Of a stretch of DNA of 64,000 nt, positions 1 to 64,000 are shown piece after piece. The notes under the pieces were generated by a model. That model made no database searches and had not been told where the DNA came from. It was given only the letters and a program-made list of their open reading frames with translations. This stretch comes from an uncultured Desulfobacteraceae bacterium (lineage in GTDB: Bacteria > Desulfobacterota > Desulfobacteria > Desulfobacterales > UBA5852). Where the stretch lies: contig CALNZV010000020.1 in NCBI GenBank assembly GCA_942491115.1, forward strand, positions 1,149,107-1,213,106. The letters run 5' to 3'. The translations under genes and the position numbers were made by a program. Numbering within the stretch: the first letter of the stretch is position 1; every line of letters begins with the position of its first letter.

Positions 1-19
1 GCCTCTAAGGAGCAGCGCG

Positions 20-892
20 ATGGATAAATGGGAAGACAATCGAGCCTGGTTTCTGGTGCTGCCGGTGTTCGTGGTCGTCGCCTTCAGCGCCATCATTCCA
101 TTGATGACCGTGGTTAATTTTTCCGTTCAGGATATCTTCGGACCCGGCCAGCGAGTGTTTGTGGGTTCCGAGTGGTTCAAGGAAGTGTTGAGCGACACTC
201 GTCTCCACGACGCCCTCTTGCGCCAGTTTCTTTTTTCCGGTCTGGTGCTTCTGATCGAGATTCCCCTCGGGGTCCTCATTGCCCTGGCCATGCCCAAGAA
301 AGGCTGGGGGGTTTCCGTCAGCCTCGTGACCCTGGCCATCCCTCTTCTGATTCCCTGGAATGTGATCGGAACCATCTGGATCATCTTCACCCGCCCCGAC
401 ATCGGCCTGTTCGGCGCGGTGATCAATCATCTGGGGCTCGGCTTCGATCACACGGCATCTCCACTGGACGCCTGGATCACACTGTTGCTGATGGAAGTCT
501 GGCATTGGACCCCTCTGGTCGCCCTCCTGGCCTATGCGGGGCTCAGGGCCATCCCGGAGGCCTATTTCCAGGCGGCCAAAATCGACGGGGCTTCGGCCTG
601 GGCCACCTTCCGATACATCCAGCTGCCTAAGATGCGCGGGGTGTTGACCATCGCTGTCCTACTCCGGTTCATGGACAGCTTTTTGATTTATGCCGAACCC
701 TTCGTTCTGACCGGAGGCGGACCCGGCAACGCCACCACCTTCCTGTCTATTTACCTGGTCAAGATCGCCGTCGGCCAGTTCGATCTCGGGCCGGCCGCCG
801 CTTTTTCCCTGGTCTATTTCCTCATCATCCTGCTGTTCAGCTGGCTCTTCTACCAGGCGCTGCAAAATGTCGGAAAGGGGGACAAGACATGA
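20..892 (+). CDS. ABC transporter permease (binding-protein-dependent, MalF/UgpA-like)
   Basis: 290-aa ORF. AAGGAG RBS at 7-12. About 6 hydrophobic spans. EAA-type loop AAKIDGASAWATFRYIQLP. 4-nt ATGA overlap with the next permease. Confidence 0.85.
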   Translation: MDKWEDNRAWFLVLPVFVVVAFSAIIPLMTVVNFSVQDIFGPGQRVFVGSEWFKEVLSDTRLHDALLRQFLFSGLVLLIEIPLGVLIALAMPKKGWGVSVSLVTLAIPLLIPWNVIGTIWIIFTRPDIGLFGAVINHLGLGFDHTASPLDAWITLLLMEVWHWTPLVALLAYAGLRAIPEAYFQAAKIDGASAWATFRYIQLPKMRGVLTIAVLLRFMDSFLIYAEPFVLTGGGPGNATTFLSIYLVKIAVGQFDLGPAAAFSLVYFLIILLFSWLFYQALQNVGKGDKT

Positions 893-1692
893 GGATCAGG
901 CTTCGAACCATCGGTCTTCTCTTCTACTTCGTATTGCTCATGCTTCCGATCTACTGGATGCTGAACATGTCCCTGCGGACCAATGCGGACATCCTCGGCA
1001 CCTTCGCTCTTTACCCGTCCGCACCGACCCTATCCAACTACGCCAAAATTTTTACAGATGCCTCCTGGTATTCCGGGTACATCAATTCCATCCTTTACGT
1101 GAGCATCAACACCCTGATCTCTCTGGTCACGGCGCTTCCGGCGGCCTATGCTTTCTCTCGCTACCGCTTCATCGGTGACAAACACATCTTCTTCTGGCTG
1201 CTGACCAACCGGATGGCCCCTGCCGCGGTTTTTCTGCTGCCCTTCTTTCAGCTGTATTCGACTTTCGGCCTGATCGACACCCACATCGCAGTGGCTTTGG
1301 CCCACTGCCTGTTCAACGTGCCGCTGGCCGTATGGATTCTGGAGGGGTTCATGTCGGGGATTCCCAGGGAGATCGATGAGACGGCCTATCTGGACGGCTA
1401 CACTTTCCCCCGGTTTTTCATCACGGTTTTCCTACCGCTGATCAGAGCCGGTGTGGGGGTGACGGCCTTTTTCTGCTTCATGTTCTCATGGGTGGAGCTG
1501 CTTCTGGCCAGAACCCTCACCACGACGAATGCCAAACCCATCGCTGCCACCATGACACGGACGGTGAGCGCTACGGGCCTCGACTGGGGACTTTTGGCCG
1601 CGGCGGGCATTCTGACGATCGTTCCGGGTGCCCTGGTCATCTGGTTCGTCCGGAACCACATGGCCAAGGGCTTTGCTCTGGGGCGGGTCTAA
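889..1692 (+). CDS. ABC transporter permease (MalG/UgpE-like)
   Basis: 267-aa polytopic ORF. EAA-type loop IDETAYLDGYTFPRFFITVFLPL. Translationally coupled to the upstream permease. Confidence 0.85.
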   Translation: MRIRLRTIGLLFYFVLLMLPIYWMLNMSLRTNADILGTFALYPSAPTLSNYAKIFTDASWYSGYINSILYVSINTLISLVTALPAAYAFSRYRFIGDKHIFFWLLTNRMAPAAVFLLPFFQLYSTFGLIDTHIAVALAHCLFNVPLAVWILEGFMSGIPREIDETAYLDGYTFPRFFITVFLPLIRAGVGVTAFFCFMFSWVELLLARTLTTTNAKPIAATMTRTVSATGLDWGLLAAAGILTIVPGALVIWFVRNHMAKGFALGRV

Positions 1693-1719
1693 CGGCATAG
1701 AGAAAGGAACGGGGCGAGA

Positions 1720-1998
1720 ATGTCTCTGGAATGGATGGCCTGGACGCCCATAACGGCCGGCTTTTTCATCGTCATTTTTTTGGTGCTGGTGGCCATGACC
1801 GTCTGGCAGGTGGTTTCACCCACCGTCGAACGGAAAGGGTTCCTGCCGATGCGCACCACCCGGGGGGACCGACTTTTCATTGGATTGCTTGGCAGCGCAT
1901 ATATTTACCTGGCCTGGCTGGGGATGACGGATTGGAGTTTGTGGCTCGCCTTGCCCCTTTCGCTGGTTTTTCTCGTGATTGTCATTGCCTTCGGATAG
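1720..1998 (+). CDS. small integral membrane protein, DUF2160-like
   Basis: 92 aa with 3 hydrophobic segments. MAWTPITAGFF...TTRGDRLFIGLL motif, which I recall from the DUF2160 proteins embedded in this class of sugar/polyol ABC operons. Position between permease and binding protein fits. Confidence 0.6.
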   Translation: MSLEWMAWTPITAGFFIVIFLVLVAMTVWQVVSPTVERKGFLPMRTTRGDRLFIGLLGSAYIYLAWLGMTDWSLWLALPLSLVFLVIVIAFG

Positions 1999-2103
1999 AC
2001 GATTGTTGACACCGGCAGTTCCTATCCGACGGCGGTTTGGCGGTTCGAAAGGAAAGGGGGCCAGGGCGTTTAGGGGGAAACCGAAAACGGATCGGGAGGA
2101 CAC

Positions 2104-3867
2104 ATGAAGAAAAGAAGTGCAATGCGATACTGGAGGCGATCCCTGGGGATAGGGATTCTGGCATTGACGGTTGTACTGGCAGCCAGCTTCGTATGGGCGG
2201 CCGGCCAGATGGATGCAGCCAAGAAATGGGTTGAGGAGGAATTCCAACCCTCCACCCTCAGCAAAGACGACCAGATGAAGGAAATGGAGTGGTTCATCAA
2301 GGCCGCCGCTCCCTTCAAGGGGATGGAAATTCGCGTGGTGTCGGAAACCATACCGACCCACGAATACGAGTCGAAGGTGCTGACGAAGGCCTTCGAGGAC
2401 ATCACCGGCATCAAGGTGACCCACGACCTCATCCAGGAGGGTGACGTCATCGAAAAACTCCAGACCCAGCTCCAGTCGGGGGAGAACGTCTTCGATGCCT
2501 ACGTCAACGACTCCGATCTCATCGGCACCCATTTCCGTTACGGGTTTGTGGTCAACTTGACCGACTGGATGGCCGGCGAGGGCAAGGACGTCACTCTGCC
2601 GTCCCTTGACGTCGATGATTTTATGGGCAAATCCTTCACCACCGGTCCGGACGGCAAACTCTACCAGCTGCCGGATCAGCAGTTCGCCAATCTCTACTGG
2701 TTCCGCTACGACTGGTTCCAGCGGGATGATCTTAAAAAACAGTTCAAGGAGAAATACGGCTACGAACTGGGCGTGCCGGTCAACTGGTCGGCCTACGAAG
2801 ACGTTGCCGAGTTTTTCACCGAAGGCGTTAGAGAAATCGATGGCAAAGCGGTCTACGGGCACATGGACTATGGAAAGAAAGCCCCCGACTTGGGATGGCG
2901 ATTCACCGATGCGTGGCTGTCCATGGCCGGGGCCGGCGACAAAGGACTTCCCAACGGCAAACCTGTGGACGAATGGGGGATTCGCGTCGACGACTGCAAG
3001 CCCGTGGGTGCCAGCATCGAGAGAGGAGGCGCCGCCAACGGTCCGGCGGCCAAATACGCTCTCCGCAAATACATGGAATGGCTGCGTAAATATGCACCTC
3101 CGGGTGCCCTCGGCATGGACTTCTACCAGTCCCTTCCGAGCCTCGCCAAGGGCAATGTCGCCCAGCAGATTTTCTGGTATACGGCCTTTACCGCGTCCAT
3201 GGTGGCACCCCAGGGCGAAGGAAACAACACGGTGGACGACAAGGGGTTTCCGCTCTGGCGGATGGCGCCGTCGCCCCACGGACCCTACTGGGAGGAGGGC
3301 CAGAAGCTAGGATATCAGGACTGCGGCTCCTGGACGCTGCTCAACAGCACCCCGGTGGATCGGCGAAAGGCGGCTTGGCTCTTTGCCCAGTTCTGCGTTT
3401 CCAAAACCGTCTCTCTCAAGAAAACCCATGTGGGCCTGACCCCCATCAGGGACAGCGACATCCGCCACGACTCCTTCACAGAGCGGGCTCCCAAGCTGGG
3501 CGGCCTGGTTGAGTTCTACCGGAGCCCGGCCCGTGTGGCGTGGACCCCGAGCGGCACCAACGTGCCCGACTACCCCAAACTTGCCCAACTCTGGTGGCAG
3601 AACATTGGGGAAGCGGTGGCCGGTGAAGTGACGGTGGACACCGCCATGGACAACCTGGCCGCTGAAATGGATCGGGTGCTCCAGCGGCTGGAGCGGGCCA
3701 ATGTCATGGAAAAATGCGGACCGAAACTCAACAAGAAAGAAGATCCGGAGTACTGGCTGGGCCAGCCCGGTTCACCTAAGGCTAAACTGGACAATGAAAA
3801 GCCCCAGGGTGAAACGGTGGACTACGACAAGCTGATCAAAGCCTGGCGGGAGGGTCGTGTAAAATAA
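2104..3867 (+). CDS. ABC transporter periplasmic substrate-binding protein (sugar/polyol type, large)
   Basis: 587 aa. GGGAGGA RBS. N-terminal signal peptide LGIGILALTVVLAASFVWA. Operon context with two permeases. Confidence 0.8.
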   Translation: MKKRSAMRYWRRSLGIGILALTVVLAASFVWAAGQMDAAKKWVEEEFQPSTLSKDDQMKEMEWFIKAAAPFKGMEIRVVSETIPTHEYESKVLTKAFEDITGIKVTHDLIQEGDVIEKLQTQLQSGENVFDAYVNDSDLIGTHFRYGFVVNLTDWMAGEGKDVTLPSLDVDDFMGKSFTTGPDGKLYQLPDQQFANLYWFRYDWFQRDDLKKQFKEKYGYELGVPVNWSAYEDVAEFFTEGVREIDGKAVYGHMDYGKKAPDLGWRFTDAWLSMAGAGDKGLPNGKPVDEWGIRVDDCKPVGASIERGGAANGPAAKYALRKYMEWLRKYAPPGALGMDFYQSLPSLAKGNVAQQIFWYTAFTASMVAPQGEGNNTVDDKGFPLWRMAPSPHGPYWEEGQKLGYQDCGSWTLLNSTPVDRRKAAWLFAQFCVSKTVSLKKTHVGLTPIRDSDIRHDSFTERAPKLGGLVEFYRSPARVAWTPSGTNVPDYPKLAQLWWQNIGEAVAGEVTVDTAMDNLAAEMDRVLQRLERANVMEKCGPKLNKKEDPEYWLGQPGSPKAKLDNEKPQGETVDYDKLIKAWREGRVK

Positions 3868-3908
3868 CCGCCGACATCTAACCTGCCGGGAGGATTCCGG
3901 CCTATGGT

Positions 3909-3943
3909 AAAAGCCCCTTCCCTTGCGGTAGGGGCTTTTTTTT
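3909..3943. terminator. bidirectional intrinsic terminator between convergent genes
   Basis: AAAAGCCCCT / AGGGGCTTTT stem with loop tcccttgcggt. Followed by a T8 run on + and preceded by an A4 run (T-run for the - strand). Lies between the stop at 3867 (+) and the stop at 3960 (-). Confidence 0.75.
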
Positions 3944-3959
3944 GGGGGGTGAGCCATGC

Positions 3960-5054
3960 TCACGGGAACCGTTTCGACCAGGCCTCTTCGATCAGATCGA
4001 AGAGGGCGATGCACTCCAACCCGAAGGGCAGATACCCCATATACCCGATAATCGGCATTTCGAAGAGATGAAAACGCTGGACATAAGGGATGGTGTACGC
4101 CCACTTCGCCAGGCTGTATTGATTCCACATCTCCCAGAAAATCCCGCAAAAAAGGCCCGCCAGAGCCGCGGAAACGGCCGGCCGCCAGTCACCGGCCACC
4201 ATCTCCGAAAACCCGTGGCGCTTACCGAGAAGGATTCGACCCCCCGACAGGATCAACAGGGGGGATATCCACAGAAGAGGAAAAAGACTGTCGGGAAACA
4301 GACCGACCGCCGTCAGCCCAGCGGCCGCCGCCAGGACCATACCCACGGCGGCTAGTCGCGGATATCCGTGACGAAGGGGGGATAGGCCATGGAATCGCCT
4401 CCGGAAGCCCTCCTGCCCTGCGATCCATTCCCGTGCGGTGACCACGGCGGGCAACACCGTGGAAAAGCTCATGCTGGCGTAGAGGGTGTAGCGAAGGGGA
4501 CCGTAAGACACACCCGTATACCACCAGTTCTGGACGAACCGGTTGAGGTATTCGAAATACCACCAGAACAGTCCGCTGAGGGGAAACAGAACCAGAAAGA
4601 ACAGGGGCCGTCTGAGCATTGGGCAGCTTCCGGATTGCCGCTGGCAAAGCCCGTTGAGGACAAGGATGAAGGAAAACCACAACAGAATGAAGGTGTGGGG
4701 CTGGAGGGGAGCGAACCATGAAAAGCGGTTCCAGGCCAGAATCCAGGAGGCGATTCCGCAACCCAGCCCCATCCATCCCCAACCGGGGAAAGGTTTTGCA
4801 GGGGCCGGTTCGGTGGGCTGCCGTTGGGGGTCGGACCGTCGGCCAGCAGCAATCAGGATTCCGACGACGGCTGCCTCGAAGAGGACGAATACCCAGAACA
4901 CCGGCCAGGAAAACGTCGGGTGAAAGACGTGGCGAGTGAGGGGTGGAAACTCGACGTAGGGTGCTAGGGGCCGTCCGGCTGCCATCAGCCCCATCAGGGG
5001 AAGGGCCACCATCAGTCCTGCGCCGGTGAAGAGTGCCAGGGCTATGCGTCCCAT
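3960..5054 (-). CDS. polytopic integral membrane protein, unknown function
   Basis: 364 aa with about 9-10 hydrophobic, Trp/Phe-rich segments. No motif I recognise. Downstream of, and co-oriented with, the thioesterase gene. Confidence 0.6.
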   Translation of the reverse strand: MGRIALALFTGAGLMVALPLMGLMAAGRPLAPYVEFPPLTRHVFHPTFSWPVFWVFVLFEAAVVGILIAAGRRSDPQRQPTEPAPAKPFPGWGWMGLGCGIASWILAWNRFSWFAPLQPHTFILLWFSFILVLNGLCQRQSGSCPMLRRPLFFLVLFPLSGLFWWYFEYLNRFVQNWWYTGVSYGPLRYTLYASMSFSTVLPAVVTAREWIAGQEGFRRRFHGLSPLRHGYPRLAAVGMVLAAAAGLTAVGLFPDSLFPLLWISPLLILSGGRILLGKRHGFSEMVAGDWRPAVSAALAGLFCGIFWEMWNQYSLAKWAYTIPYVQRFHLFEMPIIGYMGYLPFGLECIALFDLIEEAWSKRFP

Positions 5055-5071
5055 GGGAGAAGGCGATCCCT

Positions 5072-5527
5072 TCAGTCGTCATTATTTAAAAAGGCCAGGG
5101 GCTTGCCGGTCCGGTAGGCCAGTGCCTGGCAGGTGGCGATGAGACGGCGGTTGTCGTCGGTGACCCGGATGTCGTAGGTGGCGGTCTTCCGGGTACCGGC
5201 AACCCTTCGGGCTTCCGCCCTCAGCCGGGTCCTTCGATCCGGCGCTGCAATAAAGGTGGTGTTCACATTCAGGGCCACGGTCACCGTGCCGTCGGTCTGG
5301 CAGGCGGTTTCGAAGGCCTCGTCAATAAGAGCGAAGACGGCGCCGCCGTGGATCCGGCCGAATAGATTGGCCATCCGATCCGGATCATAACGCATCTCCA
5401 CGGCGGAACGACCGTCGTCGAGATCAATGAGGGTGATCCCCAATGTGCGGGCAAAGGGCTCCCTTTCAACGGCGGTTGCGATGGCGGTTTTCAATCGGTC
5501 ATCCATTTTGTCTCCCTTAGAATCCAC
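5072..5527 (-). CDS. PaaI-family hotdog-fold acyl-CoA thioesterase
   Basis: 151 aa. IHGGAVFALIDEAFETA core motif typical of PaaI/4HBT-type thioesterases. Confidence 0.8.
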   Translation of the reverse strand: MDSKGDKMDDRLKTAIATAVEREPFARTLGITLIDLDDGRSAVEMRYDPDRMANLFGRIHGGAVFALIDEAFETACQTDGTVTVALNVNTTFIAAPDRRTRLRAEARRVAGTRKTATYDIRVTDDNRRLIATCQALAYRTGKPLAFLNNDD

Positions 5528-5620
5528 CGGCTTCGGCTTCGGTCTTCGCTGTTTTCAAACGGCCATTTTGTTCCGGCGTGACTCTGTGATCGTTTCGACG
5601 CCCCTGAGGCCCGGGCTTTC

Positions 5621-5649
5621 TTGACAGGCGGATGTGGGTCTATTATAGC
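5621..5649 (+). promoter_or_regulatory. candidate sigma70-type promoter upstream of the peptide ABC operon
   Basis: TTGACA (5621-5626), 17-nt spacer, TATAGC (5644-5649). About 280 nt upstream of the binding-protein start. Confidence 0.4.
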
Positions 5650-5929
5650 ACATAAATACCTGAAAAAATGATGTCAAAGACACCGATCTATCCATGACGC
5701 ACTGGATGCAAACGATCGGCAGGGCTTCCCCCCTCAAGGCGTTATATCCTTTTCCACTTTTTCCGATGCCATCTGCCGAGAGCAACATTCAACAGGTTCC
5801 AAGACAGGCCTGGGGCTAACGTTCCCCGGCCCATCTCACGAAGGGGCGTCGGGAATCCGCCGGGTTTGGCGTTTCTGTGAACCGGTTTCCGCCCACAGAA
5901 GACACATCCCTTAACTCGAAGGAGGCGTT

Positions 5930-7666
5930 ATGAAACGATGGCTTTTGGTGGTTGCAATTGCCCTTCTGCTTTCCCCTCAGGCCCAGGCCACTTCAAAGAA
6001 CCCGGAAACGTTTGTTTTTGCTTCTTACGGCACCCTGAGAACCCTCGATCCCTGCGTGGCTTATGATACGGTGTCTTCTCAGCGACTCTGGAATATTTAT
6101 CAACCGCTGATCTTTTTTGATGGATCCCACACCGATCGCTTCAAGCCTTTGCTGGCCGCTGACGTGCCGACCCTTGAAAATGGTGGGATCTCAGAAGACG
6201 GAAAGACCTACACGTTTACCATACGCAAGGGAGTGACATTTCACGACGGACAATCCCTGAAACCGGAAGACGTGGTCTACGCATTCAAGCGGAACATGAT
6301 CGCCGACCCTGATGGTGGACCCATGTGGATGCTATTAGAGGCCTTGACCGGCGAGGGTTCCACCCGGGACAAGGACGGCAAAATCATCCCCGGGATCTTT
6401 GAAAAGATTGACAATTGTATCGACGCCGAGGGCGCTCAGGTCACTTTTCACCTGCCGGCCCCCTACCCGCCTTTCATGGGGATACTGGCCTACTCTTCCT
6501 CCGTGATCCTGAGCAAGGACTGGTGCATCGCCAACGGCTGTTGGGACGGCAAGATCGAGAACGCAGCCAACTACAATAATCCCAGCCCGGGTCATGAGCC
6601 CCTTCAGAAAATCGCTAACGGCACCAATGCCTATAAAATGAAATCCTGGGAACCCAACAAGGAATTCGTCTTCGAACGCTTTGATGGGTACTGGGGGACC
6701 AAGCCAAAGTTCAAAACCGCCATTATCAAATATGTCAAGGAATGGAGCACCCGGAAGCTCATGCTCCAGAACGGGGATGCGGACCGGGTTCTCGTGCCAA
6801 ATCCCTATGTGCCCGAGGTACAGGCGATGAAGGGCCTCAAGCTTTACGAGGTGCCTCAGCTGTCGGTCACCATGGCGTTTTTCTGCCAGAAAATTAATGC
6901 CGCCGGGAACCCCAACATCGGCAGCGGCAAGCTCGACGGAGACGGCATCCCTCCAGAGTTTTTCAGCGATATCAACGTGCGCAGAGCGTTTCTTCACGGG
7001 TTTGACCGCAAGACTTATGCGCAAGACGTATTTAACGGCCTTGTGGTCATGCCCACGAGTCCCAACATCGAGGGCCTGGCCTTCCATAAGGATGTGCCGG
7101 TGTACGAATTCGATCTGGAAAAGGCGGCAGATTACATGAAAAAAGCCTGGGGCGGGGAGGTCTGGAAGAAGGGCTTCAAAATGATCATCACCCACAACAC
7201 GGGCAACGAAATGCGAGAAGCTGCAGCCTTGATGCTGGCCGAAAATATCATGTCTATCAATCCCAAGTTTCGGATCGAAGTGCAAAACGTGGAATGGAAG
7301 GACTATCTGGTCAAATACCGCAATTTTATGTACCCGATTTTCCTGATCGGCTGGGGGGCGGACTATGCGGACCCCCATAATTTCGTATACACCTTCATGC
7401 ACTCAAAAGGGGTTTACGGTCGCTATATGGCGTACCAGAACACCGAGGTGGACCGTCTTTGCGAAGAAGGTATTGCAACGATCGATCCGGCTCTGCGGGA
7501 AAACGTCTACCACACGCTCCAGGACATGTTTTACTCGGAAGCCATTGCCGTACCCCTCTATCAACAGATCGTGGTGCGGGCCTACCGGGAGTGGATCAGC
7601 GGCTATCAGCCCAACGCCATGCTAACGGAAGAAAACGAAATGCTGATGGATATCTGGAAAGAATAG
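5930..7666 (+). CDS. ABC transporter substrate-binding protein, family 5 (peptide/nickel, OppA/DppA-like)
   Basis: 578 aa. GAAGGAGG RBS. Signal peptide LLVVAIALLLSPQAQA. First gene of a five-gene Opp/Dpp-type operon. Confidence 0.85.
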   Translation: MKRWLLVVAIALLLSPQAQATSKNPETFVFASYGTLRTLDPCVAYDTVSSQRLWNIYQPLIFFDGSHTDRFKPLLAADVPTLENGGISEDGKTYTFTIRKGVTFHDGQSLKPEDVVYAFKRNMIADPDGGPMWMLLEALTGEGSTRDKDGKIIPGIFEKIDNCIDAEGAQVTFHLPAPYPPFMGILAYSSSVILSKDWCIANGCWDGKIENAANYNNPSPGHEPLQKIANGTNAYKMKSWEPNKEFVFERFDGYWGTKPKFKTAIIKYVKEWSTRKLMLQNGDADRVLVPNPYVPEVQAMKGLKLYEVPQLSVTMAFFCQKINAAGNPNIGSGKLDGDGIPPEFFSDINVRRAFLHGFDRKTYAQDVFNGLVVMPTSPNIEGLAFHKDVPVYEFDLEKAADYMKKAWGGEVWKKGFKMIITHNTGNEMREAAALMLAENIMSINPKFRIEVQNVEWKDYLVKYRNFMYPIFLIGWGADYADPHNFVYTFMHSKGVYGRYMAYQNTEVDRLCEEGIATIDPALRENVYHTLQDMFYSEAIAVPLYQQIVVRAYREWISGYQPNAMLTEENEMLMDIWKE

Positions 7667-7753
7667 GCGATACGATTCGGTTTCCCACAGGGGGAGCGGC
7701 AACAACCGTTGGCCGTCCGGGAACATCCCGGCCGGCCGACCCCGATAGGACCC

Positions 7754-8785
7754 ATGACCACTTATATTGCCAGACGCTTTTTTTTCTTGATCTTCGTTCT
7801 TTTCGGTGTCTCGATCCTGCTTTTCGGCATCCTGATGACCTTCAGCCCCGAGCGGCGGGCAGCGGCCTACGTGACCACCCCCCAGCAGGCCAAAGACATC
7901 CCCAGGATCATCAAGCAGTTCGGTCTCGACGAGCCCCTATACGTCCAGTATGTCCGATGGATCAAGGAGGTGTCCGGGGGCAATCTGGGCTGGTCTCTGG
8001 TGGCCGCCCGGCCTGTGGGGGAAGCGTTCTGGCGGTATTTCCCTGTCACCCTCGAGATGAACCTCTTTGCCGCGCCCATCGTCATTTTTTTGGGCATATG
8101 GTTGGGGTCGATATCCGGCATCCACCGGGACACCTGGATCGATCATTCCACCCGCATTTTCGCGATTGTCGGCTGGTCGCTGCCCACGTTTCTTTTCGCC
8201 CTCGTGCTGCTGATGGTGTTTTACGGGTATTTTCAAGTGTTCTCTCCGGGGGTCCTGAGCGATTCGGTCACCATGTTCATCATTGACCATCCGGATCAAT
8301 TCACCCGCTATACCGGGCTCTACACCATCGACGGGCTGCTCAACGGCCGGCCGGAAATCACCCTGGACGCCCTGAATCATTTGGTTCTGCCCATTCTGAC
8401 TTACGTGACCGTGGTAGTGGCCCTCAACATGCGGGTCATGCGCTCGGGGATTATCGAGGAATTGTCCAAGGACTATGTCATGACCGTAAGGGCAAAAGGA
8501 GGGGACCCAAAGACCGTTCATTTCAAACACGCCCGCAGAAATGCCCTGCTGCCGGTGGTGACGGTGGCGGGTCAACTCGTGGCCCTGTCCATGGAAGGGA
8601 GCATCGCCGTCGAGGTGGTCTTCAGCCGCCACGGGATCGGATGGTGGCTGGCCGAATCCGCCATCCAGCTCGACATGCCGGTGTTGATGTGCGTGGGCCT
8701 TTTTATGGGACTGGTGTTCGTTGTCACGAACCTGACACTAGATATTCTTTACGCCTACATCGATCCGAGAATTCGGTTGAACTGA
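7754..8785 (+). CDS. peptide ABC transporter permease (DppB/OppB-like)
   Basis: N-terminus MTTYIARRFFFLIFVLFGVSILLF is typical of DppB/OppB. The ORF track starts at an upstream TTG (7709); I prefer the ATG at 7754. Confidence 0.85.
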   Translation: MTTYIARRFFFLIFVLFGVSILLFGILMTFSPERRAAAYVTTPQQAKDIPRIIKQFGLDEPLYVQYVRWIKEVSGGNLGWSLVAARPVGEAFWRYFPVTLEMNLFAAPIVIFLGIWLGSISGIHRDTWIDHSTRIFAIVGWSLPTFLFALVLLMVFYGYFQVFSPGVLSDSVTMFIIDHPDQFTRYTGLYTIDGLLNGRPEITLDALNHLVLPILTYVTVVVALNMRVMRSGIIEELSKDYVMTVRAKGGDPKTVHFKHARRNALLPVVTVAGQLVALSMEGSIAVEVVFSRHGIGWWLAESAIQLDMPVLMCVGLFMGLVFVVTNLTLDILYAYIDPRIRLN

Positions 8786-8798
8786 CCGGAAAGATCTA

Positions 8799-9704
8799 AT
8801 GAACGACACCCACCCGCGGCTGCGCGAGCTTACATTTACCCTCTACCGAATTTTTCGAAATCCGTCGGCCATCATCGGGTTTACCCTACTGATCTTTTTT
8901 GCAGGGGTAGCGGTTCTGGCACCGGTGATCGCACCACCAAAATACGCCCACAATCCGTATATGATGCCCCATAAGGGATACTCTCCTACGCCCAAGCCAC
9001 CGAGCAGCTCCCACATCTTCGGGACGACTTCCGGCCAGTACGACATTTTTTACGGGGTGGTGTGGGGATCCCGAACGGCGTTTAAGATCGGATTGTTCGT
9101 CGTCGTCATGGCGGGTATCGTGGGCGTCAGCCTGGGAGCTGTCGCGGGATATTACGGCGGGCTCATCGATGAGATCCTCATGCGGATCACAGATGTGATA
9201 TGGGCGCTTCCCACCCTCGTGCTGGCGATGGCCATTGTGGTCGCCTTCGGCCGGGGACTGGACAAGGTGATGATCGCGCTCGCCCTGGTCCAGTGGCGGT
9301 GGTATGTGCGGGTGATCCGCTCCGAAATTCTAACCCTGAGAGACCAGGACTTTGTTCATGCGGCAAAGATCATGGGGGTGTCGGACGTTACCATCATCTT
9401 TCGGCACATTCTGCCCAATGCCATTTATCCGGTGTTGATCATGGCTTCTATGGACATGGGATCCATGGTGATCACCGCTTCCTTTTTAAGCTTTGTCGGA
9501 CTGGGCGCACCAAAAGGGTATTCAGACTGGGGTCAGATGGTTGCCCTGGCCCGCAATTATATTATCGGTCCGCCCGATGACCCGCTCCGGTTCTGGTACA
9601 CGATTGCGATTCCGGGAGCTTGCATCATTCTGTTCGTTTTATCCTGGAACCTGATCGGCGATGCCCTTCGGGATGCATTCGACCCCAAACAGAGGCGAAG
9701 ATAG
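8799..9704 (+). CDS. peptide ABC transporter permease (DppC/OppC-like)
   Basis: 301 aa. Conserved segments FGTTSGQYDIFYGVVWGSR and VHAAKIMGVSDVTIIFRHILPN. Confidence 0.85.
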   Translation: MNDTHPRLRELTFTLYRIFRNPSAIIGFTLLIFFAGVAVLAPVIAPPKYAHNPYMMPHKGYSPTPKPPSSSHIFGTTSGQYDIFYGVVWGSRTAFKIGLFVVVMAGIVGVSLGAVAGYYGGLIDEILMRITDVIWALPTLVLAMAIVVAFGRGLDKVMIALALVQWRWYVRVIRSEILTLRDQDFVHAAKIMGVSDVTIIFRHILPNAIYPVLIMASMDMGSMVITASFLSFVGLGAPKGYSDWGQMVALARNYIIGPPDDPLRFWYTIAIPGACIILFVLSWNLIGDALRDAFDPKQRRR

Positions 9705-9712
9705 ATAGGGTG

Positions 9713-10918
9713 ATGATGGCGACGTTGATCCAAACGGAAGATCTGGTCACGAATTTTTACACTTACGAGGGCGTGGTAAAGGCCCTCAACGGGATCAGTC
9801 TGATCGTGGATCGCGGCATCACATTCGGTTTGGTGGGCGAATCCGGCTGCGGCAAGAGTGTTGCGGTTCGATCCATCATGCGGATCATCCAGGAACCGGG
9901 GAGAATCGAAGGGGGCAAGGTCATCCTGTTTAGCGAGAGTGACACCAAGGACGAAGGGGTCGACCTGCTGCAGCAGACCGACGCCTACATGGAAAACCTT
10001 CGCGGCAACCAGATTTCAATGATCTTTCAGGAGCCCAATGCGGCCCTGAATCCCATCATGAGCATCGGGGATCAGGTGGCTGAAAGTTTTCTCTTTCATA
10101 AAACCACGGACATGTGCCGGGGGATTGCTGAGGAGCTGGCCTCGCCCGGCTGCAGGGTGTCCTATCCGTTGCGGAAACTCCAACTCGTTTTATACCGCCT
10201 GGGAGCCAAAGATCCGGATGCCCTGATCCTTAAGATCTTTGACTGTATTCCGCTTTTGCGCCGTTGGCGTCTGCGGTTGAAGCGGGAGGCCATGTCCCGT
10301 GCGGTCGAGATCATCGGCAAACTGGGAATTCCCAACCCCGAGGAAATGGTCAAACACTACCCTCACCATCTTTCCGGAGGGATGAAACAACGCATCGTGA
10401 TCGCCATTGCCTTGGCATGCAGTCCGTTGCTTCTGATTGCTGACGAAGCGACATCCAACCTTGACGTCACCATCCAGGCCCAGATTCTGGAGTTGATCCG
10501 CAGGCTCAGAAATACGGAAATCGCTTCGATTTTACTGATCACCCACGACCTGGGTGTCGTGGCCGAAACCTGTGACCGGGTGGGAGTCATGTACGCCGGC
10601 AATCTATGCGAGGTCGCGAATGTGAAAGATCTTTTTCGGTCTGCCCGTCATCCATACACGCGGGCACTTCTGGATGCCGTTCCCCGATTCGCCCAAGAGG
10701 GACCTTTGCGGAGCATCGAAGGAACCGTTCCCAACCTGGTCCAGCCGCCTTCCGGCTGCCGATTTCACCCCCGTTGTCCCCATGTGAAGGATGTGTGCCG
10801 GCGTCGATTCCCAAAACAGATCGAGGTGACCAAAGGGCACTATGTATCCTGCTATCTTTACACGGACGAACCGAGAAGACCGATCCCTATGATCCACAGA
10901 GGGACCGATCCCCGTTGA
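9713..10918 (+). CDS. peptide ABC transporter ATP-binding protein (DppD/OppD-like) with an internal insertion
   Basis: Walker A GESGCGKS, signature LSGGMKQR, Walker B LLIADEATSNLD. C-terminal Cys motif CRFHPRCPHVKDVC. Start moved to the ATG at 9713, just after the permease stop at 9704. Confidence 0.9.
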   Translation: MMATLIQTEDLVTNFYTYEGVVKALNGISLIVDRGITFGLVGESGCGKSVAVRSIMRIIQEPGRIEGGKVILFSESDTKDEGVDLLQQTDAYMENLRGNQISMIFQEPNAALNPIMSIGDQVAESFLFHKTTDMCRGIAEELASPGCRVSYPLRKLQLVLYRLGAKDPDALILKIFDCIPLLRRWRLRLKREAMSRAVEIIGKLGIPNPEEMVKHYPHHLSGGMKQRIVIAIALACSPLLLIADEATSNLDVTIQAQILELIRRLRNTEIASILLITHDLGVVAETCDRVGVMYAGNLCEVANVKDLFRSARHPYTRALLDAVPRFAQEGPLRSIEGTVPNLVQPPSGCRFHPRCPHVKDVCRRRFPKQIEVTKGHYVSCYLYTDEPRRPIPMIHRGTDPR

Positions 10919-10937
10919 TCGACGGAACGGGATACCC

Positions 10938-11966
10938 ATGGAACGACTGTTCGCACTCAAGAATCTGAAAAAGCACTACCCCGTCCTGGGGGGGGTCTTT
11001 CGCCATCAGGTGGCATCGGTGAAGGCCCTCGACGGCATCGATCTCGACATCTATCGCGGCGAATGCCTGGGGCTGGTCGGGGAATCCGGTTGCGGGAAAA
11101 CCACTACCGGAAAGGCCATTATCCGTCTTCAGGATCCTACGGCCGGGCATATCTACTACCACCAGGGTAACGGTGAGGGCGGCGCTCCCATCGACTTGGC
11201 CGTCATGAGCCGGCGGGAGCTCAACCAAACGGGTATCCGCCGCAAGCTCCAGATGGTGTTTCAGGATCCCACCACATCCCTCAATCCACGGATGCTGATC
11301 AAGAACATCATCGCAGAACCCATAAAGGAACTGGCGCATCTGAGAAGCCGGGAACTGGAAGCACGGATTCTGGATCTCCTAAATCTGGTGGGCTTGACCC
11401 GGGATCATTATCTTCGTTATCCCCATGAGTTCTCGGGCGGGCAGCGCCAGCGGATCGCCGTTGCTCGATCGATTGCCACCCACCCGGAATTCCTGGTGCT
11501 GGATGAACCCACCTCGGCCTTAGACGTTTCGGTTCAGGCCCAGATCTTAAATCTCCTCCAAGCACTGCGACGCAAGCTCAATCTCACCTACCTCTTTGTC
11601 ACCCACCATCTTCTGGTCGTGAAATACATCAGCGACCGGCTGGCGGTCATGTATCTCGGTAAAATTGTCGAAATTGCCGACACGGAAACGCTTTTTTCAC
11701 ACCCTCGACATCCGTACACATACGCCCTGCTTTCTGGAATTCCGGCGCCGGACGTGGAGCACAAGTCCCGCCGGATCGTCTTGGGAGGTGATGTGCCGAG
11801 CCCCATGCATCCCCCACCAGGATGTCGGTTCCACACCCGGTGCCCCTTCGTCATCGACCGCTGTCGAGAAGAAGAACCCGAACTCGAATCGGTCGGCGCC
11901 GGCCATCAAGCCGCTTGTCATCGGAAAGCCGATGTGGATGGCCTGGTGCGGGACCGTTATGGTTAA
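10938..11966 (+). CDS. peptide ABC transporter ATP-binding protein (DppF/OppF-like)
   Basis: Walker A GESGCGKTT, signature FSGGQRQR, Walker B LVLDEPTSALD. C-terminal CRFHTRCPFVIDRC. Confidence 0.9.
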   Translation: MERLFALKNLKKHYPVLGGVFRHQVASVKALDGIDLDIYRGECLGLVGESGCGKTTTGKAIIRLQDPTAGHIYYHQGNGEGGAPIDLAVMSRRELNQTGIRRKLQMVFQDPTTSLNPRMLIKNIIAEPIKELAHLRSRELEARILDLLNLVGLTRDHYLRYPHEFSGGQRQRIAVARSIATHPEFLVLDEPTSALDVSVQAQILNLLQALRRKLNLTYLFVTHHLLVVKYISDRLAVMYLGKIVEIADTETLFSHPRHPYTYALLSGIPAPDVEHKSRRIVLGGDVPSPMHPPPGCRFHTRCPFVIDRCREEEPELESVGAGHQAACHRKADVDGLVRDRYG

Positions 11967-12055
11967 GCGATTCGCAGCTGCGACGATACCGGACCCAAAC
12001 CCCCTTCGCGGGAATGAACGATGGCGGCGCATCGTCGTTACCACCGGCTCTGCCG

Positions 12056-14866
12056 CTAAAAGGAATAACCGAACGAGAAATGCCACTCCCCGGAATCCTC
12101 CCCGGAATCCGGATCCAGTTTGTGGCCGTATAGAAGACCGACCGCGCCGACTGGCGTCCAATATCGAAGGCCGAATCCCACGGAGGACCGAAAGCCGTTT
12201 TTTCCTTCGCCGGTCGTGGCATTTTTGATGCTGCCGACGTCGTAGAACAGGGCCCACTCGATATCTTTCCAGACTTCGATCCGGGCCTCGATACTGCCCA
12301 TGATTTCGGTGCGTCCCCCCACGGATTTGCCCCGGTCGTCGATCCGAAGCTCGTTTTTGTTGAATCCCCGCACATTCCCAAGGCCACCGAGGTAGAAGAG
12401 CTGGTCATCGGGGATGGTGGTGCCCTGTTTCAACGGATCAATATGACCCACCCGTCCCCGCATGGCAACCGTAAGGCGTTCCAGAGGCGTGGTAAACCAT
12501 CGGGCGTCCAGCCGGTATTTGAGAAAATCGTCAAGGGAGTTCTGCAGGGCCGTCGACATCTCGATCGAGGTTAGGACGAGGGCCCCCTCCCGGGGACGGG
12601 TAACGGAATCGGTGGTGTTGTAGGTCACGGCAGGAGTAGTGACCAAAAGGGTCCGCTGGTCGAAAAGATCGTCTTTATCCACGTCGTTGGGAGAGTTGTC
12701 CGTCAGGAACTGCTCCCTGCGCTCGAGGCGAAACCCCAAGGACGGGCTCCAGCGTCGCCCAAAAGAGCGGCGAAAGATCAGGGAGCCGGCACGGGAACGG
12801 ACGCCGAAATCCTGGTTGAAGTCCTCCCGTTTCTCCACGAACAGGCCCGCAGTGGCCGATATGCGTGTCCCGAGGAAACGAGGCTCGGTAATGCCGATCT
12901 CACCCAGATAGCCGATCTCACTGACCTCTCCCCCTACCCAGGCGTCCTTGTTGAGCCCGAATAGGTTCCGGTCGCCGATTTTCCCGTTGGCAAACCATTC
13001 TCTGTCGGTGTCGTAGCCGACGCCCAACTCCAGAATATAGGGTTTTTTTTCTTCGACCTCGGCGATCAGGTTCACTTCCTCTGATTCTTCCTTGAGTCCC
13101 GGGGTCGAAAACCGCACCCGGTCGATGGCGTTGATGTTGCGAATGTTTCTCCGGGAGGCGAGCATCTTGGCGTGGGAAAAAGGATCGCCTTCCCGGAGGG
13201 TCATCTCGTTTTCGAAGATGATAGGGGCCGTTTTAAAATGTCCCACGCTGAACAACCGACCCATGCGGACGAACGGGCCCTTGTCGACAGTGTAGACTAC
13301 CGTCGCCCGGGGTGGGTTCGAACGGATGACCGCCTTTCCGGTCACGGTGACATGGGGGTAGCCGCGCTCGGAAACGAATCGGGAAAGGATCTTTTCATCA
13401 TCGTTGATCGTGTCAGCAGAATAAGGGCCTTCTGGTTTCATGGCCAGTAGATCCGAGGCTTCGACCGACGCGGCATCCGACAGACCATCGATTCGGACGG
13501 CCTCGACCCGGGTTCGGGGCCCTTCGTCGATGGAAAAGATAATGTCCACCCGGCGCTTTTCGGGCAAGTCCGTCTCGGCTGGGGCGGCCTCGTCGGTCAC
13601 CCGAATCCTGGTGAATCCTTCCTGCCGGTAAGCCGCCTCAAGGGCTGTTCTGTCCTCGGACAAAACCTCCGCAACAAAGGCGCCGTCCGCGATGATCCCC
13701 GGAGGACGGGTCTTCAGCGCATTTTGGAGTGTGTTTTCCCCGAGGCTGCGGTTTCCTTCAATGGTGACGGCTCCGACAATGTATTTGGGACCCTCGTCGA
13801 TAACCCACCGGATGTGGCGCACCGGCAGTTCGTTTTCCATTTTCATCTCTGAGTCCATTTCCACCCGAACCGCCTTGTATCCGGCCGCAAGGTAGCGCTT
13901 TCTTATATTTCGGAGACTCTTTCGGAGGCCGAGATCGTCCCTGTTGCCGTCAGAGAAAATCGTCAGGTCCTGTCTGAGGGTGACATCCCAAAACGCCTCG
14001 TTTCCCTCGAAGGAGACCCGGTACCGGGGTCCTTCGACGACGTTAAAACGGATGTCAATCTGGCGGCTCCCCTCGGTTTTGACGATGTCGTGGGAAACGA
14101 CGGCCTCCGGGAACCCCTTGCGCCGGTAGAAGTCGGTCAGACGGTCGAGATCCTTTGTCAACCGAGACTGAATGAACCGGCGGAAGCTGCCGGGCAAAAG
14201 GGATGCCCGCCAGGTCGGAAGCTGGGTCAACAGACGACTGTCGGAAAACGACCGATTGCCGTCGATTCTCAGGCGGTGAATCCGGTAAAAGGCGCCTTTT
14301 TGGATCGATACGTCCACAATCGCGTGGCCGTCTGTCTCCTCACGGGCAAAAGCCACGATGGCTTTGGGGTCCATGTATCCGTTGTCTCGGTAGAGGGTTT
14401 CCAGGGCGGCTTGAGCTGTCGGCAGCCGGGGCTCGATCAGCGGTCCGCCGACCGCCATCTGCATGGCGGTCAGGACTTCCCGTTCAAAGAGGGGGAACGC
14501 CCCGTGGATACGGATATTCTTGATGCGGGGAAAGGGGGTCAATCGAAAGACCAACACGACGGGCCGGGCGCTCCAGTCCGGATCCGGGACGTCGATGGAT
14601 TGAAACAATTGAGTGTTCTTCAGGGTGGTGATAACGGTGTTCAGTCGAGAGGGATCCAAGGGCACGCCGGTGGGAACGTCGATGATCCTGTGGGCGATAT
14701 CCTTCCACTCCCCGGTGTCTTCAGGCGTCCCGCCGATGTGGACATCGATCCGGTCGATAACGGGCTCCTGGCACCGCCCGGTCCCTGAAAGAGCCAGAAT
14801 GGTGACGAGACACCCAAGGGCCCCTATCCATAGGGAGGGCCGTGTTCTGTTTGGGGTTTTTTCCAT
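12056..14866 (-). CDS. Omp85-family outer-membrane protein (BamA/TamA-like) with multiple POTRA repeats
   Basis: 936 aa with a signal peptide. About 7 recurrences of a POTRA-like block (IDGNRSFSDSRLLTQL, FEGNEAFWDVTLRQDL, IEGNRSLGENTLQNAL and others). C-terminal beta-barrel region ending in the aromatic signature WHFSFGYSF. Confidence 0.8.
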   Translation of the reverse strand: MEKTPNRTRPSLWIGALGCLVTILALSGTGRCQEPVIDRIDVHIGGTPEDTGEWKDIAHRIIDVPTGVPLDPSRLNTVITTLKNTQLFQSIDVPDPDWSARPVVLVFRLTPFPRIKNIRIHGAFPLFEREVLTAMQMAVGGPLIEPRLPTAQAALETLYRDNGYMDPKAIVAFAREETDGHAIVDVSIQKGAFYRIHRLRIDGNRSFSDSRLLTQLPTWRASLLPGSFRRFIQSRLTKDLDRLTDFYRRKGFPEAVVSHDIVKTEGSRQIDIRFNVVEGPRYRVSFEGNEAFWDVTLRQDLTIFSDGNRDDLGLRKSLRNIRKRYLAAGYKAVRVEMDSEMKMENELPVRHIRWVIDEGPKYIVGAVTIEGNRSLGENTLQNALKTRPPGIIADGAFVAEVLSEDRTALEAAYRQEGFTRIRVTDEAAPAETDLPEKRRVDIIFSIDEGPRTRVEAVRIDGLSDAASVEASDLLAMKPEGPYSADTINDDEKILSRFVSERGYPHVTVTGKAVIRSNPPRATVVYTVDKGPFVRMGRLFSVGHFKTAPIIFENEMTLREGDPFSHAKMLASRRNIRNINAIDRVRFSTPGLKEESEEVNLIAEVEEKKPYILELGVGYDTDREWFANGKIGDRNLFGLNKDAWVGGEVSEIGYLGEIGITEPRFLGTRISATAGLFVEKREDFNQDFGVRSRAGSLIFRRSFGRRWSPSLGFRLERREQFLTDNSPNDVDKDDLFDQRTLLVTTPAVTYNTTDSVTRPREGALVLTSIEMSTALQNSLDDFLKYRLDARWFTTPLERLTVAMRGRVGHIDPLKQGTTIPDDQLFYLGGLGNVRGFNKNELRIDDRGKSVGGRTEIMGSIEARIEVWKDIEWALFYDVGSIKNATTGEGKNGFRSSVGFGLRYWTPVGAVGLLYGHKLDPDSGEDSGEWHFSFGYSF

Positions 14867-14881
14867 GGGCGCAAAGGCCGA

Positions 14882-17800
14882 TCAACGAAACTCAAGACGA
14901 AATTTCAGCTCGCCGCCGTAGTCCCCGGCGGTATCCTGAAATGCACTGACTATCAACCGCTCGAGCAGCTTGTAATCGGAGGTCACCCGCTGAATGCGTT
15001 CACCGCTTCTGGCTTCGGTGCCGTATTCGATGGACAGCCGCCGTGAAAGCTCTTTTCCAACCGTCACCTTTATTTCCTCCTCTTCCTTGCCGTTTTCGGT
15101 GTTGGTTTCGTAATTGATCTCGAGTCTGTCGATGCCGGTGGCGTCTTTAATGCCGGGCGTCAGTGTGTTGGCGATGAACTCCGAGGCGGTGGCCCCCGCC
15201 GACAGGCGTTCGTCGGTGGTTTTCCCGAATGCGAGGAGGGAGAGAATCTCCTCGTTGGGTTCCGGTGGATTCGACACCAGTTCAATGTCCAGGTCATCCG
15301 GAGTTCCTGAAATAAGCAGGGAAATGGTCCATCTTCGTATGTCGGTTTCCGCGGCCAGGTCGATACGGGGTTCGATGCGATAGGGGTTGATGAAATCCAC
15401 GATCCCTCTCGTGACGATGAATTCCCGATTGCCGTATCGAATGGATCCCGATCGGATGTCGGTTCGCCCGCTCAAGACAGGGTTTCGGACGCTTCCGGTA
15501 ACCTTGAGGTCCGGCTCGATGGCGAGAAGGGCGAGATTGTTGTCTACCGATAGGGGTTTGCGGCTTCTGAGCGAGACATTGAGGCCGGTTGAAGCGATGT
15601 CGGGTGGGAGATGAATCGGCGTGGACCCGGTCTTGGGCCGTCTGATCTGACCGATTGCTTCGGTCAGCTTGAGTTTGAAATCCTTGTAGTACACCCCTTC
15701 CGCAATGGCGATCCATCCGGAAAGCCTCATGGTCTCCCGTTTGCCTGTGAGGGTCAATGCACTGTCCACCTCGAGGGATAGGGTGTCCGGCACCGCCACC
15801 GGCAGCCCAGTGGTCTGGAGGGAGAGGTTCACGTCCATGGGTCGGAAGTTTTTGAGATCCACCGATCCTTTCAACGCGAACGTTCCGTCATCTAAAAACC
15901 CATCGATCCGATCAACGGTCGCCTGGGTGGGGGTGGCCCGGATGGTCCCCCTTACCCCGTGGAACTTCTGCCCCAGGGTCGGGACCGTGAAAGCCACTTG
16001 GTCCAGTTGAAAGATCGCTGTGATGCTGGGCCGGGTCATGGAGCCCGTCACCTCCACCGAGGCCTTCAGGCGGCCAGAACTGTCCGGAAGCGTGTCTGTC
16101 AGTCTGGAGATCACGCCCATGGGGATGTCTCCGTTGGCTAAAAATCGGATCTCCCCGTCGACGCCTCCGTGCCCCTCCACCGCCATTCGACCGTCCTCCG
16201 CCACGATGAGGGTCGCCGGGGGAATGTCCAGAACCCCGTCGCGCATCCGGGCCCGAACCTCCTCGCTGGAAACCAGGAGCCGATCGTCCATATATACCCT
16301 GGTCGATGCCAGAGCCACGTCGGCTCGCACCTGGGGGAGATCTTTCAGATGGCCGTCGGCCGTCAAGGAGCCGGTCATCTGCCCAGAGAGCTCGGGTCTG
16401 CCGGCCAGGGAGAAATAGGGCCCTAAAGCCGTTTCGTCGAATCGGGCGGAGACCGAAAACACCCCCTCTCTCCAGGCCAGCTCACCTTCCAGATCAAAGC
16501 CGAGAGTACTGTCGATGGCAATACGGCTGGGATCCATGCGGAAAGAGAGGCGGACGGAGTCCAAGGGCTGGCCGTCGAAGTGAAGGTCGGTAATCGAGGC
16601 GTCTCCTGTAAAATGGGGCTGCTCGAAGGAGCCGCTGCCATGGATGTCTGCGGACAGAATCCCCCTCAGGGACTTCAGGTCGTCGATGCCTTCAATACGC
16701 TGAAGGGAAAGGTTCCTGATGTCGGCGGTTATGTCGTACCCGCCACGGCGATCCACCCATCCTCGGGCCCGGATGGTTTTTTCCTGCTCAATGTCGGCCT
16801 CAAGGGAATCGATAAGGATGCGATCGTCCTTCAGCCGGGCCTCGAGGGTCGCGATGTCGACGGTCTGACCCCAAACGGACAGATTCGTGCCTTTGAGACC
16901 GGCAGTCCCCGAAGGCCCGGACAGGGTGCCTCCGATATCGGCCCAGATATTGACGGCTCCGGAGGCGGTGTCGGAGAAGTCCTCCAGATAGAGGCGGCCG
17001 CGTTCGATGTGAAGGTCGATGGCCGGGTCGGCTGCCATTTCAAATGCCCCGGCCTCGATGAGGGACGCCCAGCCGGCCAGAGTCAATGCCGATCGACCGT
17101 TGGTGAGTTTCAATCCTTCGGTCGATAGAGTCCCGGCCGAAAATGCCACCTCTCCCTCGATATCACCAATGGCGACCCCCTCCGTCTCAAGCCCTGAGGC
17201 GGTGAGGTCGGCCGCCGCCTCCGGCCTTGAAAACAGGCCGTTCACCATTAGAGATCCCCTGCCCCTGCCCCGAATCGATCCATCGGTCACGAAATGGCCG
17301 ATATCAACCGGGTCGAAGGTCAGGGTTGCCGCCACAGGGGCCGATGGGTCGAATCCGGCCTCTCGGCTCAGGGATCCCAGGATGCCGCTGCCAGTGATGT
17401 GGCTGTCATGATTTTCTATGGTCAAGCCGTCCAGCCGAATGCGGCCGTCACTGTCGATGGTGGCCCCTGCCGCGAGAGATCCCAGGCGATAGGGCCCGTA
17501 GGCAATGTCGTTTCCCTGGAGGTTCAAAGCGATCTTTGGGGCTGACACAGAGCCGGTCAGTCGCGCCTGTGCCCCAGCGTCCCCCTGTATCCGGGTGCGG
17601 CCGAGGACCTCCGGCAGTCGGGATAGATCAGGCGACGCGATGTCCAGCACGGCTGACACCGTTTGGCCTCTTCGGTCGAGATGGCCGCCCCCTTCGAGGG
17701 TCAGGGATCCCGCCGATGCCTTTAGCCCCTCTACCTGGAATCGATCCGGACTTACCGATGCGGTGGTCTTCACTTCGATGGTGTCGGCAATGGGTCGTCC

Positions 17801-19078
17801 GTCTATCGTAAAGGCATTAAGCTCCGCCCATAGGCCAAGGGTTGCATTGAGGTGATCGGAGGCGACGCCGCTGCCCGCCAACTCGGCAGTGGCTGTCATG
17901 GTTCCCGATGTCCGGGTGGACCCTGGCAGCAGTGAGGCCAGGGCCATGCCCCGCTGCTCCAGTGACAAGGAATAGGTGAGGGCCTGAGGGGTTACCGGCG
18001 ACCTGAGGAGGCCCTCCGGGAAGACCCCGTTCAGGTCAATCTCTCCGGAAACCCTTGCCCTCCCCTCCCCTGCCGCCAGAACCACTTCCTGAAGGGCAAC
18101 ACGCTGGTGATCCACGGTGGCCAAAAGGGTTCCGCTGTCCAGTCGATACGGTCCAAGCTGTCCCCCGTCATAACGGATTCGTGCCGACAGCCGAGGCCTT
18201 TGTAGGGAGTCCTTCAGATGAATGGCGCCCATGACCTGACCCGTCATCGCCAGATCCATTCGGAACATGTCTCGAAGGTCGTTCAGATCGATGCCGGCTG
18301 TCAGGGTCAGATCTCCGGTCGGATCACTGAAAAGGCTACCGATGACCCCCTTCAGTTCCATGTGGGACCCGGGAAAGGCCAGCTTGCTGTCGATGGCCTC
18401 CAGGCGGTCTTCCGAAAAGAAAAAACCGACCTCTCCGCTGATCAGCCGGACCGACATGTTGGAAGCATCCATTCGAGCACCGCCGATGCGCAGATGCGCG
18501 TTGCCGGCGGTATCATGAAAACGGATCTTGCCCGTGAGCTCGGTTTCATCCACATCGATCCGCCAGGATCCGGACGATCCGCGATAATCGAATCGTCCGG
18601 ACTCCACACGGGCACGGCCGATGCGGAGGCGCAGCGGCCAGGGGAGGAGACTCCCGGAAAGGCCATCGTCGGAAGGCGGTTTAGGGTCCGCGAAGACGGA
18701 CATCAGGTTCAACCGTCCGGACGGATCGCTTTCAAGGGAGAAAACCGGGGAGATCACCCGAAAAAGGGGGACGTAGAGCTCTCCCTTCGCAAGGGGCAGC
18801 ACATCGAGGGCGAGGACGGCGCGATCGATAGTGGCGACATGCTTGGGAGCGGCAGTGGTCAGGCGAACCCCGGTCAGGTCGATCTGACCCTGCATCATAT
18901 CGAGTTTCAGGTCCACCCAGTCCACGGTGCCCGGGATGGCTCCGTTGATCTCGGCTTTCAGCCATCGTTGACCGACCTCTGTGTTCAGGTAACGGTCTGC
19001 GGCCAGCAGTGATGCAACTGCCGCTAGTATGCAGACACCCATACCGAAACCGATCCATTTCATCACAGTCATCATCAC
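14882..19078 (-). CDS. TamB-like translocation and assembly module protein (AsmA/DUF490 family)
   Basis: 1398 aa. N-terminal membrane anchor WIGFGMGVCILAAVASLLAA. Long Gly/Asp/Leu/Thr-rich beta-type repeats. C-terminal block VGKELSRRLSIEYGTE...GGELKFRLEFR resembles the DUF490 end of TamB. Lies 15 nt upstream of the Omp85 gene. Confidence 0.75.
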   Translation of the reverse strand: MMMTVMKWIGFGMGVCILAAVASLLAADRYLNTEVGQRWLKAEINGAIPGTVDWVDLKLDMMQGQIDLTGVRLTTAAPKHVATIDRAVLALDVLPLAKGELYVPLFRVISPVFSLESDPSGRLNLMSVFADPKPPSDDGLSGSLLPWPLRLRIGRARVESGRFDYRGSSGSWRIDVDETELTGKIRFHDTAGNAHLRIGGARMDASNMSVRLISGEVGFFFSEDRLEAIDSKLAFPGSHMELKGVIGSLFSDPTGDLTLTAGIDLNDLRDMFRMDLAMTGQVMGAIHLKDSLQRPRLSARIRYDGGQLGPYRLDSGTLLATVDHQRVALQEVVLAAGEGRARVSGEIDLNGVFPEGLLRSPVTPQALTYSLSLEQRGMALASLLPGSTRTSGTMTATAELAGSGVASDHLNATLGLWAELNAFTIDGRPIADTIEVKTTASVSPDRFQVEGLKASAGSLTLEGGGHLDRRGQTVSAVLDIASPDLSRLPEVLGRTRIQGDAGAQARLTGSVSAPKIALNLQGNDIAYGPYRLGSLAAGATIDSDGRIRLDGLTIENHDSHITGSGILGSLSREAGFDPSAPVAATLTFDPVDIGHFVTDGSIRGRGRGSLMVNGLFSRPEAAADLTASGLETEGVAIGDIEGEVAFSAGTLSTEGLKLTNGRSALTLAGWASLIEAGAFEMAADPAIDLHIERGRLYLEDFSDTASGAVNIWADIGGTLSGPSGTAGLKGTNLSVWGQTVDIATLEARLKDDRILIDSLEADIEQEKTIRARGWVDRRGGYDITADIRNLSLQRIEGIDDLKSLRGILSADIHGSGSFEQPHFTGDASITDLHFDGQPLDSVRLSFRMDPSRIAIDSTLGFDLEGELAWREGVFSVSARFDETALGPYFSLAGRPELSGQMTGSLTADGHLKDLPQVRADVALASTRVYMDDRLLVSSEEVRARMRDGVLDIPPATLIVAEDGRMAVEGHGGVDGEIRFLANGDIPMGVISRLTDTLPDSSGRLKASVEVTGSMTRPSITAIFQLDQVAFTVPTLGQKFHGVRGTIRATPTQATVDRIDGFLDDGTFALKGSVDLKNFRPMDVNLSLQTTGLPVAVPDTLSLEVDSALTLTGKRETMRLSGWIAIAEGVYYKDFKLKLTEAIGQIRRPKTGSTPIHLPPDIASTGLNVSLRSRKPLSVDNNLALLAIEPDLKVTGSVRNPVLSGRTDIRSGSIRYGNREFIVTRGIVDFINPYRIEPRIDLAAETDIRRWTISLLISGTPDDLDIELVSNPPEPNEEILSLLAFGKTTDERLSAGATASEFIANTLTPGIKDATGIDRLEINYETNTENGKEEEEIKVTVGKELSRRLSIEYGTEARSGERIQRVTSDYKLLERLIVSAFQDTAGDYGGELKFRLEFR

Positions 19079-19491
19079 GAGTCATCATCGGTTGCTGAGG
19101 CGACAGTCCGTCCCATTAGTCACCCGATACTGGCAGCGTCAAAGGACGGGTTCCCGAAGGGGCTGGATCCATTCCGGCGACGCCCCATAGATTCACGGCC
19201 CGATGGTAGCATCAAGCCTTCCGTCCTTCAATTGGGATTCGTGATCCCGGTTCGGCCATTGCCCGAGGCGCTCCATTGGAGCCGTCCGACTCACCACTCC
19301 GGATGTACAGAAGGCGTCGATAGCGTCAGTTGGTTGACGCTCATCATATTAGAGCAGAAAAGGATTCCCGGATTCGATCATAAAACCGATGTGTTAACGT
19401 CCTTGAGCGTAGAATTTAATTGTGGCTTGATAATTGCTTGTGGTTTCACGAGGTTGTTTTTACCATGTTCGATTGCTTTCGGGGGAGTAAG

Positions 19492-20421
19492 ATGATGCGT
19501 TGCCATTCCAGATGTGCCCGCCTTTTCATCGTTTTTGCGATTTTCGTCGCCTTTGTGTTGGGCGTCGGCCGCTTTGAACCCGCCTTTGCGGACCTCGAAG
19601 ACATCCGGCATCGGGGGGTTCTGCGGCACTTAGGCGTCCGCTATGCGCGCTTCATCACCGGCAGCGGAGACGGCCTAAGCGCCGATATAGCGAAAGGTTT
19701 CGCCGCTGAACTCGGGGTTCAGTATCAATATGTGGAAACCAGCTGGGATGCCGTGATTTCCGATCTGACCGGGAAAATCTACCGGCGCGTGGATGATCGA
19801 TTGGAGATCACCGGGGAATGCGAGATCAAGGGGGACATCATTGCCAACGGTCTGACCATCCTGCCTTGGCGGCGCCAGTTGATCAACTACTCAACCCCCA
19901 CCTTTCCCAGCGGAATCTGGCTGATCGCCCGCTCCGACGCCCCGATCCAGCCCATCGTGCCTAGCGGTGACATCCTTTTCGACATTGGGGCGGTGAAAGC
20001 CATGTTGAAGGACAGGAGCGTCCTGTGCATGCCGGGAACCTGTCTGGATCCGGTGTTATATGACCTTGGACAGACCGGTGCCCGGTTGGTTCCCTTGCCC
20101 CTTCAAATGAACGAATTTGCCCCTGCCGTGATCAACAGCACCGCGGAAACGAGTCTGTTGGACGTAGCGGATGCCATGATTGCAATGGAAAAATGGCCGG
20201 GAATGATCAAGGTGCTCGGCCCCATATCAGAACCCCAGGAGATGGGGTGCGGTTTTGCCAAAACCGACGTGGAACTGCTGAAACGGTTTAATCGGTATCT
20301 TGCCCAGCTGTGGTCGGACGGCCGGTACCAGCAGCTCGTCGACCACTACTACCCGGGGATACGGGTGTATTTCGAACCGTTTTTCCGTAAATATGGACGA
20401 TCCGACGCGATGGAGCCATGA
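19492..20421 (+). CDS. periplasmic solute-binding protein, family 3-like
   Basis: GGGGGAG RBS 5 nt before the ATG at 19492. Signal peptide CARLFIVFAIFVAFVLGVG. SBP_bac_3-like core (GVLRHLGV...ETSWDAVISDLTGK...IIANGLTI). Stop lies 3 nt before the kinase start. Confidence 0.7.
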   Translation: MMRCHSRCARLFIVFAIFVAFVLGVGRFEPAFADLEDIRHRGVLRHLGVRYARFITGSGDGLSADIAKGFAAELGVQYQYVETSWDAVISDLTGKIYRRVDDRLEITGECEIKGDIIANGLTILPWRRQLINYSTPTFPSGIWLIARSDAPIQPIVPSGDILFDIGAVKAMLKDRSVLCMPGTCLDPVLYDLGQTGARLVPLPLQMNEFAPAVINSTAETSLLDVADAMIAMEKWPGMIKVLGPISEPQEMGCGFAKTDVELLKRFNRYLAQLWSDGRYQQLVDHYYPGIRVYFEPFFRKYGRSDAMEP

Positions 20422-20424
20422 TCC

Positions 20425-22659
20425 ATGCACTGGATGATCGGTTATTTTCGAAGCAAGGAGAGGGTCACGGTACTCATCACCTTTCTTGTGTTGACGGGGT
20501 TCATGAGCGTCCTGCTGATCGCCAACTACCGCTCCCTGCAAAAACTCAGGGAATCGTCCCGTCGGCAACACCTGTACGAGGTTGAAAAGCGGGCTCGGGA
20601 TTTGGGTCAGTTTTTCAACGAACAGCGCCGAAACGTCTATGAGCTTGTGGAAAACGGAAAGGTTCGCCTGTATTTTGAAAACAAGGCCCTGGGGATGTCG
20701 ATGGAGTATGGTCTGGGGTCGACTCTCGCTGTGCTGGGCGGTGAGTTAAAGTCGTTTATCGCCCGCAACCGGATGGGGGAGAATCCCATCTACCATCGGG
20801 TTGCCTTTGTTGACCATGAAAACCGGATCATTGCTGACAGCCATTCGGGATCGATGATGACCCACCCCGATAGCGATTGGAAACAATCCCTGCAACAGCT
20901 GACCGAAGGATTCTACGTCAGCAAGAACGCCAAAGACACCCATCATCACATCCTCTACACCCGCCCCTTTTATTTCAAGGATCAATTTGTTGGGCAGGTG
21001 GCTGCGTGGCTCGACGTGGATACGGTCTACCATCATCTGCTGATTCCCGGAACGGCCGCCCGCCTGATGGGGCTGGTCTGCAAAAACGAACAGTTTCTCC
21101 TGGACGGCGGCATGGATGATGGCGGACCGTCCCAGGGCATACTAAACTACATGCTCACCGATGAAGAACTCGCCGATCGGGTGGCGGCTTTTCAACAGCT
21201 CGAAAAGGTCATCTCTTTTCGGGTGCCCGTCAACCATTCGGCATTCGAGGTATTCGAAATCGCCTCCTCCAAAATGGTTCTGGGTGCGACGTCCCCGAAA
21301 ACCCTGCTCTTGACGATGGCGCTCATGGCCGTGGCCCTTCTCGGCGCCGCCGCCATTGTGGCCCGGATGATTGGCCACAACATGGTCCTGCACACACGGA
21401 TCGAGGAATCCAGAAAGCGGGAATGGGCCATCGAGCAAAAGAATGCGGAGCTGGAATCCCAAATCGAAGAGCGCATTCGCACTGAAAAAGAGCGCAACCG
21501 GCTCGAAGCCCAACTCCAGCGCGCTCAAAAGATGGAGGTGATCGGCCTGCTTGCCGGGGGTGTCGCCCACGACCTCAACAATATCCTGTCGGGCCTGGTC
21601 AGCTATCCGGAACTTCTTCTCATGGATCTTCCCGAAGACAGTTCGTTTAAGAACGCCATTACCACCATTCAGAAGTCCGGGGAGAAGGCGGCCGCCATCG
21701 TCCAGGATTTATTGACCCTGGCGCGGCGGGGGGTGTCGACCTCCGAGGTGGTCAACCTCAACACCATTATATCCGACTATCTGACCACACCGGAGTTTAA
21801 GAAACTGATTCAGTTTCACCCCCGGATCCAGCTGGAAGTGAACCTGTATCCCAAGCTTCTGAATATTGCCGGATCTCCGGTTCACCTCTCTAAAACCATC
21901 ATGAATCTCGTGTCCAATGCCGCCGAGGCCATGCCCGGTGGCGGGCGTCTGAGGATCGTGTCTGAAAACCAGTATATTGACCTTCCCATCAAGGGCTACG
22001 ATGCCGTCGAAGAGGGCGATTATGTCGTGTGTCGGATCATTGATCAGGGCGTCGGCATTCCGGAGCAGGACCTGGAAAAGGTGTTTGAGCCTTTTTATAC
22101 CAAAAAAGTGATGGGGAGAAGCGGAACCGGCCTTGGCATGGCGGTTGTGTGGGGGACGATTAAAGACCACAAGGGATATATCGATGTGAAGAGCGTCGTG
22201 GGCCAGGGCACCACGTTCACGATGTATTTTCCGGTCACCCGGGCGAAGGGGTCTCAAGACGGTCAGCGGACTCAACTGGAGGATGTCAGGGGAAGGGGTG
22301 AAACCATTTTATTGGTGGACGATGTTGAAGAACAGCGACGGATTGCATCCCGGATGCTTGAAAAGCTTGATTACCGGGTGGTGACCGCCCCAAGTGGGCA
22401 TAAGGCGGTGGAATACCTTGAGTCCCATTCAGCGGATCTGGTTGTTCTCGACATGATCATGGATCCCGGGATAGATGGTTTGGACACCTTCCGGGCCATC
22501 ATTCAGACCCATCGGGATCAGAAGGCGGTCATCGCCAGCGGATTTTCTGAAACGGACAGGGTGAAGGAGGCCCAGCGGCTCGGGGCCGGCGAATACATTC
22601 GAAAGCCCTATACACTGGAAACCCTTGGCGTTGCAGTCAAAAACGCTCTGGCCACCTGA
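20425..22659 (+). CDS. hybrid sensor histidine kinase / response regulator
   Basis: 744 aa. Two TM segments flank a ~260-aa periplasmic domain, followed by a coiled coil. H-box GGVAHDLNNIL, N-box NLVSNAAEAM, G-boxes DQGVGIP and GTGLGMAVV. C-terminal receiver ILLVDDVEEQRR...DLVVLDMIMDPGIDG...KP. Confidence 0.9.
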   Translation: MHWMIGYFRSKERVTVLITFLVLTGFMSVLLIANYRSLQKLRESSRRQHLYEVEKRARDLGQFFNEQRRNVYELVENGKVRLYFENKALGMSMEYGLGSTLAVLGGELKSFIARNRMGENPIYHRVAFVDHENRIIADSHSGSMMTHPDSDWKQSLQQLTEGFYVSKNAKDTHHHILYTRPFYFKDQFVGQVAAWLDVDTVYHHLLIPGTAARLMGLVCKNEQFLLDGGMDDGGPSQGILNYMLTDEELADRVAAFQQLEKVISFRVPVNHSAFEVFEIASSKMVLGATSPKTLLLTMALMAVALLGAAAIVARMIGHNMVLHTRIEESRKREWAIEQKNAELESQIEERIRTEKERNRLEAQLQRAQKMEVIGLLAGGVAHDLNNILSGLVSYPELLLMDLPEDSSFKNAITTIQKSGEKAAAIVQDLLTLARRGVSTSEVVNLNTIISDYLTTPEFKKLIQFHPRIQLEVNLYPKLLNIAGSPVHLSKTIMNLVSNAAEAMPGGGRLRIVSENQYIDLPIKGYDAVEEGDYVVCRIIDQGVGIPEQDLEKVFEPFYTKKVMGRSGTGLGMAVVWGTIKDHKGYIDVKSVVGQGTTFTMYFPVTRAKGSQDGQRTQLEDVRGRGETILLVDDVEEQRRIASRMLEKLDYRVVTAPSGHKAVEYLESHSADLVVLDMIMDPGIDGLDTFRAIIQTHRDQKAVIASGFSETDRVKEAQRLGAGEYIRKPYTLETLGVAVKNALAT

Positions 22660-22675
22660 GGGCTCGCTCTCCATC

Positions 22676-22693
22676 AAACGGCCGCCGTTTTTT
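22676..22693 (+). terminator. small intrinsic terminator after the histidine kinase gene
   Basis: AAACGG / CCGTTT 6-bp stem with a 3-nt loop, followed by TTTgTT. Lies 17 nt after the stop. Confidence 0.45.
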
Positions 22694-22720
22694 GTTGACC
22701 CTAAGGGTCGGGGGTCTCTG

Positions 22721-23755
22721 TCAGTAATCCCCGTAGAACAAAGCCGACCAGTTGGCGGGGGTCTCGAGCCGGTCTTCCACCCGGAACCCGAAGAACGCCT
22801 CTGCCGGGGCAAATAGGTCCGGGTTGCTCTGATGAACCGCCCGAGCCGCCCCCAACACCACATCGATGCCGTTGCGTGTCATTTTCCCAAGGGGCTGACG
22901 GCAGGGCCCGGATGGCATGCCGAGAATCGCCATCAGACTTTTGATCGCCAAGGGGTTGCGCGCCCGGCAGACGACCTCGCCGTGGGGGGTCGGTTCGGTG
23001 GTCGTTACGGTGACCAGGCCATAAAGCGGGGACAGATCCCGGTGCAGCTTTTCGGCCGCCGCTCTATCCCCTCCATTTATATGGCTCACCATCTGGGCCA
23101 TGGCACCTGGAACGATGTTGGCGATAACGGATATCACCCCCGCTGCCTCGATGTCGGTATCGGTCATCATGTCAAAGGTGACCCCGTCGTCACCGGAAAG
23201 AATCGTGAAATCGGGTCCGCAGCATCGGCGGGTTTTGCGCATGTTGTCCAGATTGCCGGTTGCCTCTTTTACCGTTTGCACATTTGGGTAAGCGCCCGAC
23301 AACAGCGCCAGGTCTTCCGGCAGTAGTTGGGTGCCGGTTCGTCCGGGAATCACATAGGGGATCACCTCTATATTCGGATAGGCCTCGGCAATGGGCCCGA
23401 TATATTCCCTTCGAATCTCAAGGGAACTGGGACCGTTATAGTATGGATCAACGAGAAGAACCGCTTCAACTCCGGCCGTCATGGCGTGATCAGTGGCCTG
23501 GAGAGCCTCCCTCGTGTTGTTGCTCCCCGTGCCGGCCACACAGGCGCACCGGCCCCGGGTCCGCTTGGCCACGACTTCCACCACCCGATTGTGCTCTTTC
23601 CACGTCAGAGCCGGGCTTTCTCCTGTAGTTCCGACGGCCAGAACACCGGTGATGCCGCTTTGGATCTGGAATTCCACCAACCGGTCGAGACCGTCCTCAT
23701 CCACCCCGTCCCCGTCGAACGGAGTAATGATAGCCGTGTAAGCGCCTGATTTCAT
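22721..23755 (-). CDS. dihydrodipicolinate synthase (DapA) family class I aldolase, long variant
   Basis: AAGGAG RBS before the ATG at 23755. GTTGESPAL, YNGP and the Schiff-base lysine block VKEATGN align with DapA. 344 aa, with an internal insertion and a C-terminal extension. Confidence 0.75.
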   Translation of the reverse strand: MKSGAYTAIITPFDGDGVDEDGLDRLVEFQIQSGITGVLAVGTTGESPALTWKEHNRVVEVVAKRTRGRCACVAGTGSNNTREALQATDHAMTAGVEAVLLVDPYYNGPSSLEIRREYIGPIAEAYPNIEVIPYVIPGRTGTQLLPEDLALLSGAYPNVQTVKEATGNLDNMRKTRRCCGPDFTILSGDDGVTFDMMTDTDIEAAGVISVIANIVPGAMAQMVSHINGGDRAAAEKLHRDLSPLYGLVTVTTTEPTPHGEVVCRARNPLAIKSLMAILGMPSGPCRQPLGKMTRNGIDVVLGAARAVHQSNPDLFAPAEAFFGFRVEDRLETPANWSALFYGDY

Positions 23756-24027
23756 TTGTGTCTCCTTCCTTCGGACCGGATGCCGACTCTGGGTCCGTTG
23801 CCATTCTGCTTCTATCATGACCGTCCGCGAAACCTAAAAGAATGCCAGCCGTCGTGTCAAGAAGATTCAAGACGGCAGGGCATTTTTCACCCGGTTCCAT
23901 GGAGTCGATATCCATTGGGTTTTCCTTGACATATTGAGATGGTCATATTATCGGCTATCGGTTGACGTCCGGAATGGAAGAATGGCCCCTATCGACTGAG
24001 GGGCACACGAAAAAGGAATGCCACACC

Positions 24028-24660
24028 ATGAATGAAAAACCGAAAACGGCTGATGAGTACATCGCCGAACAGAAGAACGCTGTCTCCCAGAATCCGGAGT
24101 GCGGCACCTCCCACTACAACCTTGCCGTAGCTCTTATGGGCAAGGAGCACTTTGACGAAGCCGAGCACCATCTGCACGAGGCGATCGATTGCAGCCCGAC
24201 CCTTGCGGAAGCGTACATTCAACTAGGGGCATTGAGCTACCGTCGGGGAGATCTGGAGGGTTGCCTCCGCTACAATCAGCAGGCGGTAAAGGCCCGTCCC
24301 GGTTTCTCCGAAGGTCATGGAAACATCGGTTTCGTTCATCTTCAGATGGGAAATGTGGACGATGCCATCATATCCCTGGAACGGGCGACCCATTTCAATT
24401 TTCGATTCGTTCAGGCATACACGTCTCTGGCCACCGCCTATCTGATCAAAGGGCGGGTTGAGGAAAGCATCAAGGCCTGCCAAAACGCATTGAAAATAGA
24501 ACCGAATTTCCCGATTGCCCACAACAACATCGCCATCGCCTACATGGAAAAGGGGAATTTCCCTTTGGCCCTCGAGCACGCCGATAAGGCGATCGAGCTG
24601 GGCTACGACGTGGCCCCCCAGATCCTTGACGAACTCAAGGCCTATCGGAAATCCGACTGA
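24028..24660 (+). CDS. TPR-repeat protein
   Basis: About 210 aa from the ATG at 24028. About 5 TPR units (HYNLAVALMGKEHFDEAEHHLHEAI, AEAYIQLGALSYRRGDLEGCLRYNQQAV and others). Confidence 0.7.
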   Translation: MNEKPKTADEYIAEQKNAVSQNPECGTSHYNLAVALMGKEHFDEAEHHLHEAIDCSPTLAEAYIQLGALSYRRGDLEGCLRYNQQAVKARPGFSEGHGNIGFVHLQMGNVDDAIISLERATHFNFRFVQAYTSLATAYLIKGRVEESIKACQNALKIEPNFPIAHNNIAIAYMEKGNFPLALEHADKAIELGYDVAPQILDELKAYRKSD

Positions 24661-25842
24661 TTGCGTTCACGGTGTTCGGCGATAGCCGCGACTGGGGGGG
24701 CTGAGTTGACCGCGTTGCCTCCTTTTTCGTTTTTCCTCTACGACGACGATCGGACGGTCGACGACGCCCATCCCCTGTGGGACGCTTCCCTGCCTGACGG
24801 CCCCAACCCAAGGGGGCCGGCAACAGCCCCGTTCACCTATGGCGATTATTTCGCCGTTGCCGCCCGCTATCTCGCCGCTGACGGCTTCCAGCCGGTCATT
24901 CTGGGGACTGGCCTGGACCTCGATGGCATTCAACGCATAGCGGTTCGACTGGTGAAACACGGGGCCTTCTACCACCCTGCCCAGGTGGTCATTGAGACCC
25001 ACTCTGGCACCGTCATACGCGTTCTCAACGTTGCCGTGTCGGCTGTGGGGTTCCACCAAATGAACAGCGAACTCGAGGCGCTCAGCCGTCTTGCCCCTGG
25101 ACCGGAGGCAAACCGCATTCCGACGGTGTATCATTCCGGGCGGGTCGACACGCCTTCCGGGCGACCGGTGGGATGCTTTCTGGGGGAGTGGTTCTCCGGC
25201 TTCTGGGAATTTCATCTCTCCAGAGACCCGGAATCGGGAGACCGTTCCCTTGTTCTATGGGACGAGGAAACCGGTCACCGTTCTCTGTCCGAGGATCAGG
25301 CGGTTTCCGTCTATCAGGGTGCCGCCCGGATTCTCACCGGTTGTTTCAACCCCGACACGGCAGACGAAGTGCTCTCCTGGCATCATGCCGCCGGGGATTT
25401 TGTGGCCCGTTTTACGGGTACCCGGGCCGATGTCAAGTTGGTGACGGCAAGGGGCTATGGCTTGCAATCCCCCATAAACGGCGGCGGCATGGCACCGAAA
25501 GAACTCCGCTTGCTCAATCTCTTGCTTTTTTTCGCCCGCCTTTCCATCAGAAATGCCCTGGACCGCCTGGATGGCACCGGTGAGTGGGTCTGGGCCGGTT
25601 GGCCGTCGGTGAAAGGCACGGTTCGGGGTTTTTTCGAGGGGTTGACACCTGAGGATGCCATTGGGTTATTTGCGATGATCCGGGGGTACGATGCCGATGC
25701 CTACGGGACGATTCTCGAGGCGATTGTGGATAGCTACCACCCCGATGCACCCGATGGCGCATGTGCCCGTCAGCATCTTTCACCGCTCGCAGAGGCCCTG
25801 GAGGTTGCCGTTGCTTCGGAAGGCCTTCGTCAATGGGGGTAG
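24661..25842 (+). CDS. hypothetical protein, unknown function
   Basis: 393-aa ORF with genome-typical codon usage. No in-frame ATG near the 5' end. TTG at 24661 abuts the TPR stop; an alternative TTG at 24706 is preceded by GGGGGG. No motif I can assign. Confidence 0.55.
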   Translation: MRSRCSAIAATGGAELTALPPFSFFLYDDDRTVDDAHPLWDASLPDGPNPRGPATAPFTYGDYFAVAARYLAADGFQPVILGTGLDLDGIQRIAVRLVKHGAFYHPAQVVIETHSGTVIRVLNVAVSAVGFHQMNSELEALSRLAPGPEANRIPTVYHSGRVDTPSGRPVGCFLGEWFSGFWEFHLSRDPESGDRSLVLWDEETGHRSLSEDQAVSVYQGAARILTGCFNPDTADEVLSWHHAAGDFVARFTGTRADVKLVTARGYGLQSPINGGGMAPKELRLLNLLLFFARLSIRNALDRLDGTGEWVWAGWPSVKGTVRGFFEGLTPEDAIGLFAMIRGYDADAYGTILEAIVDSYHPDAPDGACARQHLSPLAEALEVAVASEGLRQWG

Positions 25843-25957
25843 TGTCCATCCTTTCCGGTAGAGCACAACATGAAGGGCCTGGCGCCCGCTTCTCTCACAA
25901 GATAGCCGATTTTTGCGGCGTCGGGAGATGTTGTAGCGGTGAATATGCCTATTTTTA

Positions 25958-25986
25958 TTGACAAGATTTCCGTTCCATTTTATATC
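25958..25986 (+). promoter_or_regulatory. candidate sigma70-type promoter of dsrABDN
   Basis: TTGACA (25958-25963), 17-nt spacer, TATATC (25981-25986). AT-rich upstream tract ctatttttat. About 160-nt leader to the dsrA ATG. Confidence 0.55.
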
Positions 25987-26148
25987 TCCCCATTCAAAAG
26001 GGTCAAACGCTAGCGCCATAGAACCATGACGCTATCCATAGGTAATTTGATGGAGAGGAGGTGACCTGGGAGCAGTCTGGAATTCAGCTGATTTCAGCGT
26101 TGATCGACTAAGGAAGCTTATTCATTTTTCAACCTGGAGGTTAAGACG

Positions 26149-27462
26149 ATGGCAAAACACGCAACTCCGTTGTTGGACCAGCTAGAGTCAGGTCCCTGGC
26201 CCAGCTTTGTGTCCGACATGAAGCAGCAGGCCGAAAAAAGAGCGAAAAACGCCGAGGGCATCGAGTTCCAGATCCCGGTCGACGTGGTCGAGGACCTTCT
26301 CGGCATCCTGGAGCTGTCCTTTGAAGACGGCACCACCCACTGGAAGCACGGGGGTATCGTGGGAGTTTTCGGCTACGGCGGCGGTGTTATCGGCCGGTAT
26401 TGCGACCAGCCCGAAAAATTTCCTGGCGTGGCCCACTTCCACACGATGCGGGTCAACCAGCCGGGCGGCAAGTTCTACACGGCCGAGTATCTCCGAAACC
26501 TCTGCGACCTCTGGGATTTCCGGGGCAGCGGTATCACCAATATGCACGGGTCCACCGGGGATATCATCTTTCTGGGAACCACCACGCCGCAGCTCGAAGA
26601 AATCTTCTTCGAACTGACCCATAAATTCAATCAGGACCTTGGCGGCTCCGGTTCCAACCTGAGAACACCGGCCGACTGCATCGGCCAGGCCCGTTGCGAA
26701 TATGCCTGCTACGACACCCAGGATCTCTGCTTTACCCTGACCCAGGAATATCAGGATGAGCTCCATCGTCCGGCCTTCCCGTACAAGTTCAAATTCAAGT
26801 TCGACGGCTGTCCCAACTGTTGCGTGGCCTCCATCGCCCGTGCCGATATGTCTTTCATCGGCACCTGGAAGGACGACATCAAAATCGACGAGGAAGCGGT
26901 CCAGGCGTACATCGGCGGCGAGATCGCCCCGAATGGGAACGACCACAGCGGCCGTGACTGGGGCCCCTTCGACATCGAAAAGGAAGTCATCAAACTCTGC
27001 CCCACCGACTGCATGTGGATGGAAGACGGCAAACTGAAGATCGACGACAGGGAATGCAACCGTTGCATGCACTGCATCAACGTCATGCCTCGAGCCCTCC
27101 GGATCGGCGACGAGCGAGGTCTCTCGATTCTGGTCGGCGCCAAGGCTCCGATTCTCGATGGTGCCCAGATGGGTTCCCTTCTTGTTCCCTTCGTTCCGGC
27201 GGAAGCGCCTTACGACGAGATCAAGGAAGTCATCGAAGGCATTTGGGACTGGTGGATGGAAGAGGGGAAAAACCGAGAGCGCCTTGGAGAGCTGATCAAG
27301 CGCCAGGGCTTCCAGAAACTGCTGGAAGCGACCGGTATCGACCCCATGCCCCAGCATGTCCAAGAACCCCGCACCAACCCCTACATCTTCTGGAAAGAAG
27401 ACGAGGTCGAGGGCGGCTGGGACCGAGACGTCACCGAATACCGAAAACACCATCAGAGATAA
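26149..27462 (+). CDS. dsrA: dissimilatory sulfite reductase alpha subunit
   Basis: N-terminus [23 protein letters not shown]. Sirohaem/Fe-S cysteines [15 protein letters not shown]. Ferredoxin-domain cysteines [10 protein letters not shown] and [20 protein letters not shown]. Confidence 0.95.
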
Positions 27463-27478
27463 AGGGGGAGGATCGACC

Positions 27479-28627
27479 ATGGCATTCATTTCTTCAGGTT
27501 ACAATCCCGACAAGCCGATGGAAAACCGGATCACCGACATCGGCCCTCGGAAATACGATCAGTTCTATCCGCCGGTTATCGCTAAGAACAAAGGCAAATG
27601 GCTGTATCACGAAGTGCTCAAACCCGGTGTCCTGGTCCACGTGGCCGAATCCGGGGACGAGGTCTACACGGTCCGCTGCGGCGGCGCCCGGCTCATGAGC
27701 ACCACTCACATCCGGGAGATCTGCGAGATCGCGGAAAAGCACTGCGACGGCCATCTGCGGTTCACCACCCGGAACAACATCGAGTTCATGGTGGACAACA
27801 AGGACAAGGTGGACCCCCTGGTCACGGATCTGGAAAGCCGAAAATTCCCGGGAGGCAGCTTCAAGTTTCCGGTCGGCGGCACCGGTACGTCCATCACCAA
27901 CATCGTGCACACCCAGGGCTGGATTCATTGCCATACCCCGGCAACCGATGCGTCCGGAACCGTGAAGGCCACCATGGACGTGCTGTTCGACGAATTCAAA
28001 CAGCATCGAATGCCCGCCAAGCTCCGGGTTTCAATGGCCTGCTGCCTCAACATGTGCGGTGCCGTGCACTGTTCGGACATCGCCATCCTGGGCTATCATC
28101 GCAAACCCCCGATGCTCGACCACGAGTATCTGGACAAGATGTGTGAAATCCCTCTGGCCATCGCCGCCTGCCCCACCGCCGCCATCAAGCCCTCCAAGGT
28201 CGAACTGGCCGACGGCACCAAGGTGAACAGTGTGGCCGTCAAGAACGAACGGTGCATGTTCTGCGGTAACTGCTACACCATGTGCCCCTCCATGCCTTTG
28301 TCCGACAAGGAAGGCGACGGGATCGTTCTGATGGTCGGCGGGAAAGTGTCCAACCGAATCAGTCCCCCAAAATTCTCCAAGGTTGTCGTGGCCTTCATCC
28401 CCAACGAGACCCCCCGTTGGCCCACCATGACCGACACGATCAAGAAGATCGTCGACGTCTACGCCGCCGAGGCCAACAAATACGAGCGGCTGGGTGAGTG
28501 GGCAGAGCGGATCGGCTGGGAGCGTTTCTTCGAGAAAACCGAGCTGGAATTCACCCACCATCTCATCGATGATTTCCGTGATCCGGCCTACTACACCTGG
28601 CGTCAGACCACTCAGTTCAAATTCTAA
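27479..28627 (+). CDS. dsrB: dissimilatory sulfite reductase beta subunit
   Basis: GGGGGAGGA RBS before the ATG at 27479. [26 protein letters not shown]. Motifs [29 protein letters not shown] and [12 protein letters not shown]. Confidence 0.95.
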
Positions 28628-28645
28628 ATCAATGCGCCTACCCTA

Positions 28646-28670
28646 CCGGGGCATGTTCCACATGCCCCGG
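28646..28670 (+). other. perfect stem-loop in the dsrB-dsrD spacer
   Basis: CCGGGGCATG(T) / (A)CATGCCCCGG, a 10-11 bp perfect stem with a 3-5 nt loop. Starts 19 nt after the dsrB stop. No U-tract follows. Confidence 0.6.
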
Positions 28671-28694
28671 TATCCTATAAAGAAGGAAATCGCG

Positions 28695-28934
28695 ATGGAC
28701 TATGAAGAGGCAAAAACCAAAATCGTAGAAGCGCTGATGAAAAAACAGAAATCCAAAAGCAAGTTCTACTTCAATGACTTGGCGAAGATTCTCGAGTCCA
28801 AGCCCCGCGAAGCCAAGAAGTTTGTCAACCAGCTGGTTCAGGAAGGCGTACTTGAGTACTGGTCCAGCGGAAGCACCTCCATGTACGGCCTGCCCGGCAC
28901 CGGAAAGCAGGCGGGCGCAGAACACGAAGATTAA
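28695..28934 (+). CDS. dsrD: DsrD (small winged-helix protein of the dsr operon)
   Basis: 79 aa. MDYEEAKTKIVEALMKKQKSKSKFYFNDLAKIL...LVQEGVLEYWSSGSTSMYGL is the characteristic DsrD sequence. AGAAGGA RBS. Confidence 0.9.
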   Translation: MDYEEAKTKIVEALMKKQKSKSKFYFNDLAKILESKPREAKKFVNQLVQEGVLEYWSSGSTSMYGLPGTGKQAGAEHED

Positions 28935-28972
28935 CCTTCCCTATCGACGTTTAGCGTTTCTTTTCGGATCCA

Positions 28973-30391
28973 ATGCTCTTGCCTGATCGAGGACATCCCG
29001 GAATTGTGGTGGCAGCGCTCCGGGGCGGTTCCGGCAAGACCATCCTATCGATCGGCATCACCGCCTCGCTGACCCGGATGGGGCAGCGTATCGCTCCCTT
29101 CAAAAAGGGGCCCGACTACATCGATGCAGGCTGGCTCGCTCTGGCGGCGGGCCGCGCCTGCTATAACCTAGACACCTTCCTCATTGACTCCCCCAGCATC
29201 CTTCATTCCTATTTCAGCCACTCCAGCGGGTGCGATCTTGCTGTTATCGAGGGCAACCGCGGCCTCTATGACTGCATCGACACCCGGGGAGAAACCAGCA
29301 CCGCTGAGCTCTCCAAGCTATTGAAACTGCCTGTGGTTCTGGTGATCGACGGTACCAAGACCACCCGAACCATGGCGGCCGTGGTCAGCGGCTGCAGTAT
29401 TTTCGATCCCAGCGTCCGGATACGCGGCGTGGTGCTAAACCGGGTCGCCGGCAGTCGACACGAGGGCATACTGCGGAAAAGCATTGAGGAGCACTGCGGC
29501 ATTCCGGTGGTGGGGGCCATACCGAGATTTCATCACCAGCGGTTCCCGGAACGGCACATGGGGCTCGTACCGACAGCGGAGCATGAATGGGCGACGGAGG
29601 CCGTCGCCGTTGCCGCCCGCATAGCCGAGGATCACATCGATATCGACGCCATTCTCAATATGGCATCCGAGGTCGAGGCCATCGATGACCGGATCCTTGA
29701 TCTTGTGGATCCGGCACCTGTCGGTGTATCTCCTGAGAATCGACCGATGATCGGAGTGATTCAGGACTCGGCATTTCAATTCTATTATCCCGAAAACCTG
29801 GAAGCCCTTGAAAATGCCGGAGCGACGCTTGCCTTCATCAGCCCCCTGAATCGGGAAGGCTTTCCCGATTCTATCGACGCATTGTATATCGGTGGGGGAT
29901 TTCCTGAGACCCATGCCGCCGAGCTGGCTGCCAACCGTCCGTTTCGGGAACGGGTCAAGGCATTGGCGGAAGACGGGATGCCCATCTACGCCGAGTGCGG
30001 TGGACTCATGTATCTGGGAGAGCGGCTGGAACTCGAATCGGGGAGTTTTGAGATGGCCGGGATCCTTCCTTTGGTGTTCGGTTTTTCCAGTCGGCCCCAG
30101 GGCCACGGGTACACCCTGCTGAGGGTGGAGCGCCACAATCCCTTTTTTGCGTCAGGCACGGAACTCAAAGGCCATGAGTTCCACTACTCCAGTGTGCTTG
30201 AATTCAGGGGCCGGGAATCGGACTTTGCCTATACCATGACCCGGGGAACCGGGCTGTACAAGGGAAAAGACGGTTTATGTTATAAAAACGTTCTGGCCAC
30301 CTACACCCACCTCCACGCCCTGGGCACCCCCGGCTGGGCACCGGCCTTGACGGCCGCCGCCGTATCCTATCGGAAACAAAAAGGGCGATAA
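28973..30391 (+). CDS. dsrN: sirohaem a,c-diamide synthase (CbiA/CobB-type amidase)
   Basis: 472 aa. P-loop AALRGGSGKTILSIG. C-terminal glutamine amidotransferase block IYAECGGLMYL. Position directly after dsrD matches known dsrABDN loci. Confidence 0.8.
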   Translation: MLLPDRGHPGIVVAALRGGSGKTILSIGITASLTRMGQRIAPFKKGPDYIDAGWLALAAGRACYNLDTFLIDSPSILHSYFSHSSGCDLAVIEGNRGLYDCIDTRGETSTAELSKLLKLPVVLVIDGTKTTRTMAAVVSGCSIFDPSVRIRGVVLNRVAGSRHEGILRKSIEEHCGIPVVGAIPRFHHQRFPERHMGLVPTAEHEWATEAVAVAARIAEDHIDIDAILNMASEVEAIDDRILDLVDPAPVGVSPENRPMIGVIQDSAFQFYYPENLEALENAGATLAFISPLNREGFPDSIDALYIGGGFPETHAAELAANRPFRERVKALAEDGMPIYAECGGLMYLGERLELESGSFEMAGILPLVFGFSSRPQGHGYTLLRVERHNPFFASGTELKGHEFHYSSVLEFRGRESDFAYTMTRGTGLYKGKDGLCYKNVLATYTHLHALGTPGWAPALTAAAVSYRKQKGR

Positions 30392-30410
30392 GCCGGCTGT
30401 GTTGCCGGCT
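30391..30410. terminator. GC-rich hairpin between convergent dsrN and the cytochrome gene
   Basis: AGCCGGC tgtgtt GCCGGCT. No clear U-tract on either strand, so only a weak terminator candidate. Confidence 0.3.
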
Positions 30411-30440
30411 CTCGCCCGGGTATGGACGCCGATTTGGAAA

Positions 30441-30911
30441 CTATTTGGTCTTGGGGTGGCACTTGGTGCAGGTGGTCGGTGCCGCTTTGGTCTTGTTTTC
30501 TTTGTTAAAGGTTTTGTGGCAGGCGATGCAGTTCATGTGAATCGCCTCGGCATGGTATTCCAACTTTTTCTTGTTTTGCTCTTCTTTCGACAGGTCTTTA
30601 ATCGCTTTTTTCTCGTCTTTTCCCATCTGTCCGGGTTTTTTATGGCACTCGATGCAGGATTGGACGGGATCGCCCTCCTTGAGTTCCAGGGGCTTTCCGT
30701 TCTCGTCATGATGGCATTCGCCGCAGGTGGCACCGTAATCGACCGAATGCTTCTTGTGGGAGAATTCAACGATGCCTTTGGTGTGTTCGTAGGCGGGATT
30801 CTCCATCACAATGACATCCGCGACTTCACCTGAGGATGCCAGCAGTCCGGCCGAGAAACAAAAAATCGCGATAGCGGCGACGGCCAACAACAGAAATGGT
30901 TTCCCTTTCAT
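30441..30911 (-). CDS. tetrahaem cytochrome c (cytochrome c3 family)
   Basis: GGGAGG RBS before the ATG at 30911. Signal peptide KPFLLLAVAAIAIFCFSAGLLA. Four CxxCH sites (CGECHH, CIECHK, CIACHK, CTKCHP). Confidence 0.85.
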   Translation of the reverse strand: MKGKPFLLLAVAAIAIFCFSAGLLASSGEVADVIVMENPAYEHTKGIVEFSHKKHSVDYGATCGECHHDENGKPLELKEGDPVQSCIECHKKPGQMGKDEKKAIKDLSKEEQNKKKLEYHAEAIHMNCIACHKTFNKENKTKAAPTTCTKCHPKTK

Positions 30912-30976
30912 AAGACCCTTATACCTCCCTTTCCGTTTGATGTTTTCCCATCTGTTATGGGACAAACCGAGGAAAA

Positions 30977-31005
30977 ACGCTATCAAATCCTCCGATCACT
31001 GTCAA
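30977..31005 (-). promoter_or_regulatory. candidate promoter of the cytochrome c3 gene
   Basis: On the - strand: TTGACA (31005-31000), 17-nt spacer, TAGCGT (30982-30977). Confidence 0.35.
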
Positions 31006-31143
31006 TGCAAAGACGTCCGCTGATCATGGGATGTCGATATTCTGAGCGGGTGTCTGAGGGAAGGTTTCAATGGGTCGGACGAGTGGCCTCCTCCTTTTGT
31101 CGACACCCCTGTTCAACAATGTGTCGATTCCGGTGTTGGGCCA

Positions 31144-32868
31144 TCAGGGGGGAAGCTCGGTGTTCATCAACGCCACAGCCGTCTGGTGGCCGATTTCCAG
31201 GGCATCGAATTGGTCCACCAGGGGCGCCAGCCGTTCCGCCTCCTGCTGGACATAGTCATAAAGGGGAAGAAACCCGCGATCGATATCGTCGTATAGCAAA
31301 TGAAGCTTGGCCGACAGCCGCTCGTCGAGTTCCTGCTCGAAGGCCTCGCCTCCTCGGTCGAGGCCCCGTTCGAACTGCTGGATAATTTTTTTCTTTCGGA
31401 CAAACAGGACACCCCCGGCCAGGAAAAGACCGGCGCCGGTTAGCAACCCCCCGGTAATATCGAAGAATATGGAGTGGGTGACGGCAAGAATCACGGCCCC
31501 GACAGCGGTGAGAATGCCCCCCCCCATCAGCGTCGGCGCGATGGATTCGGGGTCATGCTCAAGGGTTTTTATCAAGGTGTCCTTTCCGTCAAACTCGCTG
31601 ATTCGCTCCCTAACCGTCTGGATGACTTCCAGGCGCCGCTGGCTGATTCTGGAAAAGAGGTCGTCGTCGGTATGGGTGGGGCTGACTTCTTTGGTCAGGT
31701 TGGTGCGAAGGCTCTGGAGCATTTGTCTGACACCGTCGGCGAAATGTTCCGCGCCCTCTTCGGTAATCCGGTTGAAGTCGTCCTTCAGGCGAATCTCCAG
31801 AGAATGCTGCAGTTCAGAGAGCCACGATTGGATGGACCGTTTCCGGTCGAAGATGGACCGAAAGGACATCTGAAATATACTGCCCACGGACAACCCTTCA
31901 CGGAGTTCGACTTTGATATCGCCAGCGGTTTTACGGTAGCGCTCTGACAATCGTTTGATCAGGCTCTGGAGTTCGTAGGCGGATTGCTGATGGCTGGCGG
32001 ATAATCGCTTTTTGATGCCGGATACTATTTCTATATCGCCTTGCAGGGCTTCCCGGCGGTCTTTCATTGATTGACCGACCTGTGCCAGCACCTGGCTTGT
32101 GGCGTCGAGAATGGATTCGAGTTTCAATCGATACTGGCGACCACCGGTAACCGTGCTGCGGATGTAGGCGCGGACGGCCTCGAATCCGCTTCCGGGGCTA
32201 CCGTTGAAAGCCTTTTCTGCAGAGGTGACGAAGATCTCGGGGTCAGGGATTCGCTTCTCACGGGCAAGGTCCCGAACCTTTTCCGCATTGGTTGTTAATT
32301 CGTCTTCTCGGGCAAGATCCGCCTGCTGGAGAACGATGATAATTTTACGCCGCCATTCCTCCTGGATGAAATCGATTAGATCCCAGGCGGTCTGGGTATA
32401 AGGATTCTTGGCCGGAAATACCAGAATCACCAGATCGCTGTTGGGAACGAAATTCCGGGTAATCTCCTGGTGGTTCTCGATGACGGTGTTGGTTCCGGGT
32501 GTATCGACGATGGCGACGGATTTTAAAATGGGCAGTGGCCGGCCGATTCGTTTTAAAAAGGGGCCTGCCGATTCCTCGAAGGGAGATTCTGCGTAAACGA
32601 TTTGTTGAATGATATCCGTGCACGGGGCAGCGTCCACGGCACAGACATCTTCTCCAAGAAGGGCATTGATAAAACTACTTTTGCCGGATTTGACTTCCCC
32701 GACCACGACGAAGAGAAAGGGGGCATGAAGACTGGTCCGAAGCTGTTGGACGATGGCGGATTGGACGTCGACATCGAGGGTCATCAGAAACGTGTGAAAG
32801 GTGCTTAGGTAGCCGTCGACATGGGCTTGAAGCGTTGAGAAGGTATCGCCTAGAATGTCATGGGCCAA
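31144..32868 (-). CDS. dynamin-family (bacterial dynamin-like) GTPase
   Basis: 574 aa. TTG start 6 nt after GGAGGA. G1 GEVKSGKSSFINALLG and G3 DTPG. Long helical stalk region. C-terminal pair of hydrophobic segments GGGILTAVGAVILAV...GGLLTGAGLFLAGGVLFV. Confidence 0.75.
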   Translation of the reverse strand: MAHDILGDTFSTLQAHVDGYLSTFHTFLMTLDVDVQSAIVQQLRTSLHAPFLFVVVGEVKSGKSSFINALLGEDVCAVDAAPCTDIIQQIVYAESPFEESAGPFLKRIGRPLPILKSVAIVDTPGTNTVIENHQEITRNFVPNSDLVILVFPAKNPYTQTAWDLIDFIQEEWRRKIIIVLQQADLAREDELTTNAEKVRDLAREKRIPDPEIFVTSAEKAFNGSPGSGFEAVRAYIRSTVTGGRQYRLKLESILDATSQVLAQVGQSMKDRREALQGDIEIVSGIKKRLSASHQQSAYELQSLIKRLSERYRKTAGDIKVELREGLSVGSIFQMSFRSIFDRKRSIQSWLSELQHSLEIRLKDDFNRITEEGAEHFADGVRQMLQSLRTNLTKEVSPTHTDDDLFSRISQRRLEVIQTVRERISEFDGKDTLIKTLEHDPESIAPTLMGGGILTAVGAVILAVTHSIFFDITGGLLTGAGLFLAGGVLFVRKKKIIQQFERGLDRGGEAFEQELDERLSAKLHLLYDDIDRGFLPLYDYVQQEAERLAPLVDQFDALEIGHQTAVALMNTELPP

Positions 32869-33128
32869 GAAGCGTCCTCCGTGGCAACGGGTAAGGGATT
32901 AATGGCTGATCATTAGGACATTCCCCATAAAAAGGCAAAAGAAAAGATATGGCGAATACCGGCGCCTTTCAGGGTGGGTGTCGGGCACTCCCCAAAGGAG
33001 TGTCGAAGAAAACGTCGGTGTATGGGTTCGATTGGGAAAGACGGAGTCGGCGTCGTTTCCGGGGAAGAGCCACATACCGGAAGAGTGCTTGGAGAGGGGT
33101 GCGGCGGCGTTGGTTACCCCGCCCGGGT

Positions 33129-33890
33129 TCATCCCTGATCGGTCTCTTCCGTTTTATCCGCTTCTGAGTCCGGTGATCGGGTGAAGATCCTGGCGCCAAT
33201 GATGCTGATTTCATAGAGCACCATCAGGGGCAGCGCCATCATGACCTGGGTCACCACATCCGGCGGTGTGATGATCGCGGCCCCGGCGAAGAATAGCAGT
33301 ATAGCGTATTTGCGGTTTTTCTTTAGAAAATCGACACTGACAATACCCAGTCTTGCCATAAAGGTGAGCACGAGGGGCAATTCGAATACCACCCCGAAGG
33401 CCAATAGCAACTTCGCGGAGAAGGAGAGGTATTCTTTCATTGACGGCATCGGCCGAATGGTGTCGGTGGCAAACCCAAGAAAGAATTGAAATCCCAGTGG
33501 GAAAACGAGGAAATAACCAAACAGTGCCCCCCCAACGAAAAAGAACGTCGATAGAAAGACGATGGGCAGCATGATCTTCTTTTCTTTTTCATAGAGGCCC
33601 GGAGCCACGAACATCCAAAACTGGTAGAGCAGAACGGGAGATGCCAGCATGATGCCAGCCAGAAAAGCCACTTTGAGATAGGTAAAAAAGGCTTCCGGAA
33701 GACCGGTGAAGATGAGGGTGTCGCCCTCCCCCATCACTTGGGTCAGCGGGCGGACCAGGATCTGAAACAAGTGCTCTTTAAACCCGTAGGATGCGGCAAA
33801 TCCCACCCCAACAGCAATGAAACAGACGATGAGCCGTTTCCTGAGTTCTTCGAGATGAGCGGGAAACGGAATCTTGTCATCCTCATGCAT
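33129..33890 (-). CDS. tatC: twin-arginine translocase subunit TatC
   Basis: From the ATG at 33890: MHEDDKIPFPAHLEELRKRLIVCFIAVGVGF aligns with the TatC N-terminus. 6 TM segments. 8-nt overlap with the tatA stop. Confidence 0.85.
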   Translation of the reverse strand: MHEDDKIPFPAHLEELRKRLIVCFIAVGVGFAASYGFKEHLFQILVRPLTQVMGEGDTLIFTGLPEAFFTYLKVAFLAGIMLASPVLLYQFWMFVAPGLYEKEKKIMLPIVFLSTFFFVGGALFGYFLVFPLGFQFFLGFATDTIRPMPSMKEYLSFSAKLLLAFGVVFELPLVLTFMARLGIVSVDFLKKNRKYAILLFFAGAAIITPPDVVTQVMMALPLMVLYEISIIGARIFTRSPDSEADKTEETDQG

Positions 33891-34230
33891 CGGGACGATC
33901 TCCTGGAGGGTCTTGGGATGACGCGGCGGCATCGTCTTCCTTGCCATCCGCCTTTGGGCCGGCAGCACTGGGCTTGGGGTCGGTGGATGAGTCCACCGGA
34001 TTGAGGGTCACGACATCCCTGACATCGGTTTTCAGTTCGTCGAATGACTGGCGGACATCTTTGAAATCCTCGTTGACATCAAATGATTCTTTGATTTCCC
34101 TGGTCGCCTTGCGGAATTCATTCATGGCTCTGCCCAAGGATTTGGCGAGATCCGGCAGTTTTTTGGGGCCGATGACCACCAGGGCAATGGCGAGGATCAG
34201 GATGAGTTCCGGCATGCCGATTCCGAACAT
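33883..34230 (-). CDS. tatA: twin-arginine translocase TatA/TatB-family protein
   Basis: TAAGGAG RBS before the ATG at 34230. MFGIGMPELILILAIALVVIGPKKLPDLAKSLGRAMNEFRKA is the TatA/B signature. 115 aa. Confidence 0.85.
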   Translation of the reverse strand: MFGIGMPELILILAIALVVIGPKKLPDLAKSLGRAMNEFRKATREIKESFDVNEDFKDVRQSFDELKTDVRDVVTLNPVDSSTDPKPSAAGPKADGKEDDAAASSQDPPGDRPDA

Positions 34231-34459
34231 CTCAGCGCTCCTTAACGATGATACGGTGACGGGCGGGCTATGCGTCGCCCCAAAGCCTCGGGACTCTTCA
34301 GGGCGGCCATCTGTTGGGCGATTTCCGTGAAGATCCAACAGCGGCCGGGTAAGTGGAAGTCGGAATTAGTACTGTGTTTCCCGGTTGCCGTCAAGCCCGT
34401 CTCACGGTGAATCACCGCCCCGAATGGCGCTCGGGGGCCACCGGGTCGAGGGGTGCCAT

Positions 34460-35698
34460 TCAGGTGTCGCCTCCATCCCTTTTCGATACCAGGAAATAAA
34501 GGCCACCTGGATGCTTCATATGGCCGGCAGCCGTTTTGGCATAGGGGCCGGCTCCCCAGAACAGGTCCACCCGGCCTGCCCCCCGAATGGCGCCCCCGGT
34601 ATCCTGATTGAGCACAAACCGTTGCAGCGGGGACCAGCCGCCGATCTGACCTTCGTCATGAACCAGGGGTTTTTCCGTGTGGATATAAGCCAGCGCTCCT
34701 GGGGGGAAAAGGCGGCTGTCAGTGGCGATGCTGCGACCGGCAGTGAGTTCGACGCCGATGTAGCCAAGGGGTTCCCCGGTGCCTCTTCGGAAGAAGACAA
34801 AACTCGGATCGTCATTGAGCATTCGTGAAATGTCCTCCGGGTGGTCTCTGAAATATTCTCTGATCCGCTGCAAGGACATTTCTTCCTTGCTGACCTTTCC
34901 TTCTTCGATGAGGCGTCGACCGACCAAATGGGAGGCGCGGTCGTTCTTTCCGGCATACTGAAGGCGCACCGTCTGACCTTCCGGGGTATGGATCATGCCG
35001 GACCCCTGTACCTGAAGAATGTAAAGATCGACGGGATCCGTCAACCAAGCAATGATCGGTGCCTTGCCCGAAAGCGCGTCCCTTTCCACAATGTCTTTGC
35101 GGGTATAATAGGGGACAAGGGTGTTGCCTTCCAAGCGACCGCGGATCCGTTGCCCGGAAAACTGGGTTGAAAACAAGGAGAGATCGACGTTGATGAGATC
35201 TTCGGGCAGTCCGTAAACAGGAACACCATACCCGGGCCGCGGGTGCAGACTGCCATTGTACTGGGGTTCGAAATACCCCGTGAAGAGAACATCCCCTCCG
35301 GGAGACCGCCCCGGCGAGCGGTAGACGAGGTAGTGGTCTTGAACGAATCGGTTGAGTTCATCCCGGTCCGGTTGGGTTCGGATGAAGGACCGGAATCGTT
35401 CGAGGGACAGGGCCAGATGTCGGGCGCTGTAATTGTCGGATCCGAAGGCGATCATCCGGTCCTGGGGAATCTTGGAATAATACAGGAGGCTCTGCTGGAT
35501 ACTGCGCTCGAGTTCGTCAAAATCCATGTCGTCAGAAAAATCCGGGAAATCGGCATCGCGAACCAGGTACAGGGGCTCTGTGGGTGGGGCGGAAGGGGTG
35601 ACCGGGGCTTTCTGGGTGCATCCTATCAGTCCGGCGGTCGCGACAATAAGCCCCATGAGAAAGAGTCGTCGGTTAATGACGTCAAGAAACGGCTTCAT
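34460..35698 (-). CDS. mltA: membrane-bound lytic murein transglycosylase A
   Basis: From the ATG at 35698: lipoprotein-like leader LFLMGLIVATAGLIGC. 3D-domain motif DTGGAIRGAGRVDLFWG. Confidence 0.8.
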   Translation of the reverse strand: MKPFLDVINRRLFLMGLIVATAGLIGCTQKAPVTPSAPPTEPLYLVRDADFPDFSDDMDFDELERSIQQSLLYYSKIPQDRMIAFGSDNYSARHLALSLERFRSFIRTQPDRDELNRFVQDHYLVYRSPGRSPGGDVLFTGYFEPQYNGSLHPRPGYGVPVYGLPEDLINVDLSLFSTQFSGQRIRGRLEGNTLVPYYTRKDIVERDALSGKAPIIAWLTDPVDLYILQVQGSGMIHTPEGQTVRLQYAGKNDRASHLVGRRLIEEGKVSKEEMSLQRIREYFRDHPEDISRMLNDDPSFVFFRRGTGEPLGYIGVELTAGRSIATDSRLFPPGALAYIHTEKPLVHDEGQIGGWSPLQRFVLNQDTGGAIRGAGRVDLFWGAGPYAKTAAGHMKHPGGLYFLVSKRDGGDT

Positions 35699-37127
35699 CG
35701 GTGTCCTCACCTCTTGGAACGATGGGTAGGGCCGGCAGGGACTCGACGGCCGGCAGGTCCTGGTTGTCGTTTCCTTTGAGGCCGAACGCCTCGAGTTTGC
35801 GGGCAGCAGTGAGGACCCTGCGCTCGAAGGATCCCACGGTTCGGTTGTAGGCGGAAACGGTCTGTCCGATTTCCTTCCCGAGGGCATGGAAATGGCCAGT
35901 GATCACCCGCAGGCGGACATAGAGCTCCTGGCCAAGTTCCCAAATAAGACGGGCATTTTCGGTGGCCTTCTCCTGGCGCCATCCGAAAGCGACGGCTTTC
36001 AGCAAGGAAATCAGGGTTGTCGGTGTGGCCAAGATCACGTTTCGCTTCGCAGCCTCTTCGATCAGGAGTGGGTTCTGGCCGAGGGCTGCGGAGAAAAAAT
36101 GCTCTCCGGGAATAAAAAGCACCACGAATTCGGGTGTGGGTTGGAATTGGGACCAATAGGCTTTTCTCGACAGCTGTTGAACATGAGAGAAGACGTGGGC
36201 GGCGTGCTGCCGAAGGCAGTGTTCCCGGTGAGCGTCGGTTTCGGCCTCCAGGGCGTCCAGGTAGGCGCTGAGGGGAACCTTTGCGTCAACCACGACCTGG
36301 CGGGCCCCGGGCAGGTGAACGACCAGATCAGGCCGAATTCGGCCGTCGGCACCATCCACGGACGGCTGTTCGATAAAGTCGCAGTGGGACTGCATGCCGG
36401 AGAGCTCCGCTACCCGCTTCAGGGTGAGTTCGCCCCATCGCCCCCTCACCTGGGGGGTTCTGAGGGCGGTTGCCAGGCGGCCGGTCTCTTTTTGCAGGAG
36501 TTCCTGGGTGCGGACGAGGGTTTTCATCTGCTGGGAGATGCTGCCGTAAGCCGCCTCCCGCACCCGCTCCATTTCCTTTATCTGGTTGTCGTAGCGGTCC
36601 AGGCTTTCCTTCAGAGGCTGGATCATCTGGCCGACGGTATGGCCCCGGGCATCCAGATCGGCTTTGGCATTTTCCACGACGGGTGCTAAGACGCGTTGGG
36701 CGAGATCCATAAAGGCGGCGTTATTGTCCTTCAACGCGGCTGCAGAGAGGGCTTGATATGTATCCCGCAGACGGCTGTGGGCGTCTTCGAGCCAAGCAAT
36801 CCGTTCCCGGGATTCCATCCGATCCTGCCGGATAATGGTTTCGAGTTTGGCCGAGCGCCGAGACAGCTCCCGAAGATGGTCTTCACGGTCCTGCAAGGCG
36901 TTCTCCAGTTCGGCCAAGCGCTCAAGCCTCACCGAGTCCTCTCCACGGGCTCGGGTCAATTCCAAGATGGTGTCTCGGGCGCTGTCAATGGCATCGGATT
37001 CTGCGATGAGCGCTCGACGGTGTCGTCGTCCAAGTACGATCCAGGTCACTAGGCCGGCCATCGAAGCGCCGATCAAAAGGCCGGCGATGGCCCAAATGAG
37101 GTGTTCGGTCGTTGGGAGCGAAATCAT
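35682..37127 (-). CDS. rmuC: DNA recombination protein RmuC
   Basis: 481 aa. N-terminal TM segment, long coiled coil, and a C-terminal RmuC nuclease-like block PDLVVHLPGARQVVVDAKVPLSAY. Confidence 0.85.
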   Translation of the reverse strand: MISLPTTEHLIWAIAGLLIGASMAGLVTWIVLGRRHRRALIAESDAIDSARDTILELTRARGEDSVRLERLAELENALQDREDHLRELSRRSAKLETIIRQDRMESRERIAWLEDAHSRLRDTYQALSAAALKDNNAAFMDLAQRVLAPVVENAKADLDARGHTVGQMIQPLKESLDRYDNQIKEMERVREAAYGSISQQMKTLVRTQELLQKETGRLATALRTPQVRGRWGELTLKRVAELSGMQSHCDFIEQPSVDGADGRIRPDLVVHLPGARQVVVDAKVPLSAYLDALEAETDAHREHCLRQHAAHVFSHVQQLSRKAYWSQFQPTPEFVVLFIPGEHFFSAALGQNPLLIEEAAKRNVILATPTTLISLLKAVAFGWRQEKATENARLIWELGQELYVRLRVITGHFHALGKEIGQTVSAYNRTVGSFERRVLTAARKLEAFGLKGNDNQDLPAVESLPALPIVPRGEDTDEAVS

Positions 37128-37156
37128 GGAATGGCTTCTATGGTCGGGGCTCTGTT

Positions 37157-37636
37157 TCAGGGGGTTTTCTTGTATGCACCGCTTTTCCCACCGGTCTTTT
37201 CGAGCAGGCAGACATCGGTGACCGCCATCTCACGGTCGTGGGACTTGCACATGTCGTAGACGGTTAACCCGGCAACGGCTGCCGCGGTGAGGGCTTCCAT
37301 TTCCACACCGGTTTTATCCGTGGCCCGAACCAAGGCTTGGATCTGAATGGTGTGGGTTTCAGGGTCCGGAAAGAAATCGACCTGAATGTGACGGATGTGA
37401 ATCGGATGACACATGGGGATCAGCTCATGGGTGCGCTTGGCAGCCATGACGCCGGCGATTCGAGCGGTTTCCAACACGTTGCCCTTTTTGATCCGGTTGT
37501 CGGCGATTCGCTCAAAGGTGTCCGCCGTCATGGAAATCCGCGCTTGAGCCAGAGCCAGCCGGTCTGTGGTGGGCTTTTCAGCCACATCCACCATACGGAC
37601 ATAGCCCTTGTCGTCGATGTGGGTAAATGAGGTCAC
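37157..37636 (-). CDS. moaC: cyclic pyranopterin monophosphate synthase
   Basis: 159 aa. THIDDKGYVRMVDVAEKPTTDR...MCHP...ALTVYDMCK are conserved MoaC blocks. Confidence 0.9.
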   Translation of the reverse strand: MTSFTHIDDKGYVRMVDVAEKPTTDRLALAQARISMTADTFERIADNRIKKGNVLETARIAGVMAAKRTHELIPMCHPIHIRHIQVDFFPDPETHTIQIQALVRATDKTGVEMEALTAAAVAGLTVYDMCKSHDREMAVTDVCLLEKTGGKSGAYKKTP

Positions 37637-38031
37637 GAAGATGCCTCCATTCTGTCTGCCCCTGAAGCCGATGTGGCAAAAAATTCTGTTTTTTGGGTAA
37701 CGGTGGCTTTGACGGCGTTTAGGGTCTCCTCCAGGGCTCGGATGACATTTTCCCGGAAATCGCCTGCCACCGCGAGAACCATGACGGTATCACCCACCGC
37801 AAGGTCCCGGTTTTCGTTGATGTGGATCTGAATATCCAGAATTCCCGGCTGCCCTCGCTTTGCCGAGAGGACCTCCTGGAGTCGCTCATGATCCACGGCA
37901 ACCGTCAGGCCGCTGACGGGTCTGCCGTCTCTGGAGGTGGATCGAACGACACCCAGGTGGCAGAGAACCATACCGGCGTTGTGGAACTCAGGGTGTGATC
38001 GAATGCGTTTAATGATATCAGCGGGTTCCAT
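37633..38031 (-). CDS. MoaE-like molybdopterin synthase catalytic subunit family protein
   Basis: GGGAGGAAGA RBS before the ATG at 38031. 132 aa. GMVLCHLGVVR and VMVLAVAGDFRENVIRALEETLNAVKATVTQKTEFF parallel the MoaE blocks GAVVTFTGKVR and VGVTSAHR...YLKTRAPFWKRE. 4-nt overlap with moaC. Confidence 0.6.
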   Translation of the reverse strand: MEPADIIKRIRSHPEFHNAGMVLCHLGVVRSTSRDGRPVSGLTVAVDHERLQEVLSAKRGQPGILDIQIHINENRDLAVGDTVMVLAVAGDFRENVIRALEETLNAVKATVTQKTEFFATSASGADRMEASS

Positions 38032-38048
38032 TCTTCCTCCCGAAAGGG

Positions 38049-38666
38049 TTAGATCCGGGATGGGATGCCTGCGTCGGCAGTTATTCGCCGTTCGGCATCG
38101 GCCAGATCCTCGGGTGTGTTGATATTCAAGAAGGAGGACAGTTGCGGGTCGAGGCCCTGGATATCCTCCGACGAAAGGCGGGAGACCCGAACTTTCGGAA
38201 AAAACCGGCGAATGCGAAAGTCGTCCGTCTTCATCTGGTCCTCGATGGGCGCCAGACATCGCTTGGAATAGACGGCGCATAGGGGCTGAATCCCATCCGG
38301 AGTTTCCGGCACCAGAACGTCGGTTGATGCCGTCATACGGTCAACCAGGGTTCGGATGATTGCAGGCTTCAAGAATGGCAGATCACAGGCGGTCACCAGG
38401 ACATGGGATGTCATGGTGTAGAACAGGGCGGTGTGAATACCAGTCAGGGAACTCCGTTTGCCAATGACGTCCGATGCGATCCGCAGGTCCCAGGAGAAAT
38501 AGGCCATGGGGCGGTTGGTAATCAGAAGGATATCGTCAACCTGTCCGTCAAAGGCCTCGAGCAATCGGTCGAGGATGCATTTGCCTTTCACCGTCAACAG
38601 CAGTTTATCCCGCCCGCCGAAACGGGTATTGAGCCCTCCGGCAAGAATGGCCCCTGTGATTCCCAA
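38049..38666 (-). CDS. mobA: molybdenum cofactor guanylyltransferase
   Basis: 205 aa. N-terminal GAILAGGLNTRFGGRDK nucleotide-binding motif. Confidence 0.85.
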   Translation of the reverse strand: MGITGAILAGGLNTRFGGRDKLLLTVKGKCILDRLLEAFDGQVDDILLITNRPMAYFSWDLRIASDVIGKRSSLTGIHTALFYTMTSHVLVTACDLPFLKPAIIRTLVDRMTASTDVLVPETPDGIQPLCAVYSKRCLAPIEDQMKTDDFRIRRFFPKVRVSRLSSEDIQGLDPQLSSFLNINTPEDLADAERRITADAGIPSRI

Positions 38667-38932
38667 CCCAATCCCCCTGTTCGCCTGGATCTGTTATCAA
38701 ACCACCTCTCTCCCCCAAGATAGGTGCATGATAGGTGAATCGCCACCCACAATCAAGGCCGATCCCCGGAATGGTCCAGCCCTTTGATCTTCCCGACGCT
38801 CATGGTATATGCCATCTGAGGCCATCAACCCACCGGGGGAAGGCCTTCGAGAACGCCGTTGCTGCCCGTTCTGCAAGAACCGGACCGGTCGGGGTCGGGG
38901 CCTGTCGGACAATGGCGGGCGCAGGAGACCCT

Positions 38933-39469
38933 ATGGACACATTGATGAATGCCGACGCCATCGGCCAGGCATTGGATCGCATTGCCCTTGAGATCATGGC
39001 CGCCCATGCCGACATTGGGAAGCTGATGCTGATCGGCATCAAGACCCGGGGGGTGCCGATCGCCCGACGCCTTCAGGATCGGCTGCGCCGGCTGGCCGGG
39101 ACCGCCGTCGCCACCGGCAGCATGGATATCACCCTGTATCGAGACGACTGGACGCGTATCGCAGAGCATCCGGTGGTCGATGCCACCCATGTCCTGTTTT
39201 CCGTCGATGGAAAAGAGCTGATCCTGGTGGACGATGTGCTGTTTACCGGCCGTACCGTGCGGGCGGCCATTGATGCGATTATGGATTTCGGTCGCCCGGA
39301 CCGGGTCGAACTGGCGGTGGTGATTGATCGAGGCCATCGGGAGTTGCCGATCCAGCCCGACTATGTGGGGATGACCGCAGCCTCTCTGCCTGAGGAGACC
39401 GTGAACGTGCTCCTGGTCGAGCAAGACGGTGTTGACCGGGTGGATATCCTGAGAGCCCGGGAGCGCTGA
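38933..39469 (+). CDS. pyrR: bifunctional pyrimidine operon regulator / uracil phosphoribosyltransferase
   Basis: AGGAG RBS 5 nt before the ATG at 38933 (alternative ATG at 38912). PRPP motif LILVDDVLFTGRTVRAA, then VIDRGHRELPIQPDYVG. Confidence 0.85.
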   Translation: MDTLMNADAIGQALDRIALEIMAAHADIGKLMLIGIKTRGVPIARRLQDRLRRLAGTAVATGSMDITLYRDDWTRIAEHPVVDATHVLFSVDGKELILVDDVLFTGRTVRAAIDAIMDFGRPDRVELAVVIDRGHRELPIQPDYVGMTAASLPEETVNVLLVEQDGVDRVDILRARER

Positions 39470-39533
39470 TCCGGTTTTCGGAGCAACTTCGGCCCCGGTA
39501 GGGGGGACTTTCCGTCAAACAGGAGAAGAATTC

Positions 39534-40040
39534 ATGGGAACCCATCAGCACAAATCGGAAGCGCCCCGCTCCCTCGATATCGGCATCCTAACGGTCTCAA
39601 CGACCCGGGGGGCCGACGAGGATCTGAGCGGCCACTGGATGAAAAAGCAAGCCGCGCGTGAAGGACATCGGGTGGCCGACTACCGGATTGTCAAAGACGA
39701 TCTCCAGGCCATCCGGGCGGCCGTGGATGAGCTGACCCGAACCGCGGGCCTTCGGGCCATATTGGTGAACGGCGGCACGGGAATCAGCTCCGCCGACGTC
39801 ACTATCGAGGCTTTGAGACCATTGTTTCAAAAGGAGATGACGGCATTCGGGATTCTATTTGCCCAGCTGAGTTTCGAGGAGATCGATTCGGCGGCCATTC
39901 TCTCCCGAGCGGCCGCGGGGATCATCGGTTCGACCGCGGTTTTCTGCATGCCCGGCAGCCTTGCCGCCTGCAAACTGGCCTGTAAAAGCCTGGTGTTTCC
40001 CGAACTGGGCCACGTGGCCAAACACCTTCTGACCGGATAG
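39534..40040 (+). CDS. moaB: MoaB/MogA-family molybdenum cofactor biosynthesis protein
   Basis: 168 aa. GILTVSTTRG...ILVNGGTGISSADVTIEAL...GS.AVFCMPGS are typical MoaB blocks. Confidence 0.85.
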   Translation: MGTHQHKSEAPRSLDIGILTVSTTRGADEDLSGHWMKKQAAREGHRVADYRIVKDDLQAIRAAVDELTRTAGLRAILVNGGTGISSADVTIEALRPLFQKEMTAFGILFAQLSFEEIDSAAILSRAAAGIIGSTAVFCMPGSLAACKLACKSLVFPELGHVAKHLLTG

Positions 40041-40230
40041 ACGGCCCCGAATCGCCGAGGGTCGACGTCACTCCCCCACACCCTATCCGTTGCGGCTCAT
40101 GCACAAGTGGCCCTTGGCCGGCGACGCCATCGCGCTCGGGCGGTGGTTCAGAATAGAAAGGTCACGTGGGCGTCAGGGCAGAAACCGATGGGTCGATTTC
40201 CCGGTCGACAGACACCTCACACCGGATTTC

Positions 40231-42483
40231 TCAATACCCAACCATGAGGTTGATTCGAGAGGTCAGGTCTGTGGGCGCGTTCAACGGTTGTCCGTCGATG
40301 TCCAACACCGGCACCGTCCCCATCAGGGAATTGGTGAGAATCACCTGGTCGGCGGCAATCAGGTCTTCCGGCATGATCGTCCGCCGTCGGACGCCGTAGC
40401 CCTCCCTGACCAATCGCTTCACGACCACCGATGCCATGACGCCCGGCAGCGCGTGGGGCGACAGGGGAACCACCAAATCCTTTCCAAACAGCAGCAGCAG
40501 ATTGGCCGTATTGGTTTCCGAAACCGTGCCGTCCGGATTGAGGATGAGGGCTTCGTCGGCGCCTTCGCCCGAGGCCCACTGACCGGCCCTGAGGTAGTAG
40601 AGGTAATTCAAGGTTTTCCAGGAGGCCAGGGGACTCTGGCGCGGCTCCGGATAGGTGGCCAGGAAGAGGCCCGGCCGCTTGAGCTTTTCCAAGCGGTGTC
40701 GATAGGGTTTTGCGGTCACGAAAAGGCCGGGTGCCGTTTGGTGCCCGCTGGGGTTGCCTCGCGTGGCAGTGAGCCGGACGGCTGACAGTCCCTCCCCGAG
40801 CTGGTTGCGGTCGATGACCTGCTCGATGACGGCAGGCCAAGTGATATCCGGAAAGCGTTCCGAGGCAAAGAGAGTCTCCCAGGTCAGCCGGAACCGTTTT
40901 AAATGGGCATCAAGATGGAGAGGGCGCCCCCGGTCCACCCGAAGGGTTTCAAAAAAACCGTTACCGTACAGCACACCCTGGTCCGAGATCGATATGGCAG
41001 CCTGCTCCACCGGTGTTAGCCGCCCATTGATCCAGACAACGGGGGATGATGGACGGTCTCGGGCTTCCTTGTCATTGAAGATACCCATCAGGGTCTTTCC
41101 TTTGTGAAGGGTTTCTTCGTATTCGTCCGCCGGGCAGGAATCGAACACGATGCCGCCTCCCACGGAGAAACACAGGCGCTCCTTATAGATGGTGGCGGTC
41201 CGGATGGCGATGGACAAATCGAGGGTGTCATGAAAACTGAAGTAGCCGATGGATCCGGTGTAGAGGTGCCGGCGGTCCGGCTCGAGTTCGTCGATGATCT
41301 CCATTGAGCGGATCTTAGGACACCCGGTAATGGATCCCCCCGGGAAGGTCGCCTTCAGAAGGTCCACCGAATCGGCATCGGCATTCAGGCGGCCCTCCAC
41401 GATGGACACCAGGTGGTAGACATTGTCGTAGGCCTCAACCTTTTTGTGGCGGGCGACGTGCACCGATCCGGCCTCGCATACCTTTCCGATGTCGTTGCGG
41501 AGCAAATCCACGATCATAGAAAGCTCCGCGTCATCCTTAGGGCTTTCCGTCAGGCGTTCTCGCATGGCGAGATCCGCCCTCTCCGTCTTTCCCCGGGGGC
41601 GGGTGCCCTTGATCGGCCGGGTCTCGATGCGCTGGCCGCGGCGACACAGAAATCGTTCCGGAGAGGTGGAAACGATCTGATGGCAGCCGGCGTTGACGAA
41701 GGCAAAAAAAGGTGCCGGATTGCGACGGTAAAGGGCCTTGAACAGGGCAAAGGGGTCACCTGAGAATCCGGTTTCGAATCGTTGGGAGACATTGACCTGA
41801 TAGACGTGGCCATCGGCAATGTATTCCCGGATGCGTTCGACAGCCTCCAGGTAGTCCGGGCGGGAGAAGTTGGATTGAATGGACTCGCCCCGGCAGCTGA
41901 AATCCTCTGGGGGGACGGGAACGTTGCGGAGCCGCTCGAAAAGCCACTGTTTTCGATGGTCGGCTTCCGACAGGTTGCCTGCCTCGGGAAGCGACAGCCA
42001 GGAGTGGCCGGTTTCACGATCGTTGACGAGGATGATCGACGGGGCGTACAGGCAAAGGTGGGGAAGTCCCCACCGGTCCACGGAGGTGCGAGGCAGGGTT
42101 TCGATCAGATCCTTCAGGTCATAGGAGAGATAGCCCATCAGGCCGGCCGATAAGGGCTGTCCCTCAGAAAGGGGGGGAGGGGCCTGAAAATGGCTCAACA
42201 CCGACCGAAGGGCTTCGAAGGGGTCGGCCTCGGTCTCGATGATTCGGTTTCCGGTATCGAGTCGAACACGTCGCTCCCACGCCTTGAGGGTCAGCCATGG
42301 CTTCAACCCAAGGATATCGTAGCGAGCACAGTCATGATCTCCTCCGCTCAATAGGTAAACGGTTCCCTCGGTGTGGGCCAGCCGATGGGCGGCATCGGTC
42401 AATTCCATCGGCAGGATCAGGGATTCTGTGCGGACGTTGCGGACGGGAGGCAGCATCGAAATGAACCGTGACAGAGCCCCCAT
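40231..42483 (-). CDS. pabB: fused aminodeoxychorismate synthase component I / aminodeoxychorismate lyase (PabB-PabC)
   Basis: 750 aa. The N-terminal ~460 aa is a chorismate-binding enzyme (FPGGSITGCPKIRSMEIIDELE, YTGSIGYF). The C-terminal ~270 aa is a class IV aminotransferase fold (GVLYGNGFFETLR...LNGTVSETNTANLLL). Confidence 0.8.
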   Translation of the reverse strand: MGALSRFISMLPPVRNVRTESLILPMELTDAAHRLAHTEGTVYLLSGGDHDCARYDILGLKPWLTLKAWERRVRLDTGNRIIETEADPFEALRSVLSHFQAPPPLSEGQPLSAGLMGYLSYDLKDLIETLPRTSVDRWGLPHLCLYAPSIILVNDRETGHSWLSLPEAGNLSEADHRKQWLFERLRNVPVPPEDFSCRGESIQSNFSRPDYLEAVERIREYIADGHVYQVNVSQRFETGFSGDPFALFKALYRRNPAPFFAFVNAGCHQIVSTSPERFLCRRGQRIETRPIKGTRPRGKTERADLAMRERLTESPKDDAELSMIVDLLRNDIGKVCEAGSVHVARHKKVEAYDNVYHLVSIVEGRLNADADSVDLLKATFPGGSITGCPKIRSMEIIDELEPDRRHLYTGSIGYFSFHDTLDLSIAIRTATIYKERLCFSVGGGIVFDSCPADEYEETLHKGKTLMGIFNDKEARDRPSSPVVWINGRLTPVEQAAISISDQGVLYGNGFFETLRVDRGRPLHLDAHLKRFRLTWETLFASERFPDITWPAVIEQVIDRNQLGEGLSAVRLTATRGNPSGHQTAPGLFVTAKPYRHRLEKLKRPGLFLATYPEPRQSPLASWKTLNYLYYLRAGQWASGEGADEALILNPDGTVSETNTANLLLLFGKDLVVPLSPHALPGVMASVVVKRLVREGYGVRRRTIMPEDLIAADQVILTNSLMGTVPVLDIDGQPLNAPTDLTSRINLMVGY

Positions 42484-42486
42484 GGG

Positions 42487-43086
42487 TTATACTCCAGCCC
42501 CGAGGGGGCCCAGTTGTAGAAAATTGTCGATGATCCGATGGCCGTTTTCCGTTAGAAAGCTTTCGGGGTGGAACTGAACCCCATGAAGGGGGAAGTCCCG
42601 ATGGGAGAGGCCCATCACCACCCCGTCACTGCTGCGGGCCGTTATTTCCATGGCATCGGAAACGTCGACGGCTGCGAGAGAATGATATCGGGCCGCCTTG
42701 AATGGACTGGGCACGCCGGCGAAGATCCCCGAAGCGGAGTGAGTGACGGCACTCGTTTTACCATGAACCGGAATCGGAGCCCTGACCGTCCGACCGCCGA
42801 ACGCCTCGTTCATGCACTGAAGCCCAAGACAGACCCCCATCACGGGTATCTGGCGGTGGAACGTCCGAATCAGAGGAATGGAAATGCCGGCGTGGCTGGG
42901 GTTTTTGGGGCCTGGGCTGATCAACAGGTAGTGGGGGAAATGGGCTTCCGCCTCCCCCAGGGTGAGGGCGTCGCTTCGGTAGACCCGGATGTCCAAGGGG
43001 TAGGCCATGAACATCTGGACCAAATTATAGGTAAAGGAATCGTAATTGTCGATGACCAGAAGTCGAAACACCCTAGCCTCCGCCAT
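42487..43086 (-). CDS. pabA: aminodeoxychorismate/anthranilate synthase component II (glutamine amidotransferase)
   Basis: VIDNYDSFTYNLV, nucleophile block GVCLGLQC, GVQFHPES. ATG at 43086 (the ORF track starts one codon earlier at a TTG). Confidence 0.85.
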   Translation of the reverse strand: MAEARVFRLLVIDNYDSFTYNLVQMFMAYPLDIRVYRSDALTLGEAEAHFPHYLLISPGPKNPSHAGISIPLIRTFHRQIPVMGVCLGLQCMNEAFGGRTVRAPIPVHGKTSAVTHSASGIFAGVPSPFKAARYHSLAAVDVSDAMEITARSSDGVVMGLSHRDFPLHGVQFHPESFLTENGHRIIDNFLQLGPLGAGV

Positions 43087-43109
43087 CAAGCCCTTGCTTC
43101 GGGGTGCCT

Positions 43110-43153
43110 AAAAAAAGCAGGCGTCACCCTTCTTGAGTCTGGGTGGCGCCTGC
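43110..43153 (-). terminator. intrinsic terminator inside the pabA 5' leader
   Basis: On the - strand: GCAGGCGCCACCC agactcaagaa GGGTGACGCCTGC (12 of 13 bp paired) followed by T7. The U-tract ends 23 nt upstream of the pabA ATG, on the same strand as pabA. Confidence 0.7.
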
Positions 43154-43404
43154 CTGACATAACTCAATATATCGATGACACAGATGGACTGCATCCACGT
43201 CGACGGTATTGTTGGATGGATGTAGCGCAATTTATTCACCGGGTCAAGACGGATGCCGGGCTGCTTGCAATACCCTGTCGAACGCCATATAAAGGCGCAA
43301 GTCTGCATCCGGGCGGTGATGATCCCCCATGGGGCTCTCAGCCCTGCCCCGAGACCATGTTCACGCTTTTTTGAAGCTCCGGAGCGAAAAGGATAGACAG
43401 GAGG

Positions 43405-44772
43405 ATGGGAAAATCCAGGCGCCGCCAACGCCGGCAGTCCCAAGACCGGTTCTTGATGGCTCTGGTAGCCAACCGTGACGGGGAAATTTACGAACTGGAG
43501 GGTTTCGCAGCCGTCGGCAGGGATGGACCCCTGATGGAACCGTTGTCTCTGGAGTCCACCATTCCCACACCCCATGGGTCGGAGATCATGTGGCTGCCGG
43601 ACCGTCGGCCCATCGTTTTTGATGTGGAGACCCGTCAATTCGTCGTATTGGAAGAAGACCCCTACCGTACCGGGTCGCCGGTCTATCCGGTTGCGGCGTT
43701 CAATTCTCCCGGATACGTGACGACCCATGTGTCGGCATACAGGGAGACGGGGGACGCTGCCGCGCTGCCGCTGTTTTCCTACGGAGCGGTCGGTTGGCGT
43801 GGTGACAGCTTCCGGTCGACCGTGATCCAGGTGGACCGGGAACCCCGACAGGATCTCCGATTCATGGATCCGTCCGATGTGGAAAAGGGGATCCGGCGGA
43901 TTCGTCGCGAACTGCCCGGCAATCGCCTTCGGGTCCATCTTGAAAAATGCGCCTTGACCTATGGTTGTCCGGCGGGGAAAAATTTCTTTCTGGGTCGCTA
44001 CGAAGCGCCCCTGCCAACCTCCAGAAGCTGCAATGCCCGGTGCCTGGGCTGCCTGTCCTTTCAGGAAAACAGCCTCATTCGGAGCAGCCAGGATCGAATC
44101 GATTTCACCCCGACACCCGATGAAATTGCCGGCGTGGCCCTGACTCACCTTCGGCGGGTCCCCGGCGGGGTGGTGAGTTTCGGCCAGGGATGCGAGGGAG
44201 ACCCCTTGCTGGCGGCCCATGTCATCGAACCCGCGATCCGCAGGATCCGATCGGTATGCCCTCGGGGAACCATCAATATGAACACTAACGCCAGCCGACC
44301 GGATGTGGTGGCATCATTGTTCGAGGCCGGGCTGGACAGCATGCGCGTCAGCCTGAACAGCATAAGAAAAGCCTGTTACGATGCGTATTTTCAGCCCAAC
44401 GGCTACGGTTTTACTGATGTGCTGGCCTCCATCGACCGGGCCATGGCTGCAGGCGGTGCGGTATCACTGAACTACCTCAATCAGCCGGGGGTCACGGACA
44501 CCCCGGAGGAGCGGGACGCCCTCTTTCGATTTCTGGATCGATACCCTGTGCACATGATTCAGTGGCGGAATCTCAACTACGATCCCGTCCGCTACCTGAA
44601 TGCCATGAAGACGGTGGCACCGTTGGGGACTCCGGTCGGTATGGCACGTCTTCTGAACGACATCCGGAAACGGTATCCGGGCCTTATTTTCGGTTATTTC
44701 AATCCGACCAGGGAAACCCTGGCATCGGTCCCCGGCGGGCAGTTGCCGCACCGGAACGATGAGGGGCGGTGA
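43405..44772 (+). CDS. radical SAM protein with an uncharacterised N-terminal domain
   Basis: 455 aa. CX3CX2C cluster motif SCNARCLGC about 210 aa from the N-terminus. Downstream blocks GQGCEGDPLL and NMNTNASRPD. Start uncertain (43405 or 43456). Confidence 0.75.
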   Translation: MGKSRRRQRRQSQDRFLMALVANRDGEIYELEGFAAVGRDGPLMEPLSLESTIPTPHGSEIMWLPDRRPIVFDVETRQFVVLEEDPYRTGSPVYPVAAFNSPGYVTTHVSAYRETGDAAALPLFSYGAVGWRGDSFRSTVIQVDREPRQDLRFMDPSDVEKGIRRIRRELPGNRLRVHLEKCALTYGCPAGKNFFLGRYEAPLPTSRSCNARCLGCLSFQENSLIRSSQDRIDFTPTPDEIAGVALTHLRRVPGGVVSFGQGCEGDPLLAAHVIEPAIRRIRSVCPRGTINMNTNASRPDVVASLFEAGLDSMRVSLNSIRKACYDAYFQPNGYGFTDVLASIDRAMAAGGAVSLNYLNQPGVTDTPEERDALFRFLDRYPVHMIQWRNLNYDPVRYLNAMKTVAPLGTPVGMARLLNDIRKRYPGLIFGYFNPTRETLASVPGGQLPHRNDEGR

Positions 44773-44807
44773 GCATCCCCACCCAAAGAAAGGCCGGTTG
44801 ACGACCG

Positions 44808-45728
44808 ATGACCTGGATCGAATGTAAAGTGACCTATGACAGCAGCCCGACAGTGGCTGCGGCGGAACTTATCGCTGATATTTTCTACCAGTTCGGGGTC
44901 AGGGGCGTGGTGATCGAAGACCCGGACGAGCCGGTTCCTGCCCACGATGCCGGGGTCGAGCTCAAGCCTCCGGAGGTTCATTCGGTTTCCGGATTCTTCC
45001 CCGGGGAATCGGACACGATCGCCGGGTTCGAAGCCGCCCTTCGACGACTTGCCGACAGGGCCGGCATACGGATTTCCCTCCGGTCCCGGTCGGTGGACGA
45101 GGAGGACTGGGCCAAGTCCTGGAAGGCCTTTTTTTTTCCTGAGAGGATCGGCTCCCGTCTGGTGGTCAAACCCAGTTGGAGGACGTTTGACGCTGCCGCC
45201 ACCGATCTCATTATCGACATCGATCCGGGAATGGCCTTCGGCACGGGAACCCACCCGACCACCCGCATGTGTCTTTGCCTGTTGGAACGCCATCTGAAGC
45301 CGGGCCAGCAGGTTCTCGACGTGGGAACCGGTTCCGGGATCCTGATGGTGGCGGCATTGCGCCTCGGCGCCGCCCGGGTGGACGGGGTCGATATCGACGA
45401 GACGGCTGTCGCCATCGCCAGGGAGAACCTGGACCGCAACGGGATATCGGAGGCGAGGTATCAACTGCAACGGGGCCCCCTGGCCGGCAGTGGTTTGGGC
45501 CCCTACGATATTGTCGTGGCCAATATTCTGGCGGAGGTGATCGTCGATATTATGGGGGATATCGGCTCGGTGGTCAGGGATGGGGGGCTTTTTATCGGAT
45601 CCGGCATCATTCCGGGCCGTCTCGACACCGTGACAACGGCGCTGACGGCGGCAGGATTTGTCGATCTGTCCACCGAAACCCAGGATCAGTGGGTGGCGGT
45701 TACCGCCAAACGCCATGGGGGGGGCTGA
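44808..45728 (+). CDS. prmA: ribosomal protein L11 methyltransferase
   Basis: 306 aa. SAM motif VLDVGTGSGILMVAALRLGA, FGTGTHPTT and DIVVANILA. Confidence 0.9.
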   Translation: MTWIECKVTYDSSPTVAAAELIADIFYQFGVRGVVIEDPDEPVPAHDAGVELKPPEVHSVSGFFPGESDTIAGFEAALRRLADRAGIRISLRSRSVDEEDWAKSWKAFFFPERIGSRLVVKPSWRTFDAAATDLIIDIDPGMAFGTGTHPTTRMCLCLLERHLKPGQQVLDVGTGSGILMVAALRLGAARVDGVDIDETAVAIARENLDRNGISEARYQLQRGPLAGSGLGPYDIVVANILAEVIVDIMGDIGSVVRDGGLFIGSGIIPGRLDTVTTALTAAGFVDLSTETQDQWVAVTAKRHGGG

Positions 45729-45788
45729 CCCACTAGTATCCGATTCCGACGCTTTCGTCACCGGCGCGATTTTACATAACGGGGGTCC

Positions 45789-46091
45789 GTGTTGTCGGGG
45801 ATACATGAAATACTGCTGATTGTTGCATTGATTCTGGCCATCTTCTTTTTGCCGCGTCTGCTGCCATCCCGAAAGGTCGTTCAAACACCTACCCACCGGC
45901 GCCGACCGATGCCTGGCAGCATGCGGCTGGCCATCGTGGTCAGCATCCTGTGGCCGGCAGCCATGGCCGCCTATCTTCAGCCCTGGCAAGGAGGTCTTTA
46001 CCGGTTTTTGTTCATCGGGCTTGGGCCAGTGGCCATCGGGTGGTCCCTGTGGTGGATCAAACGGGGTTTCCGGGAGTCCCGAAGATCTTAG
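45789..46091 (+). CDS. small hypothetical membrane protein
   Basis: 100 aa. GTG start after ACGGGGG. 3 hydrophobic segments. No recognisable family. Confidence 0.45.
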   Translation: MLSGIHEILLIVALILAIFFLPRLLPSRKVVQTPTHRRRPMPGSMRLAIVVSILWPAAMAAYLQPWQGGLYRFLFIGLGPVAIGWSLWWIKRGFRESRRS

Positions 46092-46094
46092 CGC

Positions 46095-49000
46095 CTAATC
46101 GGGATCGATCTTTCCCTCCAGATAGCGTTTCAGATAGCGCGCCGTATGGGACCGGCGGGTTTTTTCCAGCAACTGCTCCGGCGTTCCCCTGGCGACGATT
46201 CGTCCTCCTCCTCCACCTCCCTCAGGTCCGACATCAATGATATAGTCGGCGGCCCTGATGACGTCCATGTTGTGTTCGATCACCGCCACCGTGTTGTCTC
46301 GATCCACTAAATCCTGAAGAACCGTCAGCAATAGCTCCACATCGGAGCGATGCAGTCCGGTGGTGGGTTCATCCAGGACGAAAAAGGTATGTCCGGAACC
46401 GGGGGCTGCCAGTTCTCTCGCCAGCTTCATTCGTTGAGCTTCGCCCCCGGACAGGGTCGGACTGGGCTGACCGAGTTTGAGGTAGCCGAGACCGATATTG
46501 CAAACGAATTCGACGGAGCGTCGAATGGCGGGAACGGCGCTGAAAAACCTCAGGGCTTGGGCGAAGGACATGTTCAGAACGTCCGCGATGGTCTGGCCGC
46601 GGTAACTGACGGCAAGGGTGTCGGTATTGAATCGGCTGCCTCGACAGGCGTCACAGGGAACATAAACATCGGGCAAGAAGCTCATTTTGATCTTTGGGTG
46701 CCCCTGCCCTTTGCAGGCTTCGCATCGCCCGCCGTCGATATTGAAGGAAAAGCGACCGGGCTCATATCCCCTGGACTTTGCTTCCGGCGTCAGGGAAAAC
46801 AGCCGGCGGATGTCCGTCAGGAAGCCCACATAGGATGCCGGCACCGACCGGGGGGTTTTGCCGATGGGGCTGTGGTCGACTTCGACCATCCGCTGAATAG
46901 CCGTCCATCCGGTTACACCCTGACAAGGCCCGGCAGCGTCCGAACGTCCCAGGAGATGGTTTCGGACATTCTTGTAGAGGGTTTCCTTGAGAAGGGACGA
47001 TTTCCCCGAGCCGGATACCCCCGACAGGGCGATCAGGCATCCGAGGGGAAAGCCCACACTGATATTTTTTAGGTTATGGGTTCGGGCATTGTGGGTGGTC
47101 AGCATCTTTTTCCTGTTTATCGGCCGTTTTCTCGAGGTGATGTCTCGCCGGCCCGCTTCAAGGAAGGCCCCGGTGACCGACTCCGGTGTCTGCTTGAGGG
47201 TTGCCACCGAGCCCGTGGCCACCACTGTCCCTCCCAGTTCACCGGCCCCGGGGCCGAGGTCGATGACGACATCCGCAGCCCGGATGGTCTCTTCGTCGTG
47301 CTCGACGACGATCACGGTATTGCCCCGGTCCCGCAGATCGGTCAGGGCCTCCACGAGGACGGTGTTGTCCCGGGGGTGAAGCCCAATGGTTGGTTCGTCC
47401 AGAACATAGGTGACACCCCGCAGATTCGACCCCAGCTGGGCGGCCAGCCGAACCCGTTGGGCTTCTCCACCGGATAGGGTGTTGCCGCTTCGGGAAAGGG
47501 CCAGGTAGGAGAGCCCCAGTCGGTTGATCAGGGAAAGCCTGCCGGTGATTTCGGCGACGACCGGCATGGCGATGGGGGATTGATCCACGGGGAAGCTGAG
47601 CCGGTTGAGTGTTTTGTCGAGATCGGAGGGCGGCATCTGTACCAGGTCCCAAATGGACAGGCCATCGATTTTCACCCCTAATGCTTCCGGACGGAGCCGA
47701 CTGCCTCCGCAACCCGGGCATTCCCTGAATGCCTCTTCGGCCCCGTCGGTCACCTCACCAAGACCGTCGCACGTCCCACAGGCGCCGCGGCTGCTGTTGA
47801 AGGAAAACAGCCTCGGATCTTTCGCCGTCACGCCGATGCCGCAGGTTGGACACACCCCATGGCGGCTGAAGAGATGGTCCATTCCCCGGTGGCGGACGAT
47901 CATGCTCCCCTCCCCCTGGTCCAGGGCAAGGCGGACGGTGTCGTCGATGTTGCCGCTGTTCGACCGGCCGATCACAAGCTCCACGGTGTGTTCATGATAG
48001 CGGCTGAGACGCATCCCGCTTTCGATGGGCAGGATGTCTCCATCAATACGGGCTTCCCGGAATCCGTCCTTGAGTGCCTTTGAGAAGATATCCTTGTGAA
48101 ACCCTTTTCTTCCAGACACTTTGGGCGCCAGGAGGTGGCCCCGTTTAGAGCCGAACCGTTTTCGGATCTCTTCGACCAGAGCGTCTTCGGAACGGGCCGT
48201 CAGGGGGCGGTCGCATCCCAGACAATGCTGAACCCCCAGCTTGCTGTAGAGAAGTCGAAGAAAATGATAGATTTCGGTCAGAGTGGCCACCGTTGACCGG
48301 CGGCTCGAGTGGCTGACCCGCTGCTCGATGGCGACGGTCGGGGCGAGGCCGGTGACTAAATCCACATCGGGGCGCTCCAGTATTTTCATATACTGACGGA
48401 CGTAGGGGGCAAGACTTTCCAGGTATCGGCGTTGGCCTTCTGCAAAAACGATGTCGAAGGCCAGTGTCGATTTGCCGGAGCCTGACACACCGGTGAGAGC
48501 CACGAACCGCTGATGGGGGATGTCCAGGCTGATATTTTTAAGGTTGTGCTCCCGGGCGCCGTTGATGGAGATGACGGCGCCCGCCTTTCCGAAGTCTGCC
48601 GTTGTCTCCCGCACTTCTCCCGTGGTGGCCATGGTGAAGGGCTTTGGTTCCAGGTAGGACGACAGAAATGCGCCCGTGTGGGATTCGGGCGCCGTAACCA
48701 GAGCTTCGGGGGGCCCAACGGCGACGACAGTCCCCCCTTTGTTCCCCCCTTCCGGACCCAGATCGATGACCCAGTCCGCCGCCTTTATCACATCCATGTT
48801 GTGTTCGATGACGAAAACAGTGTCTCCGGCGTCCACGAGGGATTGCATGGCCTTCAGGAGGGTGGCGATGTCATCGAAATGGAGGCCGGTAGTGGGTTCG
48901 TCGAAGATGAGCAGCCGGGTTTTTCCGGGGGAACCCTTCTTTTCCGACAGAAACCGGGACAGTTTGAGCCGCTGGGCCTCCCCGCCGGAAAAGGTGTTGA

Positions 49001-51410
49001 TGGGCTGACCGAGGCGGATGTAGCCAAGCCCCACTAAAGTGAGGGGGCCCAGGGCGGCTTCGATGGTTTTCCGCCCGCGGAACAGATCCAGGGCCTCCTT
49101 GACAGTGAGATTCAAGATGTCATCGACGCTTCTCTCCCGGTAGCGGATGGCCAGCACTTCCGGCTTGAACCGCCGCCCCCGGCAGTCGGGACAGCTGATA
49201 TACACATCGGATAGAAACTGCATCTCCACTTTTTCAAAGCCGTCTCCCTTGCAGGTCTCGCATCGCCCCCCGGCAATGTTGAACGAAAAGGTGCCGGGAC
49301 CGAATCCCTTTTCTTTTGCGTCCGGAGTCTCGGCCAGGAGCTGACGGATTGGGGTCATGGCGCCGGTATAGGTCAGAACATTGGCCCTGGGAGTCCGGCC
49401 TATCCCCCGCTGGTCCACCAGGGCCACCTCCGAGAGACGGGAGGTCCCCAGCAGACGGCTGTGAGAACCGGGTCGGCCCACGTCCGCACCCAGAGACCGC
49501 TTTGCCGCCTTGAAGAGGATATCTTCGGCCAGCGTGGACTTACCGGAGCCGGAGACCCCAGTGAGACAGACGAAAAGCCCCAGAGGGATGCTCACGTCGA
49601 TAGACTTCAGGTTGTTGGCGGCGGCGCCTTCTACCGACAGCCACTGGTTCGATCTCGGCTGCCGGCGAGTCGTCGGCACTTCAATCCGGCGCTTCCCGGT
49701 CAGGTAGCGGCCGGTGGGCGATCCATCGACCTGGCCGGTGGGTCCGAAATACATCACCCGACCGCCCTTCTCGCCCGCACCGGGCCCCATGTCCAAAAGG
49801 AAATCGCTTTCCTTTATGATTTCAGGATCATGCTCAACCACTACGACAGTGTTTCGCTGATCCCGGAGCCGCTTCAATATTCGAATCAGGCGTCGGTTGT
49901 CCCTTGGATGAAGACCGATACTGGGTTCGTCCAGCACATAGAGAGTGTTCACCAAGGAGGAACCCAGCGCCGATGCGAGGGCCACCCGTTGAACCTCCCC
50001 TCCGGATAGGGTTCTGGATTGTCGGTCGATGGTCAAGTACCCCAGTCCGACGTCCTGAAGGTAGCGGATCCGAGCCTTGATTTCATCGAGAACCATTCGG
50101 TCCGCATCGTCCTGGGGGAGGGCGCCCATCGCGTCGAAATAGGTGCCGGCCCGATCGATATCCATGGCATAGATATCGGCGATCGTGCGCCCGTTGATGC
50201 GGTAGAGAAGGGTTTCCGGCTTGAACCGGGTGCCGCCGCAGTCTTTGCAGACGTCGTAGCTGCGGTACCGGGACAGGAAGACACGCACCGGCATCTTGTA
50301 GGTTTTGCTCTCCAGCCATTTGAAGAAGCCCCGGATGCCATAGTAGTCGTCGGTTCCGTCGATGATCGAGGACTGATGCACCGTGGACAGGGAGTGGAAA
50401 GGGACATCGGTGGGGATCCTCATCCGCCTGCAGAAGTCCATGAGGTCGGTATACTCCACCCTGGGGCTGGCATTTCGGTGTCCCCAAGGTTTGATCGCCC
50501 CGTCTCGCAAGGAAAGGGATGGCTCCGGGATGATGAGTTCCATGTCGATGCCGATGGTGCGGCCGAATCCCCTGCAGGTATCGCAGGCACCGATGGGGCT
50601 GTTGAAGGAGAACATGTTCGGCAGAGGGGCGGAATAGTCCAAATGGCAACGGGGGCACTCCAGCCGACTGCTGAAGGACAGCTCGGCTCCGTCGACCAGG
50701 TAGACCGTCAAGCGGCCTTTTCCAAACCGGTAGGCCATTTCGATGGAATCGATGATCCGCTGGCGCTCATCGTTGCGGAGGACCAGGCGGTCTACCAACA
50801 CCTCAATGGATTCTGGCAGGTGTTCGGGGCTAATCTCCATGAGGTCGACAACGCGTCCGTCGATGTAGCATCTGTCGAATCCCAGGCGAACTAGGTGGCG
50901 CAAGGGGTGTTCGCCGCCGTCCGTATCCGGCAGCTGCGACGGATAGGAGAAGGTGATGATGGCACGGGTACCATCCGGCTGAGCGCTCAGGCGACGCCAA
51001 ATGCGAGCCGGGGTTTCCACCGTGACCGGAACACCGCAGGAACTGCAGTGCAGGAGCCCCAGGCGAGGGAAGAGAAGCTTGACGTAGTCGGTGATCTCGG
51101 TCATGGTTCCCACCGTGGACCGGGAGGTGCGAACCGGATCTTTCTGATCGATGGCGATCGCCGGGGGAATCCCTCTGATTTCCCTTACCCGCGGTCGATC
51201 CATTCGGTCCATGAACTGGCGGGCATAGGGAGAGAAGGTCTCAACGTACCGACGCTGGCCTTCCGCATAAAGGGTGTCGATGGCCAGGGAGGATTTCCCC
51301 GAACCGCTGACGCCGCTGATGACCGTCAACCGATTAAGGGGGATATGGAGATCCAAGTCCTTCAGGTTGTTTTGACGAGCGCCTATGATTTCGATGGATG
51401 GGACGTTCAT
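46095..51410 (-). CDS. tandem-duplicated UvrA-like excinuclease ABC subunit A (two UvrA units in one polypeptide)
   Basis: 1771 aa. Four Walker A sites ([10 protein letters not shown]), four LSGGE[AV]QR signatures, four EH(D/N) blocks and multiple CxxC zinc modules. The second unit starts at [12 protein letters not shown] (residue ~947, nt 48572). Confidence 0.9.
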
Positions 51411-51596
51411 CGCTACTCCGGGAGCGGTTCTGCCTCAGGGCTATGGGTGGCGGTTGTCATTGAAACCGGGGCCGGATTGCCGGCTCCGGCTTGACACGAC
51501 AGGGTGAGATTCGTCAAACAGAGGATATGATAAGCACCATAGGCTCGAATGACACCCGGCGGCATGGGGGTGCCGATTTTATTCATCGAGGGTTCC

Positions 51597-52346
51597 ATGA
51601 GCGGTCCATCATCGAAACGACATCAACCGACATCATACCGACAGGCCAACCGCTGCCTTTCCTGCGGGACCTCCGAGAATATGGGCCGGCGACGATATTG
51701 TTCGGTGGATTGCCGTCAGCGGCTCCGCTATAAACTCCAGGTTAGAACAGGGTTGCTCCGGGCCCTCAACACCCGCTACGCCACCTTCCATTTCGATGAC
51801 AGAATGATCGTCCTGGATGTGCTTCCCTACGGTTCAAAGGAACTATTCAGCTTTATGTATCCGAGGGGAAACGGTCGAAATCCTGGTGACGATTTCAGTC
51901 TTATGGCGAACCTGCTCGGTACTTTATGGTGGGATGTCAAACGAAAAACCAGCAAGAGCTATGTGGCGTCACGGCAGCTTCTCCAAAAAGCGACCCATAG
52001 CCGTGTTTCGGAAGCGTCGCTTCCGGTGGAGCGGATCAAGCCGTCGATAAGCAACAGCGCGTTGCTCTACCTGAAGCTGGGACGCCGCGATCTGATCTCC
52101 GAGAATTTAAGCGAAAGGGTGAAAAAGGCCTACCGACGCCAGGCCAAACGGCATCATCCGGATTTGGGTGGCAGCGCCAAGCTGTTCCGGCGGCTGCAGA
52201 TCGCCTATGAGGAGCTTCTCGACTGGTCGGAGAACCCTTCCTTTACCCGAAGAGAAGGCTTCCCGGATAAATGGTTCTACAGTGGGGATCGAAACCGTTG
52301 GGTGCAGCCGATTCCCCCGGCACCCGGTCGCCGGAAAAACCGGTAG
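51597..52346 (+). CDS. J-domain protein with an N-terminal zinc-ribbon-like motif
   Basis: About 250 aa from the ATG at 51597. CLSCG...YCSVDCRQRLR near the N-terminus. C-terminal J domain VKKAYRRQAKRHHPDLGGSAKLFRRLQIAYEELLDW with an HPD tripeptide. Confidence 0.7.
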   Translation: MSGPSSKRHQPTSYRQANRCLSCGTSENMGRRRYCSVDCRQRLRYKLQVRTGLLRALNTRYATFHFDDRMIVLDVLPYGSKELFSFMYPRGNGRNPGDDFSLMANLLGTLWWDVKRKTSKSYVASRQLLQKATHSRVSEASLPVERIKPSISNSALLYLKLGRRDLISENLSERVKKAYRRQAKRHHPDLGGSAKLFRRLQIAYEELLDWSENPSFTRREGFPDKWFYSGDRNRWVQPIPPAPGRRKNR

Positions 52347-52362
52347 GAAGGGCCCTTCCCTC

Positions 52363-52869
52363 ATGCTGGCGATTCCGCCCTGGTCGTCCCCCCGCGAGTG
52401 GTGGGAGCTCAACGGCTGTATTCGTCATTGGATTGAAAGGCGAGCCGTCGATTTGGAAGATGCGACCCACTTGGCGGTCGCCATTCATCTCGGAATCGAG
52501 GATCTCGATCCCCTCATGGAGGATCTTTGCGGGATGGCCTGCCCTCAATGCCAGGCCTCTTGCTGTCAGGTTGCCCGGGTGTGGTTCGATTTTAGGGATC
52601 TGATCACTTTTCATCTGGCAGGCCTCCCGATCCCAGAGGGTCAGATTCACCGACGTCCGGACGCGCCATGCCCTAACCTTTCACCGGAGGGGTGCCGGCT
52701 GCCCAGGCCCTGTCGACCCTATATTTGTACCTGGTATCTTTGCCCGTCGATGAAAGGGGCTTTAAACGCAGTCGACTCAGACAGCCCTCCCCGAGTCGAT
52801 CGTCTGCTGACCGATCTCGGTGGGATGAGAAGGGCCCTCGAGACGTCCTTTTTCGAGGCCCTCTTTTAG
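52363..52869 (+). CDS. YkgJ-type cysteine-cluster protein (CxxCxxCC family)
   Basis: About 168 aa from the ATG at 52363, 17 nt after the J-protein stop. CGMACPQCQASCC, then CPNLSPEGCRLPRPCRPYICTWYLC. Confidence 0.6.
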   Translation: MLAIPPWSSPREWWELNGCIRHWIERRAVDLEDATHLAVAIHLGIEDLDPLMEDLCGMACPQCQASCCQVARVWFDFRDLITFHLAGLPIPEGQIHRRPDAPCPNLSPEGCRLPRPCRPYICTWYLCPSMKGALNAVDSDSPPRVDRLLTDLGGMRRALETSFFEALF

Positions 52870-53009
52870 GTCGCCTGCATTGTGCTCCAGCATAACGGCG
52901 GCGATCAGTGAACGGGGCCTATTTGCTGGGCACTCTGACGGTCCCGGAATCGGAGACGGCCGGGTTGAAGGCCATGCCCGGGGGGGCCTTGGGTGAGGTG
53001 CATGTCTTT

Positions 53010-54065
53010 CTATGGAATGATATGGACGACTTCGGACGCGGGGACCAGACGAACCCGCTGGCGAAGTCTGGGAATTTCCGTCTTGAAAATGGAAATGGTC
53101 AGGGCGTGGGGGTGGGCGATACCGACGGCTTCTCCTTGTTTTTCAGCCGTTGCAGCCAGTTCTTTGAATTGTTTGCGGATAAAGTCGGCCTCCTGGAGAT
53201 GGTCGAGAAAGACATCCCTTTCGGCAAAGGGCAGCTGAAAAAGCCGGGCCGACGGCATGGCGACGGTTTCGGTGGTTGATCGGCTGTCGACGAAGTACAG
53301 GCCTCGTTTTTTCAATACCGTAAACACCTGATATATTTTAGAGGAATCCGCTGTGAGGCGTGAGCCCATGTGGTTGTTTACGCCTTTGATTCCCGGCAGA
53401 CGATCAAGATGTCGATTGAGTCGGGCGATGAGCTCGTCCGGGGGCATATGGCTGAGCAGTGCCCCAGGGCCGGGATCCACATTGGGATACTCATTGGGCT
53501 CCATGGGCAGATGGAGCATGATTTCATATCCCTTTTTTTTCAGTTGGCGGGTAATCGGGGCCAGAAAAGGGCTTTCTGGAAGCACCGAAAACGTTAACGG
53601 CACATCGAGATCCATAAAGGCTTCGGCAAGGCCCTGATCGTAGCCGATATCGTCTATGATAATGGCTACTTTTGGACGGGTGACAGGGGGCGATGGCGTG
53701 GCGGAAGGACGGGCTTTCGTGGTCCGGGACGGCGTCGGTGCGGCTTTCTTCCGAATGGGGGGCTTGGAAGGAATCTTTTTCGGGTACACTTCATAAACCA
53801 CAGGGGGCTTTTTGGCTACGGCAGCAGGCTTGGGGACGGCCGTCTCGGGACGATCGGGTTTTTTGAGTAGGAAGTGAGCGATGAGTCCCGTTGCGGCGAC
53901 CACCACCAGCAGAATGCACAGCGCCCCTGCCATTTTGACAAGGGTCAGCCCCAATGGCGCCGCCTTCACTTTTCGACGGCGAGGGCGTGTGACCTTTTTC
54001 TGCCGCTGTTTAGCGGCAGGCGGTGTTTTGGGCTTTTTGCCGGGGCTTTTCCTGGTGTTGGCCAT
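53010..54065 (-). CDS. divergent polysaccharide deacetylase family protein (YibQ-like)
   Basis: 351 aa. Lys/Pro-rich N-terminus plus a TM segment. VAIIIDDIGYD...LTFSVLP...MLHLPMEP...GVNNHMGS blocks typical of YibQ/DUF610. Confidence 0.8.
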   Translation of the reverse strand: MANTRKSPGKKPKTPPAAKQRQKKVTRPRRRKVKAAPLGLTLVKMAGALCILLVVVAATGLIAHFLLKKPDRPETAVPKPAAVAKKPPVVYEVYPKKIPSKPPIRKKAAPTPSRTTKARPSATPSPPVTRPKVAIIIDDIGYDQGLAEAFMDLDVPLTFSVLPESPFLAPITRQLKKKGYEIMLHLPMEPNEYPNVDPGPGALLSHMPPDELIARLNRHLDRLPGIKGVNNHMGSRLTADSSKIYQVFTVLKKRGLYFVDSRSTTETVAMPSARLFQLPFAERDVFLDHLQEADFIRKQFKELAATAEKQGEAVGIAHPHALTISIFKTEIPRLRQRVRLVPASEVVHIIP

Positions 54066-54162
54066 GGATACGAATCGCAGCAGGGCGCCGCTTTCTCATG
54101 GGGCGGAGAAAACGGCGCCGATGGGTCATTGAAATGACAGGCGGCGGTCGACGAGGATCCGA

Positions 54163-55482
54163 TCAGTTTCCCAATGCCTGGAAGATTTGGAAGGAAATCA
54201 GCACATCGAGGGCTCTCGCCACCTGGTTGTCGCGAAGAAGCCCTTCGACCTCAAGGGGGCTCACCCTGAATTCCATATCTTGAATACCCGTTTTCTTTTC
54301 TTCCTTGGGCACTTCGATATGGTTTTTCAAATCCCTTTCCTTCAAAAAGGCAGCGCTTTCCTCTTCGGTGGCGTCGTCAAGCTGTTGATAGATGACCTCG
54401 ATGTCGGGAACGATTCCTTCGGCTTGGATCGATCGGCCGGAGGGTGTGTAATAAAGGGCTACCGTCAGTTTGAGACCGGAGCCGTCCCTGAGGGTCTCGA
54501 CCGTTTGAACCGACCCTTTCCCAAAAGAGGTGGTGCCCAGAAGAATGGCACGCTTCTGATCCCTCAATGCCCCTGCAACAATTTCCGATGCGCTGGCACT
54601 GCCGCCGTTGATGAGGACCACCATTGGATACCCCCGTTTGACATCGGAAGGGGTGGCTCTGAAGACACGCGTGTTGTCCTTATCTCGACCCTTGATGGAG
54701 AGAATCACTCCGTCATCGATGAAAATATCGGAAATTTTGATGGACTGGTCCAGAAGACCGCCGCCGTTGTTCCTTAGGTCCAGAATCAGGCCTTTTAGCG
54801 GATTGTTTTCAGCTTCGATTTTTTCAAGAGCTTCCAGAAAATCCTCAGTCGTGTTTCCGGTGAAGTTGGTGATCCAAATATAGCCGTAGCCGGGTTTAAG
54901 GGTCCGGGCTTTAATGCTCTTCACAGGAATGACGTCCCGAATCAGGTCGAAATCGATCGGGTCTTGGGCACCCTTGCGCAGGACTGTCACCGAGACTTCC
55001 GTGCCTTTGGGGCCTCGCATCATTTTCACTGCCTGCCGGAGATCTTCGACGTCCTGGCCGTCAACTTTGATGATGCGGTCCATGGCTTGGATGCCGGCTT
55101 CGGCCGCCGGCGTTCCCTCGATGGGAGAAATCACCGTCACCATGCCGTCTCGCAACGTTATGTGAATACCAATACCGGTAAAATTGCCCTGGGTGTCGAT
55201 TCTGAGGTCTTCGTAGGCGTCAGGAGGCAGAAGTGCCGAGTGGGGGTCAAGGCTCTGAACCATTCCTTGAATGGCTTTTTCGATCAATTCCTTGGTATCG
55301 ACCTCGTCCACATATTTTTCCTGGATGATTTCGAGAACATCGGAAAAAACCTTCAGTCCTTTGTAAGTTTCTTCGGTGCTGGCATCCAGGCGGGATAGAA
55401 ATCCGGTCCCGACGGCCCAGATGACGACAGCACCCGCCATGATCATCCACAGCTTGGTGAAGCGCTTGGGGGGGTTCGCCAT
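54163..55482 (-). CDS. ctpA: carboxyl-terminal processing protease (S41 family)
   Basis: 439 aa. PDZ region, catalytic Ser block NGGSASASEIVAGAL and Lys block TSFGKGSVQ. Confidence 0.9.
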   Translation of the reverse strand: MANPPKRFTKLWMIMAGAVVIWAVGTGFLSRLDASTEETYKGLKVFSDVLEIIQEKYVDEVDTKELIEKAIQGMVQSLDPHSALLPPDAYEDLRIDTQGNFTGIGIHITLRDGMVTVISPIEGTPAAEAGIQAMDRIIKVDGQDVEDLRQAVKMMRGPKGTEVSVTVLRKGAQDPIDFDLIRDVIPVKSIKARTLKPGYGYIWITNFTGNTTEDFLEALEKIEAENNPLKGLILDLRNNGGGLLDQSIKISDIFIDDGVILSIKGRDKDNTRVFRATPSDVKRGYPMVVLINGGSASASEIVAGALRDQKRAILLGTTSFGKGSVQTVETLRDGSGLKLTVALYYTPSGRSIQAEGIVPDIEVIYQQLDDATEEESAAFLKERDLKNHIEVPKEEKKTGIQDMEFRVSPLEVEGLLRDNQVARALDVLISFQIFQALGN

Positions 55483-55492
55483 GTTAGTTCCT

Positions 55493-56893
55493 TTATCCTT
55501 TTTTCAACCAGAGCATCGGGTTTTCAGGTTTTCCATGATGTCTGACCTCGAAATAGAGTCCGGGGCCAGTCAGAGAAGCGGAATCCCCGACGGTTGCGAT
55601 GACTTCACCGCGATCCACACGGTCGCCTTTGATTTTGAAGGCGTCTTCGATATGGGCGTACAGGGTATAATAGCTGCCGCCATGGTCGACAATGATCATA
55701 TTGCCGTATCCTTTGAACCAGTCGGCAAACAATATCGTTCCCGGGGCCACGGCTCGTATCGGTTCTCCGCGGTCCGTTCGAATGTCGATTCCGCTTCTGA
55801 AGTTGGTGACATTATAGCGGGCATTGCGGTATGGCCCGTAGAAGTTGATCACTTTACCCCTAACCGGCATTTCAAGCAAGCCTTTCAGGGAAACAAACGC
55901 ACTGCCTACAGCCTTCTGCTCGTCGGCTTTTTGTTGCAGGTCTTCCAACATCCTGTTGAGCGCCTCGGCCGATTGTTTCAAATCGGCAACCGCGGCCAGT
56001 TCAAGGGATTTATCTGCCCGAATCATCGACAGAAGCCGGCTGCGCTCCTCGCGCTCACCATCGAGGGTTGTCAGATGCTCATTCAGTGAGGCCTCCAATG
56101 CTGACTTTTCGGTTTTTCGCTGGGCCAGTTCTGCAGCCACGGTTTCTGCCTGGAGCAGCTGGCGGACCAGTGCCTGGCGGTTTTCCTCGTCGTTTTCCAA
56201 TATGACGCCGATCGCATGCTGCCGCGCCAGCATCTGCTGGATGGAATCCGCCGAGGCCATGACGGGAAACGGCCCCAATCGCGACAGTTTGTAGAGGGCG
56301 GTCATGCGCTTTCCAGCCCGCTCTCGGTTGACATGGATTTGCCGTTTTAATGCGGCCAAGGTGGACGACTGCTCGTCGATAGATCGGTCGAGAGTCTCCA
56401 TGTCCCGATTAAGCCGATGAATGGCCATTCGATGGCCGTGGATCTTTCGATGAAGGATCTCGAGCCGTTGGGTGATCTGGGTTTCTTCTTGGCTGAATCG
56501 TTCGACGGCGGCTTTTCGTTCACTGATTTCGGCTTCTAGCTCGGCGGCTTTCTTGTTGAGGTCTTCAACGGAGGCATCAGGAGGGGGGCCGTCATCGATC
56601 CGGGGCGGCTCGGCAGAAAGGGCAACATAGTCGGGCTTGTTGAAGATGAAGCCGATTCCACCGTTGTGGGTGATCGCAAGCCACCGGCCCTGGGCGCCGG
56701 TCACCGCCACCGTCTCTCCCCGGCGAAGGACTCCCAAAACGCGGCCGCCAGGGTTGGGGGCTGACCGGACATGAATGCGCTCGGCGCGGATGGTCGCCTG
56801 TTGGCTACCGGCGGAGGCGATGGACCCGATGAAAACCACCAACACGGCGGTGGCGATCACGGTTTGAACTGCTGTTTTAGGGACAGATGACAT
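55493..56893 (-). CDS. murein hydrolase activator EnvC-like (SH3b + coiled coil + degenerate LytM/M23 domain)
   Basis: Signal peptide, then an SH3b-like segment (VRSAPNPGGRVLGVLRRGETVAV), about 250 aa of coiled coil, and a C-terminal M23 fold. The usual HxxxD and HxH metal ligands are replaced (RSGIDI, LYFEVR), as in EnvC. Confidence 0.8.
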   Translation of the reverse strand: MSSVPKTAVQTVIATAVLVVFIGSIASAGSQQATIRAERIHVRSAPNPGGRVLGVLRRGETVAVTGAQGRWLAITHNGGIGFIFNKPDYVALSAEPPRIDDGPPPDASVEDLNKKAAELEAEISERKAAVERFSQEETQITQRLEILHRKIHGHRMAIHRLNRDMETLDRSIDEQSSTLAALKRQIHVNRERAGKRMTALYKLSRLGPFPVMASADSIQQMLARQHAIGVILENDEENRQALVRQLLQAETVAAELAQRKTEKSALEASLNEHLTTLDGEREERSRLLSMIRADKSLELAAVADLKQSAEALNRMLEDLQQKADEQKAVGSAFVSLKGLLEMPVRGKVINFYGPYRNARYNVTNFRSGIDIRTDRGEPIRAVAPGTILFADWFKGYGNMIIVDHGGSYYTLYAHIEDAFKIKGDRVDRGEVIATVGDSASLTGPGLYFEVRHHGKPENPMLWLKKG

Positions 56894-57729
56894 CCCAAGC
56901 CTCCCAAGAGCATACTCGCGACAAAAATCAACCCGATGATATTCATCGGCAAAAAGCGGAGATTCAGCCATTCGCTGGTTTCAACCGTCGATACCAGCAA
57001 AGAGAACAGTGAATAGGCCGCGCCGATGCCGACCACTCCACCCAAAAGCCCCTGCAGGGTGGACTGAATGTAGAAGGGGGTAAGAATAAAGGCGTTCGTT
57101 GCCCCCACCAGGCGCATGATTTCCACCTCTTCGCGGCGACCATAATAGATTAGTCTTACCGTGTTCCCGACGATGAACATCGAGGCCAGTACCAGCAGAC
57201 CGACCATGGCATAGGCTGACAGCGTGAAAAGAGTAAAGATGTGAACGAACCGCCTGATCCAATGCTGGCCGAATTCAACGTCGGCGATCCCTTCGATGGA
57301 TTCCATCCGGCGGGCCAGAGCCTCTATTCGTTCCCAGGCGTGGGTGTCGGCCGTGATTTGAACTTCGAATGCGTCCGGAAGGGGGTTTTCTTCCAGGTGC
57401 TCAAAGATGGATGACTGGCGGCTCATGTCGCCTTTGAGTTTTTCCAGAGCGTCCTCCTTGGAGAGGAATGTCACGGCATCGACGCCGGCGATGCCCCGGA
57501 TCTCCTTCTCCATAGCGACATGGGCCTCTTTGCTGGATGTCCCGTCAAGGTAGGCCGTGATGCGAATCCCCTGCTTCCAGGTATCCAGAAGGTGACCGAT
57601 ATTGAGAATGAAGATACCGATAGACCCGGCGATCAGAATGGTCAATGCAACCGTGACCACCGTTACCAGATTCAAAAGCCGATGGCGCAGCATGTCCCGG
57701 ATCGCCCTTTTGACGTGCAGCAGGATCAT
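56857..57729 (-). CDS. ftsX: cell division ABC transporter permease FtsX
   Basis: ATG at 57729 forms an ATGA overlap with the ftsE stop. 4 TM segments with a large first periplasmic loop. Confidence 0.85.
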   Translation of the reverse strand: MILLHVKRAIRDMLRHRLLNLVTVVTVALTILIAGSIGIFILNIGHLLDTWKQGIRITAYLDGTSSKEAHVAMEKEIRGIAGVDAVTFLSKEDALEKLKGDMSRQSSIFEHLEENPLPDAFEVQITADTHAWERIEALARRMESIEGIADVEFGQHWIRRFVHIFTLFTLSAYAMVGLLVLASMFIVGNTVRLIYYGRREEVEIMRLVGATNAFILTPFYIQSTLQGLLGGVVGIGAAYSLFSLLVSTVETSEWLNLRFLPMNIIGLIFVASMLLGGLGCHLSLKQQFKP

Positions 57730-58442
57730 TGTCCCCTTGCTCTCAGCGGTTGCTGACCCTCTCCATGGAGATAGGATGTCGATTGGACTCGCCCGTGTTG
57801 AAGCCAAATCACCCTTCCCGGGGCGCTCAGAATCAGCTCTCGATCATGGGTGGCCACGATGACGGTGGCGCCATGGGTGTGGAAGGCCTTGAGAAGTGTT
57901 AGGATCATGGCGGCCGATTCCGGATCGAGGCTGCCCGTTGGTTCATCGGCAAGGATAATCTTGGGATTTCCCACCACGGCCCGGGCAACGGCCACTCTCT
58001 GTTGTTCGCCTCCCGACAGGGTCCGGGGCATGGCATTGGAGCGCTGTTCCATTTCAACGGTGCGCAGCACGCTGTTGACCTTTTTTCGAATGAAACGGCG
58101 ATTGCACCCTGCGGCTTCCAGTACGATGGCGATGTTGTCGAAGACGGTCATGGATTCGATAAGCTTGTAATCCTGGAAGACAATTCCGAATTTGCGCCGC
58201 AGCTGTGGAATGCGCCGGTGGGAAATGCGTGATAAATTCATGCCGTCGACGAGAATTTGACCCTCGGAAATCGGTTCTCCCATGTACAGCAGCTTGAGCA
58301 AGGTGGTTTTCCCGGCGCCACTGGGTCCGGTAATATACAGGAATTCGTTCCGGTGGATGTCCATGGTGACATCCTTCAATGCGGTGCTGTTCTGATACCG
58401 TCGATAGACATGGAACATTCGAATGATCGGGCTCTGGGTCAT
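57726..58442 (-). CDS. ftsE: cell division ATP-binding protein FtsE
   Basis: Walker A GPSGAGKTT, signature LSGGEQQR, Walker B IILADEPTGSLD. 238 aa. Confidence 0.9.
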   Translation of the reverse strand: MTQSPIIRMFHVYRRYQNSTALKDVTMDIHRNEFLYITGPSGAGKTTLLKLLYMGEPISEGQILVDGMNLSRISHRRIPQLRRKFGIVFQDYKLIESMTVFDNIAIVLEAAGCNRRFIRKKVNSVLRTVEMEQRSNAMPRTLSGGEQQRVAVARAVVGNPKIILADEPTGSLDPESAAMILTLLKAFHTHGATVIVATHDRELILSAPGRVIWLQHGRVQSTSYLHGEGQQPLRARGQ

Positions 58443-58617
58443 CGGCTATTTCTTTGGGTAGACAGGTGACGCCTATGCAGTGGATGCCGAGGGTGGCAGC
58501 AGTCCCATACCTTCACCGGATCTTATCGGAGAAAGGCCTGGAGGGTCGGCATTCGTCGAAGGGATTGACACGGCGTTCGCCGTCGCCGCCGGCAGCCCCA
58601 GTCGCCGGGGATTCGGA

Positions 58618-58646
58618 TTGACCCCTCAAGACAAGGCTGATACATA
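58618..58646 (+). promoter_or_regulatory. candidate sigma70-type promoter with extended -10
   Basis: TTGACC (58618-58623), 17-nt spacer ending in TGa, TACATA (58641-58646). The expected start site falls at or next to the ATG at 58651. Confidence 0.4.
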
Positions 58647-58650
58647 ACCC

Positions 58651-58701
58651 ATGAGTTCAGGGAGTGCCGCCTCCGGTTTTCCTTGCTCAAGCCTCCACTA
58701 A
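58651..58701 (+). CDS. 16-codon mini-ORF (possible leader peptide), speculative
   Basis: ATG AGT TCA GGG AGT GCC GCC TCC GGT TTT CCT TGC TCA AGC CTC CAC TAA (MSSGSAASGFPCSSLH). No SD, so it would have to be leaderless. The stop codon lies inside the 5' arm of the downstream terminator. Confidence 0.2.
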   Translation: MSSGSAASGFPCSSLH

Positions 58702-58744
58702 ACCCATTTTTCGGCTTCTTCCAACCTTAGTGGAGGCTTTTTTT
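58691..58744 (+). terminator. intrinsic terminator-like hairpin plus T7 tract upstream of pyrE
   Basis: GCCTCCACTAA (58691-58701) pairs perfectly with TTAGTGGAGGC (58727-58737). 25-nt loop, then TTTTTTT (58738-58744). pyrE starts 121 nt further on. Confidence 0.6.
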
Positions 58745-58865
58745 ATCTTATCAGATAGTTAAAATCAATCTTTTCTCAGTGTAACCGTCTAACCAGGAAC
58801 CTTACTCCTTTGGGGTGCGGTCCTAGTATCGACTGCCCGGGGGGAAGTGATCAGGAGGCGCTGCC

Positions 58866-59438
58866 ATGATGAACCCAAAAGAGGAGTTGATTGACCTGCT
58901 GTGCCGGAAATCCGTAAAGTTCAGCGAGGAACCGGTCTTCAAACTGGTGTCCGGTCGACGGAGTCGCTTCTATGTCAACTGCAAACCGACCACATTGAGC
59001 CCCAGGGGAATGTTTCTGGCGGGGCACCTGGTTCTCGACGCCATCGTCGGCGCTGGTGTGACCGGGGTTGGGGGGCTGACCTTCGGTGCCGATCCCATTG
59101 CCGTCGCAACAGCGTTTGCTTCCGAATTGAAAGGGATTTCCATTCAGGCGTTTTCTATCCGAAAAACACGGAAAGACCATGGGGTTATTCGCTGGGTCGA
59201 GGGGGATATGGTCGAAGGCGATCGGGTGGCCATCATCGATGATGTCGCCACTACGGGTGGTTCGACCCTGAAAGCCATTGAGCGGGCGCGATCGGAGGGG
59301 TTGGAGGTGATGAAGGCCGTTGTATTGGTAGACCGGGAGGAGGGGGGGCTAGATCGCATACGAGAAGCGGTTTCGGACGCAACAGCCATCATAACGCGAA
59401 GCGAATTGATGGCCGCCTGGTCATCATCGCTTCGCTAG
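58866..59438 (+). CDS. pyrE: orotate phosphoribosyltransferase
   Basis: CAGGAGG RBS. 190 aa. PRPP-binding motif [13 protein letters not shown]. Confidence 0.9.
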
Positions 59439-59806
59439 GGGATAAAGCTTGCCGCGGCATCATCGGATTCCCAGGCCGTCACCCGTGAAACAGAGATGCT
59501 TGGAGTGTCGATTCGCTTCTGGAGTTCCCCGGCAACATATCGGGCAATATTTTCGGATGACGGAGGTGTCCCGTTGCTGAAGGTGTCCAGTTCATTTAAA
59601 AACTTATGATCCAAGGTTTCCATCAGTTCCCTGACGTGCCGTTTGACGATGCCGAAGTCCATGAGAACCCCTCCGTTGTCCAGCTGATTCCCTCGGACAT
59701 ATACGTCGATCTTCCAGTTGTGGCCGTGCAAATTTTCACATTTTTCACCCACCATCTTCAGCTGATGAGCGGCGGAGAAGCGGGTGGTGACCTTCAGTTC
59801 ATACAT
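59435..59806 (-). CDS. queD: 6-carboxy-5,6,7,8-tetrahydropterin synthase
   Basis: From the ATG at 59806: [16 protein letters not shown]...[15 protein letters not shown], the typical QueD/PTPS motifs. Confidence 0.9.
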
Positions 59807-59852
59807 AGTGCAATCCTTATACGGGGCAGACAAGTGTGTGGTGACAGTCCCG

Positions 59853-60968
59853 CTAATTGGAAACCCGGGCGGCTTCCCCTTTGAGAATATTCTTCAGCTT
59901 GGTCTTGATCTTGCCGGACTCGAGCCGCTGGAATTCTTTCAGCAGCGATTCTTGCTTTTTGCTGAGTCGGGTGGGGGTTTTAATGAGGATTTGAATGATC
60001 TGATCACCTCGTCTGCCGTCTCTTAGGGACGGTATGCCTTCTCCTTCAAACTTGAACACATCGCCGAATTGGGTTCCTTTGGGAATTTTGAGGCGCCGCT
60101 CTCCAGTGAGAGTGGGCACCGACACCGTATCTCCAAGGATTGCCTGGGTGAACTGAATCGTGGCCTGACAGATGACGTCGGTATTGTCTCGTTCGAAAAA
60201 TTCATGGGGTTCTACATGAATGAAAACGTAAAGGTCGCCTGGGGCGCCTCCCTGGGATCCTGCCTGCCCCTCACCGCTTAGCCTCAATCTTGAGCCATTG
60301 TCGACCCCGCCCGGGATCTTTACGGACACCTTTTTTTGCGCCCTGACGTGACCCGATCCACTACAGCTGTTGCAGGGATGGCGTATGATCTGGCCAGTAC
60401 CGCGGCAATGGGGACATGTGGAACGAACCGTAAAGAACCCTTGACTCCGGGATACCTGACCCATTCCCCCGCATGCAGAACAGGTTTCGGGATGAGTGCC
60501 GGGCTCCATGCCTGTGCCCCCGCAGCCGACGCACTCATCCATTTTCCCGATGTCGAGTTCGGTTTCGGTGCCGAAGGCTGCATCCAGGAAGGACAGGGTT
60601 AAGTCATAGCGGAGATCGGCCCCTCGATGGGAACGGCTGCGGCTCCGATTCCCGGAGCTGAAGCCGAACAAATCTTCAAATATATCTCCAAAACTGGAAA
60701 AAATGTCATCGAACCCACTAAAACCTCCAAACCCCTGTCCGTCCAGTCCCTGGTGGCCATACTGGTCGTAGATTTGACGTTTTTTCCCGTCCGAGATAAC
60801 GTCGTATGCCTCGGCAGCCTCTTTGAACTGATCCTCTGCGGCCTTGTCACCGGGGTTGCGATCCGGATGGAACTTCAAGGCAAGTTGCCGGTAAGCCTTT
60901 TTGATGTCAGCATTTGTAGCATCGCGATTGACGCCGAGTACCTCGTAGTAATCTCTTTTGGTTCCCAT
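59853..60968 (-). CDS. dnaJ: molecular chaperone DnaJ
   Basis: 371 aa. J domain DYYEVLGV...[16 protein letters not shown], a G/F-rich linker, and four CxxCxGxG repeats ([32 protein letters not shown]). Confidence 0.95.
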
Positions 60969-61172
60969 TTGTGTCCCAGAATCGACGTTAATGTTGCGAC
61001 TCCTGTACCATCCAACATCCGTAACTATCCGGACCTCATCCGTTATTGAGGAGAGAAACAGACCATCGGCACTTTCGCGGAGGGCAAGGGGGCAGTAGCT
61101 GTGATCATCATAAAAATCTGAGCAAAACTAAGGCGATTAGACCAATTGTCAACGACCGGCCATCGGTTTATC

Positions 61173-62378
61173 CTAACCGGCTATCGGCGGAGCCATTGAT
61201 CCTTCCCGAGCGGTCGGACGACCCAGGACCCAAAAAAGGCAAACGCCGACGACCAAGAAGAATGCGCCGCCAGTGAAAGCGGAATCCAAGCTTGCCAGAT
61301 CCATTAAAAGGCCGGCAACCAATGCGCCGGCCAGCATGCCGATGCTGTGGGCCATCGTCAACAGCGACATCACGCTTCCCATGGTTCGAAGCCGGACCCC
61401 TTCTTCGACGGCGAGTCCCATCAGTGCCGGCATTGACATGCCTCCTCCAAGGCCGAAAAGAACGCTGGCGGCGATAAAACCCATTTCGCTTTCAGCCCAT
61501 TGGTATCCCCATAACGCCAGGGCGGCACAAACACCTCCAGCAGCGACGAGCCAGCGCTTGTCGGCTATCTCGTCGGCGATCCACCCCATAGGGGTCTGGA
61601 TCATCCCGCTGACAAAAACCCCGGTTGTCACGATCAGACCAATGAGACTGCTCCCAAAGCCCAATGCGGTGTCCAAATACAGAGGCAGGAAGCCCCAAAT
61701 GACACCGATGCAGGCCGTATAGGCAAAGCGGTAGACAAACAAAGCGGCCACCCGACGGTTCTGAATGACTTTTCGCCACTTTTGGCTAACGGGTTGAGCG
61801 TTTTGCATCAGCGGTTCCGACGCTGTGGGAGGCAGAAGAAACAGGGAGAGCAGAAATCCAGCAAAAGCCAATAGCCCCATGCTGGCAAAGGCTGCGTCCA
61901 TTCCCCATCGCTGGTTCATCCACCCCCCGATAAGCGGACCCAGGCTGAGCCCAAAAAATATGGACATGTTGAACGTACCCATCCACAAGCTCTCTCGCCC
62001 CCTCGGGGTAATTTCACCCACATAGGCTTGCAGCACTGGCATGAGCATTGCCGAGGCAACGCCCTGAAAAAAGCGGATTGCCAGTAAAATCGCCACCGTA
62101 TTGGCCGCCATGAATGCGTAGGAGACAATCGTGTAGCAGATCATTCCCACAACAATGAACGGCTTTCGGCCCTTGCGATCTGAGAGCGCCCCAAACCACG
62201 GCAGTGCCGCGGTTCTGGATATGGAAAACACACCAAAAATCATTCCGATGAAAAATCCGCTGGCCCCCAATTGCCGCGCATAGACAGGAAGAAGCGGGAC
62301 AACGATTCCGACGCCGGTGACCGTCGTGAAAATAGAAAAGCAAAGCACACTGAAAATGCGCTGATTATCGGTCTTCAT
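61173..62378 (-). CDS. MFS transporter
   Basis: 401 aa. About 12 TM segments. MFS motif A GALSDRKGRKP between TM2 and TM3. Confidence 0.85.
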   Translation of the reverse strand: MKTDNQRIFSVLCFSIFTTVTGVGIVVPLLPVYARQLGASGFFIGMIFGVFSISRTAALPWFGALSDRKGRKPFIVVGMICYTIVSYAFMAANTVAILLAIRFFQGVASAMLMPVLQAYVGEITPRGRESLWMGTFNMSIFFGLSLGPLIGGWMNQRWGMDAAFASMGLLAFAGFLLSLFLLPPTASEPLMQNAQPVSQKWRKVIQNRRVAALFVYRFAYTACIGVIWGFLPLYLDTALGFGSSLIGLIVTTGVFVSGMIQTPMGWIADEIADKRWLVAAGGVCAALALWGYQWAESEMGFIAASVLFGLGGGMSMPALMGLAVEEGVRLRTMGSVMSLLTMAHSIGMLAGALVAGLLMDLASLDSAFTGGAFFLVVGVCLFWVLGRPTAREGSMAPPIAG

Positions 62379-62657
62379 GTCAATTTGTCTTTCATTCAGG
62401 TACCGGAGCCGGGCCGATGAATCCCGATGTCTTCAAGGCGGTTCCCGGACATTCCCGACGGATTGGAGGCAAACCATATCGGCGTCAACCGAACTACGGG
62501 TCACCACCTTTCCGTCTGGGAAACCAAGGGCCGGGGCAGAGAGCCGTCATCTTCCGGGCGCTGAAGGCTCAGTATCTGGCATTCTCTGCCGACGGGTTTG
62601 AATCCGGTCAACTGCCGGCTGGGACTGACTGGCACCCACGGCATAGGGTCCGGCAAG

Positions 62658-62719
62658 GGTTAGAAACCAGACGGCAGGAGCCCCTGAGAGGAAGACGGCG
62701 CCTGCTGCTCTCTAACCCG
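62658..62719. other. long imperfect hairpin in an ORF-poor spacer
   Basis: GGGTTAGA (62658-62665) pairs with TCTAACCC (62712-62719). Inner helices GGCAGG/CCTGCT and GCC/GGC. About 17 bp in total across 62 nt. Confidence 0.45.
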
Positions 62720-63050
62720 GATATGTCACGTGTTGGCGGCGTTCATCGGCCAGGCATTCAAAGGCGCCGCCGACCGTTGGTAATGCAAGCCCTTGATCAC
62801 GGCGCATATGGAAGCCTCCGACGCGCCCCCAGGGGGACTATTTTTGGGGGTTTCTGCCATTCCGCCGGGGGACAAACGGCTCCCGGGGCTCTGGTACCGA
62901 AAAAGGCGCTAAACATAAAATATCATATATCATTTTGACATTTAGAAAAAATGTTCATGCTTAGAGTCGGGCTAAGGATGAATTCGGCATGATCGCCGGT
63001 GAACCAACCCCCTTCGGCGTGGACGTCGCCGAATGCCTCTCAGATGCGCC

Positions 63051-63881
63051 TCAGTGCCAAAGGGCGAAAAGGCCCAAAAGCCAGCAATACGGGGTAAAAT
63101 AGTTCAGGTGTCCTTTGTTGACGATAAATACCAGAAACCGCAAAGATACGTATCCAACCGAAAAGGACACACCGGCTCCGATGAGACAGGTCAGGGGATC
63201 AAATGCCGTATCGTGCAGCGCGTCCTTTAACACCAAAAGGGCGGCACCCAAAATAGCTGGGATGGATAATATGAAGGAGAACGCAGCGGCTGCCGATCGG
63301 TCGAGCCCTAAAAAAAGGCCGACAGAAATGGTCGTCCCGGATCGGGAGATCCCCGGCAGTATCGCAAGACCCTGTGCAACGCCCAGCACCAGCGCATCAG
63401 CAATCCTTGGCGCATGTCGCCCCGAGGGGGGCGATTCATGCCCCTCCCGGCGCCGGTCGACAACGCCGGTCAACAGCAGAAGCATGCCGGTGACGATCAG
63501 GCACACCCCGACCAGGGGAAGGGAGGCAAATATACGATCGGCCTGGGATTTGATAGCGAGGCCGATGATCGCGGTGGGGATTGATCCGATGAGCACCATC
63601 CACAGGAATTGGAGACTCTGGGGATCTCTGCTTCCAGATGCTTTGAAGGTGCCGCCGGTGACGGCCTCGGATCCTGCCCGTAGCATGGCCAGAAGCCGGC
63701 GGCGATAGAAAATAACCACAGCGAGAAGCGTCCCCAAATGGACACTCACATCATAATACAGCTCGGGCTCGGTCAGGCCGAAGAGGTTTTGAAAGATAAC
63801 CAGGTGGCCGGAGCTGCTGACCGGCAGGAATTCCGTCAACCCCTGGATGATGCCGAGAAGGATCGCTGTGGTGACGTCCAT
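63051..63881 (-). CDS. uppP: undecaprenyl-diphosphate phosphatase
   Basis: 276 aa. N-terminal GIIQGLTEFLPVSSSGHL and later PGISRSGTTI motifs of UppP/BacA. Confidence 0.9.
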   Translation of the reverse strand: MDVTTAILLGIIQGLTEFLPVSSSGHLVIFQNLFGLTEPELYYDVSVHLGTLLAVVIFYRRRLLAMLRAGSEAVTGGTFKASGSRDPQSLQFLWMVLIGSIPTAIIGLAIKSQADRIFASLPLVGVCLIVTGMLLLLTGVVDRRREGHESPPSGRHAPRIADALVLGVAQGLAILPGISRSGTTISVGLFLGLDRSAAAAFSFILSIPAILGAALLVLKDALHDTAFDPLTCLIGAGVSFSVGYVSLRFLVFIVNKGHLNYFTPYCWLLGLFALWH

Positions 63882-63926
63882 GATAACGGGTGCTTTCTAA
63901 TCATCGATCGATGGTGACGACATGGG

Positions 63927-64000
63927 GTCAGCGGTAATGTTTGTAGCTGACACTGTATTTTTTGGCTTTGTAATTGAATTTTCTCACCGTCGTTCTGAGA
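63927..64000 (-). CDS. 3' end of a CDS truncated by the window edge, unknown product
   Basis: Open frame on the - strand running from the window edge to a TGA at 63929-63927 (...RTTVRKFNYKAKKYSVSYKHYR*). Only 24 codons are visible. Confidence 0.3.

Follow-up and report, generated by a model that had tools for sequence, protein, structure and literature searches.

Why should an operon for the synthesis of p-aminobenzoate (pABA) be preceded, on its own strand, by an intrinsic transcription terminator? The locus lies in a window of 64,000 nucleotides (64 kb), the whole stretch of DNA that was analyzed, and a preliminary description of it had proposed that a hairpin upstream of pabA belongs to a riboswitch or attenuator controlling pABA synthesis. 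This idea proved essentially right: the leader does hold a conserved cis-regulatory RNA of that kind, whereas the suggested architecture, a long aptamer plus a separate terminator, did not hold. The conserved element is about 56 nt long and near-identical in more than 130 sulfate-reducer-type bacteria, and we consider it a strong candidate for a new type of gene switch that responds to a metabolite. The genes and signals around it are as follows.

40231-43071, minus strand: regulated operon, pabA plus pabB-pabC
42487-43071, minus strand: pabA, class I glutamine amidotransferase (PF00117; Pfam)
40231-42483, minus strand: fused pabB-pabC, chorismate-binding domain (PF00425) plus class IV aminotransferase (PF01063), i.e., ADC lyase (Pfam, NCBIfam)
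43069-43081, minus strand: ribosome-binding site (RBS) GGAGG (43081-43077) and likely pabA start GTG (43071-43069); the start is called at the equivalent GTG in the close relative L321
43219-43247, minus strand: putative pabA promoter, -35 TTGACC (43247-43242), 17-nt spacer, -10 TACATC (43224-43219) (alignment A3)
43265-43293, plus strand: putative divergent promoter of radical SAM gene and prmA, -35 TTGCAA (43265-43270), 17-nt spacer, -10 TATAAA (43288-43293) (alignment A3)
43405-44772, plus strand: divergent radical SAM gene with ribosome-binding site AGGAGG (Pfam)

The operon encodes a class I glutamine amidotransferase, a chorismate-binding domain that scores 347.9 bits against the NCBIfam pabB model TIGR00553 (cutoff, 328.4), and a class IV aminotransferase, as expected of PabA, PabB, and PabC. 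The gene 3′ of the operon is on the opposite strand. On the other side, the radical SAM gene is divergent, as had been described, and is transcribed along with prmA on the plus strand. We agree with the preliminary description that the hairpin, which lies within the 5′ leader of pabA and on the same strand, is not the terminator of another gene, and that the intergenic region (318 to 333 nt) contains no credible open reading frame (ORF). The only long ORF across it, of 370 codons (43108-44220, minus strand), runs antisense to the radical SAM gene and has no Pfam match. The start of pabA had been taken as the ATG at 43086, and the U run of the hairpin does end 23 nt before it, but GTG 43071-43069 is likely the better start, which puts the end of the U run 38 nt before the gene. 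The RBS and this GTG are downstream of the U run and outside the terminator pairing; since the RBS comes after the U run, we reasoned that control is transcriptional.

In alignment A3, which comprises the intergenic regions of four syntenic genomes, CTTGACC does not vary, nor does the TA of the -10 box, and their spacing is fixed. By consensus, the pabA promoter of the window is weak, and it falls under the threshold of a simple promoter scan. Transcription of pabA would begin near 43212, which would place about 47 nt of non-conserved leader (43212-43166) ahead of the element. The blocks TGCAAG and TATA.GG are likewise invariant in this alignment, and TTGCAA-17-TATAAA looks like a good promoter from which the radical SAM operon would be transcribed, outside the pabA transcript. 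Across 124 sequences of the family, no -10 position is fixed relative to the element; only the 13 nt directly ahead of it are A/U-rich. Because the distance from promoter to element varies, the 5′ end of the RNA is not definable from the family, and the start proposed for the window rests on the four syntenic genomes.

The terminator itself has the following parts.

43110-43153, minus strand: intrinsic terminator, comprising 5′ arm, loop, 3′ arm, and U7 (sequence and ViennaRNA)
43153-43141, minus strand: 5′ arm, GCAGGCGCCACCC
43140-43130, minus strand: loop, 11 nt
43129-43117, minus strand: 3′ arm, GGGUGACGCCUGC
43116-43110, minus strand: run of seven U

The hairpin thus stands where it had been placed (43153-43110, minus strand), with a stem of 13 bp, a single C.A mismatch (C43146 versus A43124), and seven U, so that, in the direction of transcription, a U tract comes immediately after a GC-rich stem. 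ViennaRNA gives it -26 kcal/mol with a z score of -3.8, and 1 of 200 shuffled sequences folds as well; for the 62-nt element, z is -3.7 and none of 200 shuffles does. The 11-nt loop is longer than usual. A simple terminator scan missed this hairpin for the sole reason that the loop exceeds the 8-nt limit of the scan. The C.A mismatch is specific to the window: L321, whose PabA is 88% identical, has a G there and a perfect stem, and relative to it the window carries a G-to-A change in the 3′ arm. This change is one that would weaken the terminator and leave the conserved hairpin described below untouched.

How widely is the leader conserved? We scanned for PabA proteins in one genome per species, which gave 80 loci, and compared the 336-nt leader with these loci by BLASTN and nhmmer. 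Only leader positions 231 to 296, i.e., 43174-43109 of the window, found matches, and these were confined to Desulfobacterota-type relatives, immediately upstream of their pabA. We call the conserved element the pabA-leader motif.

43110-43165, minus strand: pabA-leader motif, GAGUUAUG UC AGGC AGGC GCCACCCAGACUC AAGAA GGGUGACGCCUGC UUUUUUU (covariance model and relatives)

Its consensus is GAGUUAUG-N2-4-AGGC-N3-8-GCCAYCCAGRCUC-N0-10-GGRUGGC-U run. A metagenome scan with a pattern built from the motif alone found at least 120 loci; among the matches listed, all have the same hairpin and nearly all have the U run. From 122 distinct copies, we built a covariance model, R1. In the 64-kb window, R1 has a single match (43102-43173, minus strand; 53 bits; E = 1.7e-13), and among the 80 PabA loci it matches only eight of Desulfobacterota type. 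It also has exactly one match per locus in 100 metagenome loci (L081 to L180); thus, no second copy was found in the window or in these 100 of the at least 120 pattern-found loci.

Sampling that does not depend on the pattern gave the same result. We fetched contigs through PabA homologues alone: L321 to L323 are syntenic close relatives (PabA identity of 88, 75, and 73%), and L324 to L327 are related to the motif-bearing lineage that diverges most. All seven carry an identical core. The motif stands upstream of pabA in L001 to L003, L005, L007, and L009 to L011, as well as in L321 to L327. Leaving out L001, which ends at a contig edge and retains only the 3′ part, the window, seven full-length genome loci, and the seven new loci make up 15 PabA-selected loci that hold the full 5′ part, and GAGUUAUG, AGGC, and GCCAYCCAGRCUC are unchanged in 15 of 15. 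The PabA proteins of motif-bearing loci are just 50 to 88% identical to that of the window. As is typical of riboswitches, sequence and structure in a 5′ untranslated region are conserved across distant species.

The terminator is conserved as a structure. Across the family, (NN)GCCAYCC pairs with GGRUGGC(NN), and the stem covaries: among the matches listed for the 122 copies, columns 32 and 64 form AU in 77, CG in 19, and GC in 18, and columns 37 and 58, the Y position, form CG in 93, UG in 13, and UA in 9, with additional compensated changes at columns 31 and 65. At least five U occur in the 10 nt after the stem in 119 of 122 members, again among the matches listed. The 3′ arm is merely complementary, and an A.C mismatch is tolerated in 22 of 122 members.

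The first-transcribed part of the motif can form a different hairpin.

43135-43165, minus strand: proposed antiterminator/aptamer hairpin (minimum free energy [MFE] fold, homologues, RNAalifold)
43165-43161 with 43139-43135, minus strand: P1, GAGUU with GACUC (family form, GAGUU/GRCUC)
43160, minus strand: bulged A
43159-43158 with 43141-43140, minus strand: P1a, UG with CA
43157-43155 opposite 43144-43142, minus strand: internal loop, UCA opposite ACC (asymmetric in the family, N2-4 A opposite A Y C)
43154-43152 with 43147-43145, minus strand: P2, GGC with GCC
43151-43148, minus strand: P2 loop, AGGC

In the window, the 5′ segment has this hairpin as its MFE fold (-9.1 kcal/mol). Among the matches listed, MFE folds of the same segment form P1 in 121 of 122 homologues and P2 in 120, and the RNAalifold consensus is the same 5′ hairpin. 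It is pairable in 99.7% of cells, compared to 6 to 53% in slid controls, the pairs being nearly invariant. The internal loop carries an invariant A, A, Y, and C in the family. Against shuffled sequence, the 5′ hairpin alone is marginal (z of about -1.4). No variation is seen in P1, P1a, or the first two pairs of P2; for P1 and P1a, this is due in part to the search pattern, which fixed them, and since they are invariant, they come without proof by covariation. No natural P1 variants occurred among the seven new loci, the PabA relatives of the most divergent lineage included, and a looser pattern that left P1 free gave only chance matches on viral contigs. Covariation, absent from P1, P1a, and the P2 core, is present in the terminator stem and in the extension of P2. 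With a longer insert, P2 grows to 4 to 5 bp with compensating changes (GGCC..GGCC, GGCU..AGCC, GGCUU..AAGCC, GGUC..GGCC). Its mean length is 3.25 bp versus 2.36 ± 0.05 bp in shuffled inserts, a value that none of 500 shuffles reached, and a GNRA tetraloop caps P2 in 33 members.

Since the 3′ half of the 5′ hairpin (GCC-AYC-CA) is also the 5′ arm of the terminator, the two folds are mutually exclusive. Their mean energies are -8.2 kcal/mol for the 5′ hairpin and -22.7 kcal/mol for the terminator fold. In the window and in L321, additional pairing of the 3′ arm with the P2 loop (AGGC) and with part of the AGGC block lengthens the terminator stem to 13 bp. All of the invariant nucleotides fall within the 5′ hairpin.

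We then considered which genes the motif precedes. Of 128 instances among the matches listed, 104 have PabA encoded no more than 400 nt downstream, and 74 have PabB/C after it. The remaining instances comprise 7 that end at a contig edge and 17 that are informative, and at least 14 of these 17 precede transporters, of two kinds.

L092, L098, L113, L128, L129, L150, L158, and L193: LIV-type ABC systems (Peripla_BP_6 plus two BPD_transp_2 permeases)
L110, L121, L134, L153, L168, L174, and L184: sodium:solute symporters (SSF)

For the symporters, the nearest NCBIfam model is PanF, under its cutoff. Neither a PDB sequence search nor NCBIfam gave a clue to the transporter substrates; the nearest entries (PanF, PutP, and LivJ-like) are all sub-cutoff. 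Among the matches listed, folE, folB, folK, folP, and folC were not seen behind the motif. The orientation of the motif relative to the downstream operon is always the same. The motif therefore stands before genes of one pathway, including putative transporters, and their common theme appears to be pABA supply, by synthesis or by probable uptake. One biosynthetic operon together with two unrelated importer families is a classic pattern for a metabolite-responsive cis-regulator.

What would the motif do in this position? We propose that it is a cis-acting conditional transcription terminator of an undescribed, highly conserved class, acting as an ON switch through a hairpin that is locked by a factor; for this reading as a whole, we see an even chance. 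Transcription would begin at the conserved promoter about 47 nt upstream of the motif. On emergence, the first 31 or so conserved nucleotides (43165-43135) would fold into the weak P1-bulge-P1a-loop-P2 hairpin. The following 7 to 13 nt (GGRUGGC...) can pair with the 3′ half of this hairpin and by default would displace it, giving the stable GC-rich stem and U run, and transcripts would end ahead of the pabA RBS. A bound factor would lock the hairpin and block the terminator, which would allow transcription of pabA-pabBC or, in other genomes, of a putative importer gene. Termination should be the default state, because the terminator fold is far more stable than the hairpin. An ON switch with a terminator-embedded aptamer is the simplest reading, since the invariant nucleotides are in the hairpin that is transcribed first, conserved upstream sequence for a separate aptamer is absent, and the terminator is favored thermodynamically. 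Biosynthetic operons are less commonly governed by ON switches.

As the factor, a small molecule is most likely; the motif would then be an ON-type riboswitch with an aptamer embedded in its terminator. Because every gene under its control supplies pABA, by synthesis or probable uptake, a ligand that switches these genes on should signal demand for pABA. In dihydropteroate synthase, the co-substrate of pABA is a pterin. By analogy with the HMP-PP riboswitch, which balances two branches of a pathway, the ligand may be this pterin partner, 6-hydroxymethyl-7,8-dihydropterin or its pyrophosphate, or another signal of folate shortage. That the motif is the first riboswitch class for the pABA branch, an ON switch whose embedded aptamer of about 31 nt senses the pterin co-substrate or pABA demand, is a proposal to which we give slightly less than an even chance.

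Other explanations have to be weighed against this proposal. The leader of about 250 nt upstream of the hairpin had been thought to be structured, and it might contain a long aptamer, THF- or ZTP-like or novel, that includes a CGGAUGC/GCAUCCG helix and is followed by a separate terminator. The two strands of this helix are present in the sequence, GCAUCCG at 43256-43250 as described and CGGAUGC at 43311-43305, one base off its earlier placement, and the lack of a credible ORF in the intergenic region would suit such an aptamer. The helix, however, lies upstream of the conserved -35 box of pabA, straddles the divergent promoter that occupies this region, and is broken in L321, whose PabA identity is 88%. 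Most of the 250 nt consists of two back-to-back conserved promoters and the 5′ untranslated region of the radical SAM gene. A fold of the whole 345-nt leader has a z score of -1.4 (9 of 100 shuffles fold as well), and the leader has no meaningful Rfam match at E values up to 10. Of the signs by which the leader was to be judged, conservation among relatives is confined to 43165-43110, where the terminator stem also covaries; what is conserved is about 56 nt that overlap the terminator itself. We give a long aptamer almost no credence. It would also be a considerable surprise if the motif were constitutive, whether as a self-terminated small RNA acting in trans, as a leader-peptide attenuator, or as a leaky terminator that keeps pabA at a low level. 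In many members, a -10-like box ends 4 to 7 nt ahead of the motif, so that transcription would yield a separate RNA of about 55 nt, and GAGUUAUG contains an invariant AUG. Against this, the motif always lies in one orientation directly ahead of three kinds of functionally related operons, and the sequence of its terminator stem and loop is far more conserved than a terminator requires. A leader peptide can be rejected because the linkers (2, 3, or 4 nt and 3 to 11 nt) change by non-multiples of three and keep no frame; in L002, the AUG meets a stop at the third codon. A conserved short ORF over alternative hairpins, the hallmark of leader-peptide attenuators, is not found in the motif.

Could a protein, rather than a small molecule, lock the hairpin? 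The hairpin would then be the site of a trans-encoded RNA-binding antiterminator, as with RAT/BglG-SacY, HutP, or ANTAR. Its anatomy is RAT-like, in that an imperfect hairpin of roughly 30 nt shares its 3′ half with the terminator 5′ arm, and a near-invariant sequence with little covariation is typical of RNAs recognized by proteins. But no regulator gene is linked to the motif in the contexts examined, where the upstream neighbors differ (radical SAM, peptidase C25, UvrD helicase, and CoA transferase), and control of one biosynthetic operon and two unrelated transporter families speaks for a riboswitch. By sequence inspection, the motif shows no dual hexaloops of the ANTAR kind and no triplet repeats of the TRAP kind. 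We regard a protein factor as unlikely. Slightly more doubtful is an OFF-type riboswitch, in which the product, pABA or folate, would bind a terminator-containing form, promote termination, and repress both synthesis and uptake. Feedback repression of biosynthesis and import is the commonest riboswitch logic, and there is a candidate form for it, an H-type pseudoknot between the 5′ GAGUU and the GRCUC in the terminator loop. These two segments are complementary in every member, U12 pairs with the A or G at column 42, and the sequence of the terminator stem and loop is unusually conserved. Yet in 8 of the 122 pattern matches and in the whole L107-like lineage (L324 to L326), only 0 to 2 nt separate GRCUC from the 3′ arm. 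Such a linker is too short to span a 5-bp helix, and pairs that would extend the pseudoknot are at or near chance (columns 8 and 46 paired in 65%, columns 7 and 47 in 43%), so the pseudoknot is unlikely as a general solution. A ligand that requires the completed terminator hairpin would bind too late, and in relatives there is no conserved sequence upstream of the motif that would serve as a separate aptamer. We therefore return to the terminator-embedded ON switch as our preferred reading.

Is the motif a known RNA? The preliminary description could not match the leader to THF-I, THF-II, or ZTP by eye, and the Rfam scan bears this out: Rfam 15 has no match at the gathering score anywhere in the 64-kb window, nothing meaningful at E values up to 10 in 42950-43550, and no match at E values up to 1 in seven other representatives of the motif. 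The sub-threshold matches to weev_FSE, Phe_leader, and ctRNA_pGA1 reflect hairpin shape only. Since it has no Rfam 15 match, the motif is not THF-I, THF-II, ZTP, T-box, HMP-PP, or another curated family; in particular, the covariance models of THF-I, THF-II, and ZTP do not recognize it. To our knowledge, neither pABA nor any pterin precursor of folate has a riboswitch. In full-text literature outside subscription journals, including systematic discovery papers from the Breaker lab, we found nothing relevant on a pabA or pABA riboswitch or motif or on the motif sequence itself, and pABA and pterins are both absent from a 2022 survey of riboswitch ligands (PMC9971707). Apparently, the motif is an undescribed class within a known kind of mechanism.

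If a ligand is validated, a new class will be added to the riboswitch repertoire, and if this ligand is pABA itself, the motif will be the first pABA-sensing RNA. The proposed mechanism, if true, would be a second example of a very compact terminator-embedded design, would explain how the two halves of folate synthesis are balanced in a large group of sulfate-reducing and related anaerobes, and would assign a function, uptake of pABA or a related compound, for two uncharacterized transporter families. Since the RNA is short (31 to 62 nt) and cultured hosts exist, such as Desulfosarcina alkanivorans PL12 (locus L007), the hypothesis is directly testable. A small biosensor for folate-pathway intermediates or for sulfonamide stress is a possible use.

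Several known systems share parts of this design. The RAT elements of the BglG-SacY-LicT type are imperfect hairpins, each about 30 nt long, that overlap a terminator at its 5′ arm, and stabilizing the hairpin leads to read-through. The pabA-leader motif has the same overlap of hairpin and terminator, but neither PRD-type antiterminator genes nor sugar-PTS genes are near it in the loci inspected, and the genes it would regulate supply a vitamin precursor. The pbuE (ydhL) adenine riboswitch is a transcriptional ON switch whose aptamer includes the terminator 5′ arm and that has no antiterminator of its own. Such sharing between aptamer and terminator arm is what we propose here, whereas the purine aptamer is a three-way junction of about 70 nt with no similarity to the motif in sequence or fold. 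Among the described riboswitches of folate and one-carbon metabolism, THF-I and ZTP (pfl), the latter an ON switch that reports folate shortage, are larger and have unrelated folds. THF-II (the folE motif) occurs only before folE in Rhizobiales and acts as an OFF switch on translation, with the RBS held in P1 (Chen et al. 2019; PMC6800512). It resembles the pabA-leader motif in belonging to the folate pathway, in its small P1-bulge-P2 hairpin with conserved unpaired nucleotides, and in its confinement to one bacterial lineage; in contrast, our motif precedes only pABA-supply genes, uses a terminator, and has no match to an Rfam model.

Closest in architecture is the HMP-PP riboswitch (thiS motif), whose small aptamer is embedded in a terminator and whose ligand suppresses termination (Atilho et al. 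2019; PMC6478431). The likeness is one of architecture only: the HMP-PP family model does not match the pabA-leader motif, the two have no similarity in sequence or covariance model, and the genes here are pabABC and transporters. HMP-PP serves thiamin, whereas the pabA-leader motif belongs to folate and Desulfobacterota-type bacteria, with a ligand that is only proposed. What the two would have in common is a tiny aptamer almost wholly inside an otherwise classic intrinsic terminator and an ON switch that, in a cofactor pathway with two branches, keeps one branch in balance with the precursor of the other, as we propose here for pABA and pterin.

In the window, the leader of pabA, which carries the pabA-leader motif (a conserved RNA of ~56 nt with a weak 5′ hairpin overlapping an intrinsic terminator), is accompanied by a divergent operon and traversed by an open reading frame (ORF):

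Window 43265-43293, plus strand: predicted sigma-70-like promoter of the divergent radical SAM/prmA operon, TTGCAA-17 nt-TATAAA.
Window 43405-44772, plus strand: radical SAM gene (455-aa product, only a faint MoaA-like match).
Window 44808-45728, plus strand: prmA, the next gene after it.
Window 43108-44220, minus strand: 370-codon ORF across the pabA leader and hairpin.

The radical SAM/prmA promoter stands back-to-back with that of pabA, and alignment showed it to be conserved in all four syntenic genomes, the window and its three closest relatives. In these relatives, the radical SAM and prmA pair is also syntenic with pabA. The 370-codon ORF stops at a TAG immediately after the U run of the terminator. 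Its antisense position relative to the radical SAM gene and the lack of any Pfam match make it almost certainly spurious.

Some copies of the motif with high GC content precede SSF symporters in metagenome loci:

L121:2787-2860, minus strand: motif copy.
L184:492-563, plus strand: motif copy.
L110:1043-1114, plus strand: motif copy.

All three retain the core and stem, with a U tract that is poor or absent, and may use a different expression platform.

Relatives in the most divergent motif-bearing lineage, the L107-like one, have a further promoter and leader 3′ of pabB:

L325:3510-3620 and L324:3520-3625: promoter (TTGACA-17 nt-TATAAG) and short leader.

The 3′ end of this leader is a conserved hairpin, GGGGCUCCC..GGGRWGCCC, followed by U7. 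It is another leader bearing a putative terminator, besides the motif itself; in L325, it matches the covariance model of the motif weakly, at 14.7 bits.

Two genome loci found through PabA deserve mention:

L003:1582-1656, plus strand: c-di-GMP-I-GGC riboswitch (68 bits; gathering score, 59).
L007:2739-2771: motif of Desulfosarcina alkanivorans PL12 (NZ_AP021874.1).

The riboswitch lies ~1.3 kb upstream of the pabA motif in the same genome and is unrelated to the motif finding. D. alkanivorans PL12 has been isolated in culture and its genome is complete; the motif is present there ~220 nt upstream of pabA, with a spacer in between. This organism is a practical experimental host for work on the motif.

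Follow-up and report, generated by a model that had tools for sequence, protein, structure and literature searches.

We found that the 64,000-nucleotide stretch of Desulfobacteraceae DNA analyzed here (the window) carries a chromosomal gene, both genuine and conserved, that encodes a tandem UvrA as a single chain, in which two diverged UvrA units follow each other in one polypeptide of 1771 amino acids. In bacterial nucleotide excision repair, damage is sensed by UvrA, and ordinary UvrA is a head-to-head homodimer. The tandem protein is probably a covalent, built-in asymmetric pseudo-dimer of its two units that is loaded with one UvrB.

Gene, units and conserved motifs

The open reading frame (46,095–51,410, minus strand; 1771 codons plus stop, as given by the list of reading frames and its translation) starts with ATG, involves zero internal stops and runs in frame across the junction of the two units. 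Inspection of the sequence showed a Shine–Dalgarno motif (GGAG; 51,416–51,419, minus strand) 7 nt upstream of the ATG, and a protein identical to the 1771-aa tandem UvrA (P0001) is present on a 1.34-Mb NCBI contig. When the whole protein was scored against the UvrA equivalog models, it passed the cut-offs of NF001503 (2095 bits vs. 1147) and TIGR00630 (2024 bits vs. 729.8). Scored singly, both halves exceeded the cut-off of TIGR00630 (1004 and 1026 bits), but both remained slightly below that of NF001503 (1042 and 1058 bits). The neighboring genes have housekeeping functions (prmA, a pabB/pabC-like gene, and ftsE-ftsX with genes for M23 and S41 peptidases), and this context rules out a resistance gene of a biosynthetic cluster or a component of a defence cluster. 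Ordinary uvrA, uvrB and uvrC genes were found neither in the 64-kb window nor in the 3-kb flanks of related loci.

A first-pass annotation, which was made from the DNA letters alone, had described the gene product as one polypeptide of two complete UvrA-like units with four ATPase sites, and our motif scan and the alignments to solved UvrA structures confirmed this description. The two halves comprise 946 and 825 amino acids when the protein is split at residue 947 (nt 48,572), which is where the start of unit 2 had been placed before. Unit 1 (residues 1–920; 48,651–51,410, minus strand) is a full-length class-I-like UvrA unit, which aligned end to end with the B. stearothermophilus enzyme (2R6F, chain residues 23–959 covered, E = 2e-248). 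Unit 2 (residues 947–1771; 46,098–48,572, minus strand) matched residues 5–284 and 382–915 of T. maritima UvrA (3PIH), and only the insertion domain is absent. Its AlphaFold2 model (pLDDT 78.7, pTM 0.70) found UvrA structures as top structural matches (TM 0.73–0.82). The linker that joins the units does exist, but it is longer than the some 20 residues initially assumed. Alignment to the C-terminus of E. coli UvrA yielded about 26 residues (921–946; 48,573–48,650, minus strand). In the family alignment this linker is the least conserved stretch of tandem UvrA (31% pairwise identity, variable length), and it is predicted to be flexible and disordered (AlphaFold2 pLDDT of 34–38 for residues 922–939 in a 1200-residue model across the junction).

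Both units involve two ABC ATPase modules each (Walker A, signature, Walker B, H-loop) and all four sites are intact and invariant in the family. The four GVSGSGKS(S/T) Walker A motifs of the first-pass annotation were recovered at residues 33–41 (51,288–51,314), 618–626 (49,533–49,559), 974–982 (48,465–48,491) and 1464–1472 (46,995–47,021; all minus strand), and the four EH(D/N) blocks are located at residues 525, 868, 1369 and 1711. Four signature motifs were also present (residues 468, 807, 1312, 1653), but one of them reads FSGGEAQR and not LSGGE(A/V)QR, which is a minor correction. The lysine of the first Walker A motif occurs in 48 of 48 tandem proteins and those of the other three motifs are conserved in tandem proteins as well. 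More generally, the four Walker A lysines, the four Walker B glutamates and the four H-loop histidines are kept in essentially all 48 proteins, the sole exception being L027 with gaps at the last glutamate and the last histidine. Each unit also carries three intact zinc modules including the C-terminal zinc finger (six modules and 12 CxxC pairs in total, six pairs per unit), and all 24 cysteines of these modules are invariant among 51 family members.

Insertion domain and UvrB-interaction domain across the family

The insertion domain of UvrA is a DNA clamp used in damage discrimination. In unit 1 it extends from residue 284 to residue 387 (50,250–50,561, minus strand) between the two CxxC pairs of zinc module 2, where 104 residues separate CDTCRGFG from CKDCGGTRF. 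At the corresponding site of unit 2, flanked by CGTCDGLG and CPGCGG, there is a remnant of 12 residues (1219–1230; 47,721–47,756, minus strand), and both counts are the same as in the first-pass annotation. The domain HMM scan suggested there detected Pfam UvrA_DNA-bind in unit 1 (46.3 bits) with no match in unit 2, and UvrA_inter in both units (48.6 bits in unit 1, 61.8 bits in unit 2, cut-off 23.3). Across 51 family members the insertion domain of unit 1 measures 109–112 residues between the cysteines with a mean pairwise identity of 70%, and the remnant in unit 2 is short and varies within the family (16–27 residues between the cysteines).

The UvrB-interaction domain of unit 1 comprises residues 135–238 (50,697–51,008, minus strand), and a UvrB-interaction-like domain, which is confidently folded in the model, is found at residues 1075–1174 of unit 2 (47,889–48,188, minus strand). 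In E. coli UvrA, R216 and E222 have been mutated as UvrB interaction surface (PMC3025350). The equivalents of these two residues in unit 1 are R218 and E224, which are invariant among 51 family members together with D221 and S222. As reference we used 22 single UvrAs from related loci and numbered the residues of the UvrB-binding domain according to the E. coli protein. Here, G173, R176, D205, R206, R216, D/E219, S220 and E222 were conserved in 20–22 of the 22 sequences. Unit 1 keeps all of these residues in 45–46 of 46 tandem proteins (R216 in 46, E222 in 45), except that position 220 is occupied by either alanine or serine. In contrast, our position-by-position tables indicated that unit 2 lacks equivalents of R176, D205, R206, R216 and E222. 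Its domain retains GRKGFHK, ARIDG and H1141 and has an invariant signature of its own (K, G, D and H in 46/46 tandem proteins).

These data revise the assignment of the two halves. The first-pass annotation had taken RKGxH as a UvrB-binding signature and had considered unit 2 the canonical UvrB-binding half and unit 1 the divergent one. However, this motif is missing from entire groups of ordinary UvrAs, and the conserved residues are present in unit 1 and lost from unit 2. The idea of a reciprocal domain loss was correct as to the deletion of the insertion domain from unit 2, but the loss of the UvrB surface also falls on unit 2, because the conserved residues of this surface are kept in unit 1 only. 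Unit 1 thus carries both the insertion domain and the UvrB surface of the canonical type, and unit 2 is the stripped half. The domain of unit 2 might nevertheless bind UvrB or a different partner.

Tandem UvrA is not rare but constitutes a large multi-phylum family. In Desulfobacterales, we found at least 120 protein clusters of the same tandem UvrA (64–91% identity, all 1732–1805 aa). The proposed survey of long UvrA homologues yielded 48 independently assembled full-length loci (at least 1700 aa) with a continuous frame, which originate from several phyla and include closed chromosomes. Members of the family also occur in Candidatus Binatia and in Verrucomicrobiota, Akkermansia included. In a neighbor-joining tree of the three phyla, the unit-1 halves formed one clade and the unit-2 halves another (100/100 bootstraps each). 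Since units 1 and 2 were never sister groups (0/100 bootstraps), a simple tandem duplication can be ruled out, and the tandem arrangement could originate from a fusion of already diverged paralogues or from a duplication followed by fast divergence. We define the tandem UvrA clade of Desulfobacterota, Binatia and Verrucomicrobiota by the grouping of unit 1 with unit 1 and of unit 2 with unit 2 and by the restriction of canonical UvrB-surface residues to unit 1, and both properties apply to the window protein. The insertion domain of unit 2 is full and Pfam-detected in Binatia (107–116 aa) and measures 41–49 aa in Verrucomicrobiota and 13–22 aa in Desulfobacterota. In this order it shrinks stepwise.

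Proposed pseudo-dimer and alternative explanations

Units 1 and 2, tethered by the flexible linker, most likely fold back into an intramolecular pseudo-dimer, in which four ATPase sites would be at work and two C-terminal zinc fingers would sense DNA. Unit 1 would contribute the sole insertion domain as DNA clamp and the sole docking surface of the canonical type for UvrB/Mfd. Unit 2 would serve as stripped support protomer that completes the DNA groove with its second half, provides two ATPase sites and keeps a remodelled domain at the former site of the UvrB-binding domain. If such a protein acts in repair, the predicted consequence is that a single UvrB would be loaded on one defined side. 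For M. tuberculosis UvrA, a division of labour between the protomers and an intermediate of two UvrA and one UvrB have been proposed on the basis of cryo-EM (PMC11985968). We tentatively suggest that tandem UvrA might even be a natural hard-wired asymmetric sensor, in which one insertion domain and one UvrB site on the same protomer suffice and a single UvrB is placed on a fixed side.

The low confidence (pTM 0.56) with which a junction-spanning model of 1200 residues placed the unit-1 fragment relative to unit 2 would also be compatible with two chains that pair unit with unit (1-1 plus 2-2, or swapped) to a four-unit assembly with two DNA-binding grooves, and the linker is long and flexible enough for either arrangement. 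Nevertheless, we consider this assembly improbable. A covalent tether strongly favors pairing within the chain, and the one-sided decay of unit 2, which affected the UvrB surface and then the insertion domain, fits a fixed heterodimer of unit 1 and unit 2. Pairs of two unit 2 fit poorly because they would lack any insertion domain and any UvrB surface. An unlikely scenario is also that tandem UvrA is an accessory paralogue, which works without UvrB in a class II-like manner and clears intercalators or particular adducts from DNA while an ordinary uvrA elsewhere runs excision repair. Class II UvrAs are common as second copies and Ecm16 acts without UvrB, UvrC and UvrD (PMC9328131). Moreover, tandem UvrA could be an extra copy, since an ordinary single UvrA is found in some Desulfobacterales MAGs (L061–L063, L065). 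However, class II proteins lack the UvrB-binding domain, whereas UvrA_inter was detected in both tandem units, and the near-complete retention of the UvrB-surface residues of unit 1 in three phyla would make little sense without UvrB or Mfd as partner. The housekeeping neighbors, which do not form an antibiotic gene cluster, also argue against this scenario.

The long reading frame itself might be an artefact, either because two adjacent uvrA genes were merged by a sequencing error or because a segment was duplicated. For practical purposes, this explanation is refuted by the conservation of the continuous frame, which recurs in the clusters and independent loci across phyla described above and which makes a frameshift or a missed stop at the junction very unlikely. 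An assembly duplication should be recognizable from near-identical DNA of the two halves, but we only observed shared patches of up to 130 nt with 68–75% identity. The halves share 36–45% identity as proteins and are barely similar as DNA, and thus they do not result from an assembly duplication.

For decades, work on UvrA has dealt with a symmetric homodimer, although only one UvrB is left on one strand at the end of repair. The way in which this symmetry is broken remains a matter of debate (PMC11985968). If the asymmetry of tandem UvrA is indeed hard-wired, the protein would offer a handle on the transition from the symmetric complex of two UvrA and two UvrB to the asymmetric pre-incision complex with one UvrB, and the succession in which redundant parts became dispensable would be preserved in the series from Binatia via Verrucomicrobiota to Desulfobacterota. 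With distinguishable halves, the ATPase sites, the zinc fingers and the docking domains could be mutated in one protomer only, which is impossible in a homodimer. Such experiments are feasible since one of the species with a tandem UvrA, Akkermansia muciniphila, is a gut bacterium that can be cultivated. In annotation, all tandem UvrAs carry the plain name "excinuclease ABC subunit UvrA". This naming is likely an annotation blind spot, which is corrected here. Double-length UvrA as such is already annotated (Chlamydia CT333).

Comparison with known UvrA proteins

Each tandem unit has the layout of canonical class I UvrA (E. coli; B. stearothermophilus, 2R6F/3UWX; T. maritima, 3PIH; M. tuberculosis, 3ZQJ; A. 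thermocellus, 9GXK), with two ABC ATPase modules, three zinc modules and a UvrB-interaction domain, and the comparison with solved UvrA chains gave E-values of about 1e-240 to 1e-250 per unit. Unit 1 additionally shares two features with class I UvrA, the insertion domain and the set of conserved residues on the UvrB surface. In contrast, class I UvrA is a homodimer of chains of about 940 aa, whereas tandem UvrA is one chain of 1771 aa with two different units, the second of which has lost both of these features. Because of these losses, the asymmetry of tandem UvrA is encoded by the gene and not induced by the lesion as in class I UvrA.

The NCBIfam model NF001885 (1809 positions), which we take to represent the Chlamydia-type double-length UvrA, has a cut-off of 3054 bits. 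The window protein scored 1163 bits and the tandem UvrAs of Akkermansia, Binatia, Latescibacterota and the L041 type 1190–1317 bits, all below this value, and these scores rule out membership in the Chlamydia-type equivalog. The C. trachomatis protein CT333, which is annotated as UvrA, consists of 1786 aa (PMC6686042) and has its double length in common with tandem UvrA, length being the only property compared. Our full-text literature search yielded no paper that describes the function or structure of a double-length UvrA, and the length of the Chlamydia ct333 gene was the sole mention. An older classification may mention duplicated UvrAs.

Class II UvrAs (D. radiodurans UvrA2, 2VF7; Ecm16, 7SH1; DrrC) resemble unit 2 as UvrA-derived proteins that apparently do without canonical UvrB engagement. 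However, they have lost the UvrB-binding domain and kept the insertion domain (PMC3167621, PMC9328131). In unit 2 the situation is reversed, with the fold of the UvrB domain retained and the insertion domain gone. Class II UvrAs are separate homodimers, whereas unit 2 is fused to a class-I-like unit. The class II criterion is the lack of both the UvrB-binding domain and zinc module 1, but UvrA_inter and the cysteines of zinc module 1 are present in both tandem units. Unit 2 is the natural equivalent of an engineered E. coli UvrA from which the insertion domain (residues 290–400) had been removed. The homodimer of this variant, which lacks both insertion domains, discriminated poorly between damaged and undamaged DNA (PMC3025350). 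In contrast to this engineered homodimer, tandem UvrA retains one insertion domain.

Coding sequence and domain anatomy

The tandem uvrA reading frame occupies positions 46095-51410 of the minus strand, starts with an ATG that carries a GGAG 7 nt upstream, and stays open for 1771 codons. When we checked the motifs on the translation, we recovered the four Walker A sites (residues 33, 618, 974 and 1464) and the four H-loop blocks read in the first-pass annotation, and counted 12 CxxC pairs. The four signature motifs claimed there are also present, but one of them reads FSGGEAQR and not LSGGE. Unit 2 begins, as proposed, at residue 947 (nt 48572), the CxxC pairs of zinc module 2 are separated by 104 residues in unit 1 versus 12 in unit 2, and the reading frame continues unbroken across the junction.

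Assembly duplication was ruled out as the source of the two halves: their protein sequences are 36-45% identical, and their DNA shares short patches alone (68-75% identity). Among 5.8 billion proteins searched, at least 120 clusters are 64-91% identical to the window protein, every one of them 1732-1805 aa long; the named ones are called "excinuclease ABC subunit UvrA" and come from Desulfobacterales MAGs. When 51 family members were aligned, no variation was seen at the catalytic residues or at any zinc cysteine; conservation was lowest in the linker (31% pairwise identity, variable length).

Comparison with solved UvrA structures indicated that unit 1 matches the B. stearothermophilus enzyme (2R6F) over its full length (E = 2e-248), the UvrB-binding and insertion domains included. 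Unit 2 aligned to residues 5-284 and 382-915 of T. maritima UvrA. The Pfam insertion domain (UvrA_DNA-bind) was detected in unit 1 only, which bears out its earlier reported absence from unit 2, and the T. maritima alignment shows that it is cleanly excised there. An AlphaFold2 model of unit 2 (pLDDT 78.7, pTM 0.70) resembles UvrA structures with TM values of 0.73-0.82, and its UvrB-interaction-like domain folds confidently. In a 1200-aa model spanning the junction (pTM 0.56), residues 922-939 are predicted to be disordered and the two bodies lack a confident relative placement.

The first-pass annotation had proposed reciprocal domain loss, with the canonical UvrB-binding domain in unit 2. 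This reading did not hold, since the Pfam UvrB-interaction domain (UvrA_inter, threshold 23.3 bits) is present in both units (48.6 bits in unit 1, 61.8 bits in unit 2) and the conserved surface residues are kept in unit 1 but lost from unit 2. R216 and E222 of E. coli UvrA have been mutated as UvrB interaction surface (PMC3025350). When authentic E. coli UvrA was aligned with both units, R218 and E224 of unit 1 were the equivalents and are invariant in the family; the unit 2 equivalents are N and R, vary in the family and lie beside a 5-residue deletion. As conservation reference we took 22 conventional single UvrAs, drawn from several phyla, and G173, R176, D205, R206, R216, D/E219, S220 and E222 (E. 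coli numbering) are conserved in 20-22 of them. Except for position 220, which is A or S, unit 1 retains all of these residues in 45-46 of 46 tandem proteins, and R176, D205, R206, R216 and E222 are gone from unit 2. The RKGxH motif, previously taken as a UvrB-binding hallmark, is absent from single UvrAs of the Bacteroidota and Acidobacteriota types. Since the conserved UvrB-surface residues and the insertion domain are both found in unit 1 only, the losses are one-sided, and unit 1 carries the canonical UvrB surface as well as the insertion domain.

In place of the UvrB-binding domain, unit 2 carries a domain (residues 1075-1174; window 47889-48188, minus strand) with the motif RKG[FY]H...D...H. 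Its signature K159, G160, D180 and H198 (E. coli numbering) is fixed in 46 of 46 tandem proteins from three phyla, a degree of conservation that points to strong selection.

Distribution and evolutionary history

To scan the phyla for full-length tandem UvrAs, one genome per species was surveyed. Here, we found tandem proteins in Desulfobacterales and groups related to them, where they share 54-67% identity with the window protein, in Candidatus Binatia (51-54%), in Verrucomicrobiota such as Akkermansia muciniphila, Chthoniobacter and Luteolibacter (42-47%), and in Latescibacterota (41%). The Binatia carriers include closed chromosomes, among them OZ244620.1, OX638322.1 and OY729511.1. A query spanning the junction was used for an exhaustive profile search; of its 150 top-ranking representatives (50% identity clusters), over 100 were 1.6-2.3 kaa long. 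Further multi-unit length classes were seen among the protein clusters at 2334 aa (P0136), 2343 aa (P0139) and about 1590-1616 aa (P0239, P0247, P0257); P0136 combines two strong UvrB-interaction domains, two insertion domains and some 400 extra residues. In an Akkermansiaceae genome (L024:892-8874, 2.1-Mb contig), the tandem frame is open for about 700 residues upstream without a recognisable domain, which is probably read-through of non-coding sequence and not a real extension.

When separated tandem halves and single UvrAs were placed in one tree, the proteins of Desulfobacterota, Binatia and Verrucomicrobiota split into a clade of unit-1 halves and a clade of unit-2 halves (100/100 bootstrap each), so the tandem arrangement had a single origin in these three groups. 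A sister relationship of unit 1 and unit 2 was recovered in 0/100 bootstraps, and either duplication or fusion of older paralogues may have created the tandem. Single UvrAs of about 950 aa from Desulfobacterales and deltaproteobacterial MAGs (L061-L063, L065) group with E. coli UvrA. The unit-2 insertion domain measures 107-116 aa in Binatia (detected by Pfam), 41-49 aa in Verrucomicrobiota (below Pfam detection) and 13-22 aa in Desulfobacterota, a stepwise shrinkage within the main clade. Because the loss of the UvrB-surface residues from unit 2 is common to all three groups, it is older than the loss of the insertion domain.

The halves of the Latescibacterota protein and of a 1766-aa type (L041, L053) group with single UvrAs, and these tandems look like independent fusions. 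In both halves of the former (L056:2851-8697, chromosome OZ244744.1), the insertion domain is complete and the arginine equivalent to R216 is retained; in the first half, D stands in place of E222. The 1766-aa proteins have the R216/E222 pair in both halves and no insertion domain in the second; their records are labelled Alistipes and Senegalimassilia, and these labels look doubtful.

Gene neighbourhood

Tandem uvrA is surrounded by housekeeping genes. One flank carries a pabB/pabC-like fusion, a glutamine amidotransferase gene, a radical SAM gene as well as prmA; the other has genes for a DnaJ-domain protein, a polysaccharide deacetylase, an S41 peptidase and an M23 peptidase, together with ftsX and ftsE. 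The fusion gene (40231-43089, minus strand) encodes a 750-aa protein with chorismate-binding (PabB-like) and class IV aminotransferase (PabC-like) parts; together with the adjoining amidotransferase gene it probably forms a compact para-aminobenzoate synthesis module. The cell-envelope genes from ftsE to the deacetylase (53010-58442) all lie on the minus strand. Their M23 peptidase is EnvC-like with an SH3 domain, the S41 enzyme is a C-terminal processing peptidase, and the deacetylase is divergent. Two minus-strand ORFs without Pfam match, of 370 aa (43108-44220) and 431 aa (44694-45989), lie opposite the radical SAM gene (43405-44772, plus strand) and prmA (44808-45728, plus strand); in this GC-rich DNA they are most likely shadow frames that do not code for protein. 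Neither the 64-kb window nor the regions flanking related loci contained uvrB, uvrC or a second uvrA, as expected because uvr genes are usually dispersed on the chromosome.

Proposed function and comparison with known UvrA proteins

Double-length UvrAs are already in the databases, and the window ORF belongs, as an unexceptional member, to a large family that is annotated routinely. Chlamydia trachomatis ct333 (5361 bp, 1786 aa) is one such protein (PMC6686042), and NCBIfam holds a 1809-position UvrA model; the window protein and four other tandem types score below its cut-off (1163-1317 versus 3054 bits). A full-text literature search retrieved no description of function, structure or domain asymmetry for any tandem UvrA, and although an earlier mention is possible, the one-sided asymmetry and the stepwise evolution appear undescribed. 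Both are useful for experiments.

We consider it reasonably probable that the protein acts in repair as a pseudo-dimer formed within one chain, which has four ATPase sites and loads one UvrB, a model for which we infer pairing geometry, stoichiometry and repair role. The single chain would fold back so that unit 1 pairs with unit 2; unit 1 would give the DNA clamp and the dock for UvrB and Mfd, unit 2 would give the second half of the groove, and the resulting complex would load a single UvrB. That the protein is instead an accessory paralogue working independently of UvrB seems unlikely, since unit 1 strictly conserves the UvrB surface; the gene context also speaks against it. Pairing between chains and not within one we rate as slightly less likely still.

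The pseudo-dimer loading one UvrB fits proposals derived from cryo-EM of M. tuberculosis UvrA, in which the two protomers may differ in role, two UvrA and one UvrB may form an intermediate, and UvrB binding may be coupled to insertion-domain release in the same protomer (PMC11985968).
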